Part shown: positions 1-64,000 of the stretch, in pieces | Position numbering within the stretch: the first letter of the stretch is position 1 | How the letters are laid out: every line of letters begins with the position of its first letter | NCBI RefSeq assembly: GCF_030013205.1 | Contig: NZ_CP122648.1 | Source of the DNA: Escherichia coli | Lineage (GTDB): Bacteria; Pseudomonadota; Gammaproteobacteria; Enterobacterales; Enterobacteriaceae | Length of the DNA stretch: 64,000 bases | Direction: 5' to 3' (one strand) | Program-made: the position numbers and the translations under genes | The notes under the pieces: model-generated | What the model was told of the DNA's origin: nothing | The model's database searches: none | Seen by the model: only the letters and a program-made list of their open reading frames with translations

Positions 1-8579: not shown

Positions 8580-8771
8580 ATGCTTGGTAAGGTATTTTTT
8601 GTGGTTTTGTCATGTTCTTTGTTATTAAACCCACTAACTACCTATGCTAGAAATTATCCCTGTTCAGGGAAAAAGGGAGGTGTTTCTCACTGTACCTCAG
8701 ATGGCAAATTCGTTTGCAATGATGGAACTATTAGTAAATCCAAAAAAATCTGTACTAAAAACTCACGATAA
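8580..8771 (+). CDS. Small secreted Cys-rich protein (63 aa), cargo gene in the cI-int operon
   Basis: Strong GGGAGG ribosome-binding site 6 nt upstream; N-terminal signal-peptide-like hydrophobic segment followed by a Lys/Cys-rich mature region. Confidence 0.5.
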
Positions 8772-8959
8772 CTTTTGCTTTTATATCTGCGCCTAAAATA
8801 AAAATGAGCCGCAGGTTAACCGCAAAAGTTACATGCTCACATAGCAAAAAGAATAGCCAACTTAATTATGGCTTCAGTGAGATGTATGGTCGTAGGATTT
8901 CATACATTGACACTGGTTATACATACAGTGAAAATGCTCTCTACTGGAGGGCATTTTTT

Positions 8960-10012
8960 ATGGCAGTACGAAAACTCACCACAGGGAAATGGCTTTGCGA
9001 ATGTTACCCCGCCGGACGTAATGGGCGTCGTGTGCGTAAACAATTCGCCACCAAAGGCGAAGCACTGGCCTTCGAGCGATACACCATGGGGGAAATAGAA
9101 GCAAAGCCCTGGCTGGGCGAATCAGTGGATCGTCGGACACTGAAAGATATGGTTGAGCTATGGTTCAAATTACATGGCAAATCTCTTACTGCCGGACAGA
9201 ATGTCTACAACAAGCTGCTGTTGATGGTTGACGCCTTGGGAAATCCCCTTGCAACTGATCTCACCTCAAAAATGTTTGCTCACTATCGCGATAAACGCCT
9301 TACTGGTGAAATCTACTTCAGTGAAAAATGGAAGAAAGGAGCAAGCCCAGTTACTGTTAACCTGGAGCAAAGCCATCTAAGCAGCGTTTTCAGAGAACTT
9401 TCCCGCCTGGGTGAATGGACACTTCCAAACCCATTAGAGAAGATGCGCAAATTCACTATCGCAGAAAAGGAAATGGCATGGCTTACACATGAGCAGATTA
9501 TCGAATTACTGTCTGACTGCAAACGTCAGAACCCAATTCTGGCACTGGTAGTCAAGATATGCCTAAGCACAGGCGCACGCTGGCGAGAAGCAATAAATCT
9601 TACCCGCTCACAGGTGACCAAATACCGAATTACCTTTGTAAGAACGAAGGGGAAGAAAAACAGGAGCATCCCTATCAGTAAAGAGCTTTACGAAGAGATC
9701 ATGGCGCTTGATGGGTTCAATTTCTTTACAGACTGCTATTTTCAATTTTTATCCGTGATGGAAAAAACGTCTATCGTGCTCCCTCGCGGTCAACTGACAC
9801 ACGTTCTGCGCCATACGTTTGCGGCGCATTTCATGATGTCGGGTGGAAATATCCTTGCTTTGCAAAAAATCCTCGGACATCACGATATAAAAATGACTAT
9901 GCGTTACGCACATCTGGCACCGGATCATCTGGAAACGGCGCTCCGTTTCAATCCTCTGGCAACGCTGCCAAGTGGCGACAAAGTGGCGGCAGCGGTTGGC
10001 ATTACCCCGTAA
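8960..10012 (+). CDS. int: Tyrosine integrase (P2/186 family)
   Basis: ORF 8804-10012; start set at internal Met (MAVRKLTTGKWLCECYPAGRNGRRVRKQF...) typical of P2-family integrases; C-terminal HxxR...Y catalytic region (LRHTFA...MRYAHL). Confidence 0.85.
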   Translation: MAVRKLTTGKWLCECYPAGRNGRRVRKQFATKGEALAFERYTMGEIEAKPWLGESVDRRTLKDMVELWFKLHGKSLTAGQNVYNKLLLMVDALGNPLATDLTSKMFAHYRDKRLTGEIYFSEKWKKGASPVTVNLEQSHLSSVFRELSRLGEWTLPNPLEKMRKFTIAEKEMAWLTHEQIIELLSDCKRQNPILALVVKICLSTGARWREAINLTRSQVTKYRITFVRTKGKKNRSIPISKELYEEIMALDGFNFFTDCYFQFLSVMEKTSIVLPRGQLTHVLRHTFAAHFMMSGGNILALQKILGHHDIKMTMRYAHLAPDHLETALRFNPLATLPSGDKVAAAVGITP

Positions 10013-10116
10013 TAACCACCACTGACCACCACATTAAGTTATTGTTTTTCATCTAACTTATTGTTTTTATTAACCCATTTAGATAAGTGGTTTTTTTGTT
10101 GCCTGAAATTTATCTA

Positions 10117-10653
10117 CTACCCTGCAACCCTCTCAACCATTCTCAAAATCTCCTCGCGCGATAGCGGCTTACGGTCGGTGACAAAATGCAGCGTCATCCC
10201 CTCAATAAACGCATCAAGCGCGCGTGCGGTTCCGGGTTCAAACCATTGTTCGAGCGTTTGCTGACTGCGCTGCATCCAGTTTTGCATTACCGTTTTTAAT
10301 AGCGGTTTTCGGCTAGCCAGCGCGTAGAGCTGGTACATCAGCTCCATATTATCCGGCGTTGCAACCTGTGAGCTGTAAATCATATCGGTGATAGCCTGGC
10401 ATGCGCCCGGAGCATCACTAACATCGCTAAAAAATGCCTGATATTGCCGGGACATGATCTCAGTAAAACTGCTGAACGCCTCCAGCAACAACTCATCAAT
10501 TCCTGAAAAATAGTAGGTCATCGACCCCAACGGTACCCCGGCAAGGGTAGCAATTTTGCGGTGCGTAACAGCATGTATTCCATAAAGTTTCACCGCCTCC
10601 AGCGTGGCCTGGATAATTTTTTCTCGCCGTTGCGGATCGTTAGCGCGACGCAT
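10117..10653 (-). CDS. rcdA: TetR-family transcriptional regulator RcdA
   Basis: Protein recognised as E. coli RcdA (YbjK); 178 aa from [14 protein letters not shown]... Confidence 0.9.
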
Positions 10654-10736
10654 GTCATTTCCTCTCTCTGCAATTGTGTACAAATGTACACAACCTTGAT
10701 AATGTTGTCTTCCCTCTTCTTATTTTGACGTGATCT

Positions 10737-11945
10737 ATGACCGTAAATTCTTCACGTAATGCATTGAAACGCCGAACCTGGGCGCTGTTTATGTTCTTCT
10801 TTTTGCCGGGCCTGTTAATGGCGTCCTGGGCAACCCGTACGCCTGCTATCCGCGATATTCTTTCTGTTTCGATCGCTGAAATGGGCGGAGTCCTCTTTGG
10901 TCTGTCGATCGGTTCAATGAGCGGTATTCTCTGCTCGGCGTGGTTAGTGAAACGCTTTGGGACGCGTAATGTCATCCTGGTCACGATGTCCTGCGCATTG
11001 ATCGGGATGATGATACTAAGTCTGGCACTCTGGCTGACATCGCCCCTGCTCTTCGCGGTTGGTCTCGGCGTCTTTGGGGCAAGTTTTGGTTCTGCGGAAG
11101 TGGCGATAAACGTTGAAGGTGCCGCCGTTGAGCGAGAAATGAATAAAACGGTTTTGCCGATGATGCACGGTTTTTATAGCCTGGGCACGCTGGCAGGCGC
11201 AGGTGTCGGGATGGCACTTACGGCCTTTGGCGTTCCGGCAACGGTGCACATTTTATTGGCGGCGCTGGTAGGCATCGCGCCTATTTATATCGCCATTCAG
11301 GCAATCCCTGATGGTACGGGCAAAAATGCTGCCGATGGCACCCAGCATGGTGAAAAAGGCGTACCTTTTTATCGCGATATCCAGTTGCTGCTGATTGGTG
11401 TTGTGGTGCTGGCGATGGCCTTTGCCGAAGGTTCTGCCAACGACTGGTTACCCTTATTAATGGTTGACGGTCACGGTTTTAGCCCTACTTCCGGCTCGCT
11501 GATTTATGCCGGTTTTACCCTGGGGATGACCGTTGGACGCTTCACTGGCGGTTGGTTCATCGACCGTTACAGTCGCGTTGCCGTGGTTCGGGCCAGTGCA
11601 CTAATGGGGGCGTTAGGTATTGGGCTGATTATTTTTGTCGATAGCGCCTGGGTCGCTGGGGTGTCTGTTGTACTCTGGGGACTGGGTGCCTCGCTGGGCT
11701 TCCCACTGACCATTTCTGCCGCCAGCGATACCGGCCCCGATGCACCAACCCGCGTCAGTGTGGTAGCAACGACCGGTTATCTGGCTTTCCTCGTCGGGCC
11801 GCCGCTGCTGGGCTATCTCGGCGAACATTATGGATTACGTAGTGCAATGCTGGTTGTACTGGCGCTGGTTATTCTCGCGGCTATTGTCGCGAAAGCCGTC
11901 GCCAAACCCGATACCAAAACGCAGACGGCGATGGAGAATAGTTGA
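10737..11945 (+). CDS. ybjJ: MFS-family inner membrane transporter YbjJ
   Basis: 402 aa polytopic ORF recognised as YbjJ. Confidence 0.9.
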
Positions 11946-12760
11946 TGAGCATTAAATTAATTGCGGTAGACATGGATGGTACTTTCTTAAGCGATCAAAA
12001 AACCTATAACCGTGAGCGGTTTATGGCTCAGTATCAGCAAATGAAAGCACAAGGCATTCGCTTTGTGGTCGCCAGCGGGAATCAATATTATCAGTTGATC
12101 TCTTTCTTCCCTGAAATTGCTAATGAAATTGCCTTTGTGGCTGAAAACGGCGGCTGGGTAGTGAGCGAAGGCAAAGATGTTTTTAATGGCGAGCAGTCGA
12201 AGGATGCGTTTGCTACTGTCGTGGAACATTTGCTGACGCGCCCGGAAGTGGAAATTATTGCCTGCGGAAAAAATAGCGCCTATACCCTCAAAAAATATGA
12301 CGATGCCATGAAAACGGTGACGGAAATGTATTATCACCGTCTGGAATACGTCGATAACTTTGACAACTTAGAAGATATCTTCTTTAAGTTTGGTCTGAAT
12401 CTTTCCGATGAACTGATTCCACAAGTACAAAAAGCATTACATGAGGCCATCGGCGATATTATGGTGCCGGTCCACACCGGCAACGGCAGCATCGATCTGA
12501 TTGTCCCCGGCGTACATAAAGCCAATGGCCTTCGCCAACTGCAGAAATTATGGGGAATAGACGACAGCGAAGTAGTGGTCTTTGGCGATGGCGGTAACGA
12601 TATTGAGATGCTGCGTCAGGCAGGCTTTAGTTTTGCAATGGAAAATGCCGGCAGCGCGGTCGTCGCAGCGGCAAAATACCGGGCAGGCTCCAATAACCGT
12701 GAAGGCGTACTGGATGTGATCGATAAAGTGCTTAAACACGAAGCGCCATTTAACCAATAA
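11945..12760 (+). CDS. ybjI: HAD-family phosphatase YbjI
   Basis: Cof-type HAD motifs (IAVDMDGTFL); paralogous to ybiV in this window. Confidence 0.9.
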   Translation: MSIKLIAVDMDGTFLSDQKTYNRERFMAQYQQMKAQGIRFVVASGNQYYQLISFFPEIANEIAFVAENGGWVVSEGKDVFNGEQSKDAFATVVEHLLTRPEVEIIACGKNSAYTLKKYDDAMKTVTEMYYHRLEYVDNFDNLEDIFFKFGLNLSDELIPQVQKALHEAIGDIMVPVHTGNGSIDLIVPGVHKANGLRQLQKLWGIDDSEVVVFGDGGNDIEMLRQAGFSFAMENAGSAVVAAAKYRAGSNNREGVLDVIDKVLKHEAPFNQ

Positions 12761-12844
12761 AACGGCAGCACGCCCGGCAACACAATGCCTGAATGAAGAT
12801 TGCATAATTCGCGGAAATTAACCCGCTGCATTATTTCAGGCGAA

Positions 12845-13129
12845 ATGATTATGAAAAATTGTCTACTGTTGGGCGCGCTTTTAATGGGCTTTACTGGTGT
12901 GGCGATGGCGCAAAGTGTCACCGTCGATGTGCCGAGTGGATACAAAGTGGTTGTGGTTCCTGATTCAGTCAGCGTTCCACAAGCGGTCAGCGTCGCGACT
13001 GTGCCGCAAACCGTCTATGTGGCTCCTGCGCCAGCTCCGGCTTACCGCCCGCATCCTTATGTTCGCCATCTTGCCAGCGTAGGTGAAGGGATGGTTATCG
13101 AACACCAGATTGACGACCATCACCATTAA
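12845..13129 (+). CDS. ybjH: Small secreted protein YbjH
   Basis: 94 aa with signal peptide MIMKNCLLLGALLMGFTGVAMA. Confidence 0.8.
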   Translation: MIMKNCLLLGALLMGFTGVAMAQSVTVDVPSGYKVVVVPDSVSVPQAVSVATVPQTVYVAPAPAPAYRPHPYVRHLASVGEGMVIEHQIDDHHH

Positions 13130-13135
13130 TTCGAG

Positions 13136-13170
13136 AATGCCTGATCGCACAAAGCAATCAGGCATTTTTT
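13136..13170. terminator. Rho-independent terminator between convergent ybjH and mdfA
   Basis: Hairpin GCCTGATCGCACAAAGCAATCAGGC followed by T7. Confidence 0.7.
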
Positions 13171-14402
13171 TACCCTTCGTGCGAATTTCCCATCTGTTTA
13201 TCTTTTAAAAAGATAACCATCAGCAACAGCCACAAAATTCCGTTGACAAGGTTGAAGAGATTAAACAGTCCGTTGCCCCCGTTCAGCCAGGCATGTTTGC
13301 TGATTTCAATACCGACGGTAAAGATCAGCATTTGCAGCATCCCCATCGCCGCAGAAACCGTACCTTTACTCATATCGCTGGCAAACAGAGTTAATCGCAC
13401 CAGTCCCGCATTCGCCAGACCAATACCGAAAGCATAAATACTTAACCCGGCGGTCATCCATAAATACGCGTGCGATGAGATAACCGTTGCCGCAGCAGCG
13501 ACAAACAGACCAATCATAATCGGCCAGCCGCCCATAATAATCAGCGAACGTACGGTGCGGCGCGAGGTCAGACGCGCTAGCAGCAAGTTACCCGCAATTA
13601 ACGCCCCGAAAATAGGCACTTGCAGCAAGCCATATTCATAGCTGCTCAACTGCTCACCGGTAATGATGATAATCGGCGACTGGGCGATCCACGCCAGCAA
13701 CGGCAGGCTAACGAATCCCAGCGCCAGCGCCCCCGCCACAAAGCGACCGTTCTTCAGCACCAGCTTATAGTCACGACCGAGTTCTTTCAGCGACAGTTTC
13801 TCGCCTATACGCGTGGCGGTTTCAGGCATGGCTCGTTGCAGACCGAAAAAGGAGATCGCTGCCAATGCGGCAAACAAAACAAACATCCCCTCCCAGGGCA
13901 GCACATGGATCCACGCCGCGCCCACCAGCGGACCAAGTAGTGGAGCAATCAGCGCCACGTTCGCCATTAGCGCGGTGATCTTGATACAAACCGCCTCTTC
14001 GAAGGATTCCTGAATTGCGGCATATCCCACAGCGCCAATGAAACAGAGGCTTATGCCCTGCAAGAAGCGCAACAGGGTGAATTGTTCAATGTTTTGCGCC
14101 AGTAATATTGCCAGACAGGTGACGATAAACCACACCACTCCCGCCAGCATCACCGGACGGCGGCCAATACGATCCGACAGTGGCCCCAGGAGCCATTGTA
14201 AAAACATCCCGCCCGCCAGATACGCAGTCATCGAAGTAGGAACCCAATCAATGCCCGCCTGATATTGTTCCACCACGGCCAACATACCGGGTTGAATCAT
14301 ATCGTTGCCGATATAGGTTGAAAATTCGTAAAGCACCAGACAGAGAGGGAAAAGTAACGCCTGACGTCCAAGCCTGGCACCGGAAGCTAATTTATTTTGC
14401 AT
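13170..14402 (-). CDS. mdfA: Multidrug efflux MFS transporter MdfA
   Basis: 410 aa from [21 protein letters not shown]..., recognised as MdfA/Cmr. Confidence 0.92.
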
Positions 14403-14686
14403 GCAATTTCTTCGCCAATAATAATCGCGCAAAGTTTAATAAAAGCGCAGCTAACGAGAAAGCGAATTTTGTAGCTGAAACCACGGTTAAGCACATTCTT
14501 ACATTATCGCGAGTATAGCTACGCTTTCTTTAAGTTTTATTTAACCTATGCCCGTTACAATCACCCACCGTAAACAGGCCGCTTGAGGGAAATAAGACGA
14601 TGCCGCTTTACCCAGTTTAACCTGCACTTTATTCTCAACGACTTGCCTGTATTGGCTCCCTTTTAATCACTTTGCGTCGGGAAGTT

Positions 14687-15283
14687 ATGCTGGAAAATTT
14701 GAATCTCTCTCTATTCTCTCTTATTAACGCGACGCCAGACTCTGCGCCGTGGATGATCTCGTTGGCGATTTTTATTGCTAAAGATTTGATTACCGTGGTG
14801 CCGTTGCTGGCCGCGGTACTTTGGCTGTGGGGGCTTACAGCACAACGGCAACTGGTGATAAAAATCGCTATCGCGCTGGCGGTCAGCCTGTTTGTGTCCT
14901 GGACGATGGGGCATCTTTTTCCGCACGACCGACCCTTTGTCGAAAATATCGGCTATAACTTCCTGCATCATGCGGCGGATGACTCATTCCCGAGCGATCA
15001 CGGTACGGTGATTTTCACCTTTGCACTGGCATTTTTATGCTGGCATCGCCTGTGGTCCGGCTCACTTTTAATGGTGCTGGCCGTCGTCATTGCCTGGTCG
15101 CGCGTTTATCTTGGCGTCCACTGGCCGCTGGATATGCTCGGTGGATTGCTGGCAGGTATGATTGGCTGCCTTAGCGCCCAAATTATCTGGCAAGCGATGG
15201 GGCATAAACTCTATCAACGTCTGCAATCGTGGTATCGCTTCTGTTTTGCATTACCGATCCGCAAAGGCTGGGTGCGTGACTGA
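14687..15283 (+). CDS. ybjG: Undecaprenyl-pyrophosphate phosphatase YbjG (PAP2 family)
   Basis: 198 aa from MLENLNLSLF...; PAP2 motifs. Confidence 0.9.
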   Translation: MLENLNLSLFSLINATPDSAPWMISLAIFIAKDLITVVPLLAAVLWLWGLTAQRQLVIKIAIALAVSLFVSWTMGHLFPHDRPFVENIGYNFLHHAADDSFPSDHGTVIFTFALAFLCWHRLWSGSLLMVLAVVIAWSRVYLGVHWPLDMLGGLLAGMIGCLSAQIIWQAMGHKLYQRLQSWYRFCFALPIRKGWVRD

Positions 15284-15340
15284 TCTCTGCTAAAAAGTGT
15301 AGTATTGAGCGGCTCGCTTCAATAACTATTCAGAGGGATT

Positions 15341-16099
15341 ATGGAAACACGTCGCGAAGAGCGTATCGGGCAGCTGCTGCAAGAATTAAAACGCAGCGAT
15401 AAGTTACATCTTAAAGACGCCGCCGCCCTGCTTGGGGTTTCGGAGATGACGATTCGTCGCGATCTGAACAACCACAGTGCGCCCGTCGTTTTGCTCGGCG
15501 GCTATATTGTTCTGGAACCGCGCAGCGCCAGCCATTACCTGTTAAGCGATCAAAAATCCCGCCTGGTGGAAGAAAAACGCCGGGCGGCAAAACTGGCTGC
15601 GACGCTGGTAGAACCCGATCAGACCCTCTTTTTTGACTGTGGCACCACCACACCGTGGATTATTGAAGCGATTGATAATGAAATCCCTTTCACCGCCGTT
15701 TGTTATTCGCTAAATACCTTTCTGGCACTGAAAGAGAAACCCCATTGCCGCGCGTTTCTGTGTGGTGGTGAATTTCACGCCAGCAACGCCATTTTCAAAC
15801 CCATCGATTTTCAGCAAACGCTGAATAATTTTTGCCCGGATATCGCTTTTTATTCCGCGGCGGGGGTGCATGTCAGTAAAGGCGCTACCTGCTTTAATCT
15901 TGAAGAGTTGCCGGTAAAACACTGGGCCATGTCGATGGCGCAAAAGCATGTGCTGGTTGTCGACCACAGTAAATTTGGCAAGGTGCGTCCGGCGCGCATG
16001 GGTGACCTGAAACGCTTTGATATTGTTGTGAGCGATTGTTGCCCGGAAGATGAGTATGTGAAGTACGCGCAGACGCAGCGTATTAAGTTGATGTATTAA
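15341..16099 (+). CDS. deoR: DeoR transcriptional repressor
   Basis: 252 aa, DeoR-family HTH plus sugar-binding domain. Confidence 0.9.
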   Translation: METRREERIGQLLQELKRSDKLHLKDAAALLGVSEMTIRRDLNNHSAPVVLLGGYIVLEPRSASHYLLSDQKSRLVEEKRRAAKLAATLVEPDQTLFFDCGTTTPWIIEAIDNEIPFTAVCYSLNTFLALKEKPHCRAFLCGGEFHASNAIFKPIDFQQTLNNFCPDIAFYSAAGVHVSKGATCFNLEELPVKHWAMSMAQKHVLVVDHSKFGKVRPARMGDLKRFDIVVSDCCPEDEYVKYAQTQRIKLMY

Positions 16100-16106
16100 T
16101 GACGTA

Positions 16107-16137
16107 TAACCGGATGACGTTTCGCGCCATCCGGTTA
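16107..16137. terminator. Palindromic hairpin between convergent deoR and dacC
   Basis: TAACCGGATG-N11-CATCCGGTTA inverted repeat. Confidence 0.5.
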
Positions 16138-16145
16138 TCAGAAGA

Positions 16146-17348
16146 TTAAGAGAACCAGCTGCCGAACCACTGATGGAATTTCATCATCACGAAATCCCAC
16201 ATCCGACCAAAGAATCCGCCCTCTTCCACATTTTCCATCACGATCAGCGGACGCTGCTCAATGGATTTACCGTTAAGCTGGAAATCAATGGTGCCGACAA
16301 CCTGACCTTTTTTCAGCGGTGCGGTAAGCTGCGGTTCCGTTAACGTATAACTCGCCTTCAGGTTTTTCAGCTGCCCACGTGGTATGGTCACTGAGCCCGC
16401 TTCGCCTGCCCCGAGATTCACTTCGCTCTTATCACCAAACCAGACGCGCTGAGTCACAAAGGTGGCATCTGGTTTAATTGGCGTCACGGTTTCAAAGAAA
16501 CGGAAGCCCCAGGTCAATAATTTCTCAGACTCATTAAAACGGATACGGTCAGTTTTCGCCCCCAGCACTACGGAGATTAAACGCATATCGCCCTGGGTAG
16601 CCGAAGCAACCAGATTATATCCCGCGCCTGCCGTGGTTCCTGTCTTCATGCCATCAACATTCAGATTGCTGCTCCACAGCAGACGGTTACGGTTAGGCTG
16701 TCGAATTTTGTTGAAGGTGAACTCTTTCTCTTTATGAATGGCATACTCTTCCGGCACATCGTGGATCAATGCTTTACCCAGCAATGCCATATCGCGCGCG
16801 GTACTGAACTGCCCCGGCGCATCCAGACCGTGCACCGTCTGGAAGGTAGTGTTGGTCAGACCCAGTTTTTTGGCATAACCATTCATCAAACCAATAAATG
16901 ACTCCTGGCTCCCGGCAACGTAATCGGCCAGCGCAATACAGGCGTCATTACCGGACTGGATAATCACACCTTTGTTCAAGTCTGCCACCGAAACCTGATC
17001 GCCCGGTTTGAGGAACATTACCGATGAACCACGCAGTGCCGGATTTCCCGTCGCCCAGGCATCCTTACCGACCGTCACCATATCGGTGAGTTTAATCTTA
17101 TCGGCCTTAAGCGCCTGCCCAACCACATAGCTGGTCATGATTTTAGTCAGGCTCGCGGGATCCAGTTTCTCATCCGCATTGCCTTCTGCCAGCACTTTAC
17201 CGCTGGCGTAATCCATTAAAATCCATGCACGCGCATCCACGCTCGGCGCTTCAACGGTTTGTTCCGCCGCGAATGCCGTTGGGGCAAAAAGGAATAAAAA
17301 TGCAGAACCCGCTGCAAGACCACGAAGGAGAGAGGAGTATTGCGTCAT
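16146..17348 (-). CDS. dacC: D-alanyl-D-alanine carboxypeptidase PBP6
   Basis: 400 aa from [14 protein letters not shown]...; SxxK motif (ASLTK). Confidence 0.92.
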
Positions 17349-17594
17349 AAATGCCACCCGAGTATCCATTCAAAAAAAATACGTTATATCGCCGTATGAT
17401 AAGTTCGGTGATTAATAACGCACACACAAACTTAAAGAAACCGTAAGTTGGTAAAGTTTTTAAAGTTTATGCAATATCCTGCCGCTTCGCTGCTTCTGGT
17501 GTCATTTTTTTGCCAGCTGTTGCTTAAAAGTTAACTTTACTTCACCATCGGAGTCCTGTTCAGCCTGTGGCTGCCTGTCGGAAAAGGGGTGAGT

Positions 17595-18221
17595 ATGATT
17601 ACGCTGTGGGGTCGGAATAATTCAACCAACGTAAAAAAAGTATTGCTGACGCTCGAAGAACTGGAACTACCTTATGAGCAAATTCTCGCGGGCCGTGAGT
17701 TTGGGATAAATCACGATGCTGATTTTCTGGCGATGAACCCTAACGGGCTGGTGCCGTTGTTGCGTGACGACGAAAGTGATCTCATTCTTTGGGAATCAAA
17801 CGCTATTGTCCGCTATCTGGCGGCACAGTACGGGCAAAAACGCCTGTGGATCGACTCACCGGCACGTCGTGCGGAAGCAGAAAAATGGATGGACTGGGCA
17901 AACCAGACGCTCAGTAATGCCCATCGCGGGATCCTGATGGGATTAGTCAGAACACCACCGGAAGAGCGCGATCGGGCCGCCATTGATGCCAGTTGTAAAG
18001 AGTGCGACGCCCTGTTTGCCCTGCTCGATGCGGAACTGGCAAAAGTAAAATGGTTCTCTGGCGACGAGTTTGGTGTGGGCGATATCGCTATCGCACCGTT
18101 CATCTACAATTTGTTTAACGTTGGCCTGACCTGGACACCGCGTCCAAATCTGCAACGCTGGTATCAGCAACTCACTGAACGCCCAGCAGTGCGCAAAGTG
18201 GTGATGATTCCCGTTAGCTAA
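17595..18221 (+). CDS. gstB: Glutathione S-transferase GstB
   Basis: 208 aa from [15 protein letters not shown]... Confidence 0.9.
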
Positions 18222-19333
18222 TTGCGTGGGCTAACTTTAAGTAATTCCCCACTGGACTCGTCTGTGAGAACGTATAAATAACCGTCGGGTCCAGTGCGAA
18301 CATCACGAATTCGCTGCCCTCTGTCCGTTAAAATACGGCCATCTTCTGTCACTTTGTCGCCGTTGACGCTCATCACAATGACATCTTTATCTTTCAGCGC
18401 GCCAATAAATAATTTTTGCTGCCACTGGGGGAATTTATCGCTGTTATAGAAGGCCATGCCGCTCACGGCGGGCGAATCTTTCCAGTAAAAAACAGGTTGC
18501 TCGGTCCCGGCGACGATCTCCCCTTTCGCTTCCGGTATCTTAAAGCCTGAATAGTTGATTCCCCAGGTTGCCAGCGGCCAGCCGTAGTTTTTGCCTTTTT
18601 GCGGGATATTAATTTCATCGCCACCGCGCGGGCCATGTTCATTCAGCCATAGTGCATTACTCCACGGATTCATCGCCATTCCTTGCGGATTACGAATGCC
18701 ATAAGACCAGATCTCGGCGCGCGCACCGGATTCCTTTATAAAAGGATTATCATACGGGATTTCGCCCTGGTCGGTCAGACGCACCAGTTTGCCCTGTAAT
18801 TTATTCAGATCCTGCGCCGTCGGGCGCTGATTGTTTTCGCCCAGAGCAATAAAAAGATAACCTTTACCGTCGAATACCAGCCGCCCGCCAAAATGGTTGC
18901 CGGTAGACAGTTTTGGCATCTGGCGAAAGACGGTGCGGAAGTCGGTCACCTTTGAGAGATCATCACTTAAGCGGCCATAACCCACAGCAGTTCCGGCTTT
19001 GCCATCATCGCCAACTTCGGAATAACTTAACCAGATGCGGCGAGACTGAGCAAAATCAGGCGCTAAAACCACATCCAGCAGGCCACCCTGCCCGTGCGCC
19101 CAAACTTCCGGCACTCCGGAAAGCGGCGCAGATAATCCTTTTCCTGCTTGCCAGTGACGCAACTCGCCGCCGCGCAGAGTGATTAACATACCGTGATTGT
19201 CGGGTAAAAAGGCCAGCGCCCAGGGATGGTCGAGTTTGTCCTGCAGTACTTCGACATTTACCGTTGCAGGAGCCGCCCAGAGAGCGGAAGAAAGACAAAT
19301 AAGGGGCACAAGGAAAAAGGATTGTCGATGCAT
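18218..19333 (-). CDS. yliI: PQQ-dependent soluble aldose sugar dehydrogenase YliI
   Basis: 371 aa with signal peptide; recognised sequence. Confidence 0.9.
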
Positions 19334-19443
19334 AACGCCTCCGGATTGACTCTGGCTTAAAGCGTAGTCAGTGGAGGAGATAACAAATTTATTTTTACAA
19401 AAACTTAAACATGAAGGGGGAGACGCTTTCTCCCCCTTAGTTT

Positions 19444-19827
19444 TCAGGCCTTCTCAAGCATGGCGTGCTTCTGCAGGCTCTGGATACTCAGCGTTAAGCT
19501 CATCAGACAATTTTCAAGCTTATCGGCGTTGACGGTAATAACAGTCGGGCAATCATGGTGCCCACTCATCAAACATACTGCGGCTGTCGCTAATGCTTCT
19601 TCAGCATGATGAAGAGCACTCCACTCTTCCTGATCCAGATGAAGATTCAACCGCAGCGATTTATCGTGCAGTTCGCGATTCAGTTTAAAAAAGTTATCTC
19701 GTAGATGATTGCTTTCGCTGACGGACATGTATCCTTTTGCCTTCCTCAGTTGCACGTATGCGGCGAGGTCAACGCGTGCGTCGATCAACCGGTTCAGCAG
19801 ATCGATTCGCTGTCTGTCAACGAACAT
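19444..19827 (-). CDS. bssR: Biofilm regulator BssR
   Basis: 127 aa recognised as BssR/YliH. Confidence 0.9.
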   Translation of the reverse strand: MFVDRQRIDLLNRLIDARVDLAAYVQLRKAKGYMSVSESNHLRDNFFKLNRELHDKSLRLNLHLDQEEWSALHHAEEALATAAVCLMSGHHDCPTVITVNADKLENCLMSLTLSIQSLQKHAMLEKA

Positions 19828-20039
19828 ACTTCGATCCTCCTCTTTCCAGCCTTATTGCAATTAAATAGTATGGCTATTTTTTGAGCAAAATGCTGTCCAG
19901 GATCAATTCTTCACGCCGAATTAACAAAATTTACATTTCCTTCGCCTCCGCCAGCGAATGAGATTGCGATACAAATTTTATCCAGAACTCTGTAGAATCC
20001 CTGCCCTGACCTTTCCTGTAACTGAATATTTTTTAAGCT

Positions 20040-21365
20040 ATGAGCAAAGTAACTCCCCAGCCGAAAATCGGCTTTGTTTCCCTTGGCTGTCCGAAAAACC
20101 TTGTCGATTCAGAGCGTATTCTCACCGAACTACGCACTGAAGGTTATGACGTGGTACCGAGCTATGACGATGCGGACATGGTGATCGTCAACACCTGCGG
20201 CTTTATTGACAGCGCGGTACAAGAATCACTGGAAGCCATTGGTGAAGCGTTGAATGAAAACGGCAAGGTAATTGTGACCGGTTGTCTGGGGGCAAAAGAA
20301 GATCAGATCCGCGAAGTCCACCCGAAAGTGCTGGAAATCACCGGGCCTCATAGCTATGAGCAGGTTCTGGAGCACGTTCATCACTACGTGCCAAAACCGA
20401 AACACAACCCATTCCTGAGCCTGGTGCCAGAACAAGGCGTGAAACTGACGCCGCGTCATTATGCCTATCTGAAAATTTCTGAAGGCTGTAATCACCGCTG
20501 CACCTTCTGCATTATTCCGTCTATGCGCGGCGACCTGGTGAGCCGTCCGATTGGCGAAGTGTTAAGTGAAGCGAAACGTCTGGTTGATGCGGGCGTTAAA
20601 GAGATTCTGGTGATCTCGCAGGATACTTCCGCCTATGGCGTCGATGTTAAACATCGTACTGGCTTCCACAACGGCGAGCCGGTAAAAACCAGCATGGTCA
20701 GCCTGTGCGAACAGTTATCGAAACTGGGGATCTGGACACGTCTGCACTACGTTTACCCTTATCCGCATGTGGACGACGTCATCCCACTGATGGCAGAAGG
20801 CAAAATCCTGCCGTATCTGGACATTCCGTTGCAGCACGCCAGCCCGCGCATTCTCAAACTGATGAAGCGTCCGGGTTCTGTAGATCGCCAACTGGCGCGC
20901 ATCAAACAGTGGCGCGAAATCTGCCCGGAACTGACCCTACGCTCAACCTTTATTGTCGGCTTCCCTGGCGAGACAGAAGAAGATTTCCAGATGCTACTCG
21001 ACTTCCTGAAAGAAGCGCGTCTGGATCGCGTTGGCTGCTTTAAATACAGCCCGGTTGAAGGTGCAGACGCCAATGCCCTGCCTGACCAGGTTCCGGAAGA
21101 AGTGAAAGAAGAACGCTGGAACCGTTTCATGCAGTTGCAGCAGCAGATTTCCGCCGAGCGCCTGCAAGAGAAAGTGGGCCGTGAAATTCTGGTGATTATC
21201 GACGAAGTGGACGAAGAAGGTGCGATTGGTCGCAGCATGGCAGATGCACCGGAAATCGACGGCGCGGTTTATCTCAATGGTGAAACCAACGTTAAGCCGG
21301 GTGATATCCTGCGTGTGAAAGTCGAGCACGCCGATGAGTACGATTTGTGGGGTAGCCGGGTTTAA
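20040..21365 (+). CDS. rimO: Ribosomal protein S12 methylthiotransferase RimO
   Basis: 441 aa radical-SAM MTTase with CxxxCxxC motif (CNHRCTFC) and TRAM domain. Confidence 0.95.
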
Positions 21366-21549
21366 TTAATCTTAAGGCAGATCTAACAAGGATATTGTTC
21401 TTCGATCTGCCTCTGCTACCCTTCCCGATGTCCTACCCTTACGCACAAAATCCCCTGACGCATAAATCGAGAAAAATGAATCGTACTCGAGGCAACTCTC
21501 ACTTTTTCACACCAAATTAAAGTTTTGATCGCAATTACTTGAAATAAGC

Positions 21550-21575
21550 GTAATGGTTACTATAGTAAACATTAC
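21550..21575. promoter_or_regulatory. Near-perfect 13-bp-arm palindrome upstream of the toxin gene; candidate autoregulatory operator
   Basis: GTAATGGTTACTA/TAGTAAACATTAC, one mismatch, ending 16 bp before the ATG at 21591. Confidence 0.5.
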
Positions 21576-21590
21576 CACAAGGATGGATGT

Positions 21591-21977
21591 ATGGGTGTGT
21601 ATAAGGCAAGACGATTCAGCCAAAGCACGAAAAAACTTGGTATTCACGATAAAGTTCTCATGGCTGCCGCTGAAGAAGTGATGCAGGGCATATGGGAGGC
21701 TGATTTAGGTAGCGGTGTCATCAAAAAACGTTTACCCCTCCAACAAGGAAAGAGTGGTGGAGCCAGAACAATTATCTTTTTTAAATCAGCAAATCATGTG
21801 TTTTTTTATGATGGTTGGTCCAAGAGTGGTCTAAGCAGTAAAGGAACCAAAGAAATCGAAGATGATGAACTGGCGGCCTACAAAAAAATGGCAAATGCAT
21901 TTCTGGCCTTTAGCACTAAGCAAATAGAGGATTTGATCGAAACTGGCTTTTTGATTGAGGTGAAAAATGAGCGATAA
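21591..21977 (+). CDS. Type II toxin-antitoxin RelE/ParE-superfamily toxin-like protein
   Basis: 128 aa ORF with KSGGARTIIFF core resembling RelE/ParE-fold toxins; 11-nt overlap with downstream HTH gene; not in this position in the K-12 gene order as I recall it. Confidence 0.6.
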   Translation: MGVYKARRFSQSTKKLGIHDKVLMAAAEEVMQGIWEADLGSGVIKKRLPLQQGKSGGARTIIFFKSANHVFFYDGWSKSGLSSKGTKEIEDDELAAYKKMANAFLAFSTKQIEDLIETGFLIEVKNER

Positions 21978-22296
21978 ATTACAAATGATGCTGGAAGATG
22001 CAAAGGAACTGAATGCACTGGGCCTGATGTCTGATAGTGAAGTTGATGCCATTGCCGTCATGGTCAAAGCTCGTGAAGTCAGCGCCCGTATAGCCAAAGT
22101 CAAATCAATGACGGGTGAAGAGATCAAAGCCATCCGCACCCGATACGGCATGTCACAATCCGTGCTGGCACATACAATGGGAATGTCAAAAGAAAGTGTC
22201 TCGAAATGGGAACGTAATGAAATAAAACCGAGCGGCCCGGCATTACGTATTTTGAATACATTGGCAATAAAAGGGCCGGAAGTTTTTGCAAAGTAA
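21967..22296 (+). CDS. HTH (XRE-type) DNA-binding antitoxin-like protein
   Basis: 109 aa ORF; C-terminal HTH (MSQSVLAHTMGMSKESVSKWERNE) with N-terminal extension; coupled to upstream toxin-like gene. Confidence 0.6.
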   Translation: MSDKLQMMLEDAKELNALGLMSDSEVDAIAVMVKAREVSARIAKVKSMTGEEIKAIRTRYGMSQSVLAHTMGMSKESVSKWERNEIKPSGPALRILNTLAIKGPEVFAK

Positions 22297-22325
22297 AATG
22301 TTTGCAAATGATTTACCACATTCAT

Positions 22326-22351
22326 TAGTACCCCTTGATTAAGGGGTACTA
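22326..22351. terminator. Bidirectional hairpin between antitoxin-like gene and convergent dgcI
   Basis: Perfect inverted repeat TAGTACCCCTT-GA-TTAAGGGGTACTA. Confidence 0.55.
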
Positions 22352-22365
22352 ACACTATTCTAATT

Positions 22366-23694
22366 CTACTGCCAGCTAATCTGCGCCCTGCCGTTTTTCT
22401 TACTCTTATACAGTCGCTCATCCGCCAGCATTTTCAAGCGTTCGACGGTAGTACATTCATTTGAATGCGCTACACCGATACTGGTGCTTAAATTAATGCT
22501 TCCCACCTGGAAATGAACAATTTCTTTTAGAATCGATAGCAACTCTTCCAGCGTTCCACCCGTATAAATCACCGCAAATTCGTCACCGCCGAAGCGGTAG
22601 ACTTTACCTTTATCTACGGGGATCTGTGATTTAAGGATTTTCACCACTTTCATCAACACTTCATCGCCCAGCAAATGACCGAAGGTGTCGTTGATGTTTT
22701 TGAATTTATCGACGTCAAACAGGCACAAATAACCGCCTTTTTCCGGCAGCGCTTTTAAATCTTCGTCAAAGGATTTTCTGCCCATTGCTTTGGTCAGGTC
22801 ATCCAGGAACGCCGAGTTATACAGACTGTAGAGTTTTTTGACATCGGCAGCCGAAAAGAAAAGCCCGCCATCCAGTACGCGTTCAAAATGGTTATTAATG
22901 ATGGCTTCTTTCTCCACAATACCACGATTAATCACTCTGCGTACCAGATAGAGGCAACTGACACCCGAAATCACTGCCACCAATGCGGCAAAGAAAATAA
23001 TCAATGTACAGACCCGCAAATAAACATCTTTTTTATACGCAAATACGTACAATCCGGTCGGCAAATAGGCGAAGTGCTCCATCGCTTCCGAAACGGTGAA
23101 GATGGCGTTTTTAGCATTAAATTCATCACCGGTCACCGGTTTACCGTTCTTAAACAGAGAGAACATCAGGTTCTCGCTATCCATCGCCAGCGATTTTGAC
23201 AGTAAAGAAAAACGCTCCAGACCAAGCAAAAATATCAGACTACGATTATGAGTTACCGGATAGAGGTAATAGACGAAGGTTTTACCGTCAAAAGAGATAA
23301 ACCCTGTATTTTTGACATGTCGATACTTCACAATCTGCATAATATCTGCACAATAATTTTTCTCGAACTCCTTTACCTGAATACATTCGTCACTGGAAAT
23401 CAGATAAGGACCGACATCGTACAAATAAGAGGGTGAAACCGAGTCGGCGTAAGCTGTGCGCAAACCAACCAACAGCTGTTCCTCCGTGGGGTTTAGCGTG
23501 TTGATGAGATCAATTGCCACGCTACGCCGATATTCAGCAATATTTGCCACCGCAAAAGCAGTATCAATAACGGACTGTTTCAGGCCATACACCCGTTCCT
23601 TTACCATTTGAGTGTAGATCCCGCAGGCAACTGCTGAAATCATGATAAAAATCAGCAGACTGACTGTAAGTACGAACTTATTGATTCTGGACAT
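22366..23694 (-). CDS. dgcI: Diguanylate cyclase DgcI (GGDEF)
   Basis: 442 aa, N-terminal TM/periplasmic region plus GGDEF domain (RFGGDEF motif). Confidence 0.9.
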
Positions 23695-23701
23695 ACGTAA
23701 A

Positions 23702-26050
23702 CTACTCTTTTACTAATTTTCCACTTTTATCCCAGGCGGAGAATGGCATGGGTTTCTGGTACAGATACCCCTGAGCCTGAACACATCCTAATTTGATTAA
23801 TTCGCGCGCAACGTCTTCGCTCTCTACGCCTTCCGCAATCACCGGGATCCGGTTATAGCGTGCCAGATCGAAAATAATGCGCACAATTTTTCCCGCAGTA
23901 CCGAAAATATCGCCGGTAAATTGTGAGTCCACTTTTATGCTATCTGGATTAATTTCATAAAAACGTTTCAGGTTTGACAAACCGGTGCCAAAGTCATCAA
24001 TCGATATCTGTACCCCTTGTTTACGCAGTTGTTCAATATTGAGATAAAAATGTTCATTAATTCGCTCGATCACGGTTTCAGTGATCTCAACACAGAGGCT
24101 GTTCTCCTTCAGGCCATTTTCTTTCATGATGGTGGTAAAACGCTCATGAAAGTGTGGTTCGTTTAACTGCCAGGGCGAAACATTAATATGCAGTAAGAAA
24201 TCATCCTTCAGCGACGCACGCTGACTAAAATGTCTGAATTCACCCATTGCCGTTTTAATAATCTGATAACCCAGCTCATTGATAAACCCGATATCTTCAG
24301 CAATGGTAATGAACTTTAGCGGTGAAATGATCCCCCGCTCCGCAGACACCCAACGGCACAACGCCTCCGCGCCCAGAATGGCGCGGGTGTTAATATCAAC
24401 GATCGGTTGATAGACGAGGAATAGTTCGCCAATTTCCATTGCATGGCGAATATTACGCGCAATCCAGATATTCTCTTCTATTTCGTTGAGTTTCGCGTCA
24501 TCACAGAAAATAAACTCTGAGAACATATGGTCACGGATACTGGAAATCGCCAGTTTCAGTTTTTCTGCGTAACTCCAGGCGTTTTCTCCCTGCAAAGGTT
24601 CACAAATGGCAGACTTATGGATGCGCAGATTGCGGTAGCCAAAGCTGCTGTCAAAATCGTTTATCATCGCTATTTTACGGGTAAATGTCTGTACATTTTC
24701 CCGGCACAGAAGTAAATAGAGATCGGCATTGAATGTCACGATATCGCAGCATTGCGCATATTTCTCGGCAATTCGCTGACACAATTTCCTGACGATTTTA
24801 TTGCGTTCATCAACACCAAACACCGCTTCCACGGCTTCCAGACCACACAGTTTGATGATCCCCACAGCCAGATACTGATTATTGTTGGACTCAATAATCG
24901 CCATATTTTTAATAAAACCGCTTTCCTGATCGTAAGAGATCAGTGAGAGCAATTTATTTGACCGTTCAATTTCGGCATCTTTCATTTCCGCGATCGAATT
25001 TTTGATGCTGATAATCTCTTTCGCATCGCCTTCGCGAATTTTCAGAGCCTCGATTTGATCCGTTGAGTCAGGCAAAAACGCCAGCGTATTAACCAGCTCT
25101 GTCATTTCAGAAAATTGCCGACGGAACACACGAGTGGTCATTAAATAAACCACCAGCAATACGATAATAATGAAAGCAAACGGCAGATAAAAAAGTTTAT
25201 CTGATGCGTTCAATAAATTACCACCAGGATAATAAAAATAGATTTCGAATAATGCGTTGTTTGGCACCGCTGAAGTTTTTTCGATATATTCAGTATCGAC
25301 AGAATCAATAATATTATAATTACCTTCGCTATTATAAATAATTAGTTTTTCACGAGCGAGTTGATTCTTGGCAATGATCTCATGGCCTTGTTTTAAAAAT
25401 AGAACTTCATCATTAGCGCTGATTTGATCAAGATACTCGTTCAGATATCGCCAGTTTAAATCGACATGAATTTTATCCACCGCTAACAAATCATGATCTT
25501 TGCCGTTGATGTGTAGTGTAAAAGAGATACATTTTTTACCCGGACGATCAAAGCAATTGTATGCCGGATTCCAGCTGTTGTTAGAGTCATCTGAAGCCAC
25601 CGACCACGGTCGTTTCGATGGGTTAAAATCGGCAAAAATTACCCGCCCTGACTCGTCGACAAGCGGTCCATTTACTTGTTCCTGATGATAAACAACGATT
25701 TTATCATTCGCCCTCCGCGAAAAAAGATAATATTTATTATCATCAAGTACCAGTCCCACCGAGTCTAAAAATGGCATCATTTCCATTTTAAGAATCACGG
25801 CGCGTTGAATCTCCTCTGTATTTTTTAATAAATACAGTGAGTCCTTTAATGTCAGGGCCGAACGTTCAATATCTTTAAAGAAATAGCCAACGTTTTTCTG
25901 AATAAGTTCAAAGCGGCTATCGGCACGTTTTACCGCGCGCTCCGATACCAGTTGATAGTTAATGATGAAAAAAAGACCAATAAATGACAGTGCTGCCAAT
26001 AAAAATAAAATTATCAGCCTTATCTTTATCTTTTCGTATAAACTCAGCAT
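23702..26050 (-). CDS. pdeI: c-di-GMP phosphodiesterase PdeI (EAL)
   Basis: 782 aa from [13 protein letters not shown]...; EAL domain; ORF has a 26-codon upstream extension that I did not use. Confidence 0.9.
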
Positions 26051-26227
26051 GTTAATACATTTAACAAAATAACTATCTGAACGCTGTGCCGCTGCAAAAA
26101 TTGTCCCTTGCTGCGGCTTTTTAACCAAATTACCCGATTCTACAAAATCAGCAGAAAGTTACAACACTTGCTTAGGGCAATAATTTCCTGTGAGGTGATT
26201 ACCCTTTCAAGCAATATTCAAACGTAA

Positions 26228-27139
26228 CTATCCTTTAATTTTCGGATCCAGCGCATCGCGTAAACCATCGCCCAACAAATTGAACGCCAGTACGGTCAGA
26301 AAAATAGCCAGGGCCGGAAAAACAGCGACATGCGGCGCGATAACCATATCCGCTCGTGCCTCATTGAGCATTGCTCCCCACTCTGGTGTCGGCGGCTGCG
26401 CACCGAGGCCGAGAAATGACAGGCTGGCGGCAGAGATAATCGAGGTGCCGATGCGCATGGTGAAAAACACCACGATAGAAGAGACGGTCCCAGGCAAGAT
26501 ATGACGCAATAAAATGGTCATATCGCTGGCACCAATACTGCGTGCTGACTCAATAAAGGTTTGCTGTTTCAACACCAGCGTGTTGCCGCGCACCAGGCGG
26601 GCAAACGCGGGGATGGAAAAAATGGCGACAGCGATAATCACGTTAGCAATGCCGCTTCCCAACACCGCAACAACAGCGATCGCCAGTAAAATACCCGGGA
26701 AGGCAAACAGCACATCGCAAATGCGCATGATTAGCCGATCCCACCAGCCTTCATAATATCCAGCAAGCAAGCCCAGCAACGTCCCGATCGCCGCACCGAT
26801 AAACACGGCAAACACACCCGCCGCCAGTGAGATTTGCGCACCAACCAGGACACGGCTGAAAATGTCGCGCCCCAGTGAATCGACGCCAAACCAGTGCTGC
26901 AAAGAAGGTCCGTTATTCAGATTGTCATAATCGAAATAATTTTCGGCGTCATAGGGAGCGATCCAGCGTGCAAAAATGGCCACTACAATCAATAAAATAA
27001 CGAATAATGCGGCGGTCATCGCCATATGCTGACGGCGAAATCGTCGCCAGAATTCATGCCACGGTGTACGTACCTGGTCAGGTTTGACCAGTGGCATGGC
27101 GTTTAACGCCGCCTGACGTCGCCAGTTAAATAGTCGCAT
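26228..27139 (-). CDS. gsiD: Glutathione ABC transporter permease GsiD
   Basis: 303 aa ABC permease, recognised operon context. Confidence 0.9.
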
Positions 27140-27141
27140 CC

Positions 27142-28062
27142 TTACTTGTACCTGATAGCCGGGTTAATGGCGGCGTAAAGCACATCCACCACTAAGTTGA
27201 TAAGAATAAATTCCAGCGAGAAAAGCAGAATTTCCGCCTGAATCACCGGGTAATCGCGCATTTCTACGGAGTCAACGAGTAAGCGTCCAAGTCCGGGCCA
27301 GTTGAAAACCTTCTCCACCACGATGGAACCACCGAGCAAGAAGCCAAACTGTAAGCCCATCATGGTCACTACCGGGATCATCGCGTTACGTAGCCCGTGT
27401 TTGAGGACAACCCAGGTTTCGCTCACCCCTTTCGCCCTCGCGGTACGCATATAATCTTCGCTTAAAACATCGACAAACGACGCGCGGGTAAAGCGCGCCA
27501 TCACGGCTGCCACTGCCGCGCCGAGCGTCAGGGAGGGTAAAATGTAGTGCTGCCAACTGTCTGCTCCCACGGTAGGCAGCCAGCCCAGTTCAACGGAGAA
27601 TACCTGAATTAAAAGCATCCCCAGCGCAAATGCCGGAAACGAGATCCCCGACACCGCAATGGTCATACTCAATCGATCCGGCCAACGATTACGCCAGACG
27701 GCGGCGATAATTCCCGCCGCCATACCAAATATCACCGCCCAGACCATACTGGTTATGGTCAGCCACAGCGTTGGCATAAAGCGGCTGGCAATCTCATCGG
27801 CAACCGGACGACGCGACACCATCGACAGGCCAAAATCCCCCTGCACAGCATTGCTGATATAGTGCCAGAACTGGTGATACAGCGGCTGATCCAACCCCAG
27901 CTGCTGACGCACCAGTTCTATAACCTGCGCATCAGCTTCGGGCCCGGCAATCAATCGCGCCGGATCGCCGGGCAGCATATGGACAAATAAAAACACCAGC
28001 ACCGAGACGATAAACAGCGTTGGAATCAACCCCAGTAAGCGTTTGATAACGTAATTAAGCAT
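27142..28062 (-). CDS. gsiC: Glutathione ABC transporter permease GsiC
   Basis: 306 aa ABC permease. Confidence 0.9.
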
Positions 28063-28079
28063 TCCACTCCCTGCGTTGC

Positions 28080-29618
28080 TTATTGCAAATCCGCGTCTTC
28101 AAAGCTGAAACCGGTGTCTGGCATGATCCAAAAACCGGTCAGGTTTTTACTGTGTGCCGACACCAGTTTTTCTACCACCAGCGGGATCCACGGCGACTCT
28201 TGCCAGATGATATCCTGCGCCGCCTTATATAAACGGGTCTTTTCCGCCGGATCATTAGTTTTCAGTGCCTGAGCCAGGAAGTCATCCACCTGTTTATTGC
28301 TGTAAAACGCGGTATTAAACAGCGTCGGTGGCCAGTTTTGCGATGCAAACAGCGGCGATAGTGCCCAGTCAGCTTCGCCGGTTGAAGCCGACCAGCCAGT
28401 GTAGAACATCCTCACTCCGCTCTCTTTTTGCCCTTTACCTTCAACTTCTGCCGCCCGATGTCCGGCATCCATCGCAGTCACCTGGGCTTTAATCCCGACC
28501 TGCGCTAACTGCTGCTGGGTAAATTGCAGCACTTTCTGCGCGGTGCTGTGGTTATGTGACGACCACAGCGTGGTACTGAAACCGTTGGGATATCCCGCCT
28601 CTTTCAGTAATTCGCGCGCTTTCACTGGATCGTAAGGCCACGGTTTATAACTTTGCGCGTAGGCGATACTCGGCGGTACCACACCAGTAGCTGGCGTTGC
28701 ATAGCCCGCGAAGGCTACTTTCACCAGCGCCGGGCGGTTAATGGCGTAATTCAGCGCCTCACGGACCTTCGGGTTATCGAACGGCTTTTGCGTCACGTTC
28801 ATACTGATATAACGCTGCATAATTGACGGACTGGCCATCAACTCGATATTTTTGTTTTTCTCCAGCAGTGCGGCCTGCTCGTAGGGAATGGGGAAAGCAA
28901 ACTGCGCTTCACCGGTTTGCAGCATTGCCGCGCGGGTATTGTTATCCGCCACCGGACGCCAGGTTATGCTGTCCAGTTTGGGCAATCCTGGCTGCCAGTA
29001 ACCCGCGAATTTTTTCACCTTCACAAAATCGGTCTGATTCCAGGTATCCAGTTCATACGGCCCGGTTCCCACCGGATGAAAACCAATCTCCTTGCCATAT
29101 TTTTCCAGCGCTGCCGGCGAAATCATCGCGGTCGCCGGATGGGCAAGAATATTAATAAACGCTGAGAACGGCTGTTTGAGGGTAATCTTTACCGTTGTTG
29201 GATCGATCGCTTCCGTTTTGGCAATATTCTTATACAGGTTGTAGCGTTTAAGATGATTCGCCGGATCGCTGGCCCGGTCCAGATTCGCTTTTACCGCCGC
29301 TGCGTTGAAGTCGGTGCCATCCTGGAATTTAATTCCTTCCCGCAATTTCACGGTGTAAGTAAGGCCGTCATCGGAAACGGTATAACTCTCCGCCAGCACG
29401 TTTTTCAGTTTCATCTCTTTATCGAGACCGAACAGCCCCTGGTAAAACGATTTCGCTACGGCCTGAGATAACGTGTCATTTGCGTCATACGGATCGAGCG
29501 TGGTGAAGTTCGATCCTACCGCCACCACCACATCTTTGGCAGCGAATGCACAAGATGCCATCAACGCTGTCGCAATGCCCAGCGCCACTAACCCACTACG
29601 GTGTACAGCTCTTGCCAT
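28080..29618 (-). CDS. gsiB: Glutathione-binding periplasmic protein GsiB
   Basis: 512 aa from [26 protein letters not shown] (signal peptide); ORF has a long upstream extension that I did not use. Confidence 0.9.
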
Positions 29619-29637
29619 TTTATTCTCCGCCTGAATG

Positions 29638-31509
29638 TTATCTACGCATGAATGCGTATTCTGATTGTGGTTGTGCGACGTAATGCCCCGGCCCGACGCA
29701 TTGCAACGAGACGGCTGCCACCTCTTCGCCACGCAGATGAATATTGCTGGGAAGATCGTCCGACAGCAGTACACGCTGCGGTCGTTGTCGGGACGGTTCA
29801 GCGACCGGAACTGCCGCCAGTAATTTACGCGTATAAGGATGCTGCGGGTTTTCGAAGACCGCGCGCCGTGGACCAATTTCAACAATTTGTCCGAGATACA
29901 TCACCGCCACACGATGACTAATCCGCTCTACCACGGCCATATCGTGGGAGATAAACAGATACGCAATGCCGAAATCACGCTGGAGATCGAGCAACAAGTT
30001 GATAATCTGCCCGCGAATAGAAACATCCAGCGCCGAAACGGCTTCGTCGGCAATGATCACTTTTGGATTCAATGCCAACGCGCGAGCAATGCAGATGCGC
30101 TGGCGCTGACCGCCGGAAAACTCATGCGGGTAACGCCAGGCATGTTCAGGTAACAGGCCCACGCGCTCCAGCAACCACGCAACGCGTGCAGCCGCTTCTT
30201 TACCTGTCAATAAACCGTGTACGCGCAGCGGTTCGATAATCGAATCACCGATGGTCTGACGTGGGTCCAGCGAAGCGTAAGGGTCCTGAAAAATAAACTG
30301 AATATCCCGGCGCAATGCCTGAAGTTTGCCGGGTGACAAGGTATCGATTCGCTGACCGTTAAAGATAATTTCGCCGCCCTGCGATTCGACCAGGCGCAGC
30401 AACGCCCGCCCGGTAGTGGATTTACCGCTGCCAGACTCGCCCACCAGCGATAGCGTTTCGCCAGGCCAGAGATCAAAACTGACTTTCTCAACGGCATGCA
30501 CTTCCCGCGTTACGCGATTCAACAAACCGCTGCGCAAAGGGAAACGGGTGACCAGATTACGCACCCGTAAAACAGGTTCGCCATCCACCACCGTTTTCTG
30601 CTCGATGGGTGGTTCCTGTTTCGCTGGATGTTCAAGCGATATCAATGGGAAACGTCGGGGATAATCTAACCCTTTCATCGCACCAAGTTGCGGAACAGCA
30701 GCTAACAGCGCACGGGTGTAAGGATGTTGCGGTGCATGAAAAATCTGTTCGACGCTACCCGTTTCCACCGCCTCGCCCTGATACATCACCAGTACCCGAT
30801 CGGCAATCTCTGCCACCACGCCCATATCGTGAGTGATAAAGATAACGCCCATCGACATCTCTTTTTGCAATACTTTGATTAATTGCAGGATCTGCGCCTG
30901 AATAGTGACATCCAGCGCGGTGGTTGGCTCATCGGCAATCAGCACCGCCGGGCGGCATGACAGCGCCATCGCAATCATCACTCGCTGGCGCATCCCGCCA
31001 GAGAGTTGATGCGGATAACGTGAAAGGATGGTTTGTGCCTCCGGAATGCGTACCTGATCCAGCATCCGCTTCGCCTCGACCATTGCTTCTTCACGACTGG
31101 CGTTTTGATGCAGACGAATAGATTCAGCAATCTGTTCACCCACAGTAAATACCGGGTTCAGCGATGTCATCGGCTCCTGAAATATCATCGCCATATCCGC
31201 ACCGCGCACATGGCGCATTTGTGCAGCGCTCTGCTCGCTAAGTTCAATCACTTCACGACTGCGCCGCCGCAACAGCATTTGATCGCACTGCACTAAACCG
31301 CCCGCCTGTTCCAACAAGCGCATCAATGCCAGCGCAGTCACTGACTTACCAGAGCCGGATTCGCCAACAATTGCCAGCGTCTCACCGCGTTGCAGGCTAA
31401 AAGAGAGATTGCGGACCACAGCTATTTTCTGCTGGTCCTGCATAAAGGCAATATTCAGATTTTCAACCGCCAGCACATCACCGGCATCAAGTTCATCACT
31501 GTGTGGCAA
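29638..31509 (-). CDS. gsiA: Glutathione ABC transporter ATP-binding protein GsiA (tandem ABC domains)
   Basis: Two Walker A motifs (GESGSGKS twice); start placed at in-frame TTG 10 nt downstream of the iaaA stop, giving 623 aa; the first in-frame ATG would overlap iaaA by about 120 nt. Confidence 0.85.
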
Positions 31510-32461
31510 CGGTGTCCCCTTTTTCACGGTAGATACCGGTGGTTGGCGTATCGCCTGCGTAGCCCCAGGCGCGATACATTCCTTCGGTGTTAAACGGTAG
31601 CGCGACATTCCCTTCATGGTCGATAGCGATTAAGCCACCGCTACCGCCAAGCGCAGGGAGTTTTTCCATTACTACCCGCTCGCAGGCTTCCGCGAGACTT
31701 AATCCGCCGTAATCCATTAACGCGGCGATGTCATATGCCGCCAGCGCGCGGATGAAGACTTCGCCCGTGCCGGTACAAGAAACTGCCACACTGGCGTTAT
31801 TGGCGTAGCATCCGGCACCCACTAAGGGACTATCGCCAACTCGTCCGGGTAATTTATTGGTCATTCCGCCCGTGGACGTGGCTGCCGCCAGATTGCCGTC
31901 TAAATCCAACGCCACGGCCCCCACGGTGCCCATTTTCTGTTTTTCATCCAGTGGCGCACCGCTATGGTCGAGGTCTGTTGCCCCTTCCTCACGCGCTGCC
32001 ATTAGTTGTTCATAACGCAAAGGCGTGGAGAAAATCTCCGGTGAGACGCGCTCCATGCCATGAGCAAACGCAAAATTTTCTGCCCCTTCGCCAATCATCA
32101 TCACATGCGGGCTTTGCTCCATCACCAGCCGGGCGGCAAGAACCGGATTACGCAGATGACTAACGCCCGCCACCGCACCGGCTTTCAGGGTGTTACCATC
32201 CATTACACAGGCGTCCAGTTCATGGGTTTCATCACGCGTAAAGACAGCGCCAATTCCGGCGTTAAACAGTGGACACTCTTCCAGCAGACGCACCGCTTCC
32301 GTCACCACATCCAGCGCACTTTCGCCCGCTTCCAGCATTTTCTGCCCGGTTTCAACAATGGCAGACAGCGCCTCGATATAGCGTAATTCCTGTTGCAGAC
32401 TCATCTGCGCGCGGCTAATTGCACCTGCGCCGCCATGAATTGCAATGACTGCTTTGCCCAT
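31496..32461 (-). CDS. iaaA: Isoaspartyl dipeptidase / L-asparaginase IaaA (Ntn hydrolase)
   Basis: 321 aa recognised sequence. Confidence 0.9.
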
Positions 32462-32664
32462 AGTATTCGTCCATTAAGGGTGGCTCGCCACTTTTGCTAT
32501 AAATATCAGAATTTTTATGAATTACTCATTCAATTTTTGAATATAGAAAGATGGATATGGCATGTAAAGGCAGGAGCCAGCGCTACGCCCGAGGTGGCAT
32601 ACAGTCTGTGGCGTTTTTCTGACATAATAGGCAAATTCGATTTTGCCTCCGCAGGAGTGTTTTC

Positions 32665-33900
32665 ATGGAATTTACCACCGGATTGATGTCGCTCGACACC
32701 GCGCTTAATGAGATGCTTTCTCGCGTTACCCCACTGACCGCCCAGGAAACGCTGCCACTGGTACAGTGTTTTGGTCGTATTCTGGCGAGCGATGTCGTTT
32801 CGCCACTGGATGTCCCGGGGTTTGATAACTCCGCTATGGACGGCTACGCGGTGCGTTTAGCCGATATTGCCTCCGGGCAACCGCTGCCCGTTGCCGGTAA
32901 ATCCTTTGCCGGTCAGCCGTACCATGGTGAATGGCCTGCGGGTACCTGCATTCGTATTATGACCGGTGCGCCGGTGCCAGAAGGCTGCGAAGCGGTGGTG
33001 ATGCAGGAGCAGACTGAACAAACGGACAATGGCGTGCGTTTTACTGCTGAAGTGCGTAGCGGGCAAAATATTCGCCGTCGCGGTGAAGATATATCTGCAG
33101 GTGCGGTTGTTTTCCCGGCGGGGACTCGCCTGACTACCGCTGAACTGCCAGTGATTGCTTCGCTAGGGATTGCCGAAGTTCCGGTGATTCGTAAAGTGCG
33201 TGTAGCGCTTTTTTCTACCGGTGATGAACTCCAGTTGCCAGGCCAGCCGCTGGGCGACGGCCAAATCTACGATACCAACCGTCTCGCCGTACACCTGATG
33301 TTAGAACAGCTGGGATGCGAGGTAATCAACTTAGGGATTATCCGCGACGATCCCCATGCCCTGCGCGCCGCTTTTATTGAAGCCGACAGCCAGGCGGATG
33401 TGGTGATCAGTTCCGGCGGTGTTTCAGTGGGTGAAGCGGATTACACCAAAACCATTCTTGAAGAGCTGGGGGAGATCGCCTTCTGGAAGCTGGCGATTAA
33501 ACCAGGTAAACCGTTCGCGTTCGGAAAACTTTCTAATAGCTGGTTCTGCGGCCTGCCGGGCAACCCGGTTTCAGCGACGCTGACCTTCTATCAACTGGTA
33601 CAGCCTTTGCTGGCAAAACTAAGCGGCAATACCGCCAGCGGCCTGCCCGCGCGCCAGCGTGTGCGCACGGCATCGCCTCTGAAGAAATCGCCAGGACGCC
33701 TTGATTTCCAGCGCGGCGTGCTGCAACGCAACGCCGATGGCGAACTGGAAGTGACGACCACCGGACATCAGGGTTCACATATATTTAGCTCCTTTAGCCT
33801 CGGTAACTGCTTTATCGTGCTGGAGCGCGATCGCGGCAATGTTGAAGCGGGCGAATGGGTGGAAGTAGAACCGTTTAACGCGTTGTTCGGAGGCCTGTAA
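32665..33900 (+). CDS. moeA: Molybdopterin molybdenumtransferase MoeA
   Basis: 411 aa recognised sequence. Confidence 0.92.
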
Positions 33901-34649
33901 TGGCGGAACTCAGCGATCAGGAGATGCTGCGCTACAACCGGCAAATCATTCTGCGCGGTTTTGATTTTGACGGTCAGGAGGCGCTAAAAGATTCTCGTGT
34001 GCTGATCGTCGGCCTCGGTGGACTCGGCTGTGCAGCTTCGCAGTATCTGGCAAGCGCCGGTGTCGGCAACCTGACGCTGCTCGACTTCGACACGGTTTCG
34101 CTCTCGAATCTGCAACGCCAGACGCTGCACAGCGATGCCACGGTCGGGCAACCGAAGGTGGAATCCGCCCGTGACGCCCTGACGCGGATCAACCCACATA
34201 TCGCGATTACGCCAGTCAATGCGCTGCTTGATGACGCTGAACTTGCTGCGATGATTGCAAAACACGATCTGGTGCTCGACTGTACGGATAACGTTGCGGT
34301 ACGTAATCAACTGAACGCAGGCTGTTTTGCCGCGAAGGTGCCGCTGGTTTCCGGCGCGGCAATTCGTATGGAAGGTCAAATCACGGTCTTCACTTATCAG
34401 GACGGCGAGCCTTGCTATCGCTGCCTCAGCCGTTTGTTTGGCGAGAACGCGTTAACCTGCGTAGAAGCAGGCGTGATGGCACCGTTGATCGGGGTGATTG
34501 GTTCGTTGCAGGCAATGGAAGCGATCAAACTGCTGGCAGGTTATGGCAAACCGGCCAGCGGGAAAATCGTCATGTACGATGCGATGACCTGCCAGTTTCG
34601 TGAAATGAAACTGATGCGCAATCCGGGGTGTGAAGTGTGCGGGCAGTAA
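33900..34649 (+). CDS. moeB: Molybdopterin-synthase adenylyltransferase MoeB
   Basis: 249 aa, ThiF/MoeB fold (GLGGLG motif, CxxC pairs). Confidence 0.92.
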   Translation: MAELSDQEMLRYNRQIILRGFDFDGQEALKDSRVLIVGLGGLGCAASQYLASAGVGNLTLLDFDTVSLSNLQRQTLHSDATVGQPKVESARDALTRINPHIAITPVNALLDDAELAAMIAKHDLVLDCTDNVAVRNQLNAGCFAAKVPLVSGAAIRMEGQITVFTYQDGEPCYRCLSRLFGENALTCVEAGVMAPLIGVIGSLQAMEAIKLLAGYGKPASGKIVMYDAMTCQFREMKLMRNPGCEVCGQ

Positions 34650-34724
34650 TTGCCACCTCCAGGCCTGATAAGACGCGGCACTCCGCCACGTCATCAGCAA
34701 TTTATGAGGATGCAGAACGTCCGG

Positions 34725-35387
34725 TTAAATCGACGTTCTGCCAAACGCTCCCTGCCAGTCCTGCTCAAACTTCGCCACAGCGGCATCAACCGCCGGATAG
34801 CTAATCATCTGTTGTGCCACATCCAGCGGCAGAGTAATTGATTCACACCCTGCCAGTAAGCAGTCCAGCGCCTGACGCGGGGTTTTGAAACTCGCGGCTA
34901 ACACTTTCGCCTGCGGCGCATGCATTTTCAATAACTGGTGTAAGTCGGTCACAGTCTGAATACCGCTACCGCCCTGAGCATCAATACGATTAACGTAAGG
35001 CGCAACATATTCCGCACCTGCCAGCGCCGACAGTAGCCCTTGTGCTGCGCCATATACCGCGGTTCCCAGCGTCGGAATCCCTTCCGCTTTTAACATCTTA
35101 ATAGCTGCCAGCCCCTCAGCGGCCACCGGAACTTTCACCACGATATCCGCAATAATAGAACGCAATTTACGTGCGTCATTCACCATCCCTTCAGCAGTGG
35201 TAGCCATTACCTGGGCAAACAGACGCCCCTGACCGCCCATCGCCTCGTGAAGTTGCGGAAGCACAACCTCCAGCGGTTTTTTACCCGCTGCGATAATGCT
35301 TGGGTTAGTGGTTACACCCGCCAGCGGAAAAATACGTGACAGCGCCTTCACCGCAACAACGTCTGAAGTATCCAGATACAGTTCCAT
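34725..35387 (-). CDS. fsaA: Fructose-6-phosphate aldolase 1
   Basis: 220 aa from [10 protein letters not shown]... Confidence 0.9.
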
Positions 35388-35490
35388 AACCATCCTCAAA
35401 ATGTACTTTTTGTCTGAATGTAGACTATCACGGGAAAACTCTCTGAACAGTTGACGCACATCAATCTAGCTTTCATTCGAAAGTATTTTA

Positions 35491-36417
35491 ATGTTTGAAC
35501 GAAACAGAGAGGCAACTATGATTTTCAATATTCAACGCTACTCGACCCATGATGGCCCCGGTATCCGCACGGTCGTATTTCTTAAAGGCTGTTCGCTGGG
35601 CTGCCGCTGGTGTCAGAACCCGGAAAGCCGCGCCCGCACGCAGGATCTGCTGTATGACGCACGACTGTGTCTGGAAGGCTGCGAGCTGTGCGCTAAGGCC
35701 GCGCCGGAAGTGATTGAGCGCGCGCTGAATGGTTTGCTTATCCATCGGGAAAAGTTAACCCCGGAGCATTTTACGGCGTTAACCGACTGCTGCCCGACAC
35801 AGGCGTTAACCGTATGTGGTGAAGTGAAAAGCGTTGAGGAGATCATGGCAACCGTTTTGCGCGATAAACCGTTTTACGAGCGCAGCGGCGGCGGCTTAAC
35901 GCTTTCTGGCGGTGAACCGTTTATGCAGCCGGAAATGGCGACGGCGCTGCTGCAAGCCAGCCACGAGGCCGGCATTCATACTGCGGTAGAAACCTGTCTG
36001 CATGTGCCGTGGAAATATATCGCCCCTTCTCTGCCCTATATCGATCTGTTTCTTGCCGATTTAAAACACGTTGCCGACGCGCCGTTTAAACAGTGGACCG
36101 ACGGTAACGCCGCCAGAGTGCTGGATAACCTGAAAAAACTCGCCGCAGCGGGCAAAAAAATCATTATCCGCGTGCCGCTGATTCAGGGCTTTAATGCCGA
36201 CGAAACCTCTGTGAAAGCCATTACCGATTTTGCCGCCGACGAGCTGCACGTTGGTGAAATTCATTTCCTGCCCTACCACACGCTGGGCATCAACAAATAT
36301 CACTTACTTAATCTGCCCTATGACGCCCCGGAAAAACCGCTTGATGCGCCAGAACTGCTCGACTTTGCCCAGCAGTATGCCTGCCAGAAAGGGTTAACCG
36401 CGACCTTACGAGGATAA
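35491..36417 (+). CDS. ybiY: Glycyl-radical enzyme activating enzyme YbiY (radical SAM)
   Basis: CxxxCxxC motif (CSLGCRWC); start could alternatively be the internal Met at 35518. Confidence 0.88.
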
Positions 36418-36422
36418 CAACC

Positions 36423-38855
36423 ATGACCACACTGAAACTGGACACGCTCAGCGACCGCATTAAAGCGCACAAAAATGCGCTGGTGCATATTGTGAAACCG
36501 CCGGTTTGTACCGAGCGCGCGCAGCACTATACCGAGATGTATCAACAACATCTCGATAAGCCGATCCCTGTACGTCGCGCGCTGGCGCTGGCACATCACC
36601 TGGCGAATCGCACTATCTGGATCAAGCACGATGAGTTGATCATCGGCAACCAGGCAAGCGAAGTTCGCGCCGCGCCGATCTTCCCGGAATATACTGTCTC
36701 GTGGATCGAAAAAGAGATTGATGATCTGGCAGATCGTCCCGGTGCTGGCTTTGCGGTGAGCGAAGAGAACAAACGCGTTCTGCATGAAGTGTGCCCGTGG
36801 TGGCGCGGTCAGACCGTACAGGATCGCTGCTACGGCATGTTTACCGATGAGCAAAAAGGTCTGCTGGCGACCGGCATCATTAAAGCGGAAGGCAATATGA
36901 CCTCCGGCGATGCGCACCTGGCGGTCAATTTCCCGCTGCTGCTGGAAAAAGGGCTTGATGGTCTGCGCGAGAAAGTAGCGGAACGTCGCTCGCGCATCAA
37001 CCTGACGGTGCTGGAAGATTTACATGGCGAGCAATTCCTGAAAGCGATTGATATCGTGCTGGTAGCGGTCAGTGAACATATTGAACGTTTCGCTGCCCTG
37101 GCGCGTGAAATGGCCACGACCGAAACCCGCGAAAGCCGTCGCGATGAGCTGCTGGCGATGGCAGAAAACTGCGATCTTATCGCCCACCAACCGCCGCAGA
37201 CTTTCTGGCAGGCGCTGCAACTGTGTTACTTCATCCAGTTGATTTTGCAGATTGAATCTAACGGTCACTCAGTATCTTTTGGTCGTATGGACCAGTATCT
37301 GTACCCGTATTATCGTCGCGACGTTGAACTCAACCAGACGCTGGATCGTGAACACGCCATCGAGATGCTGCATAGCTGCTGGCTGAAATTGCTGGAAGTG
37401 AACAAGATCCGCTCCGGCTCGCACTCAAAAGCCTCTGCGGGAAGTCCGCTGTATCAGAACGTCACTATTGGCGGGCAAAATCTGGTTGATGGTCAACCAA
37501 TGGACGCGGTGAATCCACTCTCTTACGCGATCCTTGAATCCTGCGGTCGCCTGCGTTCCACTCAGCCTAACCTCAGCGTGCGTTACCACGCGGGAATGAG
37601 CAACGATTTCCTCGACGCCTGCGTACAGGTGATCCGGTGCGGCTTCGGGATGCCGGCGTTCAACAACGACGAAATCGTGATCCCGGAATTTATTAAACTC
37701 GGTATTGAACCGCAGGACGCTTACGACTATGCAGCGATTGGTTGTATCGAAACCGCCGTCGGTGGCAAATGGGGCTATCGCTGTACCGGCATGAGCTTTA
37801 TCAACTTCGCCCGCGTGATGCTGGCGGCGCTGGAAGGCGGTCGTGATGCCACCAGCGGCAAAGTGTTCCTGCCACAAGAAAAAGCGTTGTCGGCAGGGAA
37901 CTTTAACAATTTCGATGAAGTAATGGACGCGTGGGACACGCAAATCCGTTACTACACCCGCAAATCAATCGAAATCGAATATGTCGTTGACACCATGCTG
38001 GAGGAGAACGTGCACGATATTCTCTGCTCGGCGCTGGTGGATGACTGTATTGAGCGAGCAAAAAGTATCAAGCAAGGCGGCGCGAAATATGACTGGGTTT
38101 CTGGCCTGCAGGTTGGCATTGCCAACCTCGGCAACAGCCTGGCGGCAGTGAAGAAACTGGTGTTTGAACAGGGCGCGATTGGTCAGCAACAGCTGGCTGC
38201 CGCACTGGCGGATGACTTCGACGGCCTGACTCACGAGCAGCTGCGTCAGCGGCTGATTAACGGTGCGCCTAAGTACGGCAACGACGATGATACCGTCGAT
38301 ACGCTGCTGGCTCGCGCTTATCAGACCTATATCGACGAACTGAAACAGTACCATAACCCGCGCTACGGTCGTGGTCCGGTTGGCGGCAACTATTACGCGG
38401 GTACGTCGTCTATCTCCGCTAACGTACCGTTTGGCGCGCAGACTATGGCAACGCCGGACGGGCGTAAAGCCCACACCCCGCTGGCAGAAGGCGCAAGCCC
38501 GGCTTCCGGTACTGATCATCTTGGCCCTACTGCGGTCATTGGCTCGGTGGGTAAACTGCCTACGGCAGCGATTCTCGGCGGCGTGTTGCTCAACCAGAAA
38601 CTGAATCCGGCAACGCTGGAGAACGAATCTGACAAGCAGAAACTGATGATCCTGCTACGCACCTTCTTTGAAGTGCATAAAGGCTGGCATATTCAGTACA
38701 ACATCGTTTCCCGCGAAACGCTGCTGGAAGCGAAAAAACATCCGGATCAGTACCGCGATCTGGTAGTGCGTGTCGCGGGTTATTCCGCCTTCTTCACTGC
38801 GCTCTCTCCAGACGCACAGGACGATATCATCGCCCGTACTGAACATATGCTGTAA
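36423..38855 (+). CDS. ybiW: Glycyl-radical enzyme (pyruvate formate-lyase-like) YbiW
   Basis: 810 aa; C-terminal glycyl radical motif region (RVAGYSAFF). Confidence 0.92.
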
Positions 38856-39000
38856 CTCTTCCGCCCGGCGGCCACCGTCGCCGGGCCAAATCATTCACAT
38901 CATCAATTTCAGCCTCGCTTTCATTCGAAATATAATTTGTGCTCTGCGTCACATTGTTATTACACTGTTACGGTTTCATTTTCGAGCCAGGAGCACACCT

Positions 39001-39816
39001 ATGAGCGTAAAAGTTATCGTCACAGACATGGACGGTACTTTTCTTAACGACGCCAAAACGTACAACCAACCACGTTTTATGGCGCAATATCAGGAACTGA
39101 AAAAGCGCGGCATTGAGTTCGTTGTCGCCAGCGGTAATCAGTATTACCAGCTTATTTCATTCTTTCCTGAGCTAAAGGATGAGATCTCTTTTGTCGCGGA
39201 AAACGGCGCACTGGTTTACGAACATGGCAAGCAACTGTTCCACGGCGAACTGACCCGACATGAATCGCGGATTGTTATTGGCGAGTTGCTAAAAGATAAG
39301 CAACTCAATTTTGTCGCCTGCGGTCTGCAAAGTGCATATGTCAGCGAAAATGCCCCTGAAGCATTTGTCGCACTGATGGCAAAACACTACCATCGCCTGA
39401 AACCTGTAAAAGATTATCAGGAGATTGACGACGTACTGTTCAAGTTTTCGCTCAACCTGCCGGATGAACAAATCCCGTTAGTGATCGACAAACTGCACAT
39501 AGCACTCGATGGCATTATGAAACCCGTCACCAGTGGTTTTGGCTTTATCGACCTGATTATTCCCGGTCTACATAAAGCAAACGGTATTTCGCGGTTACTG
39601 AAACGCTGGGATCTGTCACCGCAAAATGTGGTAGCGATTGGCGACAGCGGTAACGATGCGGAGATGCTGAAAATGGCGCGTTATTCCTTTGCGATGGGCA
39701 ATGCTGCGGAAAACATTAAACAAATCGCCCGTTACGCTACCGATGATAATAATCATGAAGGCGCGCTGAATGTGATTCAGGCGGTGCTGGATAATATCGC
39801 TCCTTTCAATAGTTGA
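39001..39816 (+). CDS. ybiV: HAD-family sugar phosphatase YbiV
   Basis: 271 aa from [15 protein letters not shown]; the listed ORF's 77-codon upstream extension overlaps ybiW and is rejected. Confidence 0.9.
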
Positions 39817-39967
39817 TCTTCCCCCTGGCCGAAGTGACCACTTCGGCCTCTCTCCTTTTTGCTCGCTTTGTGCACTGACTCAAGATTTTTATCTTGCGTT
39901 AACTTATTTTTAACTTAATGTATCAATCGTAATCATTTTACTTCCGAATGAAAGATGCGAGGTTGAT

Positions 39968-41227
39968 ATGACTTTTTCCTGTGAGACGCTGCCCACAGAT
40001 GCGAAAGCGGCTATCCGAGAGATGAAAGCTGCGCTGCGGGAACAGCTCGGTGATGTGCAACAGGTTTTCGATACACTCTCTGCAAAAATCGAAACGCGTG
40101 TTGCTGAAATCGATGCCCTAAAAGCGCAATGGCTGCCGGTTTGGCCGGAAGTTTCTTATAGTGATATTGCCGCAGGTACAGTAAGCGATGCCACTCGCAA
40201 TGAAATTAAGCGTCGCGGCTGTGCAGTCATAAAAGGCCATTTCCCTCGCGAGCAGGCGCTGGCGTGGGATCGTGCCATGCTCGATTATCTTGATATCAAT
40301 CATTTTGATGATGTTTATAAAGGCCCTGGCGACAGTTTTTTCGGCTCGCTGGAGGCTTCTCGTCCCGAAATCTATCCCATTTACTGGTCGCAAGCACAGA
40401 TGCAGGCGCGGCAGAGCGAAAATATGGCTGCTGTGCAATCTTTTCTAAACCGACTGTGGACGTCTGAAAGCAACGGCAAACAGTGGTTTGATCCTGATAT
40501 CAGTGTAATTTATCCAGACAGGATCCGCCGCCGCCCTCCAGGTACCACATCTAAAGGCCTGGGCGCACATACCGATTCTGGTGCGCTGGAACGGTGGTTA
40601 TTACCCGCTTATCAGCGCGTTTTTGCCAATGTGTTTAATGGTAATTTCGATGATTACGATCCCTGGGATGCTACACACCGGACCGAAGTCGAAGAGTACA
40701 CGGTAGATAACACTACCAAATGTTCGGTGTTCCGCACGTTTCAAGGCTGGACGGCGCTCTCTGATATGTTATCGGGTCAGGGATTGTTACATGTGGTGCC
40801 TATCCCGGAAGCGATGGCGTATGTTTTATTGCGCCCGCTGCTGGATGACGTACCGGACGATGAACTGTGCGGGGTTGCACCTGGCAAAGTTCTGCCCATT
40901 TCAGAGAAATGGCATCCACTACTGCTTAAAGCGCTGACTTCCATTCCCGCGATAACAGCAGGGGATTCCGTCTGGTGGCACTGCGATGTGATTCACTCCG
41001 TCGCGCCAGTAGACAATCAACAGGGTTGGGGCAACGTGATGTATACCCCTGCTGCGCCAATGTGCGAGAAAAATCGGGCTTATGCACACAAAGTCAAAAT
41101 GGCACTGGAAAAAGGCGCATCGCCGGGCGACTTCCCGCGCGAGGACTATGAAACAAACTGGGAAGGACGCTTTACGCTTGCCGACCTCAACATTCACGGT
41201 AAGCGAGCGTTGGGCATGGATGTTTGA
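39968..41227 (+). CDS. ybiU: DUF1479-family protein YbiU
   Basis: 419 aa recognised sequence. Confidence 0.85.
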   Translation: MTFSCETLPTDAKAAIREMKAALREQLGDVQQVFDTLSAKIETRVAEIDALKAQWLPVWPEVSYSDIAAGTVSDATRNEIKRRGCAVIKGHFPREQALAWDRAMLDYLDINHFDDVYKGPGDSFFGSLEASRPEIYPIYWSQAQMQARQSENMAAVQSFLNRLWTSESNGKQWFDPDISVIYPDRIRRRPPGTTSKGLGAHTDSGALERWLLPAYQRVFANVFNGNFDDYDPWDATHRTEVEEYTVDNTTKCSVFRTFQGWTALSDMLSGQGLLHVVPIPEAMAYVLLRPLLDDVPDDELCGVAPGKVLPISEKWHPLLLKALTSIPAITAGDSVWWHCDVIHSVAPVDNQQGWGNVMYTPAAPMCEKNRAYAHKVKMALEKGASPGDFPREDYETNWEGRFTLADLNIHGKRALGMDV

Positions 41228-41466
41228 GAGTTAATGGAAGTGAATTGATGTGGGATTAAGAAAATCGATTCGACGTTACTCAGATTGCTGACAAGTGCGC
41301 TTTGTTAATGCCTGATGCGGTGTTAACGCCTTATCTGGCCTACAAAGTCCAGCAGATTCAATATATTACAGGTACTGCCAGGCCTGATAAGCGTAGCGCA
41401 TCAGGCAATTTTGCATTTGTCATCAGTTTCAGTAGCCCTGACCATATCAGGGCTACTGATAATAAC

Positions 41467-43059
41467 TTACTCGATCCCTTTACTACGCAGGTAATCTTCG
41501 TAATTACCGCTAAAGTCGATCACGCGTTCCGGGGTGATTTCCAGAATACGGGTCGCCAGGGAGCTTACAAACTCACGGTCGTGTGAAACAAAGATCAGCG
41601 TGCCCTGATACAGTTCCAGCGCCATGTTCAGCGACTCAATAGATTCCATATCCAGGTGGTTGGTTGGTTCGTCCATGATCAGAATGTTCGGCTTCTGCAT
41701 CATTAACTTACCAAACAGCATCCGCCCTTTCTCCCCACCGGAAAGCACTTTCGCTGGCTTTTTGATGTCGTCCTGGCTGAACAGTAAACGACCGAGAATG
41801 CTGCGTACCGCCTGCTCGTCATCGCCTTCCTGCTTCCACTGGCTCATCCATTCGAACACGGTCAGATCATTTTCGAACTCATATTCATGGTCCTGGGCGT
41901 AGTAACCAATGCGCGCGTTCTCAGACCATTTTACGGTGCCGCTGTCCGGTTGCAGATCGCCCACCAGCGTTTTCAGCAGCGTTGATTTACCGACGCCGTT
42001 GGTACCCAGTACCGCCAGTTTTTCACCGACTTCCAGCAGCAGGTTGAGATTTTTAAACAGCGGACCGTTATCAAACCCTTTGGTCAGACCTTCCACTTCC
42101 AGCGCGTTACGGAACAGTTTCTTATCCTGTTCAAAACGGATGAACGGGTTCTGACGGCTGGAGGCTTTCACCTCTTCCAGTTTGATTTTATCAATCTGGC
42201 GCGCGCGCGAAGTTGCCTGGCGAGATTTCGAGGCGTTGGCGCTAAAGCGGCTAACGAAAGATTGCAGCTCAGCAATCTGCGCTTTCTTCTTGGCGTTATC
42301 AGCCAGCAGACGCTCACGCGCCTGGGTCGCCGCCGTCATGTACTCATCGTAGTTACCTGGATAAACGCGGAGCTCGCCGTAATCCAGATCCGCCATGTGG
42401 GTACAAACCATGTTAAGGAAGTGACGGTCGTGCGAGATGATGATCATGGTGCTGTCACGCTCGTTCAGCACCTGTTCCAGCCAACGAATGGTGTCGATGT
42501 CGAGGTTGTTGGTCGGTTCGTCGAGCAGGAGAATGTCTGGATCAGCAAACAGCGCCTGCGCCAGCAGCACACGCAGCTTCCAGCCAGGAGCAACTTCACT
42601 CATCGGGCCGTAGTGCTGTTCCACTGGAATTCCCACGCCAAGCAACAGTTCACCGGCGCGAGCTTCCGCAGAGTAACCGTCCATTTCGCCGTATTTCACT
42701 TCCAGATCGGCCACTTTATAGCCGTCTTCCTCACTCATTTCCGGCAAAGCATAGATGCGGTCGCGCTCCTGCTTCACTTCCCACAATTCTTTATGCCCCA
42801 TGATCACCGTATCCAGCACAGTGAACTCTTCAAAGGCAAACTGATCCTGACGCAGCTTACCAATGCGCTCGTTGGGATCGAGGGAAACGTTACCCAACGT
42901 CGGCTCTAAGTCGCCGCCGAGGATCTTCATAAAGGTGGATTTACCACTACCGTTCGCGCCAATCAGGCCGTAACGGTTGCCGCCGCCAAATTTGACGGAA
43001 ATGTTTTCAAACAACGGCTTACTGCCGAACTGCATGGTGACGTTACTGGAAACTAACAC
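41467..43059 (-). CDS. ybiT: ABC-F family ATPase YbiT
   Basis: 530 aa with two ABC ATPase domains. Confidence 0.92.
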
Positions 43060-43277
43060 AGGCGTATCCTGAAAAGAGATATGACAAACCGCGCATTATG
43101 CCATAAGTCTGAAAGAAGATCCTGCTCCTCGCTTAAGGTCTACACTCAAGCCAAAGGCAAAAAATGTGATTTCGTACACATCTGATTTCACTGTGAGCTG
43201 GAATGAACTTATAATGCGCTTCCAATACTCTAATATTCTCAACCCAATGGCCTGCCAGGCACAAAATCTCGCTTAAC

Positions 43278-44198
43278 ATGAATATGAAATTGAAAACATT
43301 ATTCGCAGCGGCCTTCGCTGTTGTCGGCTTTTGCAGTACCGCCTCTGCGGTAACTTATCCTCTGCCAACCGACGGGAGTCGCCTGGTTGGTCAGAATCAG
43401 GTGATCACCATTCCTGAAGGTAACACTCAGCCGCTGGAGTATTTTGCCGCCGAGTACCAGATGGGTCTTTCCAATATGATGGAAGCGAACCCCGGTGTGG
43501 ATACCTTCCTGCCGAAAGGCGGTACTGTACTGAACATTCCGCAGCAGCTGATCCTGCCGGATACCGTTCATGAAGGCATCGTCATTAACAGTGCAGAGAT
43601 GCGTCTGTATTACTATCCGAAAGGGACCAACACCGTTATCGTGCTGCCGATCGGCATTGGTCAGTTAGGCAAAGACACGCCTATCAACTGGACCACCAAA
43701 GTTGAGCGTAAAAAAGCAGGCCCGACCTGGACGCCGACCGCCAAAATGCACGCAGAGTACCGCGCTGCAGGCGAACCGCTTCCGGCTGTCGTTCCGGCAG
43801 GTCCGGATAACCCGATGGGTCTGTATGCACTCTACATCGGTCGCCTGTACGCTATCCATGGCACCAACGCCAACTTCGGTATCGGCCTGCGTGTAAGTCA
43901 TGGTTGTGTGCGTCTGCGTAACGAAGACATTAAATTCCTGTTCGAGAAAGTGCCGGTCGGTACTCGTGTACAGTTTATTGATGAGCCGGTAAAAGCGACC
44001 ACCGAGCCAGACGGCAGCCGTTATATTGAAGTCCATAACCCGCTGTCTACCACCGAAGCCCAGTTTGAAGGTCAGGAAATTGTGCCAATTACCCTGACGA
44101 AGAGCGTGCAGACAGTGACCGGTCAGCCAGATGTTGACCAGGTTGTTCTTGATGAAGCGATCAAAAATCGTTCCGGGATGCCGGTTCGTCTGAATTAA
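43278..44198 (+). CDS. ldtB: L,D-transpeptidase LdtB
   Basis: 306 aa, signal peptide, YkuD domain with catalytic SHGCVRL. Confidence 0.92.
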
Positions 44199-44218
44199 TC
44201 GTCAAAACGTAAAACAGA

Positions 44219-44245
44219 GGCGGACTCATCATCCGCCTTTTTTAT
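44219..44245 (+). terminator. Rho-independent terminator after ldtB
   Basis: GGCGGACTCATCATCCGCC hairpin followed by T6. Confidence 0.7.
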
Positions 44246-44255
44246 TTGCCAGACC

Positions 44256-45374
44256 CTACCAGGCCGGGAGCATAACGAATAAAACGTATCCCACCAGCGC
44301 CGCCCACAACAGCATCGGTATCGAATAAAGATGAAAACGCCACCAGATACGGCGATCGTTCGCCATCCGTAACGCAATCAAATTTGCCAGCGATCCGGGT
44401 AATAAACCAAAGCCCCCCACGTTTACCGCCCATGCCAGTAATAAAGACGGCGGTACATAATTGAGCAGCAAAATGGTACTCGGCACGTTACTGATCACCT
44501 GCGATAAACCGATTGCCGTTAACCATAACCCGGGTTCAGATAAATGACTCACGTTAGCCAACACGCCTTGCAACGCTGGAAGCTGGGTCAGTAAATGGAC
44601 GTCGATAAACATCGCCATAAATACCAGCAGCAGCGTCCAGTCCACACTAAGCACCACGCGACGTGCCAGCAGCGCAAAGCCCACCGCCACAATCACCAGT
44701 CCCCACAGCTCTTGTTTTAACTCCAGCGCCATCAGAAAGACGATATACAGCCCCAGACAACTCCACACCAGCCGCGGTTTCCACTCTGGTGTTTGCACCC
44801 CCGTATGGTATTGCAGCGTCTTTCCAGGGAAACAACACCAGCACAGGAGCAGGAGTGTCAGCATCATTGCGCCAGCCAGCGGTGCCATTTGGGCAATAAA
44901 TCCGGCAAACGAAAGACCAGAACGTCCCCAGATAAGAATATTTTGCGGGTTGCCAATTGGCGTCAGTAGCGAACCAGCGTTGACTGCCAGCGCCTCAAAA
45001 ATAATCAGCCGATTAACCGGGATCTCACACAGTCTTTTTAGCGTGATAGTCAGCGGAACAACTATAAACAGCGCGACATCGTTGGTCAGAAAGGTAGAAA
45101 GCAGCGCCGCCGCCAGCACCATAAACATCGCCAGCCGACGCTCCGTAGCAAAGCGGCGCACCATTTTGCGCCCCAGCACATCAAAATAACCACTTAGCTC
45201 CACACCTTTAGTCAGCAGCATCAGGCCGCTTAAGGTGATGATGGTGTGCCAGTCGATAGCAGCAGGCCAGGATTTCGGTGCAAAGGGAACAAAAAAACTT
45301 AATCCGATGCCAACAAGAATTAATAACTGAAAAAAACGATCGCCTTGCAGCGTGCGTAAAAAAGGCAGGCTCAT
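44256..45374 (-). CDS. ybiR: Inner membrane transporter YbiR
   Basis: 372 aa polytopic membrane protein. Confidence 0.88.
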
Positions 45375-45838
45375 TTGGCACCGTGTTTCTGGGTAAACAA
45401 ACGAAAGGCATCCAGCGTCTCTTCACTAACATGGTGCTCCATGCCTTCCGCGTCGCGACGGGCGATTTCCGGACTGACGCCCAACACCAACAAGAAATTT
45501 TCGACTATCTGATGTCGCTCGCGGCTTTCCTGCGCCAGTTTCTCTCCTTCTGCCGTTAAAAACACGCCACGCCAGGGGATCATTTCAATCAGCCCCATGG
45601 TTGCCAGCCGCTTAAGCATTTTCGCCACCGTCGGTTGCGAAACCCCCAGACGAGCAGCCATGTCCACCTGACGAGCTTCCCCCACTTCCCTGATCAAGTC
45701 AGAAATCAGCTCAACGTAATCATCAATAAGCTCGCGCCGATGCGCCTCTCTGACCTGGCGGAACCCTTCAACGTGCTCTTCCACGTTCACTAACTGCGTC
45801 ACTTTTTTTGCTGTTGGCGTACCTGCGCGACGACTCAT
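45371..45838 (-). CDS. mntR: Manganese-responsive transcriptional regulator MntR
   Basis: 155 aa DtxR-family regulator. Confidence 0.92.
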
Positions 45839-45939
45839 TGTGCTTCCTCATTTTGGTGACGCATACCTAGCGTTCTCATTTCGTGCGCACATTGTAAACC
45901 AGAGTTGCGAAGGTACAAAAAATTAACGTTTTAGCAATA

Positions 45940-45954
45940 GCTATATAATATAGC
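45940..45954. promoter_or_regulatory. Palindrome GCTATAT-A-ATATAGC upstream of mntS; candidate MntR operator or promoter element
   Basis: Perfect 7-bp-arm palindrome about 70 bp upstream of the mntS start. Confidence 0.35.
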
Positions 45955-46023
45955 CTGTGCTATATCTGTATGTAATGCAATCATCCCTCAAGGATCGACG
46001 GGATTAGCAAGTCAGGAGGTCTT

Positions 46024-46152
46024 ATGAATGAGTTCAAGAGGTGTATGCGCGTGTTTAGTCATTCTCCCTTTAAAGTACGGTTAATGCTGCTCTCTATGTT
46101 GTGCGATATGGTCAACAACAAACCGCAGCAAGATAAACCTTCCGATAAATAG
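46024..46152 (+). CDS. mntS: Small protein MntS (42 aa)
   Basis: ATG...TAG ORF encoding MNEFKRCMRVFSHSPFKVRLMLLSMLCDMVNNKPQQDKPSDK; missing from the supplied ORF track because it is below the size cutoff. Confidence 0.85.
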   Translation: MNEFKRCMRVFSHSPFKVRLMLLSMLCDMVNNKPQQDKPSDK

Positions 46153-46423
46153 CGGCGTCGCGGTACGCCGCTTCACTCCTGCTTTTATGCAGGCACAACG
46201 CGTTTTGGTCTGAAAAACCCCACTTTTTGTCGGATTTGCAATCCCCTTCGCAAAAGATTTGTTCGTCAGTAGTTGACCTGAACGGCGGCTCGCTCTATCT
46301 TCTTGCAGCCCTGCGTATATTGCGGCTCGCGGATGCGGACCCCTTTCCCCTCTTCACGCACTCTTGCAGGTATTGACCCTTGACGCCAGGGTAAGCACAT
46401 GGCGTTTGTTACGATAGTGGCAT

Positions 46424-48007
46424 ATGAATTTAACCCTCAAAGAATCGCTTGTTACCCGTAGCCGGGTATTTAGCCCGTGGACTGCGTTCTACTTTTTACA
46501 GTCGCTATTAATTAACCTCGGCTTAGGTTATCCCTTCAGTTTGCTCTACACCGCTGCGTTTACGGCTATTTTGCTTTTGCTATGGCGAACATTGCCTCGC
46601 GTACAAAAAGTTCTGGTCGGTGTCAGTTCGCTGGTGGCGGCTTGTTATTTCCCTTTTGCTCAGGCCTACGGCGCGCCTAACTTCAATACAATGCTGGCAT
46701 TGCACTCCACCAATATGGAAGAGTCGACCGAAATCCTGACGATTTTTCCGTGGTACAGCTACCTGGTCGGCTTATTTATTTTTGCGCTCGGCGTAATAGC
46801 AATAAGGCGGAAAAAAGAGAGTGAAAAAGCGCGCTGGAATACCTTCGACAGCCTGTGTCTGGTATTCAGTGTGGCGACATTTTTTGTTGCTCCCATGCAA
46901 AACCTGGCCTGGGGCGGCGTATTTAAACTGAAAGATACCGGCTATCCGGTATTTCGTTTTGCTAAGGATGTCATCGTCAATAATAACGAGGTGATTGAAG
47001 AGCAAGAACGGATGGCAAAACTTTCCGGAATGAAAGATACCTGGACGGTCACTGCCGTTAAGCCGAAATATCAGACCTATGTGGTGGTGATCGGTGAAAG
47101 CGCGCGTCGCGATGCCCTCGGTGCCTTTGGCGGTCACTGGGACAATACCCCGTTTGCCAGCAGTGTTAACGGTTTGATATTTGCTGACTACATTGCCGCC
47201 AGTGGCTCCACGCAGAAATCGCTTGGCTTAACGCTCAATCGCGTAGTCGATGGCAAACCACAGTTTCAGGATAACTTTGTCACCCTGGCAAATCGCGCGG
47301 GCTTCCAGACCTGGTGGTTTTCCAACCAGGGCCAAATCGGCGAATACGATACCGCCATCGCCAGCATCGCCAAACGAGCAGATGAAGTGTACTTCCTGAA
47401 AGAAGGTAATTTTGAAGCAGATAAAAATACGAAAGACGAAGCGTTACTGGATATGACCGCTCAAGTGCTGGCGCAAGAGCACTCGCAACCGCAGCTGATT
47501 GTTCTGCATCTGATGGGCTCGCATCCGCAGGCCTGCGACAGGACACAAGGCAAATACGAAACCTTTGTGCAATCGAAAGAAACGTCGTGCTATCTCTATA
47601 CCATGACGCAAACGGACGATTTACTGCGTAAGCTGTACGATCAGTTACGCAACAGCGGCAGCAGCTTCTCGCTGGTTTACTTTTCTGACCACGGTCTGGC
47701 CTTTAAAGAGCGCGGCAAAGACGTGCAATACCTTGCCCATGATGATAAATATCAGCAGAATTTCCAGGTGCCTTTTATGGTCATTTCGAGCGACGATAAA
47801 GCGCATCGGGTGATTAAAGCCCGCCGCTCTGCCAATGACTTCTTAGGCTTTTTCTCCCAGTGGACGGGAATTAAAGCGAAGGAAATTAACATCAAATACC
47901 CGTTTATATCTGAGAAGAAAGCCGGGCCGATATACATCACCAACTTCCAGTTACAGAAGGTGGATTACAACCATCTCGGAACCGATATTTTCGACCCGAA
48001 ACCTTAA
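46424..48007 (+). CDS. opgE: Phosphoethanolamine transferase OpgE
   Basis: 527 aa, N-terminal TM domain plus sulfatase-like domain. Confidence 0.9.
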   Translation: MNLTLKESLVTRSRVFSPWTAFYFLQSLLINLGLGYPFSLLYTAAFTAILLLLWRTLPRVQKVLVGVSSLVAACYFPFAQAYGAPNFNTMLALHSTNMEESTEILTIFPWYSYLVGLFIFALGVIAIRRKKESEKARWNTFDSLCLVFSVATFFVAPMQNLAWGGVFKLKDTGYPVFRFAKDVIVNNNEVIEEQERMAKLSGMKDTWTVTAVKPKYQTYVVVIGESARRDALGAFGGHWDNTPFASSVNGLIFADYIAASGSTQKSLGLTLNRVVDGKPQFQDNFVTLANRAGFQTWWFSNQGQIGEYDTAIASIAKRADEVYFLKEGNFEADKNTKDEALLDMTAQVLAQEHSQPQLIVLHLMGSHPQACDRTQGKYETFVQSKETSCYLYTMTQTDDLLRKLYDQLRNSGSSFSLVYFSDHGLAFKERGKDVQYLAHDDKYQQNFQVPFMVISSDDKAHRVIKARRSANDFLGFFSQWTGIKAKEINIKYPFISEKKAGPIYITNFQLQKVDYNHLGTDIFDPKP

Positions 48008-48011
48008 AAAC

Positions 48012-48040
48012 AAAAATCCGCCCCGAGAGGCGGATTTTTT
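48012..48040. terminator. Bidirectional Rho-independent terminator between opgE and ompX
   Basis: AAAAATCCGCC-CCGAGAG-GGCGGATTTTTT. Confidence 0.8.
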
Positions 48041-48055
48041 ATATCACCGAAGTGA

Positions 48056-48571
48056 TTAGAAGCGGTAACCAACACCGGCAATCCAGGTGCCTACGTCAAC
48101 GCTACGAATACGGCTCTGCTCGTAAGAGAAGTCCAGAGCAACGTTTTCCATCGGGTTGAACTGCAGACCAGCACCGTAGGAGAAACCGTAGTCGCTGGTG
48201 TCGTGTTTGTAGGTCGGGTATTCAGTGGTCTGGAATTTACCATAACCCACACCCACTACACCGTAGATGCTTGCCCAGTCGTTAATGCGGTAAGCCGGAC
48301 CAGCAGTGATGCCGTAGTACTGGTTTTTGTTGTAGTCACCAGAGCTTGCAGTACGGCTTTTCTCGGTGTAAGTGAAAGAACCGATCACACCCAGCGGGCT
48401 GTTGTCTTCTTCATAGCGGTATTTCAGGTTGAAACCGCCCATTTTGTTCATTTGGCCCTGAGCGTCGCTCTGTGCGTAACCGCCAGTTACGGTAGAAGTC
48501 GCAGCTACGGAAGTACCTGCGGTGAAAGCCAGAACTGCGGCCAGTGCTGAAAGACATGCAATTTTTTTCAT
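48056..48571 (-). CDS. ompX: Outer membrane protein X
   Basis: 171 aa from MKKIACLSALAAVLAFTAGTSVA...; beta-barrel with C-terminal YRF. Confidence 0.95.
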   Translation of the reverse strand: MKKIACLSALAAVLAFTAGTSVAATSTVTGGYAQSDAQGQMNKMGGFNLKYRYEEDNSPLGVIGSFTYTEKSRTASSGDYNKNQYYGITAGPAYRINDWASIYGVVGVGYGKFQTTEYPTYKHDTSDYGFSYGAGLQFNPMENVALDFSYEQSRIRSVDVGTWIAGVGYRF

Positions 48572-48923
48572 AACCACCTCAAATGTGATTCAAATAAGTC
48601 CTAAGTTTTAAATATATCAAAAATTAATGGGAAACTCTTCGCGATTTGTGATGTCTAACGGGCCATTTCATGTAACAGAACGTTTCCATACACCGCTATC
48701 CATCTAAATTTAAATCACTTTTTCAGAGAACTGCGTAAGTATTACGCATGTTTTCCCTGTCATTCATCCAGATTATTCCTAATCACCAGACTAATGATTC
48801 CATCAATCCTGGCGCATTTTAGTCAAAACGGGGGAAAATTTTTTCAACAAATGCTCAACCAGCATTGGGTATATCCAGTACACTCCACGCTTTACTTAGG
48901 TTTAGATATTTGTGGGAGAAAGG

Positions 48924-49811
48924 ATGCCTGGTTCATTACGTAAAATGCCGGTCTGGTTACCAATAGTCATATTGCTCGTTGCCATGGCGTCTATTCAGGG
49001 TGGAACCTCGTTAGCTAAGTCACTTTTTCCTCTGGTGGGCGCACCGGGTGTCACTGCGCTGCGTCTGGCATTAGGAACGCTGATCCTCATCGCGTTCTTT
49101 AAGCCATGGCGACTGCGCTTTGCCAAAGAGCAACGATTACCGCTGTTGTTTTACGGCGTTTCGCTGGGTGGGATGAATTATCTTTTTTATCTTTCTATTC
49201 AGACGGTACCGCTGGGTATTGCGGTGGCGCTGGAGTTCACCGGAGCACTGGCGGTGGCGCTGTTCTCTTCTCGTCGCCCAGTAGATTTCGTCTGGGTTGT
49301 GCTGGCGGTTCTTGGTCTGTGGTTCCTGCTACCGCTGGGGCAAGACGTTTCCCATGTCGATTTAACCGGCTGTGCGCTGGCACTGGGAGCAGGGGCTTGT
49401 TGGGCTATTTACATTTTAAGTGGGCAACGCGCAGGAGCGGAACATGGCCCTGCGACGGTGGCAATTGGTTCGTTGATTGCAGCGTTAATTTTCGTGCCAA
49501 TTGGAGCGCTTCAGGCTGGTGAAGCACTCTGGCACTGGTCGGTTATTCCATTGGGTCTGGCTGTCGCTATTCTCTCGACCGCTCTGCCTTATTCGCTGGA
49601 AATGATTGCCCTCACCCGTTTGCCAACACGGACATTTGGTACGCTGATGAGCATGGAACCGGCGCTGGCTGCCGTTTCCGGGATGATTTTCCTCGGAGAA
49701 ACACTGACACCCATACAGCTGCTGGCGCTCGGCGCTATCATCGCCGCTTCAATGGGGTCTACGCTGACAGTACGCAAAGAGAGCAAAATAAAAGAATTAG
49801 ACATTAATTAA
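48924..49811 (+). CDS. rhtA: Threonine/homoserine exporter RhtA
   Basis: 295 aa from MPGSLRKMPVWLP...; EamA-type transporter. Confidence 0.9.
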   Translation: MPGSLRKMPVWLPIVILLVAMASIQGGTSLAKSLFPLVGAPGVTALRLALGTLILIAFFKPWRLRFAKEQRLPLLFYGVSLGGMNYLFYLSIQTVPLGIAVALEFTGALAVALFSSRRPVDFVWVVLAVLGLWFLLPLGQDVSHVDLTGCALALGAGACWAIYILSGQRAGAEHGPATVAIGSLIAALIFVPIGALQAGEALWHWSVIPLGLAVAILSTALPYSLEMIALTRLPTRTFGTLMSMEPALAAVSGMIFLGETLTPIQLLALGAIIAASMGSTLTVRKESKIKELDIN

Positions 49812-49965
49812 ATTTACATTTCTGCATGGTTATGCATAACCATGCAGAATTTCTCGCTACTTTTCCTCTACACCGTCTTTATATATCGAATTATGCAAAA
49901 GCATATTTATTCCGAAAATTCCTGGCGAGCCAATAAATAAGAATTGTTCTTATCAATATAACTAA

Positions 49966-50613
<648 letters not shown>

Positions 50614-51001
50614 ATCCATCGCTGATGGTGGAGAACTTTAGTACCCGATAAAAGCGGCTTCCTGACAGGAGGCCGTTTTGTTTTGCAGCCCACCTCAACG
50701 CACTTATTTAGTGCATCCATCTGCTATCTCCAGCTGATTAAGTAAATTTTTTGTATCCACATCATCACACAATCGTTACATAAAGATTGTTTTTTCATCA
50801 GGTTTTACGCTAAATAATCACTGTGTTGAGTGCACAATTTTAGCGCACCAGTTTGGTGCCCCAGAATGGTGCATCTTCAGGGTATTGCCCTATAAATCGT
50901 GCATCACGTTTTTACCGCATCTCGATAAATCAATGAGTTGCAAAACTGGCACGATTTTTTCATATATGTGAATATCACGCAGGGGATCGTCCCGTGGATA
51001 G

Positions 51002-51763
<762 letters not shown>

Positions 51764-51797
51764 TAACGCTACGCCTGTAAAGCGCACTGGCAGTTCC

Positions 51798-51816
51798 CTC
51801 TCCCCGCCGGGGAGAG
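51798..51816. repeat. Perfect palindrome CTCTCCCCG-C-CGGGGAGAG in the glnH-glnP spacer (intra-operon hairpin)
   Basis: Seen directly; GC-rich stem without downstream T tract. Confidence 0.4.
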
Positions 51817-51901
51817 GATTAGGGTGAGGGGCGCAAACCCGCTCCGAGGCCATTAATTACCCTGAATTTGATTATTTACACCACGGTAACAGGAACAACA
51901 T

Positions 51902-52561
51902 ATGCAGTTTGACTGGAGTGCCATCTGGCCTGCCATTCCGCTTCTGATTGAAGGTGCCAAAATGACCCTGTGGATCTCGGTCCTCGGTCTGGCTGGCGGC
52001 CTGGTGATCGGATTGCTGGCAGGTTTTGCACGCACCTTCGGTGGTTGGATAGCCAACCACGTCGCGCTGGTCTTTATTGAAGTGATCCGCGGCACACCTA
52101 TCGTCGTCCAGGTGATGTTTATCTATTTCGCCCTGCCGATGGCGTTTAACGACTTACGCATCGACCCGTTTACTGCGGCGGTGGTCACCATCATGATCAA
52201 CTCCGGCGCGTACATTGCGGAAATCACGCGTGGTGCGGTGCTGTCTATTCACAAAGGTTTTCGTGAAGCAGGACTGGCGCTCGGTCTTTCACGTTGGGAA
52301 ACCATTCGCTACGTCATTTTACCGCTGGCACTGCGTCGTATGCTGCCGCCGCTGGGTAACCAGTGGATCATCAGCATTAAAGACACCTCGCTGTTTATTG
52401 TGATCGGCGTGGCGGAACTGACCCGTCAGGGGCAAGAAATTATTGCCGGTAACTTCCGCGCCCTTGAGATCTGGAGCGCCGTGGCGGTGTTCTATCTGAT
52501 TATTACCCTGGTGCTGAGCTTTATTCTGCGTCGTCTGGAAAGAAGGATGAAAATCCTGTGA
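51902..52561 (+). CDS. glnP: Glutamine ABC transporter permease GlnP
   Basis: 219 aa. Confidence 0.95.
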
Positions 52562-53280
52562 TTGAATTTAAAAACGTCTCCAAGCATTTTGGTCCAACCC
52601 AGGTGCTGCACAATATCGATTTGAACATTGCTCAGGGCGAAGTCGTGGTGATTATCGGGCCGTCCGGTTCCGGTAAATCGACCCTGCTGCGCTGCATCAA
52701 CAAACTGGAAGAAATCACCTCCGGCGATCTGATTGTCGATGGCCTGAAGGTTAACGATCCGAAAGTTGACGAGCGCCTGATTCGCCAGGAAGCGGGTATG
52801 GTGTTCCAGCAGTTTTACCTCTTCCCGCATCTGACGGCGCTGGAAAACGTGATGTTTGGTCCGCTACGCGTGCGTGGCGCGAACAAAGAAGAGGCGGAAA
52901 AACTGGCACGTGAGCTGCTGGCGAAAGTCGGTCTGGCAGAACGTGCACATCACTACCCTTCCGAACTTTCTGGTGGTCAACAGCAGCGTGTGGCCATCGC
53001 CCGCGCGCTGGCGGTGAAGCCGAAAATGATGCTGTTTGATGAACCGACTTCCGCTCTTGACCCGGAACTGCGCCATGAAGTGCTGAAGGTTATGCAGGAT
53101 CTGGCTGAAGAAGGGATGACGATGGTGATCGTGACCCACGAAATCGGTTTTGCCGAGAAAGTAGCTTCGCGCCTGATCTTTATCGACAAAGGCCGGATTG
53201 CGGAAGATGGCGATCCGCAGGTGTTGATCAAGAACCCACCGAGCCAGCGCTTGCAGGAATTTTTGCAGCACGTCTCTTAA
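52558..53280 (+). CDS. glnQ: Glutamine ABC transporter ATP-binding protein GlnQ
   Basis: 240 aa; Walker [10 protein letters not shown], signature LSGGQQQR. Confidence 0.95.
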
Positions 53281-53396
53281 CTTCTCAGCCTCCCTTTCCC
53301 CCGAAAGGGAGGCACACCAGATTCCTCTCATTTAAAATCGCCCCTCCCCCAGCATCTATACTTATCTTTTTGCTCTGTTTTCTCACTGGAGGAGTC

Positions 53397-55622
53397 ATGC
53401 GGTGGATCCTGTTCATCCTCTTCTGCCTGCTGGGCGCACCTGCCCACGCGGTATCCATACCCGGCGTTACAACCACAACGACAACGGACTCAACGACTGA
53501 ACCGGCCCCGGAACCGGATATCGAACAAAAAAAAGCGGCCTATGGCGCACTGGCGGATGTGCTGGATAATGACACCTCGCGTAAAGAGTTGATCGACCAG
53601 TTGCGCACCGTCGCCGCTACGCCCCCTGCGGAACCGGTACCAAAGATCGTGCCGCCGACGCTGGTTGAAGAGCAAACCGTGCTGCAAAAGGTCACCGAAG
53701 TCAGCCGCCATTATGGTGAAGCCCTTTCCGCCCGCTTCGGGCAACTTTATCGCAATATCACCGGCTCCCCGCATAAGCCGTTTAATCCACAAACCTTCAG
53801 CAATGCGCTGACCCATTTTTCAATGTTAGCGGTATTAGTGTTTGGTTTTTACTGGCTGATTCGCCTGTGCGCACTTCCGCTGTATCGCAAAATGGGCCAG
53901 TGGGCGCGGCAAAAAAATCGTGAGCGCAGTAACTGGTTGCAGCTTCCGGCGATGATTATCGGGGCGTTTATTATCGACCTGCTGTTACTGGCACTGACAT
54001 TATTTGTCGGTCAGGTTTTAAGCGACAACCTGAATGCGGGCAGTCGCACCATCGCTTTCCAACAAAGTTTGTTTCTCAACGCCTTTGCCCTGATTGAATT
54101 TTTCAAAGCTGTACTACGCCTGATTTTTTGCCCAAACGTGGCGGAGCTGCGCCCGTTCACGATTCAGGACGAGAGCGCCCGTTACTGGAGTCGTCGCCTG
54201 AGCTGGTTAAGCAGCCTGATTGGCTATGGCCTGATTGTGGCCGTGCCGATTATCTCTAATCAGGTGAATGTACAGATAGGTGCGCTGGCGAACGTCATCA
54301 TTATGCTGTGCATGACGGTCTGGGCGTTGTACCTGATCTTTCGTAATAAAAAAGAGATTACCCAGCATTTGCTCAACTTCGCGGAGCATTCGCTGGCCTT
54401 TTTCAGCCTGTTTATCCGCGCCTTTGCGCTGGTGTGGCACTGGCTGGCAAGCGCCTATTTTATTGTGCTGTTTTTCTTTTCGTTGTTCGATCCGGGCAAC
54501 AGCCTGAAATTTATGATGGGTGCAACGGTGCGCAGCCTGGCGATTATTGGTATCGCAGCATTTGTTTCCGGTATGTTTTCCCGCTGGCTGGCGAAAACCA
54601 TCACTCTCTCGCCACATACTCAGCGTAACTATCCGGAGCTGCAAAAACGGTTGAATGGCTGGCTGTCGGCGGCGCTGAAAACGGCGCGTATTCTGACCGT
54701 CTGCGTGGCGGTAATGTTGCTGTTGAGCGCATGGGGATTGTTCGATTTCTGGAACTGGCTGCAAAACGGTGCGGGGCAGAAAACCGTAGATATCCTGATC
54801 CGTATCGCACTCATTCTTTTCTTCTCGGCGGTTGGCTGGACGGTGCTCGCCAGTTTGATCGAAAACAGGCTGGCTTCGGATATTCATGGCCGCCCACTAC
54901 CCAGCGCCCGTACGCGTACCCTGCTGACGCTGTTCCGTAACGCGCTGGCGGTGATTATCAGTACCATCACCATCATGATTGTGTTGTCGGAAATCGGCGT
55001 TAATATCGCGCCATTGCTGGCAGGTGCCGGTGCATTGGGGCTGGCTATCTCTTTTGGTTCGCAAACGCTGGTGAAAGATATTATCACCGGTGTATTTATT
55101 CAGTTTGAAAACGGCATGAACACTGGAGATTTGGTGACTATCGGGCCGTTGACCGGCACTGTGGAACGGATGTCGATTCGCTCCGTGGGCGTGCGTCAGG
55201 ATACCGGGGCGTATCACATCATTCCGTGGTCTTCGATAACCACCTTTGCTAACTTCGTCCGCGGCATTGGTTCGGTGGTGGCAAATTACGATGTTGATCG
55301 CCATGAAGATGCTGATAAAGCCAATCAGGCACTGAAAGATGCGGTAGCGGAATTGATGGAAAACGAAGAAATTCGCGGGCTGATTATTGGTGAACCGAAT
55401 TTTGCCGGGATTGTCGGCTTAGGCAATACCGCATTTACACTGCGTGTTTCGTTCACCACGCTGCCACTCAAACAGTGGACGGTCCGCTTTGCCCTCGACA
55501 GCCAGGTGAAAAAACATTTCGACCTGGCGGGTGTTCGCGCGCCGGTACAGACTTATCAGGTGCTGCCTGCTCCGGGCGCGGCCCCGGCTGAACCGCTGCC
55601 GCCGGGGGAGCCAACGCTTTAA
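53397..55622 (+). CDS. ybiO: Mechanosensitive channel YbiO (MscS family)
   Basis: 741 aa from [18 protein letters not shown]. Confidence 0.9.
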
Positions 55623-56545
55623 CGCTGGCGATTGACAAAACGGCGGCGCTGCTCGTCGTTCATAAAGGTCCAGGCAATAAAGCGGCTCTGCTTTTGCCCC
55701 TGGGCCATCTCTTTTTTGACCACTTTCACCGCGCCCACGTCCGTCAGAGCACGATACAACGGCGGCAAGTTTTCGCCACGAGATACCAGCGAGGTAAACC
55801 ACATCACCTGCTTCGCGAAGCCTTTGCTCTCTTCAATCATCTTTTTGATAAAAGCGACTTCACCGCCTTCACACCACAACTCCTGTTGCTGACCACCAAA
55901 GTTCAGTGCATCGTCTTTGTTCAGCCCCAGGTTACGGCGTTTACGTTCACTACCTGCCCGTGCCGCAGCGGCGGAATCGTGGAATGGCGGGTTACACAAG
56001 GTCGCGTCGTATTGCTCGTTTTTATGGATGATGCCGTTAAAAATCGCCCCACTCTCTTTTTGCCGACGCAGACGAATGGCGCGGTTAAGCCCCGGATTAG
56101 CACTGATGATCGCCTGCGCACTGCTTAACGCCTGGCTGCTGGTTTCACTACCAGTAAAACGCCAGCCATATTCATGTACACCAATCAGCGGGTAAATACA
56201 GTTCGCACCAACGCCGATATCCAGAATGCTGGCATTAGCTGGAATTGTTCCGCTTGCTTCTGCCAGTAAATCGGCAAGGTGATGAATATAATCCGCCCGG
56301 CCCGGTACTGGCGGGCAGAGAAAACCGTCGGGGATATCCCAGTTCGCTACGGCGTAAAAATGGGCCAGCAACGCCTTATTGAGCGCCTTCACCGCCAGCG
56401 GATTGGCAAAGTCTACGCTTTGCTCCCCGGCGGGTGTAAGCGTGAGGAATTGCCTGAGTTCAGGATTGACCTGACAAAGCGTGGCGAGATCGTAGCGGCT
56501 GTGATGACGGTTGCGCGGATGCAACCCCGGTTTCTGGGCGGACAT
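55619..56545 (-). CDS. rlmF: 23S rRNA m6A1618 methyltransferase RlmF
   Basis: 308 aa; NPPF motif. Confidence 0.92.
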
Positions 56546-56820
56546 AGCATTCTCCTTTAAGCAGCGGCGTAAGATACCCGCATAACGCGACAGGGTAAAT
56601 ATCTGGCTGCGTTTATCATTTCTAAAAACCTTAACATGGCTATGGTTTATGGCAATTCATCATAAAAATCAGCATCATGCATGTCATTGATTTGTCTTAT
56701 TTTGTAAAAATATATCGTTCAAAAAACAAGCGTATCTCTGTCAATTTTTTGCGTCATTTTCATCGCCCAGGCGACCTACACTTATCAGGCACTACCCGTT
56801 GTATTTATGAGGATGTCATT

Positions 56821-57081
56821 ATGAAAAAGTGCCTCACACTACTGATTGCCACCGTCCTGAGCGGAATCTCTCTCACGGCTTATGCCGCGCAACCGATGAG
56901 TAACCTGGACAGCGGTCAGCTACGGCCCGCCGGTACCGTTTCGGCAACTGGCGCATCAAACCTAAGCGATCTGGAGGATAAACTGGCAGAAAAAGCGCGC
57001 GAGCAAGGCGCGAAAGGTTATGTCATTAATTCCGCAGGCGGAAATGACCAGATGTTCGGTACTGCAACCATCTACAAATAA
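56821..57081 (+). CDS. mcbA: Colanic acid/biofilm regulator McbA (YhcN/DUF1471 family periplasmic protein)
   Basis: 86 aa from MKKCLTLLIATVLSGISLTAYA; paralogous to ybiJ in this window. Confidence 0.85.
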   Translation: MKKCLTLLIATVLSGISLTAYAAQPMSNLDSGQLRPAGTVSATGASNLSDLEDKLAEKAREQGAKGYVINSAGGNDQMFGTATIYK

Positions 57082-57214
57082 CCCCACCAACGTAACTGCA
57101 TTCGCCTCTGGATGCAGTTTTCGCCTGTTTTGTAATCAAAAAACATCAAATATGAACGTAATGTAAATAAATGTATTTCTTTTTCGCACAATGGGTGATA
57201 GAAAATCGCGCCAA

Positions 57215-57243
57215 GTGATAATGCTTATCAAAATTATTATCAC
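57215..57243. promoter_or_regulatory. Candidate Fur box upstream of fiu
   Basis: Inverted repeat GTGATAAT-N13-ATTATCAC containing GATAAT hexamers, about 100 bp upstream of the fiu start. Confidence 0.55.
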
Positions 57244-57345
57244 TTGCACGAGCACTATCACGAGATTAACAGTGGCATCGCATCCGCAGAGAGGCTTTCT
57301 CGTGGCAGTGAAAATTTCAACATATAAGAAAAAGTCACCTGCAAA

Positions 57346-59628
57346 ATGGAAAACAATCGCAATTTCCCTGCCAGACAATTTCATTCGCTCACGTTCTTTG
57401 CCGGTCTTTGTATTGGCATCACGCCTGTGGCTCAGGCACTCGCCGCCGAAGGGCAAACTAACGCGGATGACACGCTGGTTGTCGAAGCATCAACGCCTTC
57501 GCTTTATGCGCCACAACAATCTGCAGATCCGAAATTCTCGCGTCCGGTAGCGGATACTACCCGCACGATGACGGTGATTTCTGAACAAGTGATTAAAGAT
57601 CAGGGCGCAACCAACCTTACCGACGCACTCAAAAACGTCCCCGGCGTGGGTGCGTTTTTTGCGGGTGAGAACGGTAACTCCACCACTGGCGACGCCATTT
57701 ATATGCGCGGTGCTGATACCTCTAACAGTATTTATATTGATGGCATTCGCGATATCGGCAGCGTCTCGCGCGACACCTTCAATACCGAGCAGGTCGAAGT
57801 GATTAAAGGGCCGTCCGGCACCGACTACGGGCGCAGCGCACCGACAGGCTCGATCAATATGATCAGCAAGCAGCCGCGCAATGATTCCGGCATTGACGCC
57901 TCCGCCAGTATTGGTAGCGCCTGGTTCCGCCGCGGCACGCTGGACGTCAATCAGGTCATTGGTGATACCACCGCGGCGCGCCTGAATGTGATGGGCGAAA
58001 AAACGCACGATGCCGGACGCGACAAAGTCAAAAATGAGCGTTACGGCATCGCCCCTTCTGTCGCTTTTGGCCTTGGTACAGCGAATCGTTTGTATCTTAA
58101 TTATCTGCATGTCACCCAGCACAACACGCCAGACGGCGGCATTCCGACCATCGGTTTGCCGGGCTATTCTGCCCCATCTGCGGGAACGGCGGCCCTGAAT
58201 CATTCCGGAAAAGTTGATACGCATAACTTTTACGGCACGGATTCCGATTACGACGATTCGACCACCGACACCGCTACCATGCGTTTTGAGCACGACATCA
58301 ACGATAACACCACCATTCGCAATACTACCCGTTGGTCGCGCGTGAAGCAGGATTACCTGATGACGGCGATTATGGGTGGGGCGTCGAATATTACCCAGCC
58401 CACCAGCGATGTGAATAGCTGGACCTGGTCACGCACGGCGAATACTAAAGATGTGAGTAATAAAATTCTCACCAACCAGACCAACCTGACCTCGACGTTC
58501 TATACCGCTTCTATCGGTCATGATGTCAGTACCGGCGTGGAATTTACCCGTGAAACGCAGACTAACTACGGCGTTAATCCGGTGACGTTACCTGCGGTAA
58601 ATATTTATCATCCTGACAGCAGCATTCATCCCGGCGGCCTGACGCGCAACGGCGCAAACGCCAATGGTCAGACGGATACCTTCGCAATTTACGCCTTCGA
58701 TACGCTGCAAATCACCCGTGATTTTGAGCTGAACGGCGGGATCCGTCTGGATAATTATCATACTGAATATGACAGTGCCACCGCCTGCGGCGGCAGCGGA
58801 CGCGGTGCCATCACCTGCCCTGCTGGCGTGGCAAAAGGTTCTCCGGTCACCACCGTCGATACCGCCAAGTCGGGCAATCTGGTGAACTGGAAAGCCGGGG
58901 CGCTGTATCACCTGACGGAAAACGGCAATGTCTATATTAACTATGCCGTTTCCCAGCAGCCTCCGGGCGGCAACAACTTCGCCCTTGCGCAGTCTGGCAG
59001 CGGTAACAGTGCCAACCGCACCGATTTTAAACCACAAAAAGCCAACACCAGCGAGATTGGCACCAAATGGCAGGTTCTGGATAAACGCCTGTTGCTCACC
59101 GCCGCGCTGTTCCGTACTGATATCGAAAATGAAGTTGAGCAAAATGATGACGGAACTTACTCGCAATACGGTAAGAAACGCGTCGAAGGCTATGAGATAT
59201 CCGTGGCCGGGAATATCACTCCCGCGTGGCAGGTGATTGGCGGCTATACCCAGCAAAAAGCAACCATCAAAAACGGCAAAGATGTTGCCCAGGATGGTTC
59301 CTCATCGCTGCCGTATACCCCGGAGCACGCCTTTACCTTATGGAGCCAGTATCAGGCAACCGATGATATTTCCGTTGGTGCGGGCGCACGCTATATCGGC
59401 AGTATGCATAAAGGTTCTGACGGCGCGGTGGGAACGCCAGCGTTTACCGAAGGTTATTGGGTCGCCGACGCTAAACTGGGGTATCGGGTTAATCGCAATC
59501 TCGACTTCCAGCTAAACGTCTACAACCTGTTTGATACCGATTACGTCGCCTCAATCAACAAGAGCGGCTACCGTTATCACCCGGGCGAGCCAAGAACCTT
59601 CTTGCTCACGGCCAATATGCATTTCTGA
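57346..59628 (+). CDS. fiu: TonB-dependent catecholate siderophore receptor Fiu
   Basis: 760 aa with signal peptide, TonB box region and terminal aromatic residue. Confidence 0.95.
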
Positions 59629-59669
59629 TTCAGATGTGGGGCGCAGGCCCCACTTTTTGGAGAACTTGT

Positions 59670-64000: not shown

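What the first reader, a model, noticed from the sequence alone, without database searches (positions are those of the whole stretch)
8580..8771. Small secreted Cys-rich protein encoded between cI and int (lysogen-expressed cargo)
A 63-aa ORF with a strong GGGAGG ribosome-binding site, a signal-peptide-like N-terminus and a Lys/Cys-rich mature region lies inside the repressor-integrase operon, so it would be expressed in the lysogenic state. This position is a classic place for lysogenic-conversion or superinfection-exclusion genes, and I do not recognise this protein as a known family.
Basis: partly seen in the sequence, partly recalled or inferred. Interest (0 to 1): 0.55.

Follow-up and report, generated by a model that had tools for sequence, protein, structure and literature searches.

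The report
Prophage YdcA-family small periplasmic protein
The small ORF between the prophage repressor and integrase genes is a real, strongly conserved gene for an exported, disulfide-rich mini-protein of the already named but functionally uncharacterised YdcA family, and it probably acts in the periplasm on DNA or on envelope-crossing machinery.

Summary
Window 8580-8771(+) is a 63-aa ORF starting 15 nt after the cI stop. It has a GGGAGG Shine-Dalgarno, a Sec/SPase-I signal peptide (cut after TYA23) and a 40-aa mature part with net charge +7 and 4 Cys.

The claim that it belongs to no known family is wrong. It scores above the curated cutoff of NCBIfam NF007463, matches phrog_6000, and its 98%-identical cluster representative carries Pfam PF27300 (YdcA). 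RefSeq already calls this exact locus "YdcA family protein".

It is under strong purifying selection and occurs in 627 of 5426 complete E. coli genomes, including BL21. Diverged copies sit directly after 186-type cI in Klebsiella, Hafnia and Yersinia prophages. Haemophilus phages HP2/S2 have one too, unannotated.

The cI-int gap is a variable cargo slot that elsewhere holds defence genes, and in Vibrio phage K139 holds the periplasmic exclusion protein Glo.

No function is known. Family-wide, the domain is fused or adjacent to secreted nucleases, sits in T6SS clusters, and resembles the lobes of Legionella Dis2.

My best guess is a lysogen-expressed periplasmic binder of DNA or envelope machinery that excludes incoming DNA. 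The identity is certain; the mechanism is inferred.

The parts
7648..7869 (-). apl/cox-like excisionase-repressor gene, first gene of the divergent lytic operon
   Evidence: phrog_575 'Cox-like excisionase and repressor', E 6e-31
7942..7970 (-). pR-like sigma-70 promoter candidate (TTGACG-17-TATGTT) reading towards apl. It sits in the position of 186 pR, next to the cI start.
   Evidence: Consensus scan; position compared with the 186 annotation. Consensus match only.
7995..8564 (+). cI, 186-type immunity repressor (189 aa from the RefSeq start)
   Evidence: phrog_4/phrog_34054. RefSeq 'phage repressor protein CI' WP_001047320.1. Homologues carry PF07022+PF16452.
8568..8573 (+). Shine-Dalgarno GGGAGG of the small gene, 5 nt before the ATG
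   Evidence: Read directly. Diverged homologues also have AAGGAG-type SDs 5-7 nt upstream.
8580..8648 (+). Signal-peptide coding part (residues 1-23, [23 protein letters not shown]), predicted SPase I cleavage after A23
   Evidence: Rule-based analysis. A at -1 in 32/33 homologues. This segment evolves fast (dN 0.65-1.26) while staying hydrophobic.
8649..8771 (+). Mature YdcA domain (40 aa, 4 invariant Cys, net +7) plus stop codon
   Evidence: NF007463 above cutoff; phrog_6000. Invariant P27 C28 S29 K32 G33 G34 C38 F44 C46 D48 G49 S52 S54 K55 C58. dN 0.03-0.09 with saturated dS. AF2 pLDDT 77.8.
8769..8831 (+). Long imperfect hairpin starting at the stop codon, with no U-run on the + strand
   Evidence: RNA fold of 8760-8965: MFE -62 kcal/mol, z -5.2 against shuffles. 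Function unknown.
8907..8935 (+). Promoter-like site TTGACA-17-GAAAAT upstream of int, in a block conserved in all related prophages whatever cargo precedes it
   Evidence: Scan; alignment of 7 int-upstream regions. Homology to Klebsiella/E. coli phage int modules starts at about 8882-8902.
8931..8959 (+). Hairpin (12 bp, loop ACU) that sequesters the int SD (GGAGGG) and ends in a U-run directly before the int ATG; a candidate attenuator/terminator
   Evidence: Fold. Other prophages keep a hairpin here with a different stem sequence (AGCCCTCA...TGAGGGCT) followed by T-run+ATG.
8960..10012 (+). int, tyrosine integrase (350 aa). The prophage end and the host gene rcdA follow.
   Evidence: RefSeq coordinates; phrog_1; 90-92% nt identity to Klebsiella/E. 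coli P2-like phage integrases.

Best explanation
The ORF is a genuine prophage gene for a YdcA-family protein (Pfam PF27300, NCBIfam NF007463).

Shown:
- It has the family's signal peptide and its invariant motif PCSGxKGG..C..F[VI]CxDG[ST]xSxSK..C.
- It is under strong purifying selection.
- It is widespread.
- It keeps the same position, directly after a 186-type cI, in prophages from Escherichia to Haemophilus.

Inferred, with good support:
- It is transcribed with cI from the lysogenic promoters and translated from its own strong SD.
- It is exported by Sec and cut after Ala23.
- It folds in the periplasm into a 40-residue, very basic mini-domain held by two disulfides.
- It is accessory cargo in a variable cI-int slot, not part of the lysis-lysogeny switch. 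Phage 186 and SopEPhi lack it, and other relatives carry defence genes there.

Inferred, weaker (mechanism):
- The YdcA domain is an extracytoplasmic binding module for DNA/polyanions or for the outer-membrane-proximal parts of envelope-crossing machines.
- In other bacteria the domain is fused or adjacent to secreted nucleases of several unrelated families, sits in T6SS clusters, and resembles the lobes of the T4SS outer-membrane-cap protein Dis2.
- In the lysogen the free domain most likely interferes with DNA that enters through the periplasm, from superinfecting phage or other foreign DNA. It could do this by binding the DNA, by exposing it to periplasmic nuclease, or by obstructing the injecting device.
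- This would make it a positional and functional analogue of K139 Glo.
For: Identity:
- NF007463 115.8 bits against cutoff 93; phrog_6000 E 2e-34.
- The 98%-identical cluster representative and 57 other homologues carry PF27300, named YdcA.
- RefSeq annotates it as 'YdcA family protein'.
- It is 51% identical to K-12 YdcA.

Reality and selection:
- dN/dS 0.025 against the BL21 copy.
- Mature-domain dN 0.03-0.09 with saturated dS, while the adjacent cI has dN 0.2-0.75.
- Present in 627/5426 complete E. coli genomes, in at least 525 IMG/VR contigs and on at least 1000 contigs with the exact sequence.

Synteny:
- cI-ydcA-(0-1 cargo gene)-int in Escherichia, Klebsiella, Hafnia, Yersinia and Buttiauxella; the Spirabiliibacterium locus L138 also has cI, ydcA and int, but with about 850 nt between cI and ydcA.
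- In Haemophilus phage HP2 (locus read) the ydcA ATG overlaps the cI stop and the ORF is unannotated; phage S2 has a match at the same coordinates.

Operon context:
- 186 annotation of pL/pE driving cI-int-orf69.
- No + strand terminator-like site between cI and the gene.
- A conserved SD-sequestering hairpin with U-run lies only before int.

Export: signal-peptide features; no lipobox.

Slot nature:
- PD-Lambda-1, PDC-S20 and PDC-S21 genes in or beside the slot in relatives.
- K139 glo 'periplasmic protein; involved in phage exclusion' lies between cI and int.

Domain function clues:
- Fusions to SNase (2 clusters), Endonuclease_NS (1) and PLD/NucT (1).
- ydcA is immediately followed by a secreted SNase gene in Brucella and Shinella (loci L112 and L172 read). 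BLAST also finds SNase-like ORFs beside ydcA in a second Shinella (L155) and, about 540 nt downstream, in Trabulsiella.
- A 133-aa YdcA protein lies next to a membrane-anchored T5orf172 protein inside T6SS clusters of 11-12 enterobacterial species.

Closest solved structure:
- By both sequence profile (E 8e-5) and Foldseek (top hit, prob 0.87-0.89) it is Dis2/Lpg0823 of the Dot/Icm T4SS outer-membrane cap.
- A Dis2 homologue carries PF27300.
Against: - No experiment on any YdcA-family protein shows DNA binding, envelope binding or phage exclusion.
- YdcA matches no PADLOC defence model.
- Most family members are chromosomal rather than phage-borne: only about 9 of the 80 best species loci have the cI-ydcA-int arrangement. 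A general host-physiology role is therefore plausible. In E. coli W, deletion of ydcA gave 3-hydroxypropionate sensitivity, and the gene is said to be acid-induced (PMC7642389).
- The nuclease fusions are 4 of about 150 inspected clusters. They could mean anchoring, a pro-domain or an inhibitor rather than DNA binding.
- Expression in lysogens is inferred from position only.
- The prophage in this window is defective.
Confidence: 0.45

Rival explanations
1. Host-fitness (lysogenic-conversion) factor. The periplasmic YdcA peptide improves envelope or acid/organic-acid stress tolerance of the lysogen, like the chromosomal paralogue, and has nothing to do with incoming DNA or phage.
For: - Most family members are chromosomal and not in prophages.
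- E. coli W delta-ydcA is sensitive to 300 mM 3-hydroxypropionate, and ydcA is reported as acid-induced via YdcI (PMC7642389).
- An RpoS-holoenzyme SELEX site lies in the rydC/ydcA intergenic region (PMC5493296).
- The gene is retained intact in defective prophages such as this one and the one in E. coli B.
Against: - The stress phenotype is a single growth curve in one study, with no mechanism.
- It does not explain the repeated fusion or adjacency to secreted nucleases, or the T6SS/T4SS association.
- It does not explain the strict cI-proximal position in a slot otherwise filled by anti-phage genes.
Confidence: 0.25
2. Envelope-machine or envelope-anchor module. The domain binds outer-membrane-proximal proteins, peptidoglycan or LPS, as Dis2 does in the Dot/Icm cap. 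The prophage copy blocks penetration by contractile tails, tailocins or T6SS spikes rather than binding DNA.
For: - Dis2 contacts DotK, DotC and DotD next to the outer membrane (bioRxiv 10.1101/2021.06.18.449039; PMC12716638).
- YdcA proteins are encoded inside T6SS clusters beside tssE/tssJ.
- The phages that carry the gene after cI are contractile-tailed Peduoviridae.
- Nuclease fusions could be anchoring rather than substrate binding.
Against: - The homology to Dis2 is only borderline.
- Dis2 is dispensable and its role is unknown.
- Stand-alone ydcA-SNase operons in Alphaproteobacteria, with no secretion machine nearby, fit a nucleic-acid role better.
Confidence: 0.15
3. Periplasmic nuclease regulator. 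The domain is an inhibitor or pro-domain/chaperone of extracytoplasmic nucleases, and the prophage copy modulates host endonuclease I.
For: - Fusion at the N-terminus of three nuclease families and adjacency to SNase genes.
- Own knowledge: secreted nucleases are often made with N-terminal pro-peptides or paired inhibitors (staphylococcal nuclease pro-form; NucA/NuiA).
Against: - Known nuclease inhibitors are acidic DNA mimics or tight, specific partners. This domain is strongly basic (median net +6).
- It accompanies four unrelated nuclease folds, which argues for binding the shared substrate rather than the enzymes.
Confidence: 0.07
4. Secreted cationic, disulfide-rich antimicrobial peptide (bacteriocin-like) released on lysis or in vesicles to harm competitors.
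For: The mature peptide is 40 aa, net +7, with 4 Cys, superficially like defensin-type peptides.
Against: - Only a Sec signal is present, so the product stays in the periplasm of a Gram-negative cell.
- No immunity or export genes are nearby.
- The family occurs as domains of larger periplasmic proteins.
Confidence: 0.04
5. Chance ORF, or a lipoprotein anchored through Cys12.
For: A 63-aa ORF arises in 5.3% of shuffles of the gap. The signal region contains ...VLSC....
Against: - Strong purifying selection and deep conservation.
- Curated family match.
- No lipobox match. Cys12 is not conserved, and in relatives it is preceded by F, I or V.
Confidence: 0.01

Closest known systems
E. coli K-12 YdcA (b1419) and the YdcA family (Pfam PF27300; NCBIfam NF007462/NF007463/NF007464; phrog_6000)
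   Same: - Same family: signal peptide with an AxA site, and the invariant PCSGxKGG..C..FVCNDG[ST]xSxSK..C core with 4 Cys.
- 51% identity overall and 70% over the mature domain.
- The ORF scores above the curated cutoff of NF007463.
   Different: - K-12 ydcA is a chromosomal gene between rydC and hokB. The window gene is prophage cargo directly after cI, and it falls in a different NCBIfam equivalog (68.5 bits against cutoff 118 for the K-12 model NF007462).
- Neither has a known function (bioRxiv 10.1101/2024.02.12.579971).
Vibrio phage K139 Glo
   Same: - Same genomic logic. Glo is a Sec-exported small periplasmic protein encoded between cI and int in the PL lysogenic operon of a P2-family phage.
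- It is annotated as involved in phage exclusion.
- The cI-int gap of K139-like phages is a described hotspot (PMC9122126).
   Different: No sequence relationship: hhalign probability is 1.9% and only the signal peptides align. Glo is 137 aa and not Cys-rich or basic.
Legionella pneumophila Dis2 (Lpg0823), outer-membrane-cap component of the Dot/Icm T4SS (PDB 7MUC/7MUD chain AN)
   Same: - It is the only solved structure retrieved, and it is retrieved by both the sequence profile and Foldseek.
- Motif CxxKxGG[IV]xxC...G.xVCN[DN]Gxx S.
- Disulfide-pinned lobes, N-terminal hydrophobic segment followed by AFA, periplasmic location near the outer membrane.
- A Dis2 homologue carries PF27300.
   Different: - Dis2 has two lobes and five disulfides, is not basic, and is a structural, dispensable subunit of a secretion machine.
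Phage T4 Sp (spackle) and Imm; lambdoid Cor/Llp-type exclusion proteins (own knowledge)
   Same: These are phage-encoded envelope or periplasmic proteins that stop superinfecting phage at the DNA-entry step. This is the kind of function proposed here.
   Different: - No sequence or fold relationship was found or tested.
- T4 Sp is made by a lytic phage and inhibits the gp5 lysozyme.
- Cor and Llp are lipoproteins that block FhuA.
- YdcA has no lipobox.

Membership tests
YdcA family (NCBIfam NF007463 / Pfam PF27300 / phrog_6000) | Whole-protein HMM score above the curated NCBIfam cutoff | tested here: met
   NF007463: 115.8 bits against cutoff 93, residues 5-63 on profile 1-58/58. phrog_6000: E 1.9e-34, full length.
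YdcA family (NCBIfam NF007463 / Pfam PF27300 / phrog_6000) | Match to Pfam PF27300 (YdcA) | tested here: inconclusive
   - The local Pfam-A copy lacks PF27300 and gave no hit.
- The 98%-identical cluster representative P0001 and 57 other homologues carry a precomputed PF27300 hit. The family name YdcA is shown.
- So this feature is met indirectly.
YdcA family (NCBIfam NF007463 / Pfam PF27300 / phrog_6000) | N-terminal Sec signal peptide with an AxA-type SPase I site | tested here: met
   Rule-based: K4, 12-residue hydrophobic core, T-Y-A at -3..-1. A at -1 in 32/33 aligned members. No SignalP was available.
YdcA family (NCBIfam NF007463 / Pfam PF27300 / phrog_6000) | Four invariant Cys and the PCSGxKGG / F[VI]CxDG[ST]xSxSK core | tested here: met
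   All 15 invariant columns of the 33-sequence alignment are present in the window protein.
Bacterial lipoprotein | Lipobox [LVI][ASTVI][GAS]C at the end of a signal peptide of at least about 15 residues | tested here: not met
   No regex match. Cys12 is too early, and in relatives it is preceded by F, I or V, or is absent.
Known or candidate anti-phage defence systems (PADLOC-DB 2.0) | Match to any PADLOC protein model | tested here: not met
   0 families for the ORF. Neighbouring-slot genes of relatives hit PD-Lambda-1, PDC-S20 and PDC-S21.
K139 Glo-type periplasmic exclusion protein | Sequence homology to Glo | tested here: not met
   hhalign probability 1.9%.
K139 Glo-type periplasmic exclusion protein | Encoded between cI and int in the lysogenic operon of a P2-family phage, with a Sec signal | tested here: met
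   This is a positional analogy only.
K139 Glo-type periplasmic exclusion protein | Reduces plating or DNA entry of superinfecting phage | not testable with these tools
   Needs plaque, adsorption and DNA-entry assays.
Dis2 (Lpg0823)-like disulfide-pinned lobe | Significant sequence or structure similarity to the solved Dis2 lobes | tested here: inconclusive
   - Profile with signal peptide E 8.1e-5; mature-only profile E 0.089.
- Foldseek top two hits, prob 0.87-0.89, TMq 0.58-0.64, 38% identity.
- hhalign 52% probability, E 1.4e-4 over 21 columns of an N-terminally truncated homologue.
- Dis2 homologue P0228 carries PF27300.

The most novel reading that the evidence does not exclude
The YdcA domain is a previously unrecognised extracytoplasmic DNA-binding or nuclease-partner module. 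The cI-linked prophage copy is a new type of periplasmic barrier to incoming DNA (superinfecting phage, possibly transformation or conjugation). It is co-expressed with the repressor and conserved from E. coli 186-like prophages to Haemophilus HP2. It shares ancestry with the lobes of the 'Legionella-specific' T4SS cap protein Dis2 and with an accessory protein of enterobacterial T6SS clusters.
Probability: 0.25. Interest if true: 0.65.

Novelty: already known. Interest (0 to 1): 0.35.

Why it matters
The gene itself is catalogued, so the finding is not a discovery of a new family. It still matters, for these reasons:

- It is one of the most conserved and widespread prophage cargo genes with no known function. 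About 12% of complete E. coli genomes carry it, including the laboratory workhorse BL21.
- It sits in the transcript that is active in every lysogen.
- It belongs to a Proteobacteria-wide mini-domain that keeps turning up next to secreted nucleases and inside T6SS and T4SS contexts.
- A 40-residue peptide that can be made synthetically, plus strains that naturally carry or lack the gene, make the exclusion and DNA-binding hypotheses cheap to test.
- A positive result would add a new periplasmic layer to prophage-encoded defence.
- It would also give a first functional handle on K-12 YdcA, on the T6SS-cluster YdcA proteins and on Dis2.

Tried and rejected
- Local Pfam-A scan of the ORF: no significant hit, because PF27300 is newer than the local library.
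- PADLOC: nothing.
- Lipoprotein reading: rejected.
- Homology to K139 Glo: rejected.
- 'Conjugal transfer protein', the name UniRef gives the cluster: no supporting evidence found.
- The plasmid gene called ydcA is an unrelated methylase. The gonococcal-island ydcA was not compared here; it shares the name only as far as this work shows.
- phmmer of a tandem-repeat member (P0080) against PDB did not recover Dis2; it gave only chance protease hits.
- A 27-aa Dis2 fragment was too short for the protein search.
- Nesper et al. 1999 (PMC93736) is not held, so the Glo function is cited from the GenBank annotation only.
- Literature searches for ydcA, PF27300, PRK10040, b1419, WP accessions and phrog_6000 found no functional study.
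- The IMG/VR scan returned only identical copies among the best 80 and so added little context diversity.
- ORF length as evidence was rejected as weak (5.3% of shuffles).
- A remembered resemblance to DUF3761 was not supported by the Pfam scan and was dropped.
Full report
**What is there**

The window is E. coli chromosome carrying one end of a 186/P2-type prophage integrated next to rcdA (ybjK). Reading rightwards the genes are:

| Coordinates | Strand | Feature |
|---|---|---|
| 7199-7621 | - | truncated cII |
| 7648-7869 | - | apl/cox-like gene |
| 7995-8564 | + | 186-type cI repressor |
| 8580-8771 | + | the flagged ORF |
| 8772-8959 | + | 188-nt spacer |
| 8960-10012 | + | tyrosine integrase |

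The host genes rcdA, ybjJ and ybjI follow.

It has an ATG preceded by GGGAGG at a 5-nt spacing, and it begins 15 nt after the cI stop. It encodes 63 codons:
- an N-terminal signal peptide with K4, a 12-residue hydrophobic core and T-Y-A at -3..-1;
- a 40-residue mature part with pI 9.7, nine K+R against two D+E, and four Cys.

There is no lipobox.

RefSeq and the phrog_1 alignment both place the start at 8960.

**Is it more than chance?**

Length alone is not convincing, because 5.3% of shuffles of the 395-nt gap contain an ORF this long. Conservation settles it.
- The exact protein is on at least 1000 contigs.
- The DNA is in 627 of 5426 complete E. coli genomes. The same number of genomes match at least 80% of the whole 2.2-kb cI-ydcA-int query.
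- At least 525 IMG/VR viral contigs encode a relative.
- Against the E. coli B/BL21 copy there are 10 synonymous and 1 non-synonymous differences (dN/dS 0.025).
- Against copies in other Escherichia, Klebsiella, Hafnia and Yersinia prophages, synonymous sites are saturated while the mature domain has dN of only 0.03-0.09.
- The signal peptide evolves freely (dN 0.65-1.26) but stays hydrophobic, as signal peptides do.
- The neighbouring cI is far less conserved (dN 0.2-0.75).

**What it is**

It is a member of the YdcA family.
- It scores 115.8 bits on NCBIfam NF007463 (curated cutoff 93) and E 2e-34 on phrog_6000.
- Its 98%-identical cluster representative and nearly all homologues carry Pfam PF27300, named YdcA.
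- RefSeq annotates this very locus as 'YdcA family protein' WP_000900883.1, or 'hypothetical protein' in older annotation runs.
- The local Pfam copy lacks PF27300, which explains the empty scan.
- It is 51% identical to E. coli K-12 YdcA (b1419), a 57-aa protein described as having a signal sequence and unknown function.
- Fifteen positions are invariant in 33 diverse members: P27 C28 S29 K32 G33 G34 C38 F44 C46 D48 G49 S52 S54 K55 C58.

The function really is unknown. The literature holds one deletion phenotype (3-hydroxypropionate sensitivity in E. coli W), a claim of acid induction via YdcI, an RpoS SELEX site and some transcriptome mentions.

**Position and likely expression**

In phage 186 the annotated lysogenic operon is cI-int-orf69, transcribed from pL (maintenance) and pE (establishment). 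There cI abuts int. Here the small gene is inserted between them.

No terminator-like site lies on the + strand between cI and the gene.

The spacer after the gene is strongly structured (z -5.2).
- It starts with a long hairpin at the stop codon (8769-8831).
- It ends with a 12-bp hairpin (8931-8957) that buries the int Shine-Dalgarno and runs into a U-tract just before the int ATG.

The roughly 70 nt before int are conserved in all related prophages whatever cargo precedes them. That block includes a TTGACA-17-GAAAAT promoter-like site. The hairpin is kept with a different stem sequence in the other prophages.

I infer that the small gene is co-expressed with cI in lysogens, while int is separately throttled. 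This has not been measured.

The prophage in this window is defective. cII is truncated and joined to tail-gene remnants, and the replication, head and lysis genes are gone. The immunity region is intact.

**The slot**

The cI-int gap varies among related phages:
- nothing in 186 and SopEPhi;
- a PD-Lambda-1 defence gene in vB_EcoM-813R9;
- an unknown 349-aa gene in Klebsiella phage 4LV2017;
- ydcA plus a PDC-S20 KAP NTPase in other Escherichia and Klebsiella prophages;
- ydcA plus an unknown 347-aa gene in Hafnia;
- ydcA alone in Yersinia.

In those enterobacterial loci ydcA is the gene immediately after cI, even where cI is only 32-33% identical to the one here. In the Pasteurellaceae locus L138 about 850 nt separate cI and ydcA.

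In Haemophilus phage HP2 a 60-aa YdcA homologue starts on the cI stop codon (TAATG) and is not annotated in the record; phage S2 has a match at the same coordinates. HP1 has no match.

In Vibrio phage K139 the same gap holds orf2 and glo. Glo is annotated as a periplasmic protein involved in phage exclusion. Rousset et al. describe this gap as a defence hotspot in K139-like phages. Glo is not homologous to YdcA.

**What the family tells us**

A profile of the mature domain finds 335 clusters at 50% identity (180 at E <= 1e-10) in 1.84 billion representatives. A pattern scan finds relatives in 328 of about 100,000 species genomes. These span Enterobacterales, Pasteurellaceae, Moraxellaceae, Neisseriaceae, Burkholderiales, Xanthomonadales and Alphaproteobacteria.

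Only about 9 of the best 80 species loci have the cI-ydcA-int arrangement. The phage gene is therefore an offshoot of a mostly chromosomal family.

The domain occurs alone, in tandem (2-3 copies), and with C-terminal extensions. Four observations bear on function.

1. It is fused, after a signal peptide, to three unrelated secreted nuclease families: SNase (2 clusters), Endonuclease_NS and PLD/NucT. One SNase fusion lies in a P2-like prophage beside gpD/gpU.
2. A stand-alone ydcA is immediately followed by a signal-peptide-bearing SNase gene in Brucella and Shinella (loci L112 and L172 read). BLAST finds SNase-like ORFs at the same place in a second Shinella (L155) and about 540 nt downstream in Trabulsiella.
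3. In 11-12 enterobacterial species a 133-aa YdcA protein is encoded inside a T6SS cluster (tssM-tssA-...[22 protein letters not shown]5orf172-VasL). It sits next to a membrane-anchored protein with a T5orf172/MUG113 domain, which from my own knowledge is GIY-YIG-related.
4. The only solved structure retrieved is chain AN of the Legionella Dot/Icm T4SS outer-membrane cap.
   - It was found independently by a sequence profile (E 8e-5 with the signal peptide, 0.089 for the mature part) and by Foldseek on an AF2 model of pLDDT 77.8 (top two hits, prob 0.87-0.89, 38% identity).
   - A Dis2 homologue carries a PF27300 hit.
   - I regard the Dis2 link as probable but unproven.

**How it most likely works**

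*Shown.* A conserved, selected, Sec-signal-bearing YdcA-family gene sits in the cI-proximal position of a variable cargo slot.

*Inferred with good support.* It is transcribed with cI, exported, cleaved after Ala23 and oxidised to a two-disulfide basic mini-domain in the periplasm. It is accessory, not part of the switch.

*Inferred weakly.* The recurrent partnership with four nuclease folds points to the shared substrate. The domain would then be an extracytoplasmic DNA/polyanion-binding module. The T6SS and Dis2 contexts suggest it can also dock on envelope-crossing machines. In a lysogen the free domain would meet foreign DNA or the injecting device in the periplasm and hinder entry. This would be a functional analogue of K139 Glo and, more loosely, of T4 Sp/Imm (own knowledge).

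I give this composite explanation 0.45. The identity part is near certain and the exclusion mechanism stands at roughly 0.25.

*Rivals.*
- A host stress-fitness factor like the chromosomal paralogue (0.25).
- A pure envelope-machine or anchor binder that blocks contractile devices (0.15).
- A nuclease regulator or pro-domain (0.07).
- An antimicrobial peptide (0.04).
- A chance ORF or lipoprotein (0.01).

**Novelty and verdict**

The feature is real and correctly described. It is already catalogued: a named family, with the exact protein in RefSeq. I found no discussion of the following in the searchable literature:
- the conserved cI-linked position across Enterobacterales and Pasteurellaceae phages;
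- the missing annotation in HP2/S2;
- the nuclease and T6SS associations of the domain;
- the probable kinship with Dis2.

These make the gene a cheap and reasonable experimental target, and it is present in BL21. They do not make it a new kind of system. Interest 0.35.

Noticed in passing
[not shown]
   Followed up: yes
PDB 7MUC/7MUD chain AN (Legionella Dis2/Lpg0823); proteins P0228, P0229: - Dis2 is described in the literature as Legionella-specific with no structural homologue. It looks like a tandem of YdcA-like lobes, and a homologue carries PF27300.
- Its 'predicted transmembrane helix 21-38' aligns with the YdcA signal peptide and ends in AFA just before the first modelled residue (G40). 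It is probably a cleaved signal peptide.
   Followed up: partly
L188 10001-10399, and L123-L143 (Salmonella arizonae, Pluralibacter, Pantoea, Huaxiibacter, Dryocola, Citrobacter and others): A 133-aa YdcA-domain protein with a conserved C-terminal motif (PTCAPLYMAxKPGYTHLPICSGNQY) is a conserved gene of a T6SS cluster. It lies between tssE and a membrane-anchored T5orf172/MUG113 protein and a VasL-type protein. Its role is unknown.
   Followed up: partly
P0128, P0205, P0217, P0199; L112 4932-5616; L172 4935-5581; L155 (BLAST only); L132 4935-6340 (BLAST only): - The YdcA domain is fused to SNase, Endonuclease_NS and PLD/NucT nucleases.
- In Brucella (L112) and Shinella (L172) a stand-alone ydcA is followed at once by a secreted SNase gene.
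- In Trabulsiella (L132) an SNase-like ORF lies about 540 nt downstream of ydcA.
- In L155 only a BLAST hit was seen.
   Followed up: partly
window 8907-8959: The block upstream of int is conserved in all related prophages. It contains a promoter-like TTGACA-17-GAAAAT, an inverted repeat ACTG..ACAGT, and a hairpin that sequesters the int SD and ends in a U-run. The stem sequence differs between prophages but the hairpin is kept. This is a likely attenuator or translational control of int.
   Followed up: partly
window 8769-8831: A long imperfect hairpin starts at the ydcA stop codon. The 8760-8965 region folds with z -5.2 against shuffles. There is no U-run on the + strand, and a terminator-like reading exists on the minus strand (8825-8809).
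   Followed up: no
window 5653-6588 (+): An FRG-domain protein (311 aa; phrog_4962; PADLOC candidate PDC-S15) is inserted on the opposite strand between baseplate gene V and tail-completion gene S. It is a second cargo gene in an unusual place inside the tail operon.
   Followed up: partly
window ~7045-7621: The prophage is defective. cII is truncated and joined to a tail-protein (gpR-like) remnant next to gpS. The replication, head, lysis and cos regions are deleted. RefSeq also flags a truncated tape-measure gene and a frameshifted gpI upstream.
   Followed up: partly
window 1-1002 (from L004 4047-5102): An acyltransferase-family gene lies on the opposite strand between the tail sheath and tail-fibre-assembly genes. 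This is the P2 Z/fun cargo position, so it is a possible O-antigen/LPS modifier. The window starts inside this gene.
   Followed up: no
window 8200-8900: GC content falls to 33-37% across the C-terminal half of cI, ydcA and the spacer, against 45-52% on both sides. This fits a horizontally exchanged immunity-plus-cargo module distinct from the int module. Homology to Klebsiella phage int modules starts only at about 8882-8902.
   Followed up: partly
L009 (E. coli BL21, NZ_CP053601 844164-844355): E. coli B/BL21 carries the same cI-ydcA-int arrangement at the rcdA site (94.5% nt identity, 1 amino-acid difference) in its own defective P2-like prophage. A standard laboratory strain is therefore a natural test bed.
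   Followed up: partly

Follow-up and report, generated by a model that had tools for sequence, protein, structure and literature searches.

A probable HigB-2/HigA-2-type toxin-antitoxin operon in the rimO-dgcI spacer of Escherichia coli

What is encoded between rimO and dgcI in this Escherichia coli chromosome, and is it a recent insertion? We analyzed a stretch of 64,000 nt from E. coli (GCF_030013205.1, contig NZ_CP122648.1). This whole stretch is called the window here, and all positions refer to it. In the window, 1000 bases separate the end of rimO (21365) from that of the convergent dgcI (22366). Two plus-strand open reading frames (ORFs) occupy most of these bases, each with a Shine-Dalgarno sequence on its 5' side (Table 1). 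An earlier, sequence-only reading had described ORFs of 128 and 109 aa that overlap by 11 nt, and both are present where it placed them. It took them for a RelE/ParE-like toxin gene followed by the gene for an HTH antitoxin. That description holds and can now be sharpened to a PF06296 (HigB-2) toxin followed by a HigA-2/YiaG-like XRE antitoxin. The segment is very probably a chromosomal type II toxin-antitoxin operon of the HigB-2/HigA-2 type.

Table 1. Positions in the window of the features of the rimO-dgcI segment.
Feature	Position	Strand	Description
Hairpin distal to rimO	21375..21412	+	Directly 3' of the rimO stop codon; 15-nt arms, 87% complementary
Putative module promoter, sigma-70-like	21539..21566	+	-35 TTGAAA 21539-21544; 16-nt spacer; -10 TATAGT 21561-21566
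Palindrome, predicted operator	21550..21575		GTAATGGTTACTA / TAGTAAACATTAC; 13+13 nt, 12/13 positions complementary
Toxin gene	21591..21977	+	128 aa, ATG; PF06296/HigB-2 family; Shine-Dalgarno AAGGA 21580-21584
Antitoxin gene	21967..22296	+	109 aa, ATG; Shine-Dalgarno GAGGTG 21957-21962; first 11 nt shared with the 3' end of the toxin gene
Hairpin between the convergent antitoxin gene and dgcI	22325..22352		Perfect 12-bp stem, 4-nt loop

The toxin matches the Pfam RelE model PF06296 over the whole model (positions 1 to 120 of 120; E = 1.1e-32, 113 bits). All of the homologues listed carry PF06296, apart from two short fragments. In Pfam, the toxin does not match ParE PF05016, MqsR, or HigB-like PF05015, and it matches no NCBIfam model. 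Among the PHROGs it matches a single family, of unknown function. A direct sequence search of the PDB gave 0 matches, even at E values up to 10. When the PDB was searched with a profile of 23 relatives, the significant matches were Vibrio cholerae HigB-2 chains only (E = 1e-4). The toxin shares only about 15% identity with HigB-2, whose structure is solved. HigB-2 is the best fold match of the toxin, and the toxin falls in the RelE/ParE (BECR) fold.

The active site of HigB-2 consists of Lys49, Arg51, Arg64, Tyr82, and Lys84 (PMC5416850, PMC10098735). In the profile alignment, K49, R51, R64, Y82, and K84 fall on K45, R47, R59, W76, and K78 of the toxin. K45, R47, R59, and K78 are identical to the HigB-2 residues and invariant among the 23 relatives. 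W76, which replaces Tyr82, is nearly invariant. Alanine at Arg51, Arg64, Tyr82, or Lys84 lowers the activity of HigB-2 by 170- to 3000-fold (PMC5416850, PMC10098735), and at Tyr82 the loss is 1200-fold (PMC5416850). The toxin also keeps the duplicated hydrophobic strand, as IIFF where HigB-2 has IIYY. In HigB-2, the IIYY strand permits strand sliding (PMC5416850). According to a review from 2025, HigB-2 belongs to PF06296, and the members of this family are ribosome-dependent mRNA endonucleases whose gene comes first in the pair (PMC11980606). By analogy with HigB-2 (PMC5416850) and ToxP (PMC10098735), the toxin is predicted to be a ribosome-dependent mRNA endonuclease that cuts in the A site.

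A profile search had been proposed for both proteins. For the antitoxin it returned HTH_3 (E = 3.4e-9), beside the PF06296 match of the toxin given above. The XRE-type HTH covers residues ~47 to 106 and follows an N-terminal extension of ~45 residues. Residues 47 to 106 align with residues 38 to 96 of HigA-2 (5jaa; E = 5.7e-4). The antitoxin scored under every curated NCBIfam cut-off. It reached 47.1 bits against the MqsA-family model TIGR03830 (cut-off 61.8), in the C-terminal half only. It reached 36.7 bits against NadS NF041265 (cut-off 60) and 26.7 bits against YiaG NF007481 (cut-off 110; E = 6e-6). Judged by these scores, it is a relative of the NadS and YiaG families and not an equivalog. 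It was also considered as an MqsA and rejected, with its score below the TIGR03830 cut-off and no cysteine in its sequence. Since it has no cysteine, the zinc-binding domain of MqsA is impossible in this protein. We modeled the toxin, a linker, and the antitoxin as one fused chain with AF2 and obtained a confident prediction (pTM 0.74). In this model, the first ~40 residues of the antitoxin form two helices with pLDDT >88. The N-terminal ~45 residues are predicted to supply the toxin-neutralizing helices.

Upstream of the toxin gene lies a putative promoter for the module, with 10 of 12 consensus matches. The relatives of the module have TATAGT or TATAAT at the same position. A 26-bp palindrome takes in the promoter spacer, the -10 box, and the site where transcription is expected to start. 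It is built from four GTAA/TTAC elements (GTAATnnTTAC repeats). The sequence-only reading had noted a near-perfect palindrome just upstream of the genes, and this observation is confirmed. None of 100 shuffles of the 110-nt upstream region gave a palindrome as good. The 64-kb window has a single copy of the motif GTAATnnTTACTATAGTAAnnATTAC, where 0 are expected. The motif is kept in the closest enterobacterial relatives (L005 to L007), and looser variants are found elsewhere. A palindrome over the -10 box recurs in the relatives, 8 to 30 nt 5' of the start codon, and its sequence covaries with the subfamily. It is TATAGTAAnnnTTACTATA in the Legionella relatives and TATCACTnAGTGnTATAAT in more distant groups. 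The suggestion that the palindrome is an operator is backed by this recurrence over the -10 box and by the covariation between subfamilies. We predict that it is the binding site of one or more antitoxin dimers. The footprinted HigA-2 operator of V. cholerae begins after the -35 element and reaches over the -10 box (PMC11006873). Operators of the PF06296 family vary with the antitoxin subfamily and always lie over the -10 box, and they form a natural series for HTH-operator coevolution.

The segment has a hairpin at each end, and both fold much better than shuffled sequence. The hairpin next to rimO has a dG of -16.2 kcal/mol (z of -3.3 against shuffled sequence) and shows no U-tract. It stands where the 46-bp empty allele has a different hairpin. 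It is likely the end of the rimO transcript in the 1-kb allele, where it would insulate the module from rimO read-through. The hairpin at the dgcI end has a dG of -17.7 kcal/mol on the plus strand and -19.3 kcal/mol on the minus strand (z of -5.4 and -4.4), and no U-tract was seen on either strand. It is likely a two-way transcript end. The sequence-only reading had given a perfect hairpin at 22326 to 22351. The hairpin is indeed perfect, and its true span is 1 base wider on each side.

Other candidate features of the segment were rejected. An intrinsic terminator scan returned two "terminators" that both fall within the genes, on the minus strand, and score no better than chance. A 196-aa ORF on the minus strand (21831 to 22421) is antisense to both genes and unannotated in all records, and we do not count it as a gene. 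Rfam gave 0 RNA family matches between 21300 and 22450 at a permissive threshold, so the 225-nt leader is left without a riboswitch or small RNA explanation.

The gene pair recurs well beyond E. coli. We scanned for relatives in one genome per species, found 105 loci, and kept 80. An antitoxin homologue lies directly 3' of the toxin gene in 77 of the 80, and these loci come from many bacterial groups. Both ORFs could be delimited in 71 pairs, in which the stop/start overlap is mostly 4, 8, or 11 nt. The recurrence of these overlaps points to translational coupling as a trait of the family. The module has two of the generic features of a type II system. Its small genes are adjacent, co-oriented, and overlapping, and its antitoxin has a DNA-binding domain and a palindrome at its own promoter.

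The sequence-only reading had stated that the dgcI-pdeI pair directly follows rimO in K-12, and it took the segment to be strain specific. The first of these points is correct. The rimO-dgcI spacer of K-12 MG1655 is only 46 bp, contains a single hairpin with a 13-bp stem, and lacks the module genes. The second point fails. The 1-kb allele is found at rimO-dgcI in 1129 of 5426 complete E. coli genomes (~21%), nearly all of the others have the short spacer, and the module is also present in two other genera. Carriers include O157:H7 strains and strain 042, and noncarriers include K-12, F11, and O111:H8. The spacer is a clean and common presence/absence marker between such strains.

Comparison of the spacer across E. 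coli had been proposed as a way to define the insertion. It confirmed that K-12 is without the module, but it did not reveal a clean insertion. Beyond the five bases that follow the rimO stop codon, the 1-kb and 46-bp alleles have nothing in common until the dgcI stop codon. The dgcI stop codon itself is TAG in the 1-kb allele and TAA in K-12. The 1-kb allele replaces the whole 46-bp spacer, including its terminator hairpin. We found neither a mobility gene nor a flanking direct repeat or target duplication at the module, which does not have the marks of a recent mobile-element insertion.

Carrier lineages diverge by 0.9 to 1.4% in the module, about as much as in the flanking rimO and dgcI. 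The present allele and the O157:H7 allele differ by 8 synonymous and 2 nonsynonymous changes over both genes. The four lineages compared share one antitoxin protein sequence (WP_001280945.1). The nearest relatives beyond E. coli are in Enterobacteriaceae bacterium UBA5654 and Kluyvera sichuanensis, and they have the same neighborhood. In UBA5654, the toxin and antitoxin are 74% and 78% identical to those of E. coli, and the order is bssR, rimO, one ORF, the module, and gsiD. In K. sichuanensis, they are 68% and 74% identical, and the order is a bssR-like gene, the module, and gsiD. Given its divergence between carriers and the shared neighborhood, we read the module as an old allele and not as a strain-specific insertion. 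It is apparently an accessory presence/absence allele of long standing, either ancestral to the region or repeatedly exchanged with it.

Three E. coli "plasmid" matches were not accepted as plasmid copies. They are records of 0.7 to 4.9 Mb that carry the chromosomal locus. True plasmid homologues were found in Providencia, Moellerella, Xenorhabdus, Coxiella, Piscirickettsia, and rhizobia, at identities of 58% or less. Those of Providencia and Moellerella are on conjugative plasmids. A divergent allele of 869 nt in strain BS-01 was set aside. It looks like an assembly error, because its frames are full of homopolymer runs. Some E. coli records contain shortened variants of the toxin, with proteins of 73 to 122 aa.

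Sequence and comparison establish how the operon is laid out, with a single putative promoter ahead of the toxin-first bicistron and its 11-nt gene overlap. They also establish the family, fold, and catalytic residues of the toxin and the conservation of the gene pairing and of the operator position. If the module works as V. cholerae HigBA2 and Coxiella ToxP/AntitoxP do, the N-terminal segment of the antitoxin would wrap the toxin and deny it access to the ribosome. Dimers of the antitoxin, either free or toxin bound, would occupy the palindrome, block the -10 box, and keep the operon repressed. Once the labile antitoxin is lost through degradation or lack of resupply, free toxin would enter the ribosomal A site, mRNA would be cut, and translation would stop. 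We infer toxicity, neutralization, and DNA binding for the E. coli module by analogy with these two systems. The present allele is probably active.

A decayed or domesticated remnant, with an inactive toxin and an HTH protein that serves as an ordinary regulator, possibly of neighboring genes, would explain the locus differently. Decay is frequent among chromosomal toxin-antitoxin pairs, the shortened toxins of some E. coli records (73 to 122 aa) would fit it, and the antitoxin protein is conserved more than the toxin. Long residence in the same neighborhood in three genera could also reflect a host function. We nevertheless consider a remnant improbable. Both ORFs of the window copy run to full length, the catalytic residues are in place, and neither the coupled gene overlap nor the operator is broken. 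In both genes, synonymous changes predominate between lineages (8 versus 2). Further still from what we expect is a toxin that acts as a ParE-like gyrase poison, or on some other nonribosomal target, and not as an mRNA endonuclease. HigB-2 accounts for all of the best matches in sequence and fold, the basic RelE/HigB-2-type catalytic residues do not vary among the aligned relatives, and Pfam gives no match to ParE PF05016. ToxP, at 36% identity, inhibits translation (PMC10098735). This reading is very unlikely.

Abortive-infection phage defense had been suggested as well. As the main role of the module, it would mean that phage shutoff of host expression sets the toxin free. Toxins of the RelE/ParE superfamily have been discussed in the role of defense toxins (PMC11980606), the module is an accessory gene pair, and a distant homologue (37% identity) is present in a temperate Escherichia phage. 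However, the toxin matches 0 of 5027 PADLOC models (PADLOC-DB 2.0), and the antitoxin matches only generic HTH and controller-protein models. The neighbors rimO, dgcI, pdeI, and gsi are housekeeping or c-di-GMP genes, and none is a defense gene. The allele is old, fixed in place, and outside any variable island. ToxP/AntitoxP has been characterized for toxicity, translation inhibition, and promoter binding (PMC10098735), and the V. cholerae higBA loci have been characterized for mRNA cleavage and plasmid stabilization, in neither case for phage defense. Phage defense is thus an unlikely main role, and the suggestion is not borne out. A wider version would have the module gain a host-level role beyond selfish addiction. 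The candidates are abortive-infection defense against particular phages and anti-addiction against the related modules on Providencia and Moellerella conjugative plasmids. Such a role could explain why the module has long been in the rimO/bssR-gsi neighborhood, in three genera, and is under purifying selection in about one-fifth of E. coli, including O157:H7. This, too, is unlikely.

As a HigB-2/HigA-2-type toxin-antitoxin operon, the module is already known and ordinary, since its toxin family is described and structurally solved. The NCBI pipeline annotates a "type II toxin-antitoxin system RelE/ParE family toxin" and an HTH protein in >1000 E. coli genomes. Searches of the literature by RefSeq accession and by the rimO-dgcI locus found no experimental study of the E. 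coli module. Beyond bookkeeping, the module is of little import. The E. coli member would be an easy model for the PF06296 family in its native host.

Several known systems share parts of this plan. MqsR/MqsA and Rts1-type HigB/HigA are, like the module, toxin-first pairs of a RelE-superfamily toxin and an XRE-type HTH antitoxin. The C-terminal HTH of the module antitoxin weakly matches MqsA models. Unlike MqsA, the antitoxin has no cysteine and scores below the TIGR03830 cut-off, and unlike MqsR and PF05015 proteins, the toxin is not matched by those models. Bicistronic "relE-yiaG" modules of E. coli were described in silico by Gerdes (mBio 2025; PMC11980606). They have a PF06296 toxin gene 5' of the gene for a YiaG-like HTH antitoxin, as the present module does. 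Their antitoxins have two N-terminal helices and a HigA-2-like HTH (PMC11980606), and the present antitoxin weakly matches YiaG NF007481. Their toxins have extended, disordered N termini (PMC11980606), whereas the present toxin begins directly at the first strand. Searches did not tie the "relE-yiaG" proteins of E. coli VREC0535 to the proteins of the present module.

HigB-2/HigA-2 of the V. cholerae superintegron (PDB 5JA8, 5JAA, and 8A0X; PMC5416850, PMC11006873) shares the toxin family PF06296 with the module (PMC11980606). Four of the five catalytic residues of HigB-2 are identical in the toxin. HigA-2 and the antitoxin both have an N-terminal neutralizing segment, predicted in the case of the antitoxin, followed by a C-terminal HTH. 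Both systems have a single operator region that lies just past the -35 element and across the -10 box. The toxin is longer, with 128 aa and a longer two-helix C-terminal part, against ~110 aa in HigB-2. The N terminus of the antitoxin is predicted to form two helices, whereas that of HigA-2 forms a helix and a strand, and the geometry of neutralization may therefore differ. The V. cholerae operator is TGTACGC(N5)GCGTACA, in contrast to the four-element palindrome of the module.

The closest tested relative of the module is ToxP/AntitoxP (CBUA0028/CBUA0027) of Coxiella burnetii plasmid QpH1. ToxP is toxic and inhibits translation, AntitoxP rescues from it, and AntitoxP binds both ToxP and the promoter (PMC10098735). 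This pair is plasmid borne in an obligate intracellular bacterium, whereas the module is chromosomal in E. coli. ToxP is 36% identical to the toxin over its full length (E = 4e-24). AntitoxP is 33% identical to the antitoxin, part of the N-terminal region included. Both systems have toxin-first order and overlapping genes. ToxP and the toxin have the motif KKR...GK(S/R)GG.R...G(W/Y).K in common, and where ToxP has Tyr as the aromatic catalytic residue, the toxin has Trp. The operator sequences differ, with TCACTTAGTGA in ToxP/AntitoxP and GTAATnnTTAC repeats in the module. The ToxP promoter nevertheless has the same plan as that of the module, with TTGACA, then a palindrome next to or over the -10 box, which is TATAGT.

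Operator sequences were compared in the 70 nt upstream of the toxin genes at the loci L004 to L083. The palindromes fell into at least three sequence classes, which tracked the toxin/antitoxin subfamily. Every class overlapped the -10 box, either TATAGT or TATAAT. Four GTAA/TTAC elements, spaced by 7, 8, and 7 nt, make up the 26-bp palindrome of the window and of its nearest relatives among the enterobacteria, and this arrangement suggests two adjacent dimer sites. A weak promoter-like site was also found inside the antitoxin gene (see table). It is probably meaningless because such sites occur in the module region at the level expected by chance.

The rimO-dgcI spacer differs between the two alleles in its hairpins. 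The short, K-12-type allele contains one strong hairpin, which is missing from the long allele in the window. The long allele instead contains two hairpins, one on each flank of the module, and both are unrelated to that of the short allele. The dgcI stop codon is TAA in K-12 and TAG in the window.

Features at the rimO-dgcI locus and in related sequences
Feature	Sequence	Coordinates	Description
Promoter-like site	Window	22150-22178	Weak; inside antitoxin gene; 9 of 12 consensus matches
Hairpin	K-12-type empty allele (L001)	467-512	Strong; 13-bp stem; dG -23 kcal/mol; between convergent rimO and dgcI
Hairpin	Window	21375-21412	One module flank
Hairpin	Window	22325-22352	Other module flank
Module neighborhood	UBA5654 (L005)	733-8212	
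ORF	UBA5654 (L005)	2738-3688	316 aa; between rimO and module
Module neighborhood	Kluyvera sichuanensis (L006)	3333-8180	
Toxin relative (H52)	Escherichia phage PhiR12_3 (PV340552.1)	4340-4657	37% identity; annotated as hypothetical

Enterobacteriaceae bacterium UBA5654 and Kluyvera sichuanensis each have a homologous module that adjoins the end of gsiD. On the opposite side, both encode bssR, and UBA5654 also encodes rimO. The neighborhood is that of E. coli but does not contain dgcI-pdeI.

Variants of the locus were present in two E. coli strains. In the PM7 operator, C is replaced by A at position 21570 of the window, which is a variable ("nn") position. The adjacent dgcI in this strain is annotated as a pseudogene with its N terminus missing. 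The copy in BS-01 contains many homopolymer-type frame errors, and it looks like a sequencing artifact.

The locus was also retrieved from records with unexpected labels. JAIJJM010000872.1 (L004) is a 1198-nt contig labeled as a Collinsella sp. MAG. It shares 99 to 100% identity with the E. coli module and the end of dgcI and almost certainly reflects contamination of the binned genome by E. coli. Three PLSDB records, NZ_CP134663.1 and NZ_CP141089.1 (4.9 Mb each) and CP088669.1 (0.73 Mb), contain the chromosomal locus at 99.4 to 99.9% identity. All three are filed as E. coli plasmids. For the two 4.9-Mb records, which are chromosome sized, the plasmid label appears to be wrong.

A more distant relative of the toxin is encoded by the phage PhiR12_3. 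The recorded host of this phage is E. coli ECOR13.

Follow-up and report, generated by a model that had tools for sequence, protein, structure and literature searches.

An AT-rich dgcI-pdeI island between rimO and gsiD of Escherichia coli: a probable ancient insertion with a later toxin-antitoxin replacement at its edge

In the 64,000-nucleotide stretch of Escherichia coli DNA analysed here (the window), dgcI and pdeI, predicted to encode a diguanylate cyclase and a c-di-GMP phosphodiesterase, stand out as an AT-rich island between the convergent core genes rimO and gsiD (Table 1). The origin that we regard as likely is an ancient single insertion of the pair from an AT-rich mobile gene pool, followed by vertical inheritance, with a toxin-antitoxin (TA) module added later. 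A two-gene membrane-sensor cassette would have entered the short spacer between rimO and gsiD once, long ago, in the ancestor of the genus Escherichia, and would have been passed on since under purifying selection. Its synonymous sites would largely have drifted to host composition, with the drift still ongoing, and its amino-acid make-up, drawn from AT-rich codons, would have been kept, so that the pair stands out by 9-12 GC points.

Table 1. Features of the rimO-gsiD region, with positions counted along the window.
Feature	Coordinates	Strand	Description
rimO	20040..21365	+	core gene, left boundary; GC 52.7%; annotation of the 100%-identical record
Whole AT-rich island	21366..26227	.	between the convergent rimO and gsiD stops; GC 41.7%
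Accessory segment	21371..22365	+	about 995 bp; stands in place of the 42-bp ancestral rimO-dgcI hairpin spacer
Putative TA promoter/operator	21539..21575	+	TTGAAA-16-TATAGT overlapped by a 26-bp palindrome
RelE-family toxin gene (predicted)	21591..21977	+	128 aa; GC 41.1%; PF06296 E 9e-33
HTH_3 (Xre/MqsA-like) antitoxin gene (predicted)	21967..22296	+	109 aa; GC 45.2%; HTH_3 E 1.9e-9
dgcI (yliF)	22366..23694	-	TM-GAPES2-TM-GGDEF; GC 43.7%
pdeI (yliE)	23702..26050	-	CHASE9-TM-degenerate GGDEF-like linker-EAL; GC 41.0%
pdeI-gsiD spacer	26051..26227	-	177 bp; AT-rich (37% GC)
gsiD	26228..27139	-	core gene, right boundary; GC 52.9%

An earlier note had described both genes as AT-rich relative to neighbouring core genes, and windowed composition bears this out. 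Relative to a set of 43 core genes of the window outside the prophage (mean GC 0.526, sd 0.023), dgcI and pdeI lie at z = -3.9 and -5.1, respectively. The interval that they span (22366-26050, 3685 bp) has a GC of 0.420, the lowest for its size across the 64 kb: 41,669 other segments of the same length, with prophage and island excluded, average 0.516 +/- 0.020 and reach a minimum of 0.466 (z = -4.9 for the dgcI-pdeI interval). The bounds given for the two genes in that note agree exactly with the annotation, which we took from a 100%-identical record, E. coli K_EC180. In a 300-bp profile, the trough extends over the whole island, taking in the TA replacement, dgcI, pdeI and the spacer upstream of pdeI, and has sharp edges at the stop codons of rimO and gsiD. 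Within pdeI, the part encoding the sensor (aa 1-345) falls to 38.1% GC. As a finding in its own right, the AT-richness is real but ordinary and already known, and matters little beyond housekeeping.

Most of the GC deficit sits at codon positions 1 and 2 (z for dgcI/pdeI: GC1 -2.5/-2.4, GC2 -2.0/-2.4, GC3 -1.4/-2.9), and FYMINK residues are enriched (z +2.5 in dgcI, +3.1 in pdeI); at least about two thirds of the deficit reflects amino-acid composition. The codon-usage calculation that the earlier note had proposed does return a per-codon log-likelihood deficit, of -0.08 for the pair after amino-acid normalisation, but the signal is weak beside a core value of -0.016 +/- 0.067; recent prophage cargo scores -0.34. 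A raw mean log-likelihood score, by which both genes seemed fully typical, was discarded, since their surplus of two-codon amino acids confounds it. At third positions, pdeI reaches a GC of 0.42, where core usage would predict 0.53, and dgcI in E. coli reaches 0.506, within 1.4 sd of core genes. Polarised synonymous third-position substitutions run net towards GC in the pair (106 AT-to-GC against 69 GC-to-AT in pdeI and dgcI together) and the opposite way in rimO, the single control gene (24 against 47; Fisher p = 2e-4). Synonymous codon usage of the pair thus departs only mildly from the norm, and its drift towards GC continues. Purifying selection acts on both genes, with dN/dS values of 0.03-0.06 for dgcI and 0.06-0.07 for pdeI (the E. 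coli-E. albertii value for pdeI coming from a complete E. albertii locus).

Lawrence and Ochman provided a model of compositional amelioration of horizontally acquired islands. The dgcI-pdeI island shares with such islands the compositional step, restricted distribution, an empty site and substitutional flux towards host composition. It differs from them in having no tRNA, integrase or direct repeat, and in that its residual signal lies mostly in amino-acid composition and less in codon choice. We attribute the latter to the great age of the island, since comparisons among Escherichia species show saturated synonymous sites. The AT-richness of an old island can therefore persist mainly as amino-acid composition.

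The earlier note had also described both genes as conserved on the K-12 chromosome and probably acquired long ago. The locus is indeed matched in 5425 of 5426 complete E. coli genomes, in 5379 of which the match covers 80% or more of an 8-kb query, and the pair occupies the same site in E. marmotae, in E. albertii (amino-acid identity 93% for DgcI and 88% for PdeI) and in E. fergusonii (78% and 69%). Old acquisition is further borne out by saturated synonymous divergence of the pair between E. coli and E. fergusonii and by empty sites elsewhere. A RimO-anchored scan of species genomes, which listed at least about a dozen enterobacterial loci and left out Salmonella and many other genera, found the island segment missing in Citrobacter werkmanii, Enterobacter sp. 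Bisph1 and BIGb0383, and Mangrovibacter, where the rimO-gsiD gap is only about 40-105 bp and holds a short hairpin spacer. The segment missing from these sites is exactly the segment of the GC trough. Among the loci listed, RimO itself retains 95-100% amino-acid identity across the Enterobacteriaceae.

These data bear on the alternative that the pair is ancestral to the Enterobacteriaceae, vertically inherited and repeatedly lost outside Escherichia, its low GC reflecting membrane-sensor amino-acid composition and weak expression. Near-native synonymous codon usage and purifying selection on both genes are compatible with such a history, as are the boundaries: a search for flanking repeats, direct or inverted, gave only short matches at chance level, no integrase, transposase or other mobility gene lies between rimO and gsiD, and no tRNA is nearby, the only tRNA call of the window being far off at 63888-63972. 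(Rfam families gave no match anywhere in the window.) Divergence of the pair between E. coli and E. fergusonii is, moreover, as deep as that of the flanking genes between E. coli and Citrobacter. Yet several precise deletions would be needed to account for the four genera with a clean hairpin spacer, and the GC step falls precisely on the boundaries of presence and absence. Genes for other membrane proteins of the window (mdfA, gsiC, gsiD, ybiR and rhtA) have 52-54% GC, and the net AT-to-GC flux runs opposite to that in rimO. Finally, relatives of the PdeI sensor are limited to Escherichia and enterobacterial plasmids: a search with the sensor region (aa 1-370) against 1.84 billion representatives returned 38 proteins at E <= 1e-3, nearly all of them Escherichia PdeI fragments. 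We therefore consider descent from a family-wide ancestor very unlikely. Outside Escherichia, the sensor domains of PdeI and DgcI have no sampled source.

The insertion that we favour would have drawn on a mobile pool represented today by pairs of an EAL protein and a GAPES2-GGDEF protein on enterobacterial plasmids, often beside accessory bcs genes. Paired homologues occur on Escherichia and Salmonella plasmids, near relaxase or integrase genes. Those upstream of bcsA-bcsB share 38% (PdeI) and 40.5% (DgcI) identity with the chromosomal proteins and have a GC of 35% and a GC3 of 0.29-0.31. More distant relatives of the PdeI sensor (23-24% identity) again belong to EAL and GAPES2-GGDEF pairs, which adjoin TraI_2/integrase genes or bcsA, and one variant lies on a Salmonella plasmid. 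In agreement with these data, plasmid YliE/YliF-like pairs have been described next to accessory bcsA2-4 cellulose-synthase clusters (bioRxiv 10.1101/2025.05.09.653004). The plasmid pairs have the order of the chromosomal one (the EAL sensor protein, then GAPES2-GGDEF) and the same domain families, and are likewise confined to Escherichia and close relatives. They differ in their sequence (23-41% amino-acid identity), their lower GC (35%, GC3 about 0.3), their location on IncHI1B-type and other plasmids, and their linkage to bcs genes, which the chromosomal pair lacks. Given this degree of identity, the plasmid relatives may descend from the chromosomal pair instead of being its source.

With cellulose-linked plasmid cassettes as its sole relatives, the pair offers a hint of its own input and output: it may control a cellulose synthase locally and be switched on at host temperature. 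A tentative extension, which we put at rather below even chances, is that the chromosomal pdeI-dgcI operon is a domesticated, still-ameliorating mobile c-di-GMP 'toggle' cassette, elsewhere a plasmid-borne dedicated regulator of accessory cellulose synthases. The pair would then already have been present in a deep Escherichia-like lineage, otherwise unsampled, and E. fergusonii would have imported its rcdA-gsiA block from that lineage or retained it. This 21-kb block, which includes the pair, shows 74-79% identity to both E. coli and E. albertii, and the sequence adjoining it shows 93%.

Foreign origin alone may not explain the present AT-richness, because the GC3 of pdeI remains about 0.10 below expectation despite saturated synonymous divergence. 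The AT-richness could now be actively maintained, either by selection for binding of an H-NS-type silencer with thermoregulated, very low expression, or by the lack of GC- and codon-favouring forces on a near-silent operon. In line with this possibility, the pair has kept a GC of 39-44% in E. coli, E. albertii and E. fergusonii despite the saturation. In K-12, DgcI protein cannot be detected, and its overproduction is toxic (PMC5635695); in strain CFT073 the pdeI and dgcI transcripts are higher at 37 C than at 23 C (PMC12890032). By contrast, the polarised substitutions move net towards GC, which argues against a stable AT-rich equilibrium; the third positions of dgcI already lie close to core values; and our literature search found no H-NS binding data for the locus. 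We regard active maintenance as possible but on balance unlikely, and it complements an ancient transfer rather than replacing it.

DgcI matches Pfam GAPES2 (E 4e-142) and, at aa 295-437, the GGDEF domain (PF00990, E 2.9e-25), and scores 91.9 bits against TIGR00254 (cut-off 37.4). Its translation contains an intact RFGGDEFAV active-site motif and lacks the RxxD I-site. DgcI is thus classified by its domains as a diguanylate cyclase with a GAPES2 periplasmic sensor. PdeI matches CHASE9 (E 8e-63) and, at aa 532-767, the EAL domain (PF00563, E 1.1e-69), with matches to EAL-domain structures down to E 2e-44. Its translation retains all catalytic and metal-binding motifs (EALCR, HINVS, EITE, DDFGTG, KVD and EGVE), which marks it as a predicted c-di-GMP phosphodiesterase with a CHASE9 sensor. 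For CFT073, the same GGDEF residues have been tabulated for YliF and YliE has been listed as full consensus, and the adherence phenotype of a yliF deletion is complemented by the cyclase WspR (PMC3484386). Overexpression of YliE blocks plating of phage N4, as does that of five other phosphodiesterases (PMC7553319). Two of the least understood c-di-GMP enzymes of E. coli would be encoded by an Escherichia-specific, anciently acquired island. In K-12, DgcI (YliF) and PdeI (YliE) are two among 29 GGDEF/EAL proteins.

Because pdeI ends only 7 nt before the start of dgcI, the two genes probably form one co-transcribed operon. The pdeI-gsiD spacer contains a weak promoter-like site at 26164-26137, and no terminator-like hairpin was seen in it 3' of gsiD. 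Compared with E. coli K-12, the strain analysed here has the same dgcI and pdeI genes in the same position and with the same domain architecture, at 98-99% nucleotide identity. The sole difference is the rimO-dgcI spacer, where the present strain carries the TA allele.

This accessory segment replaces the K-12 spacer with clean edges: homology to K-12 breaks off 5 nt past the stop of rimO and, on the other side, at that of dgcI, which reads TAG in this strain and TAA in K-12, and the segment has hairpins at both ends (an inverted repeat at 21375-21412, and 22327-22350). The earlier note had placed a toxin-antitoxin-like module next to the pair, and domain matches to a RelE family (PF06296) and HTH_3 at 21591-22296 substantiate this; on these grounds the module is a predicted type II toxin-antitoxin system. 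RefSeq annotates the first gene as a type II toxin-antitoxin system RelE/ParE family toxin. It matched no NCBIfam model and, in a sequence search, no entry of the structure database; its relatives, at about 70% nucleotide identity, lie on plasmids of Providencia, Moellerella and Xenorhabdus. The predicted antitoxin matches an MqsA-family subfamily and NadS in NCBIfam, both below cut-off, and its gene overlaps the toxin gene by 11 bp. Upstream, the promoter-like site at 21539-21566 matches 10 of 12 consensus positions, in a region whose count of such sites is no higher than in shuffles, and the palindrome (21550-21575) is 94% complementary. Together they may constitute an autoregulated promoter and operator of the module. 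The module resembles HigBA-type modules of the RelE/ParE superfamily in its toxin-first overlapping gene order, HTH antitoxin, palindrome at the putative promoter and plasmid-borne relatives; in comparison with them, the toxin here belongs to Pfam PF06296.

The distribution of the two spacer alleles separates this module from the pair. The TA allele occurs in 1138 of 5426 E. coli genomes (about 21%) and the short hairpin-spacer allele in 4285, and the two together account for 5423 of 5425. The short allele is ancestral, because the K-12 spacer is homologous to that of E. marmotae, and the existence of only two alleles within E. coli points to a single insertion of the module. Arrival of dgcI, pdeI and the TA module together as one composite island, stabilised by the TA genes, might be read from their adjacency, their common AT-richness (41-45%) and the one continuous GC trough. 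However, dgcI-pdeI occurs without the module in 79% of E. coli genomes as well as in E. marmotae, E. albertii and E. fergusonii, and the ancestral spacer is the one that lacks the TA genes. The relatives also differ, those of the TA genes lying on Morganellaceae plasmids and those of pdeI-dgcI on Escherichia and Salmonella plasmids. A joint arrival is refuted by these distributions and retains next to no probability; the TA module is a separate, later event. Under the history of successive insertions that we prefer, a RelE-like/HTH cassette of Morganellaceae-plasmid type would have taken the place of the 42-bp rimO-dgcI terminator hairpin much later, within E. coli.

The junction with the module had also been taken to mark a recurrent insertion point. 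Across genera this holds, as the spacer 3' of rimO carries different cargo by lineage: pdeI-dgcI in Escherichia, the TA module in a subset of E. coli, a HEAT-repeat ORF in E. albertii, four ORFs over 3 kb in Superficieibacter (SUKH-like, HEAT, DUF4288 and metallophosphoesterase), and a MipA gene in Enterobacter sp. Ag1. Within E. coli it does not, since only the two alleles are found, and the HEAT-repeat cargo of E. albertii had no match in the 5426 E. coli genomes. This corrects the view of the TA junction as an active hot spot within the species. Candidate third variants of the TA segment in HS-02 and BS-01 (92-97% identity, with broken ORFs) were rejected as probable sequencing error or decay. 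Both are assemblies of about 4.49 Mb from one study and contain other internal stops.

The AT-rich interval at 22366-26050 corresponds exactly to dgcI and pdeI. An 8-kb query around the two genes gave a 100% match to E. coli K_EC180, from whose record annotation we took the gene coordinates. The query matched 5425 of 5426 complete E. coli genomes, bearing out the earlier note's view of dgcI and pdeI as conserved chromosomal genes. According to Pfam, DgcI combines GAPES2 and GGDEF domains and PdeI combines CHASE9 and EAL domains; in the translations, the RFGGDEF motif of DgcI and the EALxR, DDFGTG and EGVE motifs of PdeI are all intact. The K_EC180 record, otherwise identical, is one base longer than the window in 7869-8580, 11945-12845 and 17348-17595, and two of these three differences restore window ORFs (the CI repressor and ybjI) that are annotated as frameshifted in K_EC180, which points to a very close relative or a better assembly as the origin of the window.

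Annotated genes around dgcI-pdeI (window coordinates)
Feature	Coordinates	Strand	Source
rimO	20040-21365	+	K_EC180 annotation
RelE/ParE-family toxin	21591-21977	+	K_EC180 annotation
HTH protein	21967-22296	+	K_EC180 annotation
dgcI	22366-23694	-	K_EC180 annotation
pdeI	23702-26050	-	K_EC180 annotation
gsiDCBA	26228-31509	-	K_EC180 annotation

Both genes are AT-rich, as had been claimed: compared with the window's 43 core genes outside the prophage (52.6 ± 2.3% GC), dgcI has 43.7% GC (z = -3.9) and pdeI 41.0% (z = -5.1). Together the 3685 bp contain 42.0% GC, the lowest value for any interval of that length in the 64 kb; all others that avoid both the prophage and the island (21366-26227, between the rimO and gsiD stops) give 51.6 ± 2.0% (minimum 46.6%). 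In a 300-bp profile, GC drops from 0.51-0.54 to about 0.42 directly past the rimO stop and is back to 0.55 directly past the gsiD stop. The deficit affects GC1 (dgcI/pdeI 0.485/0.489 vs 0.594 in core genes), GC2 (0.321/0.304 vs 0.413) and GC3 (0.506/0.438 vs 0.572). Codon positions 1 and 2 hold about two thirds to three quarters of it, and this share mostly reflects amino-acid composition: FYMINK residues are enriched in DgcI and PdeI (0.33/0.35 vs 0.238 ± 0.037) and GARP residues are depleted. The PdeI sensor region is the most AT-rich part (38.1% GC). Because a raw synonymous log-likelihood score is confounded by amino-acid composition, we normalised the per-codon score for it. The codon-usage check yielded a deficit (dgcI -0.076, pdeI -0.084), yet one so small next to the core genes (-0.016 ± 0.067) that the signal is weak; recently acquired prophage cargo in the window scores about -0.34.

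The distribution of the pair supports well the reading of an old acquisition. Genomes, one for each species, were scanned with RimO as anchor, and the loci listed were mapped by tblastn. Across Escherichia, both genes lie at the same rimO-gsiD site in E. albertii (amino-acid identity 93% for dgcI, 88% for pdeI), E. marmotae (97% and 92%) and E. fergusonii (78% and 69%, with saturated synonymous divergence). Among the matches listed, the site is empty in Citrobacter werkmanii, Enterobacter sp. Bisph1, Enterobacter sp. BIGb0383 and Mangrovibacter, where in all four only about 40-105 bp with a hairpin separate the rimO and gsiD stops. Full-length PdeI was seen in Escherichia species only (word-indexed search of 5.8 billion proteins), and an exhaustive HMMER search of 1.84 billion representatives with its sensor region returned 38 matches, nearly all Escherichia fragments.

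Low dN/dS values (pdeI 0.05-0.07, dgcI 0.03-0.06) indicate that both are functional genes. With E. albertii as outgroup, we assigned a direction to synonymous changes at third positions along the branches leading to E. coli and E. marmotae. The two genes together show 106 AT-to-GC vs 69 GC-to-AT changes, and rimO, the single control gene, 24 vs 47 (Fisher p = 2e-4); by this one-gene control, the composition of the island is still shifting towards that of the host. Synonymous divergence is saturated, yet pdeI GC3 still lies about 0.10 under expectation in each of the three species, and forces specific to the gene, such as very low expression or binding by a silencer, may therefore also hold pdeI AT-rich. 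DgcI protein cannot be detected in K-12 and is toxic if overproduced (PMC5635695), PdeI overexpression blocks phage N4 (PMC7553319), both transcripts are up at 37 °C in CFT073 (PMC12890032), and yliF (dgcI) deletion increases adherence to bladder cells (PMC3484386); we found no H-NS data on the locus in the literature.

The toxin-antitoxin (TA) module is a separate event of very different age. In K-12 the rimO-dgcI spacer is 46 bp with a hairpin; the window has a segment of about 995 bp (21371-22365) in place of 42 bp of it. Homology is lost 5 nt past the rimO stop on one side and, on the other, right at the stop codon of dgcI (TAG in the window, TAA in K-12). The K-12 hairpin is matched by a homologous spacer in E. 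marmotae, which makes the short allele the ancestral one and the TA allele derived. With 1138 genomes carrying the TA allele and 4285 the short one (5423 of 5425 in total), E. coli has just two alleles here. Plasmids of Providencia, Moellerella and Xenorhabdus carry relatives of the module (about 70% nucleotide identity). The toxin gene is closely preceded by a promoter-like site whose -10 element is overlapped by a near-perfect 26-bp palindrome (21550-21575, GTAATGGTTACTATAGTAAACATTAC), a candidate antitoxin operator.

The earlier note had also called this junction a recurrent insertion point, which holds at the level of the genus, where the rimO 3' spacer carries different cargo, but not within E. 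coli with its two alleles. In E. albertii, rimO and dgcI are separated by a HEAT-repeat ORF of 237 aa (L007 2016-2729; L096 8672-9385) that has no match in the 5426 E. coli genomes. In Superficieibacter electus, the 3 kb from rimO to gsiD (L008 11448-14286) encode a HEAT-repeat homologue (47% identity to that of E. albertii) with SUKH-1-like, DUF4288 and metallophosphoesterase ORFs, a set that resembles an orphan immunity-gene array. In both genera the HEAT-repeat ORF directly follows rimO. Enterobacter sp. Ag1 carries a MipA gene at the site, and Leclercia has no gsi operon downstream of rimO. A repeat search revealed no evident site-specific insertion machinery at the island boundaries, and a convergent-gene spacer that tolerates insertions is enough to explain the cargo pattern. 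Variation extends to the opposite flank of rimO: in E. marmotae, LacY-like, LacI and GH42 genes take the place that bssR has in E. coli (L094 4431-8595), and E. albertii is without yliI between bssR and gstB (L096 10980-12024).

Relatives of the pair occur on plasmids. The few distant matches to the sensor region (23-24% identity) are EAL proteins followed directly by a GAPES2-GGDEF protein; these pairs adjoin a TraI_2 relaxase and integrase, or a cellulose synthase gene, and one variant is on a Salmonella plasmid. By tblastn against plasmids, PdeI-like (38%) and DgcI-like (40.5%) pairs are present on Escherichia plasmids, and that of pF719-2 (35% GC, GC3 0.29-0.31) lies immediately upstream of bcsA-bcsB. 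A 2025 preprint describes YliE/YliF-like (PdeI/DgcI-like) plasmid genes beside accessory bcs clusters, restricted to Escherichia (bioRxiv 10.1101/2025.05.09.653004). The AT-richness of dgcI-pdeI is real; the two genes, the TA module and these plasmid pairs had all been annotated or described before.

Elsewhere in the window, ARAGORN called an 85-nt tRNA-Gly(GCC) at 63888-63972 (-) within the annotated dinG coding sequence; no tRNA in the window reaches the Rfam gathering score, and the call is probably a false positive. Across the rcdA-gsiA block (10115-31511, about 21 kb), E. fergusonii (L088, L097) has only 74-79% nucleotide identity to both E. coli and E. albertii, which between them share 86-91%; from moeA on (32490+), E. 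fergusonii identity leaps to 93%. The block ends on the right at iaaA, missing in E. fergusonii, and on the left at the prophage attachment site beside rcdA. The pattern hints at an ancient allele, or at import from a deep lineage that has not been sampled. A degraded P2-like prophage (1-10012) adjoins rcdA, with tail and baseplate genes, a split tail protein I gene, CI and an integrase (8960-10012). Its cargo is very AT-rich: the opening 1 kb of the window, which contains an acyltransferase, has 32.5% GC, a tail-fibre assembly gene has 38%, and an FRG-domain gene at 5653-6588 has 37%. A P2/186-like prophage occupies the same junction in one E. fergusonii strain (L097 15545-21233).

Follow-up and report, generated by a model that had tools for sequence, protein, structure and literature searches.

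In overlapping, translationally coupled gene pairs of operons, the Shine-Dalgarno sequence (SD) and the start codon of the downstream gene are located inside the upstream coding sequence, and the stop of the first gene lies near the start of the second. Overlaps of 4 nt (ATGA) or 1 nt are common in such pairs. The iaaA-gsiA pair of Escherichia coli resembles them in that both genes are on the same strand, the SD and the start codon of gsiA are inside iaaA, and the iaaA stop is near that start. On the other hand, its overlap is of 14 nt and coupling is, in this case, a proposal.

The closest described system is gsiA from E. coli K-12 (b0829, formerly yliA; NP_415350.2). In the K-12 record U00096.3, gsiA extends over 867520..869391 and iaaA over 866568..867533; the same TTG start, the same 14-nt overlap with iaaA and the same length of 623 aa are found there as in the DNA analysed here. 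The ATP-dependent import of glutathione or glutathione disulfide is assigned from the literature on yliABCD/gsiABCD of K-12 (for example, PMC11719327). Searches of the literature for the gsiA start codon, or for gsiA together with iaaA, gave nothing relevant. The TTG start is already known, as it is the standard annotation in K-12, in RefSeq and in the NCBIfam model.

This work covers the iaaA-gsiA junction in a window of 64,000 nucleotides from E. coli, for which an original prediction had proposed that gsiA starts at a TTG codon and not at an ATG located upstream. GsiA from K-12 and from the window show a few amino acid differences further in (for instance, N11 in K-12 and D11 in the window), the start site being identical.

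Gene layout at the iaaA-gsiA junction

The main features of the junction are the following:
31496..32461, minus strand: coding sequence of iaaA, isoaspartyl/beta-aspartyl peptidase (ORF list, NCBIfam NF007589, PGAP, K-12)
31498-31496, minus strand: TGA stop of iaaA (sequence)
29638..31509, minus strand: coding sequence of gsiA from the TTG, 623 aa plus stop (ORF list)
31507..31509, minus strand: TTG initiation codon of gsiA (sequence, ribosome profiling, relatives)
31496..31509, minus strand: stretch of 14 nt shared by both genes, in which the last iaaA codons (V A T Q stop) overlap the first of gsiA (M P H S D) (sequence, K-12, PGAP)
31617..29638, minus strand: ATG-initiated ORF in the gsiA frame, 659 aa (ORF list)
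31630..31632, minus strand: in-frame TAA, upstream limit of the open gsiA frame (sequence)
32540..32568, minus strand: promoter-like site TTTACA-17-TATATT upstream of iaaA (consensus scan; weak evidence, the match count not being above shuffled controls)

iaaA is the first gene of the iaaA-gsiABCD cluster, and its product matches NCBIfam NF007589 with 711 bits over profile positions 1-321 of 321. The product of gsiA is the ATP-binding subunit of a glutathione ABC transporter and contains two ABC ATPase domains. The genomic context agrees with this identity: the PGAP annotation of the aligned strain gives the order gsiD, gsiC, gsiB, gsiA, iaaA, where gsiB codes for the binding protein and gsiC and gsiD for the permeases, and iaaA and gsiA are adjacent in 73 of the 80 loci with an IaaA relative. 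The presence of an internal gsiA promoter within iaaA was also considered and rejected, since, from the iaaA start to that of gsiA, the consensus scan gave zero matches on the minus strand.

The distances at the junction are as predicted except for one. The ATG is placed exactly 36 codons upstream of the TTG (31509-31507), and the overlap of its ORF with iaaA, given originally as about 120 nt, measures 122 nt (31496-31617). However, the TTG had also been located 10 nt after the iaaA stop, which is wrong because both genes are on the minus strand, where a higher coordinate means upstream: the TTG sits inside iaaA, 8 nt before the TGA, and there is an overlap of 14 nt instead of a gap. It appears that plus-strand coordinates had been taken as the direction of the genes. 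A start codon about 11 nt past the iaaA stop is the arrangement of Enterobacter, Lelliottia and Kluyvera, not of this window.

Evidence for the TTG as the start codon of gsiA

GsiA is with high confidence translated from the TTG at 31509-31507 (minus strand) as a protein of 623 aa, with its ribosome-binding site inside iaaA, and the 36 codons upstream are not part of it. This choice of start codon, which upholds the main claim of the original prediction, is supported by the annotation and the family profile, by ribosome profiling, by the geometry of the SD and by comparative data.

Related to the annotation, RefSeq PGAP gives gsiA identical coordinates and the same start in a strain with no sequence difference at the junction. 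The protein scores 1375.1 bits against NCBIfam NF007613 (GsiA equivalog; cut-off 1077), and positions 1-623 of the 623 of this profile align to residues 37-659 of the ATG-initiated ORF, that is, to the TTG-started protein. The profiles of the paralogues DppD, OppD, YejF, SapD and CntF/CntD begin only at residues 48-49 of the same ORF; the tandem ABC ATPase domains that the profiles delimit, in two stretches each, are of DppD/OppD type (about 48-313) and DppF/OppF type (about 345-627). Public collections contain the exact 623-aa protein, named GsiA, on 260 contigs, and the exact 659-aa product was absent from a collection of 15 billion proteins.

The TTG is preceded by a good SD:
31516..31521, minus strand: SD-like AAGGGG with a 6-nt spacer to the TTG, within the last iaaA codons (duplex energy, conservation)

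Its pairing with the 3' end of 16S rRNA reaches -7.8 kcal/mol, which places it in the top 2-4% of the 20-mers of the window, and it is the best and the only good match among all the in-frame candidates: -1.5 kcal/mol was obtained for ATG31617, -3.0 for GTG31527 and -3.0 for GTG31476, and the -4.8 kcal/mol of ATG31608 corresponds to a site without spacer. An AAGGGG or AAGGAG motif upstream of the start is kept in Escherichia, Citrobacter, Leclercia, Enterobacter, Lelliottia and Kluyvera. The idea of an RNA structure hiding the gsiA start was dropped, as the folds around it were not significant (z = 0.10 for 75 nt and z = -1.38 for 151 nt) and their arms were, by eye, unpaired in Citrobacter.

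The junction was aligned in 25 Enterobacterales loci, and the start codon could be compared in 21 alignable Enterobacteriaceae loci. In all 21 the codon homologous to the TTG is an initiation codon (TTG in 13, GTG in 5 and ATG in 3). The N-terminus PHSDELDAG had been described as conserved; this holds for MPHS-x-E-L, with which the 623-aa product begins and which is kept in Enterobacteriaceae, and does not hold for DAG, which varies.

Experimental evidence comes from tetracycline-inhibited ribosome profiling (TetRP) in K-12, whose sequence equals that of the window from -108 to +3 around the TTG. Ribosome profiling had been suggested as a check on the start, and TetRP places its peak exactly at the TTG (PMC4909307 Table S2): row 8 of this table reports a new yliA site 33 nt upstream of the 2006 start (Tables S2/S3), with depths in the three samples of 46.3, 140.5 and 70.6 at the TTG and of 0, 0 and 3.0 at the old site. 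Other data sets did not reproduce this in vivo footprint of initiating ribosomes. INRI-seq gave, in vitro, 0 CPM at the annotated TTG in five of five replicates, the transcript being in the pool at 151 CPM, and the in vivo Ribo-RET (retapamulin) value for the gsiA TTG listed in the same table is 0 (PMC9825163 Table S2). Such nulls are common, as INRI-seq misses 30% of annotated starts and Ribo-RET 82%. Besides, no N-terminal GsiA peptide is given for yliA in the "N'-peptide found" column of PMC4909307 or in the TRAINSPOTTER N-terminomics supplements.

Other possible start codons

Four further features of the gsiA frame were considered:
31615..31617, minus strand: upstream in-frame ATG of the 659-aa ORF, rejected as a start (no SD, absent from some relatives)
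31510..31617, minus strand: apparent N-terminal extension of 36 codons, which codes only for IaaA residues
31525..31527, minus strand: in-frame GTG located 6 codons before the TTG (product of 629 aa; ESD39780.1), rejected
31474..31476, minus strand: in-frame GTG, 11 codons downstream of the TTG (612 aa), used in the 2006 K-12 annotation and superseded

Translation from ATG 31617 would yield a GsiA of 659 aa and an overlap of 122 nt, the first 36 codons using a second reading frame within iaaA. It is true that ATG is the commonest start codon, that the gsiA frame is open from 31632 and that this ATG is present in 11 of the 13 TTG-start loci (Escherichia and Citrobacter, with the window and L001 counted). 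Nevertheless, the ATG lacks an SD and is dictated by the iaaA His-Glu codons (CAT GAA), so that it is absent from E. albertii (CAC CAG), Leclercia and Enterobacter sp. 10-1. The length of the open frame is not beyond chance: in the same alternative frame of the large ORFs of the window a stop occurs about once per 20 codons, open stretches of at least 40 codons make up 10.6% of the stretches, and a random position falls inside one of them 34% of the time. The pattern of substitutions is also contrary to a coding extension. In 11 Escherichia/Citrobacter sequences, the 108 nt that precede the TTG contain 37 variable sites, 30 of which are third positions of iaaA codons; read in the gsiA frame, the codon differences there are 23 synonymous versus 762 non-synonymous, and in the iaaA frame 709 versus 80. 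Past the TTG, the counts for the gsiA frame are 625 synonymous and 403 non-synonymous differences. Over 31510..31617, translation in the iaaA frame gives a mean pairwise amino acid identity of 0.96, against 0.62 for the gsiA frame. The proposed check on the conservation of the 36 codons thus finds no coding constraint in the gsiA frame. From genus to genus the spacer varies in length by 1 nt and therefore the upstream frame is shifted; seven Enterobacterales loci (L013-15, L019-20, L022, L024) have in-frame stops at 0-5 codons before the gsiA start region, and in Kluyvera the open stretch upstream of the gsiA start contains no other start codon. As the extension is, in addition, beyond the GsiA profile and every paralogue profile, and its exact product is missing from the public protein collections, initiation at this ATG is highly improbable and already largely refuted. 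Both ATG 31617 and ATG 31608 were rejected as starts on SD, conservation and substitution pattern. A minor extended isoform from either of them in Escherichia/Citrobacter, made beside the main product of the TTG, is likewise very unlikely. The TetRP search was limited to 60 nt around the 2006 start and ATG 31617 is 141 nt upstream of it, outside that range (PMC4909307), and the frame is open in all the Escherichia/Citrobacter loci examined; but these are the same open frame that chance would give and the same extension devoid of SD and of amino acid conservation, and ribosomes elongating on iaaA would presumably occlude an internal site of this kind.

The two GTG codons fare no better, and both were rejected on conservation, SD and TetRP. 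Initiation at GTG 31527, giving 629 aa, is in frame and used by one GenBank record (ESD39780.1), yet Citrobacter has GGG in its place, and E. albertii and a further genome named E. coli have GCG; the GTG also has no SD and falls outside the GsiA profile. It is, moreover, within the TetRP search range, and the table holds no second candidate site for yliA/gsiA (PMC4909307), which makes this start scarcely credible. A protein of 612 aa from GTG 31476, with the residues preceding it left untranslated, was the annotated form in U00096.2, and GTG is a commoner start codon than TTG. There is little probability in its favour, as the TetRP depth is 0/0/3 at this site versus 46/140/71 at the TTG (PMC4909307), an SD is lacking, several Escherichia/Citrobacter relatives carry GTA or GTT instead, and the annotation was moved to the TTG in U00096.3. 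Besides, the proteins of Enterobacter, Lelliottia, Kluyvera and Cedecea keep the MPHS-x-EL stretch that it would exclude, and in these genera iaaA overlaps none of this stretch or only its first base.

The importance of the TTG start is solely one of annotation quality: choosing the longest ATG-initiated ORF adds 36 spurious residues to GsiA and a false overlap of 122 nt. The locus is also a clean worked example of how the codon positions of substitutions tell a genuine start apart from an ATG that arose by chance in the adjacent gene. As to the finding itself, it is correct but ordinary, and no open biological question rests on it.

Origin of the overlap and translational coupling

With the TTG as start, GsiA is the ATPase subunit of the GsiABCD glutathione importer, translated from the second gene of a putative iaaA-gsiA co-transcript with an overlap of 14 nt. 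Its ribosome-binding site (AAGGGG, 6-nt spacer) is embedded in the last iaaA codons, and the 36-codon stretch is an open alternative frame of iaaA, its ATG being a by-product of the iaaA His-Glu codons.

The gsiA genes of Enterobacter, Lelliottia, Leclercia and Kluyvera share with the window the iaaA-gsiA order, the MPHS-x-EL N-terminus, the AAGGGG/AAGGAG SD and a homologous start codon, which is GTG or ATG there in contrast to TTG here. Their iaaA ends 8 codons earlier (IY(R/K)E stop), and in Enterobacter, Lelliottia and Kluyvera gsiA starts about 11 nt after the iaaA stop, whereas in the window it starts 14 nt inside iaaA. The codon of interest is the following:
31520..31522, minus strand: AAA (Lys) codon of iaaA at the position of the iaaA stop of the relatives (junction alignment, 25 Enterobacterales loci)

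Enterobacter, Leclercia, Lelliottia and Kluyvera have TAA or TAG at this position. Loss of the stop at AAA 31520..31522 adds 8 residues (KGDTVATQ) to IaaA and thereby creates the overlap with gsiA. As judged from the aligned sequences, the overlap is derived: an ancestral iaaA TAA, directly before the GGGG of the SD, became AAA in the Escherichia/Citrobacter lineage. The pair thus illustrates how a short gene overlap arises by loss of a stop codon.

The TTG is a weak start and the iaaA stop follows it by 8 nt, so that ribosomes terminating on iaaA probably help the initiation of gsiA. The geometry is that of coupling, as the overlap is on the same strand and the SD (31521-31516) is inside iaaA, and coupling would keep the output of the ATPase low and tied to iaaA. 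The isolated gsiA fragment from -30 to +150 gave no initiation signal in vitro, which fits coupling and also a weak TTG site. That initiation became strictly dependent on iaaA-terminating ribosomes once the stop was lost and the 11-nt gap turned into the 14-nt overlap is a more speculative proposal, and a rather doubtful one; if true, it would explain why the isolated start region is silent in vitro despite the in vivo peak. The 4-nt (ATGA) type of overlap is found at this same junction in several Burkholderiales loci.

The start of gsiA and its position relative to iaaA

The gsiA gene is read from a TTG codon whose SD sequence is embedded in the end of iaaA. This start is already known: it is that of the current reference annotation; one in vivo profiling data set supports it, as does strong comparative evidence. 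The original prediction had reached the same TTG but was slightly wrong in placing it 10 nt after the iaaA stop. As a higher coordinate is upstream on the minus strand, the codon is not 3' of that stop; its place is within iaaA, 8 nt ahead of the TGA, which gives the two genes a 14-nt overlap (31496-31509). The window sequence bears out other details: the TTG is exactly 36 codons 3' of the first ATG, and the overlap of the ATG-started ORF with iaaA, put at about 120 nt, measures 122 nt.

Features of the iaaA-gsiA junction, with, for each candidate start, the energy of pairing between its upstream 20 nt and the 16S rRNA 3' end
32461 to 31496, minus: iaaA, TGA stop at 31498-31496
31632-31630, minus: in-frame TAA closing the gsiA reading frame upstream
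31617, minus: candidate start ATG, 659-aa ORF ending at 29638; -1.5 kcal/mol, without SD
31608, minus: candidate start ATG, in frame; -4.8 kcal/mol, without spacer
31527, minus: candidate start GTG, in frame; -3.0 kcal/mol, without SD
31509-31507, minus: candidate start TTG, in frame, with a product starting [10 protein letters not shown]; -7.8 kcal/mol, AAGGGG at 31521-31516, 6-nt spacer
31476, minus: candidate start GTG, in frame; -3.0 kcal/mol, without SD

The pairing value of the TTG is reached by only 2-4% of the 20-mers of the window. At its end, iaaA carries two successive in-frame TGA codons (CAG TGA TGA, 31493-31498, minus strand); in Citrobacter werkmanii (relative's locus L007) the first is CGA, and IaaA terminates at the second (...ATQR).

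Annotation and start-site profiling

The iaaA-gsiA junction was found in 5,425 of 5,426 complete E. coli genomes. In a strain with identical junction sequence, PGAP starts gsiA at the TTG and has it overlap iaaA by 14 nt, and the K-12 MG1655 annotation gives gsiA at 867520..869391 (NP_415350.2) and iaaA at 866568..867533. The exact 623-aa protein, named GsiA, is present on 260 contigs in public collections, where the exact 659-aa form had no match. The 629-aa form from GTG 31527 corresponds to one public record, ESD39780.1 (protein record P0010; window 29638-31527, minus strand), named in GenBank 'putative phosphonate C-P lyase system protein PhnK'; start and name alike are likely mis-annotated in this record.

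Nakahigashi et al. (2016) mapped K-12 starts by tetracycline-inhibited ribosome profiling (TetRP; PMC4909307). In row 8 of their Table S2, yliA, the earlier name of gsiA, is given a new start, the TTG, which lies 33 nt upstream of the GTG annotated in 2006; the depth is 46.3/140.5/70.6 there versus 0/0/3.0 at the old site. This site agrees with the 2014 re-annotation, and the result is applicable to the window because its sequence matches that of K-12 at every base from -108 to +3. TetRP looked for initiation within 60 nt of the old start and so did not directly cover ATG 31617. No N-terminal peptide of GsiA was found in PMC4909307 or in the N-terminomics supplements searched. As for the zero values that INRI-seq and Ribo-RET give at the TTG (PMC9825163), nulls at annotated starts are common, given that these methods confirm 70% and 18% of them, respectively.

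Coding potential of the upstream extension

The length of the ATG-started ORF is no more than chance: the large ORFs of the window, read in this alternative frame, have a stop about every 20 codons, open stretches of at least 40 codons are 10.6% of all open stretches, and a random position falls within one 34% of the time. The upstream ATG itself arises from the iaaA His-Glu codons (CAT GAA). The NCBIfam GsiA equivalog NF007613 (623 positions) matches residues 37-659 of this ORF and the profiles of paralogous ATPases (DppD, OppD, YejF, SapD, CntF/CntD) start at residues 48-49, so that the 36 extra residues have no counterpart in any family.

An IaaA scan with one genome per species gave 80 loci, 73 of them with a gsiA homologue directly after iaaA. 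In the Enterobacteriaceae loci with an alignable GsiA N-terminus, a start codon always stands at the position homologous to the TTG: 13 loci have TTG there (Escherichia, Citrobacter, Enterobacter sp. 10-1), five have GTG (Enterobacter, Lelliottia, Kluyvera) and three have ATG (Leclercia, Cedecea group). Seven Enterobacterales loci, including Mixta and Mangrovibacter with a different GsiA N-terminus, have in-frame stops that precede the gsiA start region by 0-5 codons; in Kluyvera the open stretch upstream of the start holds no alternative start codon. The upstream ATG is missing from E. albertii, Leclercia and Enterobacter sp. 10-1. The SD-to-start spacer differs by 1 nt between genera, a shift of the upstream frame that coding sequence would not tolerate.

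Substitutions were analysed in a gap-free alignment of 11 Escherichia/Citrobacter sequences over the 108 nt upstream of the TTG. Of the 37 variable sites, 30 are iaaA third positions, which are second positions in the gsiA frame. Synonymous and non-synonymous codon differences number 23 and 762 in the gsiA frame and 709 and 80 in the iaaA frame, with mean pairwise amino-acid identities of 0.62 and 0.96, respectively; therefore, the extension codes for IaaA only. Downstream of the overlap, the gsiA frame has 625 synonymous and 403 non-synonymous differences, the usual pattern of coding sequence.

Origin of the overlap and proposed mechanism

In Enterobacter, Leclercia, Lelliottia and Kluyvera, IaaA ends in ...IY(R/K)E, with TAA or TAG directly 5' of the SD G-run, whereas Escherichia and Citrobacter have AAA at that stop position (31522-31520 in the window) and their IaaA continues with the C-terminal eight residues KGDTVATQ up to the TGA inside gsiA. 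This comparison concerns window 31496-31522 (minus strand) and relatives' loci L011 and L013-L018. The 14-nt overlap is thus a derived state, produced by stop-codon loss in iaaA.

Both genes are probably co-transcribed from upstream of iaaA: a consensus scan, in itself weak evidence, gave a promoter-like site at 32568-32540 and none between the iaaA and gsiA starts. Ribosomes terminating at iaaA probably help gsiA initiation, because the iaaA stop is 8 nt past a weak TTG; the in vitro null, obtained on an isolated fragment, is compatible with such help but is not proof of it. Local RNA structure prediction at the start region gave no significance.

Other observations in the window

A degraded P2-like prophage adjoining rcdA occupies the left end (1-10087), with genes for acyltransferase, tail fibre, baseplate, a frameshifted tail gene I, CI repressor and integrase (8960-10012), and a truncated tail/CII junction. 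Porcine ETEC strains, ETEC4067 among them, match this stretch at 100% identity. K-12 homology runs out within the 3' end of the sRNA gene rybB, of which just the last ~10 nt are left beside rcdA; RybB had no Rfam match in the window.

ARAGORN called an 85-nt tRNA-Gly(GCC) at 63888-63972 (minus strand), and Rfam at gathering threshold found no tRNA in the whole window. Synteny with NZ_CP062824.1 was observed to 58995 and, if continued, would place the call within the fiu coding sequence; a false positive is the likeliest reading.

Between rimO and dgcI (about 21590-22300), the aligned strain's annotation has genes for a RelE/ParE-family toxin and a helix-turn-helix antitoxin, with about 98% identity to the window. 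NZ_CP062824.1 carries a three-gene cassette of ~5 kb between ybiU and ybiT (LacI-family regulator, MFS transporter, GH31 glycosidase), from which the window is free (about 41214-41471; the alignment skips reference 41232 to 46476). The 501-nt iaaA-gsiA junction (31300-31800) is 100% identical to NZ_CP062824.1 and the surrounding 31 kb (10087-41214) only 97.8%, as if the two strains were related in a mosaic (recombinant) way.

Follow-up and report, generated by a model that had tools for sequence, protein, structure and literature searches.

Described MntR systems and the mntR–mntS locus

In Escherichia coli, the MntR boxes at mntH, dps and mntP are 18-bp dyads built on the core ATAGC-N4-GCTAT, and the same core and dyad are found at mntS. 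The MntR-repressed genes mntH and dps have one strong box each, no more than about 50 bp ahead of the start codon; mntS has two boxes, a strong and a weaker one. In K-12, the mntH box (AAACATAGCAAAGGCTATGTTT) stands just upstream of the start codon, and the region upstream of mntP includes two boxes, ACATAGCTTAGGCTATAT and, farther upstream, ATTTAGCCAAAGCTATGT. The two mntP boxes are 39 bp apart in the sequence (centre to centre); in PMC11882963, they are described as lying about 170 bp from the promoter and as being used for activation. Among mntS, mntH, dps and mntP, only the boxes of mntS abut, with a gap of 1 bp.

An arrangement of this kind has been described in Bacillus subtilis. The mneP/mneS arrays, solved by cryo-EM, consist of 18-bp sites, each composed of two 9-bp inverted repeats, that follow each other at a distance of 1 bp (19 bp centre to centre), and the weak sites in these arrays are filled through dimer–dimer contacts (PMC11882963). 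The two mntS sites are likewise 18 bp wide and exactly 1 bp apart. The two systems differ in that mneP/mneS have four sites and are activated, whereas at mntS two sites lie over the core promoter and serve repression; the recognition sequences also differ between B. subtilis mneP/mneS and E. coli mntS.

The mntS gene specifies a small protein of 42 amino acids, encoded by the RybA transcript and made when manganese is scarce, and its transcription is repressed by MntR:Mn (PMC4361602). MntS binds the MntP exporter and lowers its activity (bioRxiv 10.1101/2023.06.02.543501), and the literature also credits it with raising intracellular Mn. RegulonDB curation lists mntS as an MntR-repressed target (PMC4207228), and its mRNA, once calibrated, reports how far MntR is occupied (PMC11742986); cellular manganese is routinely gauged through mntS. 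PMC11882963, citing Waters, Sandoval & Storz 2011, attributes two promoter-overlapping MntR sites to mntS and states that their spacing, with an 18-bp recognition sequence, is identical to that at B. subtilis mneP/mneS. The existence of paired MntR sites overlapping the mntS promoter is, therefore, already known, and the analysis reported here has little weight as a discovery, given that mntS, its repression by Mn-MntR and the paired promoter-overlapping operators have all been published.

The window analysed is a stretch of 64,000 nucleotides of E. coli DNA (contig NZ_CP122648.1 of assembly GCF_030013205.1). The interval under study, 45839–46152, is the divergent mntR/mntS (RybA) control region, and it begins one base ahead of the mntR start codon and ends with the mntS stop codon. 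The coding features are as follows.

45371–45838, minus strand: mntR coding sequence, specifying a Mn-sensing regulator of the DtxR family (155 aa); open reading frame, NCBIfam and Pfam matches, RefSeq annotation
46014–46019, plus strand: Shine–Dalgarno sequence AGGAGG, 4 bases before the ATG, 99–100% conserved in the 73-sequence alignment
46024–46152, plus strand: mntS coding sequence (42 aa plus stop); NCBIfam match, RefSeq annotation, orthologues

The MntR protein scores 269 bits against the NCBIfam model NF008273 (cut-off 153), and the Pfam models Fe_dep_repress and Fe_dep_repr_C also match. The gene order at the locus in RefSeq is ybiR, mntR, mntS, opgE. The 1,053 bp from mntR to opgE, which include mntS, match several E. 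coli chromosomes at 100% identity, and the stretch is found in 5,421 out of 5,426 complete E. coli genomes. The strain at hand is not K-12, but the locus is the same as that of the published E. coli mntS (rybA) promoter (Waters, Sandoval & Storz 2011, cited in PMC11882963 and PMC4361602): compared with K-12 MG1655, 5 of the 585 intergenic positions differ, all of them located outside the operator–promoter block and the mntS ORF, both of which are identical to K-12, so that nothing of substance differs.

The mntS ORF extends on the plus strand from the ATG at 46024 to the end of the stop codon at 46152, and its product is MNEFKRCMRVFSHSPFKVRLMLLSMLCDMVNNKPQQDKPSDK. A preceding sequence-only reading of this DNA had identified the 42-aa ORF as MntS, which is borne out by the match to the NCBIfam equivalog NF033226 (small_MntS; score 96 bits, cut-off 36, E = 6e-28, residues 1–39 covered), by the RefSeq annotation and by its occurrence in related species: in a survey of the Enterobacteriaceae with one genome per species (80 loci), MntS is encoded divergently from mntR in 77. 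Pfam does not include an MntS model. The same reading had presented mntS as a missed small-protein gene. It is indeed absent from the ORF track, solely because of the length cut-off (the ORF enters the list only when the cut-off is lowered to 20 aa), but RefSeq does annotate it. The gap between mntR and mntS measures 180–191 bp in all but three of the 77 species loci with MntS. The start codon is ATG in 78 out of 78 sequences, and the lengths of the encoded proteins range between 41 and 44 aa. Pairwise differences amongst the orthologues amount to 0.16, 0.08 and 0.32 at the first, second and third codon positions, respectively, a pattern indicative of a translated gene under purifying selection; that MntS is translated is known from published work (PMC4361602). 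The ORF at 46024–46152 is MntS, a real and already known gene.

The palindrome and the MntR operators

A perfect palindrome, GCTATAT-A-ATATAGC, had been noted about 70 bp upstream of mntS, and it is present there: the arms GCTATAT (45940–45946) and ATATAGC (45948–45954) are exact on either side of the A at 45947, and the distance to the mntS ATG is 69 nt from the 3′ end of the palindrome and 77 nt from its centre. Its surroundings include two predicted MntR operators, O1 and O2.

45929–45946, no strand assigned: predicted MntR operator O1, half-sites TTTTAGCAA and TAGCTATAT (full sequence TTTTAGCAATAGCTATAT), the weaker box, with a one-mismatch core
45940–45954, no strand assigned: palindrome GCTATAT-A-ATATAGC, made up of the last 7 nt of O1, the single base pair between the operators and the first 7 nt of O2
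45948–45965, no strand assigned: predicted MntR operator O2, half-sites ATATAGCCT and GTGCTATAT (full sequence ATATAGCCTGTGCTATAT), the strong box, a perfect 7-4-7 inverted repeat

Both O1 and O2 are 18-bp dyads of two 9-bp inverted half-sites, and the single A at 45947 separates them (18 + 1 + 18). We derived this geometry independently, and it agrees exactly with the spacing of the mntS sites given in PMC11882963. Both operators being palindromic, the right half of O1 and the left half of O2 together form a further palindrome across the seam, which is a consequence of their abutment with a 1-bp gap. Judged by its sequence, the palindrome is thus the seam between two adjacent MntR operators and does not itself constitute one.

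The core ATAGC-N4-GCTAT occurs in exact form at the K-12 mntH promoter, upstream of mntP, upstream of dps and at 45950–45963, within O2. In O1, the left half reads TTAGC in place of ATAGC, a variant shared with the upstream mntP box, and the one-mismatch copy of the core is TTAGCAATAGCTAT at 45931–45944. Two exact cores are present in the window where 0.04 are expected, one at 45950–45963 and one before dps, and each precedes a gene curated as an MntR target. Within the window, the dps promoter carries the box ACATAGCCGGTGCTATAC at 50045–50062; this gives a tidy internal control, since the one exact MntR core that the 64 kb contain besides that of O2 fronts a curated MntR target. We then scored all 63,983 18-mers of the window with a position matrix for which only the half-sites at mntH, at dps and in both mntP boxes were used. 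The four best scores were the following.

O2: 24.5 bits, rank 1 of 63,983
dps box (one of the matrix-building sites): 20.7 bits, rank 2 of 63,983
O1: 15.1 bits, rank 3 of 63,983
next best 18-mer: 10.7 bits, rank 4 of 63,983

The sequence-only reading had suggested that the palindrome could be a pair of MntR operator half-sites. This stands in so far as each arm is a half-site, but the arms belong to different, adjacent operators and are oriented outwards, a single base pair apart. That a single dimer binds both arms, making the 15-bp palindrome itself the operator, is extremely unlikely, even though the dyad is exact and both arms carry MntR half-site sequence. At mntH, mntP and dps, the half-sites stand in the opposite order, and a 4-bp spacer separates ATAGC from GCTAT; with the matrix described above, 18-mers in the palindrome register (starts 45936–45942) score between −16 and −45 bits, where O2 reaches +24.5 and O1 +15.1; and PMC11882963 counts two sites in the 18 + 1 + 18 geometry.

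Conservation was assessed in an alignment of 73 distinct enterobacterial intergenic sequences, in which the segment 45913–45979 is nearly invariant, while the flanks vary freely. In O2, 14 of the 18 positions show no variation, and conservation is 89–99% at the remaining four. The cores of O1 are 97–100% conserved, and its outer positions 45929–45931 and 45946 vary. The last of these bears directly on the palindrome: position 45946 is occupied by A in 27, T in 22, C in 20 and G in 4 of the 73 sequences, with neighbours that are 95–100% conserved. It is this base that makes the E. coli palindrome perfect, and its variation implies that the “perfect” palindrome is not conserved, which is a further argument against the palindrome as an operator, given the 89–100% conservation throughout O2. 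The motif TAGC-N4-GCTAT-N5-ATAGC-N4-GCTAT occurs with fixed spacing in 75 of the 80 enterobacterial species loci. Among 5,421 E. coli genomes, 5,156 have the 67 bp of 45913–45979 at an identity of at least 99%.

The symmetry could also be devoid of regulatory meaning, an AT-rich −10 region being symmetrical by chance. Perfect 7-N1-7 palindromes of any sequence are indeed no commoner than chance would give (the window has 7, and Markov-1 random sequences yield 4.7 ± 2.2), and TATAAT lies at the palindrome centre. The particular 15-mer, in contrast, is expected 0.01 times in the 64-kb window, so that the sequence exceeds chance where the bare 7-N1-7 form does not. Furthermore, the arm cores GCTAT and ATAGC, which contain G and C, are 96–100% conserved well beyond the −10 hexamer, and each arm has a partner half on its outer side with which it makes a full operator. 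The heptamer ATATAGC/GCTATAT has eight copies in 64 kb, three of which occur inside 26 bp here, and a repeat finder also pairs ATATAGC (45948–45954) with a second GCTATAT (45959–45965) over a 4-bp spacer. Chance symmetry is very unlikely as the full account: it is partly true, the symmetry being a by-product, and wrong in denying a function to the arms. More generally, where two dyad operators abut, the palindrome at their seam arises as a by-product and should not be counted as an operator.

O1 and O2 are, by their sequence and placement, the paired MntR operators of mntS, where the binding itself is taken from a secondary citation (PMC11882963). Two additional sites were considered in the vicinity. 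A third MntR site past O2 was rejected, as no 18-mer there is among the top matrix scores. A Fur box in 45966–45985 was also rejected: the resemblance is weak, and its 3′ half (45977–45981) is not conserved.

Divergent promoters and the repression of mntS

Promoter elements on both strands coincide with the operators.

45923–45928, plus strand: mntS −35-like hexamer TTAACG, 95–100% conserved in the 73 sequences
45944–45949, plus strand: mntS −10 hexamer TATAAT, at the palindrome centre and across the O1/O2 seam
45947–45952, minus strand: predicted mntR −10 TATATT (promoter scan), overlapping the mntS −10, 89–100% conserved
45971–45976, minus strand: predicted mntR −35 ATTACA (promoter scan), 90–100% conserved, in the invariant block 45966–45976

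The mntS −10 is conserved amongst the 73 sequences as T99 A96 N30 A95 A100 T89 (in %), which corresponds to the sigma-70 TAnAAT profile of a −10 element. The annotated 5′ end of K-12 RybA is located at 45957, 8 nt downstream of the hexamer and in the CTGT spacer of O2. The proposal that the palindrome overlaps the −10 element was, therefore, correct, with TATAAT (45944–45949) at its very centre. On the whole, we are highly confident that the locus comprises the MntS gene, the seam between O1 and O2 and, within that seam, the mntS −10 element.

Owing to its poor −35 (TTAACG), the mntS promoter was passed over by the promoter scan. For an RpoD-holoenzyme SELEX peak in the mntR–mntS spacer, published work lists TTAACG-16-TATAAT for mntS and ATTACA-18-TATATT for mntR (PMC3946193); by our count, the spacer between the mntS −35 and −10 is 15 nt, against the 16 given there, and the minus-strand match from our scan, ATTACA-18-TATATT, is the same pair as in that list for mntR. 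The Cappable-seq tables covered here have no entry near the expected coordinates of the mntS and mntR starts.

In the TATAAT consensus, the second position of the hexamer is A. The sequence TGTAAT (45971–45976) was considered as the mntS −10 and rejected, since it has a G at that position and no usable −35; it is a better fit as the −35 of a promoter on the opposite strand. On the minus strand, TTTACA (45898–45893) was rejected as the mntR −35: there is no −10 at 16–18 nt from it, and the expected region is poorly conserved.

The location of the −10 at the palindrome centre and of the RybA 5′ end inside O2 suggests how the operators work. Mn-MntR most likely represses mntS by blocking RNA polymerase, an occlusion that we infer from these positions. 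When Mn2+ is plentiful, Mn-MntR dimers would occupy O2, the strong site, and O1, the weaker one, the filling of O1 probably being aided by contact with the neighbouring dimer. This cooperativity between the O1 and O2 dimers is probable from the spacing and is extrapolated from B. subtilis. The two dimers would cover the −35/−10 spacer, the −10 and the start site down to about +9, and would exclude RNA polymerase, by which mntS would be switched off. Upon a fall in Mn, according to published work, MntS is made and inhibits the MntP exporter.

The conserved block may have another main purpose, serving the divergent mntR promoter or another regulator rather than the control of mntS. The promoter-like ATTACA-18-TATATT on the minus strand does overlap the same DNA, and the invariant stretch 45966–45976 is explained neither by O2 nor by the mntS −10. 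Against this, it is for mntS that a response to Mn via MntR has been demonstrated (PMC4361602, PMC11742986, PMC4207228), and in the table of PMC10003395, which credits its target counts to its reference 39, the “Target TFs” of MntR consist of Dps, without MntR, although several other regulators are self-listed there. As a replacement for mntS control, such a main role is exceedingly improbable; a function in the mntR promoter is nevertheless compatible with MntR operators over the mntS promoter, and the two do not exclude each other.

The position of O1 and O2 over the predicted mntR promoter raises the additional possibility that MntR represses its own gene and that the two promoters compete for RNA polymerase. 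We found no statement on mntR autoregulation in the accessible literature, and we consider it a tentative and rather unlikely proposition that this control is both true and undescribed.

The RybA transcript and prophage remnants in the operator region

RybA has been reported to be an Hfq-independent sRNA acting on aroF and aroL as well as the MntS mRNA (PMC11878033). RybA/MntS is thus itself one of the dual-function sRNA/small-protein mRNAs according to the literature. The features of the transcript are the following.

45957–46296, plus strand: RybA/mntS transcript of the K-12 RefSeq annotation (340 nt), mapped onto the window from K-12 rybA, 852725–853064 on the minus strand
45984–46002, plus strand: small hairpin in the 5′ UTR (45984–45989 paired with 45997–46002), with the helix specified by hand
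46151–46172, plus strand: terminator hairpin AGCGGCGT-CGCGGT-ACGCCGCT, an inverted repeat that overlaps the stop codon

The length of RybA in the literature is 205 nt (PMC4361602), against 340 nt in the annotation, and the annotated ends may be approximate. A scan of 45700–46500 with Rfam at E ≤ 1 returned no family and no RybA model, and the fold of 45957–46200 is not more stable than that of shuffled sequence (z = −1.4). For the hairpin in the 5′ UTR, 88.9% of the alignment cells are paired, against 36–60% when the partner is slid, and 15 cells are changed on both sides; we take this as modest comparative support for a real hairpin. RNAalifold did not predict the hairpin at 45984–46002, and yielded for the 5′ UTR only a trivial 4-bp helix, without covariation.

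The terminator hairpin is kept across genera and is followed in most of them by TTCATTTTT, which makes it an ordinary intrinsic terminator. The E. coli hairpin has TTCACTCC as its tail, and it is due to this degenerate T-tract that the terminator scan called none.

The invariant sequence CTGTATGTAAT (45966–45976) is only partly explained by the mntR −35. Alternatively, these bases could have a function as part of the 5′ region of RybA.

In E. coli 160-11H1, an 8.9-kb remnant of a P2-like prophage is present inside the mntR–mntS intergenic region. Both junctions could be read in this genome, and TATAATATA, the 9-bp centre of the palindrome (45944–45952), is repeated at each of them. These directly observed junctions identify TATAATATA as the attachment core for a lineage of P2-like phages. 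The junction on the mntS side, which is the integrase side of the prophage, is common to 27 out of 5,426 E. coli genomes, and in PSJ-16, the P2-like element has decayed to about 3.8 kb. The integrase region of the prophage has only short DNA matches, of 77–80% identity, to Fels-2-like phages.

In 160-11H1, O1 stays with mntR, and the −10 and O2 stay with mntS. Integration thus splits the operator pair and generates natural single-operator alleles, the regulatory consequence of which is uncertain. The prophage remnants that separate O1 from O2 could serve as natural test cases for the cooperativity between the two operators.

A P2-like prophage remnant between mntR and mntS

The intergenic region between mntR and mntS is interrupted by a P2-like prophage remnant in E. 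coli strains 160-11H1 and PSJ-16 (loci L086 and L087, respectively), at a point that falls within the seam of the two adjacent MntR operators, O1 (45929-45946) and O2 (45948-45965).

L086 556-9589: prophage remnant in E. coli 160-11H1; insertion point corresponds to window 45944-45952
L087 16085-20165: prophage remnant in E. coli PSJ-16; insertion point corresponds to window 45944-45952

The remnant carries genes for an integrase, CI, CII, Fil and a Dam methylase, along with portal, tail and head gene fragments; its cargo includes a serine acetyltransferase and a protein with a reverse-transcriptase domain. In 160-11H1, TATAATATA is found at both prophage junctions; this same sequence forms the centre of the palindrome GCTATAT-A-ATATAGC (45940-45954) and holds the mntS -10 element. 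The insertion parts the operators in this strain: O1 stays with mntR, while the -10 element and O2 stay with mntS. The integrase-side junction is common to 27 of 5,426 E. coli genomes.

A predicted mntR promoter and conserved segments beside the operators

A divergent promoter for mntR is predicted across the same DNA.

45947-45976, minus strand: predicted mntR promoter, ATTACA-18-TATATT

Its -10 overlaps the mntS -10 on the opposite strand, and O2 and O1 cover its spacer and predicted start region. These overlaps suggest that mntR is autoregulated and that the mntR and mntS promoters compete; we found no mapped mntR start site, nor any statement in the literature on autoregulation or promoter competition.

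Directly beside O2 and outside it lies CTGTATGTAAT (45966-45976), whose 11 positions each show 90-100% conservation across 73 enterobacterial sequences, nine of them being invariant. Only TGTAAT within it is accounted for, as the predicted mntR -35 on the other strand. The segment corresponds to +10 to +20 of RybA, the mntS transcript, and by this position could be a functional RNA segment. Another conserved island, CATTGTAAACCA (45890-45901), stands amid the otherwise variable stretch that separates the operators from the mntR start codon and, if the predicted promoter is right, would fall inside the mntR 5′ leader. Its minus strand reads TTTACA, with no -10 downstream.

The mntS transcript and a second MntR box

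The mntS 5′ UTR includes a small hairpin (45984-46002), for which comparison between genera reveals some compensatory changes: paired cells make up 88.9% of the total, as compared to 36-60% in slid controls. In the mntS terminator region (46151-46190) the hairpin is conserved, but the T-tract that follows is degenerate in Escherichia: it reads TTCACTCC, where most other genera have TTCATTTTT. This may account for read-through and for the annotation of RybA at 340 nt, versus 205 nt for the transcript in the literature.

Another exact MntR box, the second in the window, precedes dps, 48 nt ahead of its start codon (50111).

50045-50062: MntR box ACATAGCCGGTGCTATAC, core ATAGC-N4-GCTAT

Since dps is curated as an MntR-repressed gene, the window includes two MntR-controlled promoters, roughly 4 kb apart.

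Other variation at the locus

In Leclercia adecarboxylata (locus L039), the mntR-mntS gap measures 432 nt, compared to 180-191 nt in all but two other species, and the paired-operator pattern is absent, which indicates an insertion or rearrangement in the control region. In strains such as CFSAN018748, whose mntR-mntS DNA is identical to that of the window, opgE and ompX are separated by a copy of IS200C (locus L001, 5748-6206). The window itself lacks IS200C at 48007-48056, the ompX ORF following directly after opgE.

Follow-up and report, generated by a model that had tools for sequence, protein, structure and literature searches.

The region upstream of fiu, the gene for a TonB-dependent catecholate siderophore receptor, carries a conspicuous dyad with arms that resemble parts of a Fur box, and this raises the question of whether the dyad is itself the unit that Fur recognizes, the outline of some other arrangement of Fur sites, or a feature with another role altogether. 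For decades the fiu promoter has served as a reference for Fur repression, and it is in use both as a Fur reporter and in iron biosensing. The Fiu protein is also one entry route for catechol-type siderophore-antibiotic conjugates, and the intactness of its operator therefore bears on the level at which that route is expressed, a point of modest practical weight.

Dyad and genomic setting

Within the window—the whole 64-kb stretch of Escherichia coli DNA that was analyzed—positions 57215-57243 read GTGATAAT (57215-57222), a spacer GCTTATCAAAATT (57223-57235), and ATTATCAC (57236-57243), which together form an exact 8-N13-8 inverted repeat. A sequence-only reading of this DNA had described a dyad with a 13-base spacer at these coordinates, and both the coordinates and the spacer length are exact; the GATAAT hexamers that it mentioned are likewise present, at 57217-57222 and, as the complement ATTATC, at 57236-57241. 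In this strain the symmetry extends outward to a 10-N13-10 arrangement (AAGTGATAAT...ATTATCACTT, 57213-57245). Even when two mismatches are tolerated, the dyad GTGATAAT-N13-ATTATCAC occurs only once in the window, and its chance expectation, estimated from dinucleotide-preserving shuffles, is about 0.01 per window.

The dyad lies inside the 264-bp intergenic region between the end of mcbA (57081) and the start of fiu (57346), with its 3' end 102 bp before the fiu ATG, in keeping with the distance of about 100 bp given by the sequence-only reading. The local gene order is glnQ, ybiO, rlmF (minus strand), mcbA, fiu, ybiX, ybiI, ybiJ. Over a 901-bp query spanning the locus, identity is 100% with swine ETEC-type strains and 95-99% with most other E. 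coli. Coordinates of the features discussed below are collected in Table 1.

Table 1. Features of the mcbA-fiu region and downstream genes, in window coordinates
Feature	Coordinates	Strand	Basis or remark
Probable mcbA intrinsic terminator, hairpin AACUGCAU...AUGCAGUU then UUUU	57094..57121	+	RNA fold
Second conserved block AATGTAAATAAATGTATTTCTTTTTCGC (AATGTAAATAAATGTATTTC...)	57160..57187	.	Mean majority fraction 0.81 vs 0.61-0.63 in neighbouring DNA
Predicted -35, GTGATA	57195..57200	+	Consensus scan; T57196, G57197, and A57200 invariant across genera
Dyad GTGATAAT-N13-ATTATCAC	57215..57243	.	Sequence, shuffles
Fur site 1, 19-mer AGTGATAATGCTTATCAAA	57214..57232	.	12.66 bits, window rank 1
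Predicted -10, GATAAT, in left arm and Fur site 1	57217..57222	+	Consensus scan; kept as Fur core
Fur site 2, AATGCTTATCAAAATTATT, centred on dyad centre 57229	57220..57238	.	12.31 bits, window rank 2
Fur site 3, TATCAAAATTATTATCACT	57226..57244	.	11.71 bits, window rank 4
Core	57216-57242		Mean majority fraction 0.86; array island 0.82-0.86
"Spacer"	57223-57235		Mean majority fraction 0.75
Adjacent DNA			Mean majority fraction 0.61-0.63
5'UTR	57245-57320		Mean majority fraction 0.55
fiu, TonB-dependent catecholate siderophore receptor, the regulated gene	57346..59628	+	ORF
ybiX, co-regulated, downstream of fiu	59670-60347
ybiI, co-regulated, downstream of ybiX	60421-60687

Fur matrix and site architecture

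A Fur matrix was built from 17 K-12 intergenic regions of established Fur-regulated operons (fepA-fes, fepD-entS, fepB-entC, fhuA, fhuE, tonB, cirA, exbB, fhuF-yjjZ, fecI, ryhB, yncD-yncE, nrdH, mntH, nfeF-nfeR, sufA, and feoA), with fiu left out. Whole intergenic regions were submitted to an unseeded EM motif search, which avoided reliance on a preset consensus; ChIP-exo peak coordinates were rejected as a training set, some of them being within genes or carrying shifted gene labels (the fecR/fecE rows). The search converged on AATGATAATCATTATCATT, the classical Fur box. The resulting matrix, symmetrised, 19 bp long, and of 14.3 bits, was scanned over 63,982 positions of the window.

The best score in the whole window falls at 57214-57232 (12.7 bits), followed in register by the sites that begin at 57220 and 57226, so that the position-weight-matrix check bears out the proposed Fur affinity of the element. 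No positive score was found elsewhere in 57185-57261 beyond these three sites. Their in-register sum, 36.7 bits, was reached by 0/20,000 null sequences with the composition of the fiu intergenic region (null maximum 32.9), and a single site of at least 12.66 bits had P=0.005 in composition-matched nulls. Leave-one-out best scores of the training regions ranged from 3.8 to 21.6 bits with a median of 15.3; the best E. coli fiu site is below that median (12.7 vs 15.3 bits) and the fiu sites, being within the range, are typical if slightly weak. The poor leave-one-out scores of nrdH and mntH (3.8 and 4.5 bits) may reflect Fur sites outside the stretch taken, or atypical sites; both regions were kept in the training set, which makes the matrix slightly more conservative.

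Consensus forms lead to the same arrangement. Fur recognition is reportedly described by a hexamer model (NATWAT, Escolar et al.) and by a 7-1-7 model of the Fur box (Baichoo & Helmann), and the element was compared with both the 19-bp consensus GATAATGATAATCATTATC and the 7-1-7 form TGATAATnATTATCA. The 19-mer consensus is matched at 15/19 positions at 57217-57235. The 7-1-7 core of Fur site 1, TGATAAT-G-CTTATCA (57216-57230), matches at 13/14 positions and is the sole 13/14 match in the window, and that of Fur site 3, TCAAAAT-T-ATTATCA (57228-57242), matches at 12/14. Read as hexamers in phase (GATAAT, GCTTAT, CAAAAT, TATTAT), the element agrees with NATWAT at 18/20 specified positions. The outermost bases of the dyad stand apart: G57215 and C57243 are the bases most disfavoured by the Fur matrix at their positions.

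The functional unit is thus three overlapping 19-bp Fur sites in 6-bp register, equivalent to two 7-1-7 boxes that share TCA, and the dyad outlines this symmetric array, with the perfect outer half-sites TGATAAT and ATTATCA as its arms and the inner half-sites within its spacer. The sequence-only reading had called the dyad a Fur-box-like element, and that identification stands as a Fur operator on the evidence of the matrix, of published ChIP-exo peaks, and of conservation; the part that does not stand is the 8-N13-8 unit with a free spacer, since the N13 segment is conserved and holds the inner half-sites, and must be counted as part of the operator.

Clusters of Fur sites spaced by 6 bp have been described before (Chen et al., 2007, NAR 35:6762), and fiu likewise has three matches 6 bp apart, with all orthologues in register; the main text of that paper does not mention fiu. 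As compared with such clusters, the fiu array shows unusual symmetry, each of its outer ends being a perfect consensus half-site, and it is this symmetry that gives it the appearance of an 8-N13-8 dyad. The operators of cirA, fepA-fes, fhuA, and fecI share the motif and, as predicted for fiu, the placement of Fur over a promoter, with leave-one-out scores of 13.4-19.7 bits; the E. coli fiu sites are individually somewhat weaker (11.7-12.7 bits) but number three.

Fur occupancy and regulation in E. coli

Seo 2014 is said to list a Fur ChIP-exo peak under the name "fiu-ybiX". The K-12 locus offers a direct comparison, which the sequence-only reading had suggested and which supports it: the 29-bp element is identical in MG1655, the 264-bp mcbA-fiu intergenic region has 6 differences, and published Fur ChIP-exo peaks map to the left part of the element. 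Under the iron-replete condition "R", peak P24 (fiu-ybiX) of MG1655 spans 840869-840893 and the corresponding fiu-ybiX peak of W3110 spans 842081-842093 (Gao et al., 2023, PMC10164565). Relative to the fiu ATG, the MG1655 peak is 115-139 bp upstream (ATG at 840754, version-2 coordinates, offset 777) and the W3110 peak 128-140 bp upstream (ATG at 841953), in agreement with each other. Together they correspond to window positions 57206-57231, that is, to Fur site 1 and the adjoining upstream DNA, with their own centres 10-17 bp upstream of that of the array. Under iron-replete conditions, Fur is thus bound in vivo to the element of K-12 strains, which is identical to that in the window, and this particular strain would presumably behave as K-12 does.

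Two positions near the array do separate K-12 from the window: K-12 has T at 57211 and 57246, where the window and most E. coli have G, and both lie outside the three Fur sites. Among 10 Escherichia sequences, T at both positions was seen only in K-12 MG1655; G is found at 57246 in all nine others and at 57211 in eight of them, the ninth having A there.

The sequence-only reading had regarded the element as expected biology for an iron-regulated receptor, and published delta-fur data, in which fiu is Fur-repressed, bear this out. In MG1655, deletion of fur raised expression by log2 fold changes of 5.47 for fiu, 5.21 for ybiX, and 3.04 for ybiI, and across nine E. coli strains the derepression of fiu upon loss of fur was 5.2-10.0 on the same scale (Gao et al., 2023, PMC10164565). 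The gene is a core member of the Fur regulon; a fiu::lacZ fusion (strain H1780) is a classical, standard Fur reporter, and a fiu promoter-lacZ fusion is repressed by Fur, the repression being stronger in air. A biosensor paper speaks of "four overlapping binding sites" of Fur in the fiu promoter, with reference to Newman & Shapiro (1999, Mol Microbiol 33:18). The element is, in short, the already known Fur operator of fiu and ordinary textbook biology; a genuine regulatory site could be recovered from raw sequence, and nothing is added to the biology of iron regulation.

Predicted promoter and mode of repression

A consensus scan of 56600-57500 returned a single plus-strand sigma-70-like site, with a predicted -35 and -10 (Table 1) separated by 16 bp in this window. 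Counted manually from the alignment, the spacing is 16 in E. coli, 17 in Raoultella, and 18 in Klebsiella despite indels, and about 15 in Pantoea. The implied transcription start site (TSS) would lie at about 57229-57230, which is the centre of the array. The text supplements of the Cappable-seq and SMRT-Cappable-seq studies list no experimental start site for fiu or near the predicted coordinate, and a literature search for primer extension on fiu returned nothing relevant. The exact positions of the -35, the -10, and the TSS, as well as the number of Fur dimers bound, are inferred.

A Fur site that overlaps the promoter is the usual layout for repression by occlusion, and the predicted promoter of fiu would conform to it. 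With sufficient iron, Fe2+-Fur dimers would fill the array, site 1 lying over the predicted -10 and sites 2 and 3 over +1 to about +15; because the array covers both the predicted -10 (57217-57222) and the predicted start (about 57229), bound Fur would exclude RNA polymerase. When iron is scarce, Fur would leave and fiu would be transcribed. Repression of fiu is thus probably by promoter occlusion, the proposed overlap of promoter and operator being drawn from the consensus scan and from conservation. As a whole, the element is almost certainly the Fur operator of fiu-ybiX(-ybiI), consisting of three overlapping 19-bp sites at which Fe2+-Fur would exclude RNA polymerase.

Two further symmetric features were seen around this promoter. 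A mirror-image promoter-like site on the minus strand (57233-57261; -35 GTGATA, 17 bp, -10 AATAAT) faces mcbA; it simply follows from the symmetry of the dyad, and outside Escherichia its -35 is not retained. A larger dyad formed by GTGATA at 57195 and TATCAC at 57256 was also considered and rejected: the right copy is unconserved outside Escherichia and has no positive Fur score, and the GTGATA copy at 57195 is better explained as the -35.

Conservation across genera

A protein-guided scan with one genome per species recovered 44 loci with a Fiu relative, 38 of which had enough upstream DNA to scan; the genera sampled were Escherichia, Citrobacter, Klebsiella, Raoultella, Enterobacter, Leclercia, Pseudocitrobacter, Silvania, and Pantoea. 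All 38 scanned loci contain two to five matrix matches of at least 8 bits in strict 6-bp register, at -97 to -129 from the ATG in 37/38 loci and at -176 to -194 in the one offset locus (L021). Most orthologue loci, including those of Klebsiella, Leclercia, and Pantoea, outscore E. coli (14-19 bits as compared with 11.7-12.7).

In an alignment of the loci of 20 species, TGATAATGnTTATCAnAATCATTATCA forms a conserved island (majority fractions in Table 1). T57225, T57226, and C57229 within the spacer are invariant across the 20 species, as is TTATCA at 57237-57242, and the outermost G and C of the dyad 8-mers are conserved only in Escherichia and two Citrobacter genomes. Within E. coli, an 81-bp promoter core containing the array occurs in 5,421/5,426 complete genomes. 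The array is almost invariant across Escherichia as a whole; one divergent clade has four changes, which jointly raise the score.

Pantoea and a genome labelled Enterobacter ludwigii retain both arms with a spacer exactly 6 bp shorter (TGATAAC-CATTGGC-GTTATCA, 7-N7-7); in these loci (L026, L027, L028, and L041) the element sits at locus positions of about 1370-1392, about 110-130 bp before fiu, and has one Fur hexamer fewer and two matrix matches instead of three. In Citrobacter of the C. braakii type, the left arm is degraded (TTAGCAAT) and high-scoring Fur sites are retained.

Two peculiarities of the public assemblies came to light in this survey. The "E. ludwigii" locus and Pantoea endophytica share exactly the same 49-bp operator core, an identity that points to a mislabelled assembly or to horizontal transfer. 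Three short contigs labelled "uncultured Bacteroides sp." or "Streptomyces sp. DH24" (L029, L045, and L046) carry Fiu fragments 98-100% identical to E. coli and are likely contamination or mis-binning in public assemblies.

Alternative explanations

A palindrome of this kind could also act as a nucleic-acid hairpin, instead of or besides being a protein site, either as a stem-loop in a fiu leader RNA that starts further upstream or as a DNA cruciform. Segment 57205-57253 would, if transcribed, fold as RNA (-16.1 kcal/mol, z -3.7, 0/200 shuffles as stable); as DNA (-9.4 kcal/mol, z -2.7) it folds as well, and three to four pairs next to the Fur core covary, although this covariation amounts to only about 2-3 independent events. 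The would-be loop, 57223-57235, is however itself conserved (0.75) and contains the three invariant bases T57225, T57226, and C57229, as expected of inner Fur half-sites rather than of a loop. The predicted TSS falls inside that loop, so that the left arm would stay untranscribed, and read-through from upstream would be limited by the probable mcbA terminator. Moreover, C. braakii-type Citrobacter have partly lost the left arm and yet keep strong Fur sites. With its loop conserved, no T-run 3' of the stem, and no Rfam match, the element resembles neither a structured RNA leader nor an intrinsic terminator, though its flanks covary; a hairpin role is accordingly very unlikely.

The GTGA...TCAC arms might alternatively mark a CRP or ArcA site, with Fur binding elsewhere. 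A supplementary table does give Fur and Crp as annotated regulators of fiu and ArcA as ChIP-bound at the fiu promoter (Park et al., 2013), but no TGTGA-N6-TCACA core with three or fewer mismatches overlaps 57215-57243, which excludes the CRP reading of the element; matches this weak are in any case not enriched in the window (192 found vs 219 expected). The ArcA reading of the dyad was rejected on position, the ChIP peak centre mapping about 50 bp upstream, to a neighbouring and different conserved block, where the authors themselves found no ArcA box. Both the Fur matrix and the Fur ChIP-exo peaks point instead to the element, and a CRP or ArcA site in place of a Fur operator is highly improbable. 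The region is also AT-rich and intergenic, and GATAAT is a good -10 hexamer, so that the dyad might be a chance palindrome with the -10 as its sole function. The rarity of such palindromes (about 0.01 expected per window) and the null-model scores, in which 0/20,000 composition-matched sequences equal the triple Fur score, exclude this reading; furthermore, conservation across some nine genera extends to the right arm and the spacer, neither of which has a part in the promoter. Chance can be dismissed with near certainty, and the Fur operator remains the preferred reading.

Complementary change in the operator flanks

The bases that flank the outer half-sites (57212-57215 and 57243-57246) show paired complementary changes between lineages. 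Positions 57215 and 57243 are complementary in 34/34 distinct sequences (T.A in 22, G.C in 8, and A.T in 4). Escherichia has the G...C pair, Klebsiella, Raoultella, and most Citrobacter have T...A, and the A...T form is that of Leclercia, Silvania, and Pantoea; 57214 and 57244 are A.T in 21 and T.A in 12. Over three to four flank pairs, the covariation score was 0.298, as compared with 0.125 +/- 0.016 in shuffles (0/500) and at most 0.076 in slid controls, a contrast that reflects only about 2-3 independent events among related lineages. Complementary change of this sort in the arm flanks is not predicted by a simple model of independently evolving half-sites. It is conceivable, if rather doubtful, that dyad symmetry is kept beyond what Fur recognition needs, whether through selection for a hairpin or cruciform, through symmetric tuning of operator strength, or through template switching at a quasi-palindrome. 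If true, the flank covariation would be a possible example of palindrome-templated mutation on a transcription-factor site.

Neighbouring elements upstream

A second conserved block lies upstream of the predicted promoter, at about -42 to -69 from the predicted fiu TSS. It contains a direct repeat, AATGTAAATA / AATGTATTTC, in which two AATGTA motifs are 10 bp apart rather than 11, followed by a T-run. The ArcA ChIP peak centres reported for fiu, 840921 and 840928 (version 2), for which no canonical ArcA box was predicted (Park et al., 2013), correspond to window positions 57172-57179, on this block. A canonical ArcA box, with TGTTA-like direct repeats 11 bp apart, is absent under the ArcA peak, where the repeats are 10 bp apart. 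ArcA probably explains the block, which could serve as a non-canonical ArcA site, as an UP element, or as both.

Further upstream, just past the mcbA stop codon, a hairpin (-14.1 kcal/mol, z -4.0, 0/200 shuffles as stable) precedes a U-run. It has one variable position in 10 Escherichia sequences and was missed by a simple terminator scan. This is probably the mcbA terminator, which would isolate the fiu promoter from upstream transcription; with such a terminator in place, fiu would need a promoter of its own.

Other observations in the window

Two further matches to the Fur matrix were seen far from fiu. One, at 1595-1613 (12.3 bits), is inside a tail-fibre assembly gene and is probably due to chance. 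The other is a palindrome, AATAAGAAttgTTCTTATC, at 49936-49954 (10.2 bits), just downstream of rhtA and, going by the gene order of K-12, presumably between rhtA and dps; the MG1655 ChIP-exo list has no Fur peak at this palindrome.

The first part of the window, 1-10014, is a degraded P2-like prophage remnant that adjoins rcdA. It retains genes for tail fibre and baseplate proteins, along with an integrase gene and an FRG-domain gene; its CI repressor is frameshifted, and tail and CII genes are truncated. Between rimO and dgcI, at about 21591-22296 in the annotation of this strain, a gene for a RelE/ParE-family toxin and a gene for an HTH antitoxin together look like a small accessory insertion.
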